Positions 1 to 16,290 of a stretch of DNA of 16,290 nt are shown piece by piece. The notes below the pieces were generated by a model. It made no database searches. It was given only the letters and a program-made list of their open reading frames with translations, and was not told the origin of the DNA. The first letter of the stretch is position 1. The number at the start of each line of letters is the position of its first letter. Origin of the DNA: a bacterium (GTDB taxonomy: Bacteria > Chloroflexota > Dehalococcoidia > Tepidiformales > Tepidiformaceae); assembly GCA_945861295.1 (NCBI GenBank), contig CAMAUF010000008.1, forward strand, positions 1 to 16,290, read 5' to 3'. Made by a program: the position numbers and the translations under genes.

Positions 1-26
1 CCACCCCGTGGTTGGCCCGTGGAAGG

Positions 27-266
27 CTACTTCCAGGGATGGACTGGCCGGGTACCGACCCAGTCACGTCCGCCATACTCCGTGACGCGGTGGGGGCCGA
101 CCCACTTGACGTCGCCGTTCGACCACCGCTCGACGCGATCCGCCCCGACGTACTTCGCCGAGCCAGCCGGCCAGTAGGTGATCTCTTGGCCTCCGACGTA
201 CCGGCGGTCGCCCGTCGGGTTGAGGCGGTCGTTGCCCCAGGACTTCGCACCGAACAAGTCTTGCAT
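27..266 (-). CDS. Small (79 aa) Trp/Gly-rich hypothetical protein with ~4 degenerate W-x-G...P-containing repeats
   Basis: In-frame ATG at 266..264 within track ORF 27..377(-). A strong SD-like GAGGAG lies 5 nt upstream of it on the minus strand (plus-strand 'ctcctc' at 272-277). The product MQDLFGAKSWGNDRLNPTG... is repetitive, but I do not recognise the family. Confidence 0.4.
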   Translation of the reverse strand: MQDLFGAKSWGNDRLNPTGDRRYVGGQEITYWPAGSAKYVGADRVERWSNGDVKWVGPHRVTEYGGRDWVGTRPVHPWK

Positions 267-404
267 GGTAACTCCTCGTGTATCGAGTCCGAGCGACGGT
301 TCGGGTCGTCGTCGGCTGTCCAAATGATCGGAGCATCGGCCCGTGCCCAAACCAACGTTGCCGCAATTCTTGGGCAATTGTTCGACGGGGACGCTCAGGT
401 AAAC

Positions 405-440
405 TAGACGGCGTGGCGACCCGCACTCACCAGCCGTCTA
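405..440. promoter_or_regulatory. Inverted repeat TAGACGGC-(20 nt)-GCCGTCTA in the divergent intergenic region between the 27..266(-) and 495..1682(+) genes; candidate operator or stem-loop
   Basis: The 8-bp arms at 405-412 and 433-440 are perfect reverse complements. They sit between two divergently oriented ORFs. Confidence 0.25.
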
Positions 441-494
441 AGTTCTGGCAGGACTTCGTCCGCGCCCTTCGATGCCTGAGTCGTTCAACTGGAC

Positions 495-1682
495 TTGCGC
501 GGAATCGACTTCTACGAACTCCTTAGAGCGGTCCGCGCACTCACTCCCCCATACGACGGAATAGTAACCGCTTTGGCGGCGGCGCCCTCCGGTACGAGAC
601 TCAACGCCATCGCGGGTGAACTTGGCAAAGAGGCGTCCGCCGTGACCCTGGCCATCCAAAAGGTCGAGCTATCCCTGGGGGTGGTTAAGCGCGCCGACCT
701 ACGGAACGCTCTTTCGGCAGTCTGGGACGCCGCCGTGGCCCACGACCCGAACCTGGCAACCCAAGCAAACGAGACACGTTCGCGGTCGGCCCCGGCGCCC
801 GTTCCAACCGACGCCGACTACTGGATCGATGTCGTTCATCCAGATGGGTCAAGCCGAGCCGAGGACCTTACGCGGAAGAGGGTTCACCCTGTCATCCTGG
901 GCACCGCGAGGCTTTCCCTCGCTAGGAGCGATGTTGGCTGGTGGGTCGAGGCCATCGTTCCGCGACCCTGGGAAGTCCTCCTAAACGGGATACTCTGGGA
1001 TGGAAAGCCACCGATTCGTCTCGTGCCCGAAGATACCCTCTCCACCGAGAACCATACCCTCTTGTTCCACCAACGAGACGCGGTCGTCACGCACGCCACG
1101 CTGCAGCAAACGCACACCAAGTTGGTTGCAACCGACGACGGCGCGCAACTCGCATACCGTCTTTATCAGGGCGGGCCAGGCACCCCTGTCGTTGTTCTCG
1201 AGCCTCCAAGCCATAGTTGCCTAGACCTTGAGCTTGAGATGCCCTGGAACCGAGTCAACCGAAAGACGTTGTGCTACGCCGTCGATCGTCCTGTGGTTCG
1301 AGTATGCACCCGCGGGTGCGGAGAATCGACATGTCTGGAACCGGACATGAGCGTGCGCTCCCAAGTCCGTGACATCCAACTACTTCTCTCGCACATTCAC
1401 GAGACGGGCGAGTGCTCTCTCGAGAAGTATTACTTGCTCGCGACCAGGAACGCCGCGTTTGCCGCGCTTAGAATCGCGCAACTCAATCCTCGCGCCGTGG
1501 CAGGGATAACCCTCGAAGATCCTTGGGAGCATGGTTCAGACTTCTGGAGTCTGGAACAGGCTCAACAATTAGCCACACTTGTTGACAGAGCGTCGCGGAT
1601 GTTCTACCACAATTATGAGGAATCTAGCCGGTCATCGTTTAACAAAGACTTGCTGTCGCGTATGAGTTTGAACCGATCCTGA
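495..1682 (+). CDS. Hypothetical protein: predicted winged-helix-like N-terminal region fused to an alpha/beta-hydrolase-fold domain lacking the nucleophile Ser (GxSxG replaced by L-A-T-R-N)
   Basis: 395-aa ORF in the lower-GC block. The start is uncertain: TTG at 495 is the first start-like codon after the in-frame TGA at 477-479. The C-terminal half reads like an alpha/beta-hydrolase N-terminus (...DGAQLAYRLYQGGPGTPVVVLEPPS...), but where GHSxGG is expected it has YYLLATRNAAFAAL. The N-terminus (TRLNAIAGELGKEASAVTLAIQKVELSLGVVKR) looks like a wHTH. Confidence 0.5.
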   Translation: MRGIDFYELLRAVRALTPPYDGIVTALAAAPSGTRLNAIAGELGKEASAVTLAIQKVELSLGVVKRADLRNALSAVWDAAVAHDPNLATQANETRSRSAPAPVPTDADYWIDVVHPDGSSRAEDLTRKRVHPVILGTARLSLARSDVGWWVEAIVPRPWEVLLNGILWDGKPPIRLVPEDTLSTENHTLLFHQRDAVVTHATLQQTHTKLVATDDGAQLAYRLYQGGPGTPVVVLEPPSHSCLDLELEMPWNRVNRKTLCYAVDRPVVRVCTRGCGESTCLEPDMSVRSQVRDIQLLLSHIHETGECSLEKYYLLATRNAAFAALRIAQLNPRAVAGITLEDPWEHGSDFWSLEQAQQLATLVDRASRMFYHNYEESSRSSFNKDLLSRMSLNRS

Positions 1683-1824
1683 CATGCTTGCCACCGATTA
1701 CAAGGACAGACATACTGATCATCGTTGTTGATCCAGACAGAACATCCATTCAGCGTGCTTCCTGTAGCCTGCGGACGTAGTAGGTTGAGGGAACAATTCG
1801 ACTTGGACTGGACGCGCACAATGG

Positions 1825-2304
1825 TTGTATTGCTGCATGGCAAACGCGGAATTCACTAGTTTCTTGTGCAGATTTCTGGACGGTCCCTTCACAGGCTCGA
1901 CCGATGCTCTGTACGGAGCGGTCACGCGCCTTCTGCCGCTGCTCGATGAGTCGGCCGAGTGCCCGACGATTGCTCACTTTAACAACCTCCTATCTGATCC
2001 CAGCATCGTGCAATACGCAGCCACGATCGATGACAACGGCGTAGTGGTGGGATTAGCCACGGTGGCTGTCTTGCCGCTTGCCAGCGGGCTGCGAGCCACA
2101 ATTGAGGACGTTGTCGTGGACACTGACTACCGCGGAAACGGCATCGGTCGCGCGCTAGTCGAGCACTGCATCGAGCTTGCGAGAGAAGCCGGATGTATCA
2201 GTATCCACTTGACGAGCGCGCCGTTTCGGGAGGAGGCTAACCGCCTCTATCAGAGACTGGGCTTTTCACTGCTCACAACTAACCCATACGGGCTCGACTT
2301 GTGA
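1825..2304 (+). CDS. GNAT family N-acetyltransferase
   Basis: 159-aa ORF carrying the canonical acetyl-CoA binding motif 'IEDVVVDTDYRGNGIGRALVEHCIELAREAGCISIHL' (Q/R-x-x-G-x-G/A), followed by '...RLYQRLGF'. An alternative start MANAEF lies at 1840. Confidence 0.8.
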   Translation: MYCCMANAEFTSFLCRFLDGPFTGSTDALYGAVTRLLPLLDESAECPTIAHFNNLLSDPSIVQYAATIDDNGVVVGLATVAVLPLASGLRATIEDVVVDTDYRGNGIGRALVEHCIELAREAGCISIHLTSAPFREEANRLYQRLGFSLLTTNPYGLDL

Positions 2305-2426
2305 AGTGCGTTCTGACGGTCCGCTTGCCAACCCGCTGCGAAAGCCGCCGCGGAGGCTGCCAGGAAGCCGCCGACCCGGCGGCTGAGCTGCGGGACGTGC
2401 TTCTGGGGGATGTTGCGGGTGGCCAT
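2250..2426 (-). CDS. Candidate small ORF (58 aa) with near-ideal Shine-Dalgarno and a twin-arginine-signal-like N-terminus (…LSRRVGGFLAASAAAFAAGWQA…)
   Basis: ATG at 2426..2424. The minus strand reads AAAGGAGAACCACC-ATG (AAGGAG with a 7-nt spacer). It is in frame with the artefactual 487-aa minus ORF, and its 3' end runs antisense to the last 55 nt of the GNAT gene. The region is otherwise a 365-bp gap upstream of the VOC gene. Confidence 0.3.
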   Translation of the reverse strand: MATRNIPQKHVPQLSRRVGGFLAASAAAFAAGWQADRQNALHKSSPYGLVVSSEKPSL

Positions 2427-2549
2427 GGTGGTTCTCCTTTGTGTTCCAGGGGCTCCCTGGACACCCAAAGAATCGCTGTTTGGCCTCGCGCCGCCTTCGC
2501 ACAAAGCGCGCCAAACTCGCGCGGGCCGCGCTGGGCGAGGCCAAATCCG

Positions 2550-2570
2550 AGTAGCACAATCCGTGCTACT
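2550..2570. other. Perfect 8-bp-stem hairpin AGTAGCAC-aatcc-GTGCTACT, with AATCCG repeated just before each arm
   Basis: Arms 2550-2557 and 2563-2570 are exact reverse complements, and 'aatccg' occurs at 2544-2549 and 2558-2563. The hairpin lies in the GNAT-VOC intergenic region at the low-GC/high-GC transition and has no U-tract. Confidence 0.35.
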
Positions 2571-2669
2571 CGCCCGCCCGGCCTTGCCTACGGCTATCAC
2601 GCCCTTCAGCCCTCGACCCCCGAGCGTGAGCCTCGTAGGCTCCGCGCAACCTCCCCCGGAGCAACCGTC

Positions 2670-3662
2670 ATGCCTACGCCCGCCGAACCTTGGCTCGCCC
2701 AGTGCGCCTTCAGCGTCGCCGACCTCCCGCGTTCCCTCGATTTCTACTGCCGCGTCCTCGGTTTCGTGCGCTCCAACGGCCTCATGGGCGTGGGCGAGGG
2801 GTTGTCGCGCATCCAGGGCTTGCCCGAGCCCGGCGCCGCGACGCTCTGGTGGGCCATCGACCGGCAGGATTTCGTCCAGCTCGAATTCTGGAACTACACT
2901 CGCCCCCGTCCGCGGGCCAGGCGGGACGATTGGCGCTCGAGCGACGTGGGCTACACCCGCGTCGCCTTCCACGTCGCCGACTTTGACGCCGCTGTCGCCC
3001 GGCTCCGTGACGCGAGCGTCCTGCCGATGGCGCCTGTGATGGACCCCGCAGGTGACCGCCGCGTAGCCTTTCGTGACTACGAGGGCCTCGTCTTCGAGCT
3101 GATGGAACGCGACCTGACGCCCTGGGGCGCGAAGCCGCCGCGCTATCCTGAGACGCCCGTCGCCGTCCGCGCGGTGAGCCTTTCGACCCCCGACTTGGGA
3201 CGTTCGCTGCGCTTTTGGTGCGAGGGCCTCGGCTGCGTGGAGCAGCCGGGCCTCATCCTGCATACCCCGGAGATGGAGGCGCTCTGGGGCCTCGAAGGCG
3301 CGACCTGCGAGTCCGCGGTCGTCCGCGCCGGCGACCTTCTCTTGGAGTTGCAACAATACACCGCGCCCGCCCCCCGGCCCTGGCGGGCAGGCTACGTCCT
3401 CAACGACCTCGGCTTCTTGAATGTCGCGATGGGTTACCGCAGCCGGGCGCACCTGGAAGCGACCTACGCCAATCTGATCGAGATGGGCTATTCGGCCAAC
3501 GTCGTCCCTGGCAAGCGCGGGCCATTCGCCTCGACCTACGTCAACGACGACCAAGGCTTTTCCGTCGAGCTGTTCTACAACGAGCCCGAACTCGATTGCC
3601 TCCTGGGCTTCGAACCCGAGCGCACCTTTCGCGACATCGAGGTGGCTGGCGTGCCCTGGTGA
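2670..3662 (+). CDS. Two-domain VOC (glyoxalase / bleomycin-resistance / extradiol-dioxygenase) family protein
   Basis: I take the start at the ATG at 2670 (MPTPAEPWLAQCAFSVADLPRSLDFYCRVLGFV...), which is in frame with track ORF 2301..3662. 'DFYCRVLGF' and the second-domain 'LRFWCEGLGCV' are classic VOC beta-alpha-beta-beta-beta N-terminal motifs. The in-frame translation upstream of 2670 is low-complexity and not protein-like. Confidence 0.8.
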   Translation: MPTPAEPWLAQCAFSVADLPRSLDFYCRVLGFVRSNGLMGVGEGLSRIQGLPEPGAATLWWAIDRQDFVQLEFWNYTRPRPRARRDDWRSSDVGYTRVAFHVADFDAAVARLRDASVLPMAPVMDPAGDRRVAFRDYEGLVFELMERDLTPWGAKPPRYPETPVAVRAVSLSTPDLGRSLRFWCEGLGCVEQPGLILHTPEMEALWGLEGATCESAVVRAGDLLLELQQYTAPAPRPWRAGYVLNDLGFLNVAMGYRSRAHLEATYANLIEMGYSANVVPGKRGPFASTYVNDDQGFSVELFYNEPELDCLLGFEPERTFRDIEVAGVPW

Positions 3663-3687
3663 GCGCGCCCGAGGCGCTTCGCTGGCC

Positions 3688-4032
3688 TCACGGGACCATG
3701 ACGGGCAGCCCATGCGGCGACCCGCGCGCCGGATCCCACGGCCCGAAGACGCCGACGATCGTGTTTGCGACGAGCGCCGGCCGGCGTGCCATCAGTGCGC
3801 GCCCGGGCCCGTCAGCGTACAACCGGGTGAACTCGGCCCGCATCTCGTCCTCGGAGCGGTGCACGGTCAGCCAGACGGCGAGGTCCTCGCCGCTCGCGCT
3901 CGTGCTGGCATAGGGACCGCCCGCGCGCACGACGCCGTTCGCGTCCCAAAGCGCTACGACCTCGGCGCTCCAGGCCCAGTAGGCGGCGGCTTTGCCACGC
4001 ACGATGACGACGGTGACGACGCGAAGGTGCAT
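3688..4032 (-). CDS. Small hypothetical alpha+beta protein, loosely DUF1330/Dabb-like
   Basis: 114-aa ORF convergent with the VOC gene and divergent from the flotillin-like gene. The pattern 'VVTVVIV...AY.AW...GVVRAGG...SGEDLAVWLTVHRSEDEMRAEF' resembles DUF1330/Dabb-fold proteins. No clear SD. Confidence 0.35.
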   Translation of the reverse strand: MHLRVVTVVIVRGKAAAYWAWSAEVVALWDANGVVRAGGPYASTSASGEDLAVWLTVHRSEDEMRAEFTRLYADGPGRALMARRPALVANTIVGVFGPWDPARGSPHGLPVMVP

Positions 4033-4080
4033 GAGCCGGGTTGTACGCTTCTCGGCCTGCCGCCGTCAACCAGGCCGTCG

Positions 4081-4130
4081 CTATGGCCTCTATCCATAGC
4101 GCTCACGTAGACATCCATAGACATTCGATG
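4081..4130. promoter_or_regulatory. AT-richer patch with repeated CCATAG / CTATGG elements upstream of the flotillin-like gene; candidate promoter or operator
   Basis: CTATGG (4081-4086), ATCCATAG (4092-4099), ATCCATAG (4113-4120), and CCAT...ATGG (4115-4130). This gives an inverted plus a direct repeat within ~50 bp of the divergent intergenic region. Confidence 0.25.
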
Positions 4131-4162
4131 GCAGCGTGCCGTAATCTACGAGGTGATCGCTT

Positions 4163-6259
4163 GTGGGCGGCAATCGCCGCCCGGCGGGCGTGGACGGGCG
4201 CGGGCGGACTTCTCGCGCGATGGTTAGACTACTCCCCATGGAAACTCTCTACGTGCTCCTCGGCGTCATCATCGGCGTCCCGCTGCTGCTGTTCCTCCTG
4301 CTCGTCATGACGGGTGCCGTCGTCAACATCGGCGGCCAACAGGTCGGCCTGCTCGAACGGCGTTACGTCGGCCGGGGCCTCCCCGAAGGCCGCGTCATCG
4401 CCATGCGCGGCGAGGTCGGCATTCAGGCGCGCGTCCTGCCGCCTGGCCTCCACATCCTGATCCCGTTCCTTTATAAGACGCGCAAGACGCCGATGGTCGT
4501 GATCAACGAAGACGAAGTCGGCATCGTCGAATCGATCGACGGCCACGCGCTGGAGGCCGGCCGCATCTTCGCCCGGCGCGTCCCCTCCCACGATACCTTC
4601 CAGGACGGCGAGAGCTTCCTCAGCAACGACGGCCAGAAGGGCACCCAAGTCGATGTCCTCCCGCCGGGCCAATTCCGGATCAACACCTACCTTTTCCGCA
4701 TCCGAGTCGAAAAAGCGCTGATCGTGGCGGCCAGCCAGGTCGGCATCGTCACCGCGCGGGATGGCCAGCCGATCGCGCCGGGCCGTCTCCTCGCCCGGCT
4801 CACGTCCGGCCATATCGCCTTCCAAGACGCCGAGTCCTTTCTCGCCAATCACGGACAGCGCGGACCGCAGATCGAACTCGTGCTCCCGGGCCGCTACCGC
4901 ATCAACTCCGACTTTTTCGGGGTCGAGGTGCGGCCCGCGACGGTCGTGGCCGCGAACATGGTCGGCCTCGTCACCGCCAAAGACGGCCAGCCACTCCCCG
5001 GCGGCGAACTCGTCGCCGCCCACGTCGAAGGCCACACGGACTACCAGGACGCCTCCGCGTTCATCATCGCCAACGGCCAACGCGGCCCCCAGTTCGACCT
5101 GCTCAAACCGGGCACCTACTACATCAACCCGCTGATGTTCGATGTCGGGCTGGATGAGGTTGCGATCGTGCAGCGCGGCGAAGTCGCCGTCCTCGTCTCG
5201 AATGTTGGCGCCGAACCGCAGGTCCAGTCCGAAGACGAGCGGCTCGCGCCCGCCCAGGAGCGGTATGTCGTCCCGGCCGGGTTCCGCGGCATCCAGCGCG
5301 ACGTGGCCGGACCGGGCGTCTACTACCTCAACCGCTGGGCCTACATCGCTTACGTCATCCCCACGACCAACCTCACCGTCGACTGGGCCGAGGAAGGCCT
5401 CATGCCCGACGGCGACAAACCCGACCCCACCGTCCTCGAGAGCAAGCGGGTCCAGCTTTTCAACCCGCTCGCCGTAATTAGCCGCGACGGCTTCGAGATG
5501 CGCGTGAGCGTCAAAGTCATCATCCGCGTCCGGCCGGATCAGGCGCCGCTTATGGTCGCCAAGATCGGCTCCGTCCAGAACCTCGTCGACCACGTCATCC
5601 ACCCAATGATCGATTCCTCGTTCCGTAACCAAGCGTCGTCGACCGAGGCGATGGCGTTCATGCAGGACCGCGCCGTCGAGCAGGAGAAGGCGGAATCACG
5701 CGCCCGCGAAGAGCTGGAGAAGTACCACGTCGAGTGCGTCCGCGTGCTCATCTCGCAGATCATCCTTCCGCAAGAGCTGATGACGATTCACACGCGGCGC
5801 GTTATCGCGGCGCAGCAACAGGCGATGTTCATCGAGCAGCAGAAGAGCGAGCAGGAGCGCATCGCCACCGAGAACACGCGCGCCCAGGCCGATAAGCAGA
5901 TCGACCTCGTCGCCGCCCAGGTCGGCGTGCAGATCGCCGAGCAAAACCGGCAGAAGACCGTCATCGAGGCCGAAGGCCAGGCCCGGGCCGTCGAACTCGC
6001 GGGTTCGGCGGAAGCGACGAAGATCCGCGCCGTCGGCGAAGCCACCGCCGAAGCCTACGACAAGCAGCAGGAGGCGGTCGGCCAAAGCAACCTCTTCGGC
6101 ATCGAAGTCGTCAAGGCGATTTCGGCCGCCGGCCTGAAGATCACGCCGGACATCCTGGTCAGCGGCGGGGGCGGGGATTCCGCCAGCGGCAACATCTTTG
6201 CCGCCTTCATGGCGCAAATGTTGGCTGGCCAGCGCCCGCCAACGACGCCAACGCCGTAG
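4163..6259 (+). CDS. Flotillin-like SPFH/band-7 membrane protein with N-terminal TM helix, three to four tandem ~75-aa repeats N-terminal to the SPFH core, and C-terminal coiled-coil
   Basis: The GTG at 4163 has GAGGTGA 7 nt upstream; alternative ATGs lie at 4220 and 4238. The protein has a basic N-terminus, then the TM 'LYVLLGVIIGVPLLLFLLLVMTGAVV'. Repeats 'VGIV(E/T)..DG..(L/I)..G........H..FQD..SF...(N)GQ(K/R)G.Q...L.PG.(F/Y)RIN' occur three times, plus a fourth degenerate copy. The SPFH core is 'ISRDGFEMRVSVKVIIRVRPDQAPLMVAKIGS...'. An EA/Q-rich flotillin-type C-terminus follows ('AEQNRQKTVIEAEGQARAVELAGSAEATKIRAVGEATAEAY'). Confidence 0.85.
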   Translation: MGGNRRPAGVDGRGRTSRAMVRLLPMETLYVLLGVIIGVPLLLFLLLVMTGAVVNIGGQQVGLLERRYVGRGLPEGRVIAMRGEVGIQARVLPPGLHILIPFLYKTRKTPMVVINEDEVGIVESIDGHALEAGRIFARRVPSHDTFQDGESFLSNDGQKGTQVDVLPPGQFRINTYLFRIRVEKALIVAASQVGIVTARDGQPIAPGRLLARLTSGHIAFQDAESFLANHGQRGPQIELVLPGRYRINSDFFGVEVRPATVVAANMVGLVTAKDGQPLPGGELVAAHVEGHTDYQDASAFIIANGQRGPQFDLLKPGTYYINPLMFDVGLDEVAIVQRGEVAVLVSNVGAEPQVQSEDERLAPAQERYVVPAGFRGIQRDVAGPGVYYLNRWAYIAYVIPTTNLTVDWAEEGLMPDGDKPDPTVLESKRVQLFNPLAVISRDGFEMRVSVKVIIRVRPDQAPLMVAKIGSVQNLVDHVIHPMIDSSFRNQASSTEAMAFMQDRAVEQEKAESRAREELEKYHVECVRVLISQIILPQELMTIHTRRVIAAQQQAMFIEQQKSEQERIATENTRAQADKQIDLVAAQVGVQIAEQNRQKTVIEAEGQARAVELAGSAEATKIRAVGEATAEAYDKQQEAVGQSNLFGIEVVKAISAAGLKITPDILVSGGGGDSASGNIFAAFMAQMLAGQRPPTTPTP

Positions 6260-6297
6260 ACCGACGCCCGCCGCGTCAGCTTCCTGAACGCCAGAGT

Positions 6298-6333
6298 GGG
6301 CCGGGCGTCCTTCCAACGAAGGATGCCCGGCCC
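6298..6333. terminator. 16-bp-stem hairpin (GGGCCGGGCGUCCUUC-caac-GAAGGAUGCCCGGCCC, one G·U pair) between convergent flotillin-like (+) and PEP-utiliser paralog 3 (-) genes; likely bidirectional intrinsic-type terminator without U-tract
   Basis: Arms 6298-6313 and 6318-6333. It sits 39 nt after the TAG at 6257-6259 and 25 nt before the minus-strand stop at 6359-6361. Confidence 0.45.
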
Positions 6334-6358
6334 GCGCCATTTCCTCGCCCGCCGGGAA

Positions 6359-7978
6359 CTATGACAGCAGCGTCACCAGTCCCGCCAAGCCATCAACCCG
6401 AATGCGGGCTCCGTCGGCGATCTGGGCCGTCGCGTCGCCGGCGCCCACGACAGCCGGGATGCCGTACTCCCGCGCCACGATCGCCGGGTGCGAGAGGATG
6501 CCGCCGCGGTCGGTCACGACAGCGCCCAGCAGCGGCAGCACGACGTTGTACGCCGGGGTCGTCATGCTGGCCACCAGGATGTCGCCGGGCTCGAGCCGCT
6601 CGAAGTCGCCTTCGCCCCTGATCAGACGAGCGCGGCCTTCGTAGACGCCCGCGCTCGCCCCCACGCCCCGCAGCTCCCGGCTCGGCGGCGAGACCTCGTC
6701 AGCGGTGTCCTCCAGGCTCATCGCCGCAAACAAGGCGCCCATGATCCGCTCCATGGCAGGCGGCAGTTCGCCGTCGGGCGGCGGGGCGTCCTCGCCCAGC
6801 CGTCGCGGAGGCGCGGGCGCGGGCGTGCGGCGCAGAGAACCACGAGCCGCCAACTCCGCCTGCGTCGGCCGTCCGCCCTGTCCGGTGAGGAGCGCCGCAA
6901 GCTCCCCTCCGCTGGCGTCGAAGATGTCGTCCACTTCGGCAATCTCGCCCCGTGCGGCCAGGCGCCGCCCGGCCTCCAGCAAGCCGCGCCGCACGAGGCC
7001 AATGGGCTGCTGGGTGGTCGGGCCGCTGTCGTCGTCGCGGAGGCCGTAGCCAAGGATGGCGTCGTCGATGATGGTTTCGAGGGCCGCGCGATCGTCCGGG
7101 CCAGCGGCCGCGCGAAGCTCAGCCAACAGACCCAAATCGCGCGGCGGCGGCATAGCGCCGGCCCGGATGGTCGCGAGAAAGAGCCCCGGAAGCTCGGCCA
7201 TCGTCTGGTGGGTGAAATCGAAGCCAGTAAACACCTGCCACCCGTGCTCGTCGAGGTAGGCGTCGATCGCATCCCGGACGGGCTGGGATGAACCGCGCAG
7301 GGCGGCGAGCGCGGCCTCGGGATCGCCACCACTCGACGAGATGCGCGCGGCCTCCGGGTCGGCGGCGATCGCGTCCCTGATACGCCCGACCGCCGCGGCG
7401 GGCGCCACCGAAGCCGGAGAAGCGCCGGCGAGGGCGCGAATCGTGCGCTCCGGCGGCCAGCCTGCGAGGCGGCCCGCCTCCATCAGCAACAGGCCGACGC
7501 TGACCCAATGCGCGACCGCATCGAGGAAGTGGCGCGTCGCCGCATCGCGGAGAAGCCCGAGCGCGCCGGCCAGATGGGCGGCGAGGGCCTCGTCGCTCAG
7601 GCCGGCCGGGTCGACCGCTTGAATGGCGCGGTTTCGCGCGACGAAGACGGCGCGGGCCGAGGATGACCACTCGTCCGCGATGGCGCGCCAGGGCCGGGTC
7701 GTTAGGGCGAGTTCGGCCGCCGCGATGCGGTCCGGAAACTCCTCGTCCGCGACTGGCGTCAACGTCCCAAAGAACCAGCCATGCAGATTGGCGGTCTCGA
7801 AGCGCGCGAACGGGATCCCGAACCGCGCGAATGCGTCGCTCGTTCCGGCGGCGAAGGCGCCACTGGCCATTTCGAGCCAGAGCGCGCTGAACGGGCGTTC
7901 CTGGTGGGCGGCATCGCGCTCCCACAAGCCCGGGCCGGGGGGTGCCCAGATGACTTCGACGGGGTTGGCTGTGCTCAT
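6359..7978 (-). CDS. PEP-utilising enzyme paralog 3 (divergent): RPH-like substrate-domain + C-terminal phospho-His 'swivel' (PEP-utilisers mobile) domain, no ATP-grasp
   Basis: ATG at 7978..7976 (MSTANPVEVIW...) overlaps the TetR stop TGA (7977..7975) as ATGA, i.e. translational coupling. The C-terminus 'GVGASAGVYEGRARLI...EPGDILVASMTTPAYNVVLPLLGAVVTDRGGILSHPAIVAREYGIPAVVG' is the PpsA/PPDK mobile-domain signature. The central 'GWQVFTGFDFTHQTMAELPGLFLATIRA' aligns with 'GCRGPNEWESRNDTWETRPELVLAAIDRMR' of paralogs 1 and 2. The 37 codons upstream of this ATG in the track ORF are Gly/Arg low-complexity. Confidence 0.8.
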   Translation of the reverse strand: MSTANPVEVIWAPPGPGLWERDAAHQERPFSALWLEMASGAFAAGTSDAFARFGIPFARFETANLHGWFFGTLTPVADEEFPDRIAAAELALTTRPWRAIADEWSSSARAVFVARNRAIQAVDPAGLSDEALAAHLAGALGLLRDAATRHFLDAVAHWVSVGLLLMEAGRLAGWPPERTIRALAGASPASVAPAAAVGRIRDAIAADPEAARISSSGGDPEAALAALRGSSQPVRDAIDAYLDEHGWQVFTGFDFTHQTMAELPGLFLATIRAGAMPPPRDLGLLAELRAAAGPDDRAALETIIDDAILGYGLRDDDSGPTTQQPIGLVRRGLLEAGRRLAARGEIAEVDDIFDASGGELAALLTGQGGRPTQAELAARGSLRRTPAPAPPRRLGEDAPPPDGELPPAMERIMGALFAAMSLEDTADEVSPPSRELRGVGASAGVYEGRARLIRGEGDFERLEPGDILVASMTTPAYNVVLPLLGAVVTDRGGILSHPAIVAREYGIPAVVGAGDATAQIADGARIRVDGLAGLVTLLS

Positions 7979-8562
7979 CGTGTTGGTTCCTCGCAGAGTT
8001 GATGGATTGCCCAGGCCACGGCCGCCGCCGCCTCTTCGCCCGAAGCGCCCAGGTACTCCTGGAAAAACCCGAGCGTTTCCGAGGTGCACAGCACCGTGAC
8101 CACTGAGACCAGCTTTTCGAAGGCGTCCGGGCTGAGCCGGGACCGCATGCCCGTGAGGGCCTCTCCGACCATCCGCTTTCGGTCGGCCACCTGTTCCCGG
8201 CGGATGGCAATGCCTTCGGCCGAGCGGAACGCCGGCGCCATGAGCGCCTGCCGGCCGCTGAGATGCGGGGCCACCTTTGCTACATGTTCTGCGAGCTCGG
8301 CGGCCGAGGTTGGGTCCGGCAAGGGGCTGAGGCCCGTCCGTGCGTCGAGGTGGTCGCTGATCGCACGGATCAGCGTCGCCTTGTCGGAGAAGTGGTGGTA
8401 GACGGTTGGGACCGAGACGCCGGCTTCGCGGGCCACCGCCGGGATCGAAAGGGCGCCCGGTCGCCGCTCGAGCAGGGCCACGGCTGCATCGAGGATGCGC
8501 TGCGCGGTGGCCGCTGCTTGGGCCTGGCGCAGCGGACTTCGGTAGCCGCCTTCGGTTCGCAT
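7975..8562 (-). CDS. TetR/AcrR family transcriptional regulator
   Basis: N-terminal HTH 'AQRILDAAVALLERRPGALSIPAVAREAGVSVPTVYHHFSDKATLI'. I take the start at ATG 8562..8560 (MRTEGG...). Alternative starts are 8568 and 8616; the 8616 start would place the palindromic candidate operator inside the CDS, so I disfavour it. Confidence 0.8.
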   Translation of the reverse strand: MRTEGGYRSPLRQAQAAATAQRILDAAVALLERRPGALSIPAVAREAGVSVPTVYHHFSDKATLIRAISDHLDARTGLSPLPDPTSAAELAEHVAKVAPHLSGRQALMAPAFRSAEGIAIRREQVADRKRMVGEALTGMRSRLSPDAFEKLVSVVTVLCTSETLGFFQEYLGASGEEAAAAVAWAIHQLCEEPTR

Positions 8563-8607
8563 GTTCATTAAACGAATCGTATTGCCAATGTGGGACGACG
8601 TCAAGGA

Positions 8608-8619
8608 CATGCGCATGTC
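8608..8619. promoter_or_regulatory. Perfect 12-bp palindrome ACATGCGCATGT in the TetR / PEP-utiliser divergent promoter region; candidate TetR operator
   Basis: The sequence is its own exact reverse complement. It lies 60 bp upstream of the paralog-1 ATG and ~46 bp upstream of the preferred TetR start on the other strand. Two TTAAAC-containing elements (8569-8574, 8630-8635) and a -10-like TAAACT flank it. Confidence 0.4.
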
Positions 8620-8679
8620 GAACCGTCCGTTAAACTTCGCCTGCTAGAGGCCGCCGATGCGGCGCAAGGAGTGAGCAAC

Positions 8680-10416
8680 ATGGATCCTTGGATCGTGGGT
8701 AGCGAACCCAGCACGCGGTATCCCGTTTGGACGCGGGCGAACGTGGGGGAAGTCTTCCCCGACCCGGTGGCGCCGCTCTCGTTCACGTTATTCATGGAGG
8801 AGTCGGTCGAGGGCGCCTGGCGCGATGCCCTCGTCCGCATGGGCGCGTTCACCCACGACGAGTTCGCCGATGGCAGAATGGAAGCGCTCGGCATCCATGG
8901 CGGCTACTGCTACCTCAACGCCTCCGTCACGCGCATCCTTGGCGAGCGCTCGCCTGGGCTTTCCGCTCAACTGATGGACGATATCTTCTTCGGGGCGCAG
9001 CCCGGCATCCCGCCCTATGTCGAAGCGCCCGGCGACCGCAACCCGGAGCGCGAGGCCGCCGTCGGCAAGACCTTCGAATGGGTGATGACCACGCCCACGC
9101 TCGAAGAGCCCGCGAAGGACGCCGCGATCCAGGACGCGCTCCACCGCGCCCGGCCGAACATCGAAGCCATGTCCAACGAGGCCATCTGGGCCTACGCCAA
9201 GGAGATCCTCGCCAAACACTTCCGCAAGCTCTTCAGCGAGCACATTTTCATCACGTTCCTGAGCCCGGTCCCGGTCGGCGTCTTGACGCAGATTTGCGCC
9301 GCCGTGGGCCGCCCGACCGACGTGATGCGGGTGATCTCCGGGGTCGGCGATGTCGAATCGGCCGCGCCGTCGATGTTGATGTGGAAGCTCAGCCGCCGAG
9401 TGGCCGCCGACCCGGCACTGATGGCCGCGTTCGACCAAGGCGTGGCCGGGCTGCCCGGCCGTCTTAGGGCGAGCACGGCGCCCGGCGCCGCAGCGTTCCT
9501 GACCGACTTCGCCGACTTCATCGACAAGTTCGGCTGCCGCGGCCCCAATGAGTGGGAATCGCGCAACGACACTTGGGAGACGAGGCCGGAACTCGTGCTC
9601 GCCGCCATCGACCGGATGCGTCTTGCGCCAGATTCTTCGGCCCCGCTGGCCAAGAACGAGCACATGGCCGAAGACCGGGTCAAAGCCGTGCTCGAAATCT
9701 CTGAACTGCTGGCCGGCGACCCGGCCACCCAGGGCATGTTCCTCGCGGCCGCCCGCGCCGCCGTCATCTTCCAGGCCGGCCGCGAGCGGACGAAGACGAA
9801 CTGCGTCAAGCTGATCCATGAAGCCCGGATTGGGCTGCACACCATCGGCCATCGCCTGGTCGCCGCTGGCCGCTGCGACGATTTTCGCGATTACGCGCTG
9901 CTGAAAGCCGACGAGTTCGATGCCTGGCTCGCCAACCCGGCCCCGATGCGGGCAGAGTTGGCACGCCGCCGCGCCCTTTTCGACGAGTATATGTCCGTCC
10001 AGGAGCCTTTCGTCTTCGCTGGCACGATCCCGGACCCACGCACATGGCCCAAGAAGGCAGCCTCGACGGTCGTCCCCGCCAAGGTCGGCGACGTCCTGAC
10101 TGGCATGCCCGGTTGCCCCGGGAAGGTGACGGGCACCGCGCGCGTCGTGCTCGACCCCGCCGACCCCACGGCGTTGGGGCCTGGCGAGATCCTGGTCGCC
10201 CCGATCACCGACCCATCCTGGACGCCGCTGTTCGTGCCGGCGGCGGCCGTCGTCGTCGATGTCGGCGCCGCCCAAAGCCACGCCATGATCGTCAGCCGCG
10301 AACTGGGCATCCCCTGCGTGCCCTCGGTCACCCACGCGACAAAGCGCATCCCCGACGGCGCGACCATCGAAGTCGACGGGGACGCCGGGACCGTCACCAT
10401 CCTGGCGCTGCCGTAG
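8680..10416 (+). CDS. PEP-utilising enzyme paralog 1: RPH-like substrate-binding domain + C-terminal phospho-His swivel domain (no ATP-grasp/PPDK_N domain)
   Basis: ATG at 8680 with AAGGAG 8 nt upstream. 578 aa. The C-terminus is 'GMPGCPGKVTGTARVVLDPADPTALGPGEILVAPITDPSWTPLFVPAAAVVVDVGAAQSHAMIVSRELGIPCV' (PF00391-type). The upstream track start at 8590 would overlap the TetR region and lacks an RBS. Confidence 0.85.
   Translation: MDPWIVGSEPSTRYPVWTRANVGEVFPDPVAPLSFTLFMEESVEGAWRDALVRMGAFTHDEFADGRMEALGIHGGYCYLNASVTRILGERSPGLSAQLMDDIFFGAQPGIPPYVEAPGDRNPEREAAVGKTFEWVMTTPTLEEPAKDAAIQDALHRARPNIEAMSNEAIWAYAKEILAKHFRKLFSEHIFITFLSPVPVGVLTQICAAVGRPTDVMRVISGVGDVESAAPSMLMWKLSRRVAADPALMAAFDQGVAGLPGRLRASTAPGAAAFLTDFADFIDKFGCRGPNEWESRNDTWETRPELVLAAIDRMRLAPDSSAPLAKNEHMAEDRVKAVLEISELLAGDPATQGMFLAAARAAVIFQAGRERTKTNCVKLIHEARIGLHTIGHRLVAAGRCDDFRDYALLKADEFDAWLANPAPMRAELARRRALFDEYMSVQEPFVFAGTIPDPRTWPKKAASTVVPAKVGDVLTGMPGCPGKVTGTARVVLDPADPTALGPGEILVAPITDPSWTPLFVPAAAVVVDVGAAQSHAMIVSRELGIPCVPSVTHATKRIPDGATIEVDGDAGTVTILALP
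10228..10335. repeat. Near-identical nucleotide segment shared between paralog 1 and paralog 2 swivel-domain coding regions (second copy ~12033-12140); signature of tandem gene duplication
   Basis: The two segments, both beginning 'ccgctgttcgtgcc...gtcgtcgatgtcggcgc...agccacgccat.atcgtcagccgcgaact.ggcatcccctgcgtg', differ only at scattered positions. Confidence 0.6.
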
Positions 10417-10469
10417 CCCTCCGCCTACCCCGCGCGAAGAGGCTCGTGCAAACTGGAAGGGAAGACCGC

Positions 10470-12221
10470 ATGTCCAAGTTTCGCTGGATCGAAGATCAGC
10501 CAGTCAGTGAAAAGGCGCCATTTCTGACGCGCGCCAACGTGGGGGAAGTCATCCCGGAGCCCCCGAGCCCGCTCGGCTGGGATCTCGTTTGGGCGAAAGG
10601 CGGCGCCGTCCGCGGCTGGCGCGATTGCGCCGTCAATCGCTTCGGGATCGGCGATGACGAGATGGACGCGGACCCCGACCGCTGCGAATTCATCGGCCTG
10701 CAGGGCGGCTACGGCTACCTCAGCGCCACCTGGATCCGCGTTTGGGGCGAACGGACGCCCGGCCTCAGCGCCGCCGCGATCGACGCCGTCTACTTCGGCG
10801 ACCATCCGGACGTGCTGCCGTATGTCGCGGAGCCGTGGCACGAGAACCCAGCCACGACCGAGCGAATGACACGCTGGCTCGGGAACGTGATGGGCACCAT
10901 GGACCAATCTGAGCTTGAAGCGGACCGGCTGAGGGCGCGCGCAATCGCCGCGGCTCGCCCGAATCTGGCGGCCATGAGCGATGCCGACCTCCTGGCACGC
11001 GCAGTTAGCCTTCGGCCCGTGTGCCGAAGCATGTTTGACCAGCACATCAACCAGAGCGGCTCGGCGGCGCTTGGCCCGGGGACGATTTCGGCGATCTGCG
11101 CGGCGATTGGACGGCCGGAAGCGGCGATGCGGCTGATCGTGGGCTTCGGCGGCGTCGATTCGGCGGCGCCGTCGTACGCGATGTGGGAGTTGGGCCGAAA
11201 GGCGCGCGCCTCAAAAGCGCTGACGACGTTGTTCGACCAAGGCTACGCTGGCTTGAACGCTGCCCTGCGCGCCAGCGCTGATCCCGATGCGCAGGCATTC
11301 TGTCACGAACTCGACGCATTCATCACAGAGTTCGGTTCGCGGGGACCGAACGAGTGGGACCTCGTTTCGCCGACATGGGAGACGCAGCCCGATATCGCCC
11401 TGGCCGCGATCGACCGGATGCGGCTCGCTCCAGCATCAGCGGCGCCACAGGGCAACACGTCCAGCCGCGAAGCGGACCGGGCCGCCATCACCGCCGAAAT
11501 CGAGGCGCTGCTCGCCGGCGATCCCGATACCCTGGCTACCTTCCGCGCCGGCCTCGCCAGCTCCCGGACCTACGTCCCGGGCCGCGAACGTTCGAAGACC
11601 AACATCATCCGCGTGCTCGAAGAACAGCGCGTCGCCGTCTGGGAGATTGGTCGCCGCGCCGTCGCGCGCGGCGAAATCGAGCAAGCCAACGACATCTGCT
11701 TCCTCTTCGAAGACGAGCTGGAGCACTACATCGCCGGGACCCTAACCGGGATCGGCCCCACGGTGCGCGAGCGCCGCGCGTACCACGATTGGCTGCTCAC
11801 CCTCGAACCACCCTTCATCATCAACGGGACGCCACCGCCGAACACAACCTGGCGCAAGCGCGCGGACGCTCCCGTGGACGCTGTCACCCTCGGGCAAACG
11901 CTGACGGGGATGCCCGGCTGCCCAGGGACGGCCCGCGGCCGCGCCCGCGTCGTGCTCGACCCCTCGGACCCGACGCTGCTGGAAGCGGGCGACATCCTGA
12001 TCGCGCCCATGACGGACCCGGCCTGGACGCCGCTGTTCGTGCCCGCCGCCGCGGTGGTCGTCGATGTCGGCGCGACGCTGAGCCACGCCATCATCGTCAG
12101 CCGCGAACTCGGCATCCCCTGCGTGGTCTCGGTCACCGGGGCATCGCGGCGCATCCCAGACGGCGCGCTGGTCGAGGTCAACGGCGATGCTGGGACGGTC
12201 ACGATTCTGGAGCTGCCCTGA
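10470..12221 (+). CDS. PEP-utilising enzyme paralog 2 (tandem duplicate of paralog 1)
   Basis: ATG at 10470 (MSKFRWIEDQ...) with GGAAGGGAAG upstream. 583 aa. It is collinear with paralog 1 ('RANVGEV.P.P.SPL', 'RGPNEW....TWET.P...LAAIDRMRLAP', identical swivel-domain motif). The track start at 10044 gives an Arg/Pro-rich, non-protein-like extension that overlaps paralog 1. Confidence 0.85.
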   Translation: MSKFRWIEDQPVSEKAPFLTRANVGEVIPEPPSPLGWDLVWAKGGAVRGWRDCAVNRFGIGDDEMDADPDRCEFIGLQGGYGYLSATWIRVWGERTPGLSAAAIDAVYFGDHPDVLPYVAEPWHENPATTERMTRWLGNVMGTMDQSELEADRLRARAIAAARPNLAAMSDADLLARAVSLRPVCRSMFDQHINQSGSAALGPGTISAICAAIGRPEAAMRLIVGFGGVDSAAPSYAMWELGRKARASKALTTLFDQGYAGLNAALRASADPDAQAFCHELDAFITEFGSRGPNEWDLVSPTWETQPDIALAAIDRMRLAPASAAPQGNTSSREADRAAITAEIEALLAGDPDTLATFRAGLASSRTYVPGRERSKTNIIRVLEEQRVAVWEIGRRAVARGEIEQANDICFLFEDELEHYIAGTLTGIGPTVRERRAYHDWLLTLEPPFIINGTPPPNTTWRKRADAPVDAVTLGQTLTGMPGCPGTARGRARVVLDPSDPTLLEAGDILIAPMTDPAWTPLFVPAAAVVVDVGATLSHAIIVSRELGIPCVVSVTGASRRIPDGALVEVNGDAGTVTILELP

Positions 12222-12223
12222 CC

Positions 12224-14404
12224 GTGCCGACCCAGCTTTTCGCGTTCACCGACACGATCCCCGGGCCAAGCGACCGCGCCGCGCTGCTCGGCGGCAAGGG
12301 CGCCGGGTTAGTGGAGATGTCGCAGGCGCTCCGGTTGCCCGTGCCGCCGGGCTTCATCATCCCGACCAGCGTCTGTCTCGAATATCTCGCCTCCGGCTGG
12401 CCCGCTGGCCTCGATGAGGCGATCACCGAGCAACTTGCCCGCCTGGGCGACCAGCTTGGGCGCCGGCTCGGCGACGCCGCGGCCCCGCTGCTCGTCTCCG
12501 TCCGCTCCGGGGCTCCGGTCTCGATGCCTGGCATGATGGATACGGTCCTCAACGTCGGCATGACCGGCGCCGTCCGGGAGGCGCTGGCCGCGGCGACCGG
12601 CAACCCTCGATTCGCGGCCGACACCTGGTCGCGCTTCCTCCGCATGTACGCGACCACCGTGCTCAATGTCCAGTCCGCAGCGTTCGCGCCGCCCCCGAGC
12701 CGCACCGCCGATGCGATCGAGCTGCTTGCCGACGGCGATTTCACCCTCCGGGCAGCCACGAGCGCTGGCGTCGCCATCCCCCTCGACCCAACAGCCCAGG
12801 TCCGCGGCGCGGTCGAAGCGGTCTTCCGTTCTTGGCATTCCGAGCGCGCCAGGGCCTACCGGGCCCGCGAGCGCATCTCCGAGGAGCTCGGCACCGCCGT
12901 CGTCATCCAAGCCATGGTCTTCGGCAATCTCGACGACCGTTCTGGCTCCGGCGTCGTCTTCACCCGAGACCCTTCGACCGGCGAAAACGTCCCCTTCGGC
13001 GACTACCTCGCGCGCGCCCAGGGCGAGGACGTCGTCGCGGGCACGCACGCCGTCCACGGGCTCGGCCTCCTGCGCGACCAGCTCCCGGAGGTTGATGCGC
13101 AACTCAGAGCCATCCTCGGCCGCCTCGAACACCACTACCGCGACATGTGCGACGTCGAGTTTACGGTCAGCGAAGGCCGCCTCTTCATCCTGCAGACGCG
13201 CGTGGGCAAGCGCAGCCCTCTCGCCGCCGTGAGGATCGCCGTCGATATGGCCGAAGACCCGGACTTCCCGCTGACGGTCGATGAAGCCATCGCGCGCGTC
13301 GGCGCCGAGACCGTGCGACAGGCGGCTGCCGGTATCACCGTCGCGGCAGGGTCGATGCCGGCTGGCGAAGGCCTCGCCGCCTCGCCGGGCGTCGGCTGCG
13401 GCGTTCTCTGTTGCGACCCGGGCCGCGCCTACGAACTGTCGCAGGCGGGCACGCCGGTCGTCCTCGTGCGCCGCGAAACGTCGCCGGAGGACGTACACGG
13501 CATGATGGGCGCGGCCGCGATCGTAACGACCCTCGGCGGCGTCGCCAGCCATGCCGCGGTCGTCGCGCGCGGCTGGAACATCCCGGCAATCACAAGCCTG
13601 CGCGATGCCGAAGTCTCGGACGCGGGCCTCACGCTGCCTGACGGCTTCATGGCCGAAGGAGAACTCGTCACCGTCGACGGCGGCGCCGGGCGCTTGTACC
13701 GCGGGGATTGCCGCGGTGAAGGCGCAAGCGATTCGCCGCAACTCCGGACCTTCCGCCGCTGGCTCGCCGAGAGCGGCGGCGCGAGCGCGGCCCAGTCCGC
13801 CGGCGCCACAAGCGCGGTTGCGGTCGACCTCTACACCGTCGGGCGGGTCATCCAGCTGAAGGGCTTGTGCGGCCCAGAGCGTGCGGCGGCCATCCTGGGT
13901 GTCGCCACGGAAGCAGTTGAAGCCGTGATCGAGGCCAACGCGGCCTCGTTCAAAGCCACTCCTCGCGGCCTCGCCCTGACGCCTGAGGCGCGCGCGTGGG
14001 TGCTCGCTCAGGTCGTGGTCGAGCGGGACACCGGCGACCAAGCGGCGCTTCAGCCGTGTTACGCGCAGTTCACCGCGCTCGACCGTCGCTTCAAGCAACT
14101 CGTGACGGCCTGGCAGACGAGCGACCCGGCCGCGCCTGAACGCCATCCCGGCGCCGCCACCGCGCTCGCCGGGCTGCACGACGCGCTCCAGCCGGTGCTC
14201 GCCGCAGCCGCGGCCGCCTTCCCGCGCCTGGCGAGCTACCCTGTGCGGTTGGCCGCCGCGCTGGCCGCGTTCGCCGCCGGCGACGGCACGATGCTGGCCT
14301 CGCCGCTGAAGGACAGCTATCACACCGTGTGGTTCGAATACCACGAAGAGCTGATCGCGCTCTCCGGCCGCGACCGCGCCACCGAAGAAGCGGCCGGGCA
14401 CTGA
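12224..14404 (+). CDS. Truncated PPDK/PEP-synthase-like protein: PPDK_N ATP-grasp nucleotide-binding domain + central phospho-His domain, with the PEP/pyruvate TIM-barrel replaced by an unrelated ~260-aa Ala-rich helical C-terminal region
   Basis: GTG at 12224 with GGAG 11 nt upstream, 2 nt after the paralog-2 TGA (coupled). 'LLGGKGAGLVEMSQALRLPVPPGFIIPT...PLLVSVRSGAPVSMPGMMDTVLNVGMTGAV...TGNPRFAADTWSRFLRMY' matches the PPDK N-terminus almost motif-for-motif. 'LGGVASHAAVVARGWNIPAI' matches the PPDK catalytic-His segment (His codon cat 13550-13552). After residue ~470 I see no similarity to any PEP/pyruvate-binding domain. The 1016-aa track ORF is an upstream out-of-frame extension over paralog 2. 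Confidence 0.8.
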   Translation: MPTQLFAFTDTIPGPSDRAALLGGKGAGLVEMSQALRLPVPPGFIIPTSVCLEYLASGWPAGLDEAITEQLARLGDQLGRRLGDAAAPLLVSVRSGAPVSMPGMMDTVLNVGMTGAVREALAAATGNPRFAADTWSRFLRMYATTVLNVQSAAFAPPPSRTADAIELLADGDFTLRAATSAGVAIPLDPTAQVRGAVEAVFRSWHSERARAYRARERISEELGTAVVIQAMVFGNLDDRSGSGVVFTRDPSTGENVPFGDYLARAQGEDVVAGTHAVHGLGLLRDQLPEVDAQLRAILGRLEHHYRDMCDVEFTVSEGRLFILQTRVGKRSPLAAVRIAVDMAEDPDFPLTVDEAIARVGAETVRQAAAGITVAAGSMPAGEGLAASPGVGCGVLCCDPGRAYELSQAGTPVVLVRRETSPEDVHGMMGAAAIVTTLGGVASHAAVVARGWNIPAITSLRDAEVSDAGLTLPDGFMAEGELVTVDGGAGRLYRGDCRGEGASDSPQLRTFRRWLAESGGASAAQSAGATSAVAVDLYTVGRVIQLKGLCGPERAAAILGVATEAVEAVIEANAASFKATPRGLALTPEARAWVLAQVVVERDTGDQAALQPCYAQFTALDRRFKQLVTAWQTSDPAAPERHPGAATALAGLHDALQPVLAAAAAAFPRLASYPVRLAAALAAFAAGDGTMLASPLKDSYHTVWFEYHEELIALSGRDRATEEAAGH

Positions 14405-15090
14405 TCCTCGCGATGCCATAATGCCAGGCCGGTTGGAAGCGCTCCCCTATGCCAGCGCTCTGGTCGAAACCCCAAGACAGCGAAGACCAGAATGCCCGCC
14501 AGGAGGATGGCGGAGAGATTGGTGACGAAGAGCAGCGCAGCTCCGCCCCAGACGCCCCGGTCGTTCAGCGCAATTCCGATCCCCACGGTGCAGAGGGGCG
14601 GCATGAGCGCGGTGGCGATCGCGACGCCCGGGAGCGTATCTGACTGCTGATGCCGGGCGAGGGCGTAGGCGCCCACGGCGCCCCCGGCCAAGGCGATCCC
14701 AAGGTCGAACGGATTGGGGCTGGTCCGGGCTTGAGCCTCCGACGGGAGCGTGACGAGCGCATCGAACGGCAATGCCTGAGCGAGCCATGTGAGGGCAGCA
14801 GAAAGACAGATCGCGACCGCGATTCCCTCGACAAGAGCGATGGCCGGGGACAAGAGCAGCGATGCATGTCCGCGGACCGAGCCGAGAGCCAGCCCCATGA
14901 TGGGAGTGAGCATCGGGGCGACCAGCATCGCCCCGATGACAACGGCCCCCGAATCGGCAATCAGGCCGAGCGTGGCGATTGCGCACGAAAACACGACGCG
15001 GACATGGAACCGGCTATCGGGTTTCGCCTCAGTTTCCAGGTGGTCCGCGAACGCCGCGTTGGCGTCGAGGTTTTGGCGGAATCCTGCCAA
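14320..15090 (-). CDS. Integral membrane protein, probably DUF389 family (short form)
   Basis: 256-aa ORF with multiple TM helices and the 'SGAVVIGAMLVAPMLTPIMGLALG' motif reminiscent of DUF389. The last ~45 codons are non-hydrophobic and overlap the 3' end of the convergent 12224..14404 gene by 85 nt, so the true C-terminus or frame there is uncertain. Confidence 0.5.
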   Translation of the reverse strand: MAGFRQNLDANAAFADHLETEAKPDSRFHVRVVFSCAIATLGLIADSGAVVIGAMLVAPMLTPIMGLALGSVRGHASLLLSPAIALVEGIAVAICLSAALTWLAQALPFDALVTLPSEAQARTSPNPFDLGIALAGGAVGAYALARHQQSDTLPGVAIATALMPPLCTVGIGIALNDRGVWGGAALLFVTNLSAILLAGILVFAVLGFRPERWHRGALPTGLALWHREDQCPAASSVARSRPESAISSSWYSNHTV

Positions 15091-15497
15091 TCGAACTCCT
15101 TCGGCGACGTCACTCAGGTCAGATCAGTCGTCCCTCGGTCGTGTCGCCCCTCCAGCCCCGCTGGTTGCCAGACCACTTACCACCATCTGGTCGGGCACAC
15201 TGTGAGTCAACTCTCGACGCGCGGTTTCGGAGACGTGGCGCGGACGGCCCGAGCGCGCTTGGCGTGGGAGCAACCTCGATTCCAAGGCTGCGGCGCCCCG
15301 CTCCTCCCGAACCCACCCGCCCAGGTGCGCAACGTCGGCGCAGAGGCGGCAGCGCCCGGCCCGAGTTTCGAGACATCGTCGCTCGTGGTAACCTGCGAAA
15401 CAGTTGGTTTGGCGTTCGCGACTCGGCGCATGCTGGATTAGGATTGGGGGAGGCCGCACGGGGCCGTGGCATGCCCTTGGCCCGGTGGCCCGAAGCT

Positions 15498-16290
15498 ATG
15501 GCAACGAACACTCTGCCCAAGAACGATGGACGCGCCAGCGGGATCTCAGCGCGGGCGCAGAACGCCGTGCAGCGCTTCGTCCATGCCGAGGCATCGAGCG
15601 GAGTCCTGCTTGTCATGGCCGCGGTGGCCGCCTTGGTGTGGGCCAACTCTCCCTGGAGCGATAGCTACCGCCATCTCTGGGAAGCCACCCTCACCTTCGA
15701 CCTCAGCTTCGTGACGGTCGTGGAGGATTTGCGTCATCTCGTCAACGACGGGGCGATGACGCTCTTCTTCTTCGTCGTAGGTCTTGAGATCAAGCGCGAA
15801 CTGCTCCGGGGAGAGTTGGCATCCATCCGGAAGGCGACCCTCCCCATCGCCGCCGCCATCGGGGGGATGGTTCTGCCGGCCGTCATCTACCTGGCCTGGA
15901 ACGCGGGCGGCCCTGGCGTTCCTGGTTGGGGAATTCCGATGGCGACTGACATCGCCTTCGCGATGGGCCTGCTCGCATTGGCGGCGCCACGCATTCCGAA
16001 CGCGCTCAAGGTCTTTCTGCTCGCGCTCGCGATTGTCGACGACCTCGGAGCGATCCTGGTGATCGCGGTCTTTTACACGGACCGCCTGTTGCTTGAGCCG
16101 CTCCTTTGGGGCGGACTTGTTCTCGGGGTCATCGTGGCAATACGGGCGGCCGGCGTGCGGAGCGTTCTCTACTATGTGCCCCTTGGGCTCCTGTTTTGGC
16201 TGGCCGTCTTGGAGTCGGGCATCCACGCGACGCTGGCCGGCGTTGTCCTCGCGGTTCTCACTCCGGCCGGTCCAGTCAAGAGCAGAGACG
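15498..16290 (+). CDS. nhaA: Na+/H+ antiporter NhaA (5' portion; continues beyond window end)
   Basis: Manual translation from ATG 15498 gives MATNTLPKNDGRASG...QRFVHAEASSGVLLVMAAVAALVWANS...LFFFVVGLEIKRELLRGELASIRKATLPIAAAIGGMVLPAVIYLAW...TDIAFAMGLLALAAPRIPNALKVFLLALAIVDDLGAILVIAVFYT...HATLAGVVLAV. This is collinear with E. coli NhaA (TDIAFALGVLALLG, ALAIIDDLGAIIIIA with the catalytic DD pair, GVHATLAGVIVG). The frame is open to the window end, so the track has no entry. An alternative in-frame ATG lies at 15471. Confidence 0.85.
   Translation, partial: MATNTLPKNDGRASGISARAQNAVQRFVHAEASSGVLLVMAAVAALVWANSPWSDSYRHLWEATLTFDLSFVTVVEDLRHLVNDGAMTLFFFVVGLEIKRELLRGELASIRKATLPIAAAIGGMVLPAVIYLAWNAGGPGVPGWGIPMATDIAFAMGLLALAAPRIPNALKVFLLALAIVDDLGAILVIAVFYTDRLLLEPLLWGGLVLGVIVAIRAAGVRSVLYYVPLGLLFWLAVLESGIHATLAGVVLAVLTPAGPVKSRD

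Follow-up and report, generated by a model that had tools for sequence, protein, structure and literature searches.

Small-molecule dikinases divided over separate proteins have already been characterised, and PMC12167813 describes HpeHI, CreHI, PpsAB (with PpsC) and AcvAB. A second relevant system is VadK (Rv1127c), a truncated PPDK autokinase of M. tuberculosis that autophosphorylates on the histidine equivalent to the catalytic histidine of the ATP subunit described below. Its published role is regulatory, through binding of methylcitrate-cycle enzymes, and not small-molecule phosphorylation; separation from its operonic partner Rv1126c needs 2 M NaCl (PMC13400623).

The window analysed here, 16,290 nucleotides in full, contains a cluster of three RPH-like substrate subunits, one truncated PPDK-like ATP subunit and a tetR gene. 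An earlier note on this DNA knew of no characterised system with exactly this split architecture. The split idea itself is already published (HpeHI, CreHI, PpsAB, VadK); what is new is the combination, in which a VadK-type ATP subunit and a C-terminal domain (CTD) stand alongside RPH-like subunits. This extra domain is previously undescribed.

Organisation of the cluster

The features of the cluster are the following.

6359-7978, - strand: paralog 3, 539 aa, RPH-type substrate-binding domain and C-terminal swivel
7975-8568/8562 or 8616, - strand: tetR, PF00440 TetR_N (E = 1.8e-13)
8569..8679, no strand: divergent intergenic/regulatory region, 63-117 bp as set by the tetR start
8680-10416, + strand: paralog 1, 578 aa, RPH-type substrate-binding domain and swivel
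10470-12221, + strand: paralog 2, 583 aa, architecture as paralog 1
12224-14404, + strand: PPDK-like gene, GTG start, 726 aa
12224..13735, + strand: PPDK-like residues 1-504, PPDK-type ATP-grasp (~1-375) and swivel
13826..14404, + strand: CTD of the PPDK-like protein, ~residues 535-726

The domain content of the five genes and their couplings, as first read from the DNA, were confirmed by Pfam and by the sequence. The paralog 3 ATG (7978-7976) overlaps the tetR TGA (7977-7975) as ATGA, and the paralog 2 TGA (12219-12221) is separated by a 2 nt gap from the PPDK-like GTG at 12224 (TGA..GTG). The paralog 1-paralog 2 spacer is 53 nt long and includes GGAAGGGAAG. The 117-bp shared region claimed for the divergent promoters stands if tetR starts at 8562, and shrinks to 63 bp with the ATG at 8616 chosen by gene callers. 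A -35/-10-like site, TTGACG-17-TACGAT, is located at 8604-8576 on the - strand and is weak evidence for the short tetR start at 8568/8562, hence a shared region of 111-117 bp; it is the sole sigma-70-like site in 6200-14700, where 0.5 would be expected by chance. A palindrome search of the divergent region gave nothing significant.

Outside this window, the three-paralog arrangement was seen solely in further assemblies of the identical sequence. Paralog 3 orthologs in two other loci (L087 and L088) also adjoin a TetR gene, and the gene after the L088 ortholog encodes a 280-aa PPDK_N-only protein that matches PEP-synthase and RPH ATP-grasp domains as well as PDB 9goj_A (E = 6e-34). Because paralog 3 orthologs elsewhere have their own TetR and, once, an ordinary ATP-grasp-only partner, the cluster resembles two modules joined back to back more than a single ancestral unit. 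The tetR gene is tied to paralog 3. Given the L088 partner, paralog 3 may need a gene that lies beyond this 16-kb contig.

The swivel-bearing proteins and the C-terminal module

As the earlier note had it, each paralog combines an RPH-type domain with a C-terminal PF00391 swivel (Pfam; E = 2e-20 in paralog 1, 8.5e-21 in paralog 2, and 4e-23 over residues 463-533 of paralog 3). Together with that of the PPDK-like protein they make up the four separate phospho-His swivel domains it had counted, with catalytic residues His534 in paralog 1 (codon 10279-10281), His539 in paralog 2 (codon 12084-12086), His497 in paralog 3 (codon 6490-6488, within the motif TDRGGILSH) and His443 in the PPDK-like protein (codon 13550-13552), the last being invariant in 119/119 homologs. 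Paralogs 1 and 2 depart from the (T/S)xxGGxxxH motif of the known two-component dikinases and read VDVGAxxSH. These two share 48% identity; paralog 3 shares 31% with paralog 1 and 34% with paralog 2. The suspected structural likeness to RPH holds: the fold of the substrate domain is that of RPH, at an identity of only 20%. Paralog 3 carries a precomputed PF27448 Rph_4th assignment and aligns over 98% of length, with 36-37% identity, to the C-terminal two-thirds of single-chain PPDK_N+Rph_4th+swivel proteins of 856-897 aa.

The PPDK-like protein matches PPDK_N (E = 3.5e-44) and PF00391 (E = 3e-19) in Pfam. Its residues 17-513 align with residues 13-526 of C. symbiosum PPDK (E = 1.6e-108), and the motifs GGKG, VSVRSGA..SMPGMMDT, QGEDVVAG, EFT..LQTR.GKR and GGxASHAAVVARG are kept. 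The predicted lack of a PEP/pyruvate barrel is borne out, since PEP-utilizers_C has no Pfam match in the cluster proteins; the CTD stands in its place. The protein scores 467.7 bits against NCBIfam NF004531 PRK05878 (cut-off 456) and 496.8 against TIGR01828 (cut-off 843). Judged by its sequence, the ATP subunit is a VadK/Rv1127c-type truncated PPDK, not one of the ATP-grasp-only type.

The original anatomy of this protein was correct as to ATP-grasp and swivel but missed its last ~190 residues, a conserved module in which a winged helix is followed by a four-helix bundle. The CTD closes with the invariant motif MLASPLKDSYHTVWFEYHEELI (His700, His707). It occurs fused to PPDK-like proteins, fused to RPH-like proteins, free-standing, and within a triple fusion, a single 1321-aa protein whose linker looks natural. 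In fusions to either enzyme partner it always directly follows the swivel domain.

Linkage of the three modules

Linkage was assessed in 80 loci from Chloroflexota, Actinomycetota and Alphaproteobacteria that were retrieved through the CTD alone. An RPH-like gene lies <3 kb from the CTD in 54 of them, and no other feature is linked as consistently to RPH-like genes as the CTD. In Chloroflexota-type PPDK-CTD loci a same-strand RPH-like gene is found <=300 bp upstream in 28/36 and is absent from only one assessable locus; in L007, L011 and L021 the gene directly ahead of the PPDK-like one is a paralog-2-type ortholog. The order is swapped in Alphaproteobacteria, with the RPH-like gene immediately downstream in all eight loci (8/8). 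Of 20 stand-alone CTD genes in Acidimicrobiia, 13 are transcribed divergently from an RPH-like gene, and 6 assessable stand-alone genes lack an RPH-like neighbour. Six assessable Acidimicrobiia PPDK-CTD loci have no RPH-like gene in their 10-kb flanks, so a role of the donor, its only one or an additional one, does not require a neighbouring RPH-like partner. At least three closely related loci, fetched separately (L004-L006), place the PPDK-CTD gene between rplQ and truA in a ribosomal-protein cluster.

The modules are also shuffled. In L092 the gene right after an RPH-like+CTD fusion is of VadK type and lacks the CTD (680 bits to PRK05878); in L093 a VadK-type fragment (269.8 bits) takes that place. 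A Mycolicibacterium operon is fully split into RPH-like, unknown, CTD and VadK-like (646.9 bits) genes, and the RPH-like/CTD/VadK-like trio is also present on M. avium and M. branderi plasmids. Adjacency in three phyla with changing order, together with the fusions, upholds the view that the ATP-grasp protein and the paralogs belong together. Genes for a P450, an acyl-CoA dehydrogenase, an SDR and an alcohol dehydrogenase surround the mycobacterial relatives, a setting that suggests the catabolism of hydrophobic compounds or their detoxification.

Proposed mechanism and comparison with known systems

We regard it as somewhat probable that the cluster encodes a multi-component ATP-driven small-molecule dikinase, in which one donor serves several substrate-specific acceptors and a further module provides docking or relay. 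Such an enzyme would belong to the swivelling-histidine (RPH / PEP synthase / PPDK) superfamily and comprise three module types. The VadK-type donor of 726 aa would bind ATP through its ATP-grasp domain and autophosphorylate its own swivel at His443, as suggested by the retained catalytic motifs and the published VadK biochemistry. Paralogs 1-3, each with an RPH-like pocket and its own swivel histidine, would accept the phosphoryl group there and then hand it to a hydroxylated small molecule. The CTD of the donor may act as a docking platform, or possibly a phosphoryl relay, joining the two swivel-bearing proteins. TetR, whose gene shares a transcript with paralog 3 and points away from paralog 1, would provide induction by a small ligand. 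Both the His-to-His relay and the service of several acceptors by one donor are proposals. The binding of Rv1126c to VadK would fit a docking role of the CTD, if Rv1126c is the same module. Several observations count against this reading: PPDK-CTD and stand-alone CTD genes that lack an RPH-like neighbour, the regulatory role published for VadK, the ATP-grasp-only partner of the L088 ortholog, and the confinement of the three-paralog arrangement, as far as seen, to this one sequence.

It is possible, but unlikely, that the 726-aa protein is instead a VadK-like regulatory His autokinase with a MarR-like DNA-binding or signalling output, acting on the expression or activity of the RPH-like genes, or on unrelated metabolism, while the paralogs receive phosphate from elsewhere. 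VadK is described as a regulatory kinase working via protein contacts, some free-standing CTD copies are labelled 'MarR family transcriptional regulator' in RefSeq, their divergent arrangement in Acidimicrobiia is a typical regulator-target layout, and some PPDK-CTD genes have no RPH-like neighbour. However, MarR-type proteins read DNA through the third helix of the winged helix, which is variable in this family, with a net charge of -1 to -5 in 20/22 members, and conservation of the CTD peaks in the last bundle helix rather than in the wHTH. Covalent fusion to either enzyme would be unusual for a repressor, and the window already has a TetR as a separate protein, as do the Mycobacterium, L092 and L087/L088 clusters. 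We give less credence to the paralogs being conventional HpeH/CreH/PpsA-like dikinases served by an I-type ATP-grasp protein outside the contig, with the PPDK-like gene a neighbour of separate function. The window spans only 16 kb, the L088 ortholog of paralog 3 has a PPDK_N-only partner, and HpeH alone can move phosphate between phenolic substrates, according to PMC12167813. Against this, every ATP-grasp gene found adjoining paralog 1 and paralog 2 types is of the PPDK type, in three phyla and with varying gene order, and the RPH-like part is in some proteins fused to the PPDK-linked CTD. With tblastn and the L088 I-type protein as query, which detects ~>=30% identity, an ATP-grasp-only partner was detectable neither in the window nor in any CTD-bearing locus (94 other loci searched).

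Inactivation of rifamycins by the paralogs, as split rifampin phosphotransferases, appears very improbable. The RPH fold, the nearby TetR and the name 'rifampicin phosphotransferase' given to homologs in some metagenome annotations speak for it, but NCBIfam RPH models score 77-136 bits (cut-offs 999 and 1700), identity to RPH is low, and the fold also serves phenol enzymes (HpeH, PpsA), prodigiosin ligases (PigC, RedH) and DNA binding (PspR); the divergence of the three paralogs implies differing substrates. That the genes are pseudogenised pieces of a full-length pps, ppdk or rph gene broken by a frameshift, a reading which the earlier note had raised against itself for pps/ppdk, is refuted and retains next to no probability. 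The parts superficially resemble one long enzyme, nothing more. For all four swivel proteins, full-length homologs number in the hundreds to thousands, those of the paralogs being equal to them in size, and the genes are thus intact; homologs of 720-740 aa cover 99-100% of the PPDK-like protein, catalytic histidines and motifs are intact, and AF2 models of cluster proteins are confident (pLDDT 90.7 and 88.9).

The preferred multi-component dikinase can be set beside five known systems. In the PTS (Enzyme I -> HPr -> EIIA), the His domain of Enzyme I and the swivel are homologous and His-to-His chains between proteins are established; the PTS uses PEP instead of ATP as its energy source, HPr and EIIA have unrelated folds, and the relay here is only proposed. 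RPH and PigC/RedH share the substrate-domain fold, the swivel and the chemistry (ATP beta-phosphate -> His -> substrate), but they are single polypeptides with one swivel, and the cluster proteins fall far below the RPH, PigC and RedH model cut-offs. With PPDK, homology over the N-terminal 510 residues is clear and the order of ATP-grasp, swivel and C-terminal domain is the same, whereas the TIM barrel is exchanged for the wHTH and four-helix bundle.

Like HpeHI, CreHI, PpsAB and AcvAB, the cluster has substrate domain and C-terminal swivel histidine on one protein, ATP-grasp on another, and adjacent genes. HpeI, CreI and PpsB are ~340-aa ATP-grasp-only proteins with PEP-synthase-type motifs and without a swivel, whereas the ATP subunit here is PPDK-type (E 1e-108 to true PPDK) with its own swivel histidine and the CTD. 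A small accessory protein, PpsC, is the third component of phenylphosphate synthase; the CTD is unrelated to its CBS domains. The H subunits are 539-583 aa here and ~610-650 aa in the known enzymes, and no phenolic-catabolism genes lie near the cluster. The characterised two-component dikinases have only one swivel; the two swivel-bearing partners here count against the dikinase reading. Like VadK, the ATP subunit combines ATP-grasp and His domains without a PEP/pyruvate domain, conserves the catalytic histidine and passes the PRK05878 cut-off, although it has 726 aa with a fused CTD and VadK has 490 aa. To our knowledge, no RPH-like acceptor has been proposed for VadK. VadK-family genes (647-868 bits) in M. 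avium, M. branderi and Mycolicibacterium adjoin a free-standing CTD near an RPH-like gene, and the co-occurrence of the three modules in several phyla suggests a testable partner for this tuberculosis virulence kinase.

Gene layout and the RPH-like paralogs

The window is the whole contig of a high-GC (66–72%) metagenome-assembled genome, and its proteins share 65–72% identity with those of Dehalococcoidia and Tepidiforma MAGs. Gene models bear out the five-gene anatomy described in the earlier note.

Genes of the cluster in the window.
6359–7978, minus strand, paralog 3, rifampin phosphotransferase (RPH)-like protein, 539 aa
7975–8568 or 7975–8616, minus strand, tetR, start depending on the gene model
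8680–10416, plus strand, paralog 1, RPH-like protein, 578 aa
10470–12221, plus strand, paralog 2, RPH-like protein, 583 aa
12224–14404, plus strand, gene for the PPDK-like protein (putative donor), GTG start, 726 aa

The proposed couplings are also present: the stop of tetR and the start of paralog 3 share an ATGA, and the TGA of paralog 2 lies 2 nt ahead of the donor GTG. Paralogs 1 and 2 are separated by 53 nt that include a purine-rich stretch. The spacer shared by the divergent units, put at 117 bp in the earlier note, measures 111–117 bp with the shorter tetR start and 63 bp with the annotated one. The sole sigma-70-like site in 6200–14700, TTGACG-17-TACGAT at 8604–8576 on the minus strand, falls within the annotated long tetR ORF and, for this reason, weakly favours a shorter, possibly leaderless tetR beginning at 8568 or 8562. 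A palindrome of 9 bp, ACGAATCGT, at 8572–8580 overlaps the −10 element. An inverted-repeat search of the tetR/paralog 1 intergenic region returned nothing beyond a trivial palindrome of 9 nt where paralog 1 starts, and no operator could be proposed.

The paralog 3 stop is only 100 bp from a converging gene (4163–6259, plus strand) for a 698-aa SPFH/Band 7 protein (PF01145, E 3e-20), the translated N-terminal half of which contains three tandem ~60-aa repeats of the form VG[IL]V..DG..L..G....H..[FY]QD...F...GQ[KR]G.Q...L.PG.[FY].IN. At the other end of the cluster, the 3′ end of a DUF389 ORF (14320–15090, minus strand) overlaps the 3′ end of the donor gene by 85 nt; its final ~60 residues, past the Pfam match, do not appear membrane-like, so that a truncation or frameshift of this gene is possible.

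RPH-like dikinases split over two proteins are already characterised: HpeHI, CreHI, PpsAB and AcvAB each consist of an H subunit, with a substrate domain and a swivel, and an ATP-grasp-only I subunit, and the swivel His of the H subunit attacks ATP held on the I subunit (PMC12167813). The three paralogs fit the H-subunit plan, having an RPH-like substrate-binding domain with a swivel behind it at the C-terminus. The Pfam search suggested in the earlier note places PF00391 at the C-terminus of every paralog (E 1e-20 to 1e-23) and the PPDK ATP-grasp, within the window, only in the 726-aa donor; source databases tag every paralog with PF27448 (‘Rph_4th’). Paralogs 1 and 2 are 48% identical, 1 and 3 31%, and 2 and 3 34%; the Rv2047c family (NF004520 in NCBIfam) also matches paralogs 1 and 2. 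All three retain the catalytic His (H534, H539 and H497 in paralogs 1, 2 and 3). The full (T/S)xxGGxxxH loop is found only in paralog 3, as TDRGGILSH, and paralogs 1 and 2 carry VDVGA(A/T)xSH. Val or Ile in place of Thr/Ser eight residues before the His does not cleanly mark PPDK-partnered from I-partnered H subunits, as locus L092 keeps Thr.

Identity with rifampin phosphotransferase itself was rejected, the paralogs scoring 77–136 bits against cut-offs of 999 and 1700 (NF041857 and NF000283), as was the single-chain plan of that enzyme, since the paralogs have no ATP-grasp. The earlier note had named frameshifted pps/ppdk fragments as a finding that would undo its reading. Each gene has hundreds to thousands of same-length homologs, which rules out a pseudogene cluster; the paralog 3 family is smaller (221 matches).

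The putative donor and its C-terminal module

Residues 17–513 of the donor align with Clostridium symbiosum PPDK (E 1.6e-108), and all nucleotide-site motifs and the GGxxSHAAVVARG His loop are kept. No PEP-utilizers_C domain (PF02896) is detected by Pfam, in agreement with the absence of a PEP/pyruvate barrel stated earlier. Canonical PPDK (TIGR01828) was accordingly rejected: the donor scores 496.8 against a cut-off of 843.45 and aligns with positions 5–522 of 865 only. It passes, marginally, NF004531 (PRK05878; 467.7 versus 456 bits), the NCBIfam family built on Mycobacterium tuberculosis Rv1127c (VadK), for which relatives without a fused module score 647–868 bits. The donor shows the VadK plan of a PPDK ATP-grasp and a central His domain with the PEP/pyruvate domain absent. 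VadK-type proteins autophosphorylate (PMC13400623), and the donor is predicted to do the same on its swivel His, given the conserved residue and nucleotide-site motifs. However, the VadK type ends soon after the His domain (~480–540 aa), whereas the donor continues for ~190 residues as a conserved winged helix and four-helix bundle.

This module (window 13826–14404) is conserved and was overlooked in the earlier note, which described the ATP-grasp and swivel of the donor correctly. It has no sequence match in Pfam, NCBIfam or the PDB. It comprises a winged-helix fold, the remainder being a generic four-helix bundle. The third helix of a winged helix is the DNA-reading helix in MarR proteins; in the module, helix 3 is variable, and in 20 of 22 sequences it is acidic, carrying a net charge of −1 to −5. 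For these reasons the winged helix is read as more likely to contact protein than to bind DNA. Apart from its winged helix the module departs from MarR-type transcription factors, there being no conserved basic/polar reading helix, no MarR dimerisation core and no Pfam MarR match. PspR, an RPH-like repressor considered as a precedent, was set aside, since the parallel lies in the RPH substrate domain and not in the module. Free-standing copies of the module on RefSeq plasmids (H1, H9, H10 and H13–H15) are labelled ‘MarR family transcriptional regulator’, ‘transcriptional regulator’ or ‘hypothetical protein’ by PGAP, and metagenome pipelines call some copies ‘pyruvate, orthophosphate dikinase’. 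Such labels seem to derive from the fused proteins or to reflect only the winged helix.

Linkage of module, putative donor and putative acceptor across phyla

A profile search with the module returned 1608 cluster representatives among 1.84 billion proteins. Among the best 150 of these, ~95 are free-standing (183–221 aa), ~25–35 are PPDK-like proteins with the module, at least 6 join an RPH-like(+swivel) part to the module, and one is a 1321-aa triple fusion. The latter is a single ORF on one metagenome contig (locus L095, 3722–7687) that runs from an RPH-like domain through a swivel, PPDK ATP-grasp and second swivel to the winged-helix/four-helix module; the ~25-aa linker between its first two parts is Pro/Ala/Ser/Thr-rich and looks natural. 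In the RPH-like+module fusions the next gene encodes a module-less VadK-family protein (680 bits in L092; a fragment at 269.8 bits in L093), and the top NCBIfam match of one such fusion is the Rv2047c family.

For gene neighbourhoods, one genome per species was scanned with the module alone, and the best 80 of 160 relatives were kept as loci. The adjacency of module or donor to an RPH-like gene recurs across phyla in this sample, with varying gene order.

RPH-like genes near the module in the retained loci.
Chloroflexota-type PPDK+module, 36 loci: RPH-like gene within 300 bp upstream on the same strand in 28, within 3 kb in 1 more; 7 without, only 1 of them assessable
Alphaproteobacteria (Bradyrhizobium), 8 loci: RPH-like gene directly downstream in 8 of 8
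Acidimicrobiia, free-standing module, 20 loci: divergent from an RPH-like gene in 13 of 20
Actinomycetota PPDK+module, 11 loci: RPH-like gene within 3 kb in 4; 6 assessable with none

The three modules are thus linked across phyla through changes of gene order, changes of fusion partner and complete fusion, which is a classical signature of cooperating proteins, and they are therefore read as working together. Three closely related, separately fetched Acidimicrobiaceae loci (L004–L006) have a PPDK+module gene that stands alone in the ribosomal-protein/rpoA cluster, flanked by rplQ and truA, and has no RPH-like gene within 10 kb; the L004 protein (match ~10001–12187, 728 aa) is 52% identical to the window donor.

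Other enzymes accompany the system at some loci. In Candidatus Microthrix the RPH-like gene and a gene for a luciferase-like monooxygenase share 4 nt (L079, 7152–9847), and a Bac_luciferase gene (L001, 14665–15750) lies ~700 bp downstream of the gene pair on a Dehalococcoidia contig; such a monooxygenase is possibly a recurrent partner enzyme. On Rhodococcus opacus B4 plasmid pROB02 (L098, 3106–8454), a 793-aa ‘PEP-utilizing enzyme’ with the module at its C-terminus sits in a cluster of phosphoryl-transfer enzymes, its neighbours being an APH-like phosphotransferase, a tyrosine-protein phosphatase and an ecdysteroid-22-kinase-family gene.

Paralog 3 orthologs retain an adjacent TetR in two relative loci, L087 and L088. 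The latter (9399–12515) is a classical three-gene unit of TetR (4-nt overlap), H subunit and a 280-aa ATP-grasp-only protein of the HpeI/PEP-synthase type, which matches PEP-synthase and RPH ATP-grasp domains and PDB entry 9goj_A; the counterpart of this third gene is missing from the window. Because paralog 3 orthologs have their own TetR and, in L088, an I-type partner, the cluster looks like a TetR–paralog 3 module set back to back with an operon of paralog 1, paralog 2 and donor. In other genomes a donor gene is accompanied by a single gene of the paralog 1 or paralog 2 type, and the three-paralog layout was found only in the window and other assemblies of the same sequence.

Cultured Mycobacteriales possess all parts as separate genes. 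The order in Mycolicibacterium sp. XJ1819 is TetR / RPH-like, unknown gene, module (201 aa), VadK-like (646.9 bits), where the 315-aa gene between RPH-like and module is not conserved elsewhere. In M. avium plasmid pP7a it is TetR / VadK-like (867.6 bits), module, acyl-CoA dehydrogenase, RPH-like; this module overlaps the VadK-like gene by 8 nt and is 36% identical to the window module (E 1e-32). The same trio occurs in M. branderi, where the module is labelled a MarR regulator. VadK, a truncated PPDK required for virulence, is autophosphorylated on His422 with ATP/Mg2+; its authors propose a regulatory action on methylcitrate-cycle enzymes and name no phospho-acceptor, and their Methods report that the operonic partner Rv1126c raises VadK solubility and is stripped off only in 2 M NaCl (PMC13400623). 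VadK thereby gains a concrete biochemical hypothesis, in that VadK-family genes of other mycobacteria share operons with the module and an RPH-like swivel protein. From its gene order, its size and the reported tight binding, Rv1126c may be the free-standing form of the module, which is a lead only.

Possible phosphate routes and comparison with known dikinases

H-type proteins phosphorylate small molecules via the swivel His (PMC12167813). The 726-aa protein would serve as the ATP-dependent donor for the paralogs, one donor supplying more than one acceptor; the module would dock or relay between the two swivel-bearing proteins, and TetR would make the system inducible. Two swivel domains are retained in every arrangement. 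The PPDK ATP-grasp might act directly on the acceptor swivel, phosphate might pass from His443 of the donor to the acceptor His, or it might be relayed through the invariant His700/His707 of the module. Tentatively and with low confidence, we propose that the three modules pass phosphate to small molecules through an ATP-driven phosphohistidine relay resembling the PTS. In it, the VadK-type donor would load its own swivel His, the module would dock both proteins and may carry phosphate on its invariant SYHTVWFEYHEE helix (His700/His707) as an HPt domain does, and the swivel His of an interchangeable RPH-like acceptor would then receive it. M. tuberculosis VadK and Rv1126c would form the donor/docking half, the missing acceptor being a swivel-bearing RPH-like protein, for example of the Rv2047c family.

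The main rival, that the donor is regulatory, is rather improbable in our estimate; it draws on the published role of VadK, the winged helix in the module, the divergent layout in Acidimicrobiia and the donors without nearby acceptors. That the paralogs have an I-type partner off the contig is quite unlikely: the paralog 3 ortholog of L088 has an I-type gene behind it, but tblastn with this ATP-grasp found no copy in the window or in the other loci.

The value of the system lies mainly in joining three gene families that have been studied separately or not at all, and in offering a partner hypothesis for VadK. A recurrent three-module version would extend the enzyme class to members with two swivel domains and with a module of their own, so far undescribed, that moves from partner to partner, and would add a large set of genes mis-annotated as ‘pyruvate, phosphate dikinase’, ‘PEP-utilizing enzyme’, ‘MarR family regulator’ or ‘hypothetical protein’. 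Should the acceptors each phosphorylate particular hydrophobic alcohols or phenols, they may serve biocatalysis and the understanding of xenobiotic or antibiotic modification.

The observation in the earlier note is confirmed and its interpretation partly supported. Its view that the split architecture is uncharacterised holds for the combination of a PPDK-type donor with RPH-like acceptors, on which, as on the module, no paper was found; split swivelling-histidine dikinases (PMC12167813) and a truncated PPDK (PMC13400623) are both published. The system belongs to the split swivelling-histidine dikinases, a known kind. To our knowledge, the swivelling-histidine dikinases described so far are either single chains, as in PPDK, PEP synthase and RPH, or two-component enzymes that have one swivel. 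Enzymes of the HpeHI/CreHI/PpsAB type phosphorylate a phenolic or other small-molecule substrate at the expense of ATP, releasing AMP and Pi. Their I subunit is encoded by an adjacent gene of its own, as an ATP-grasp-only protein of ~340 aa that is PEP-synthase-like and lacks a swivel, whereas the sole ATP-grasp gene in the window is of the PPDK type, with a swivel and an extra domain. The system is new in three respects: the VadK/PPDK-type donor with its own swivel, the undescribed mobile winged-helix and four-helix module, and the multiple acceptor paralogs.
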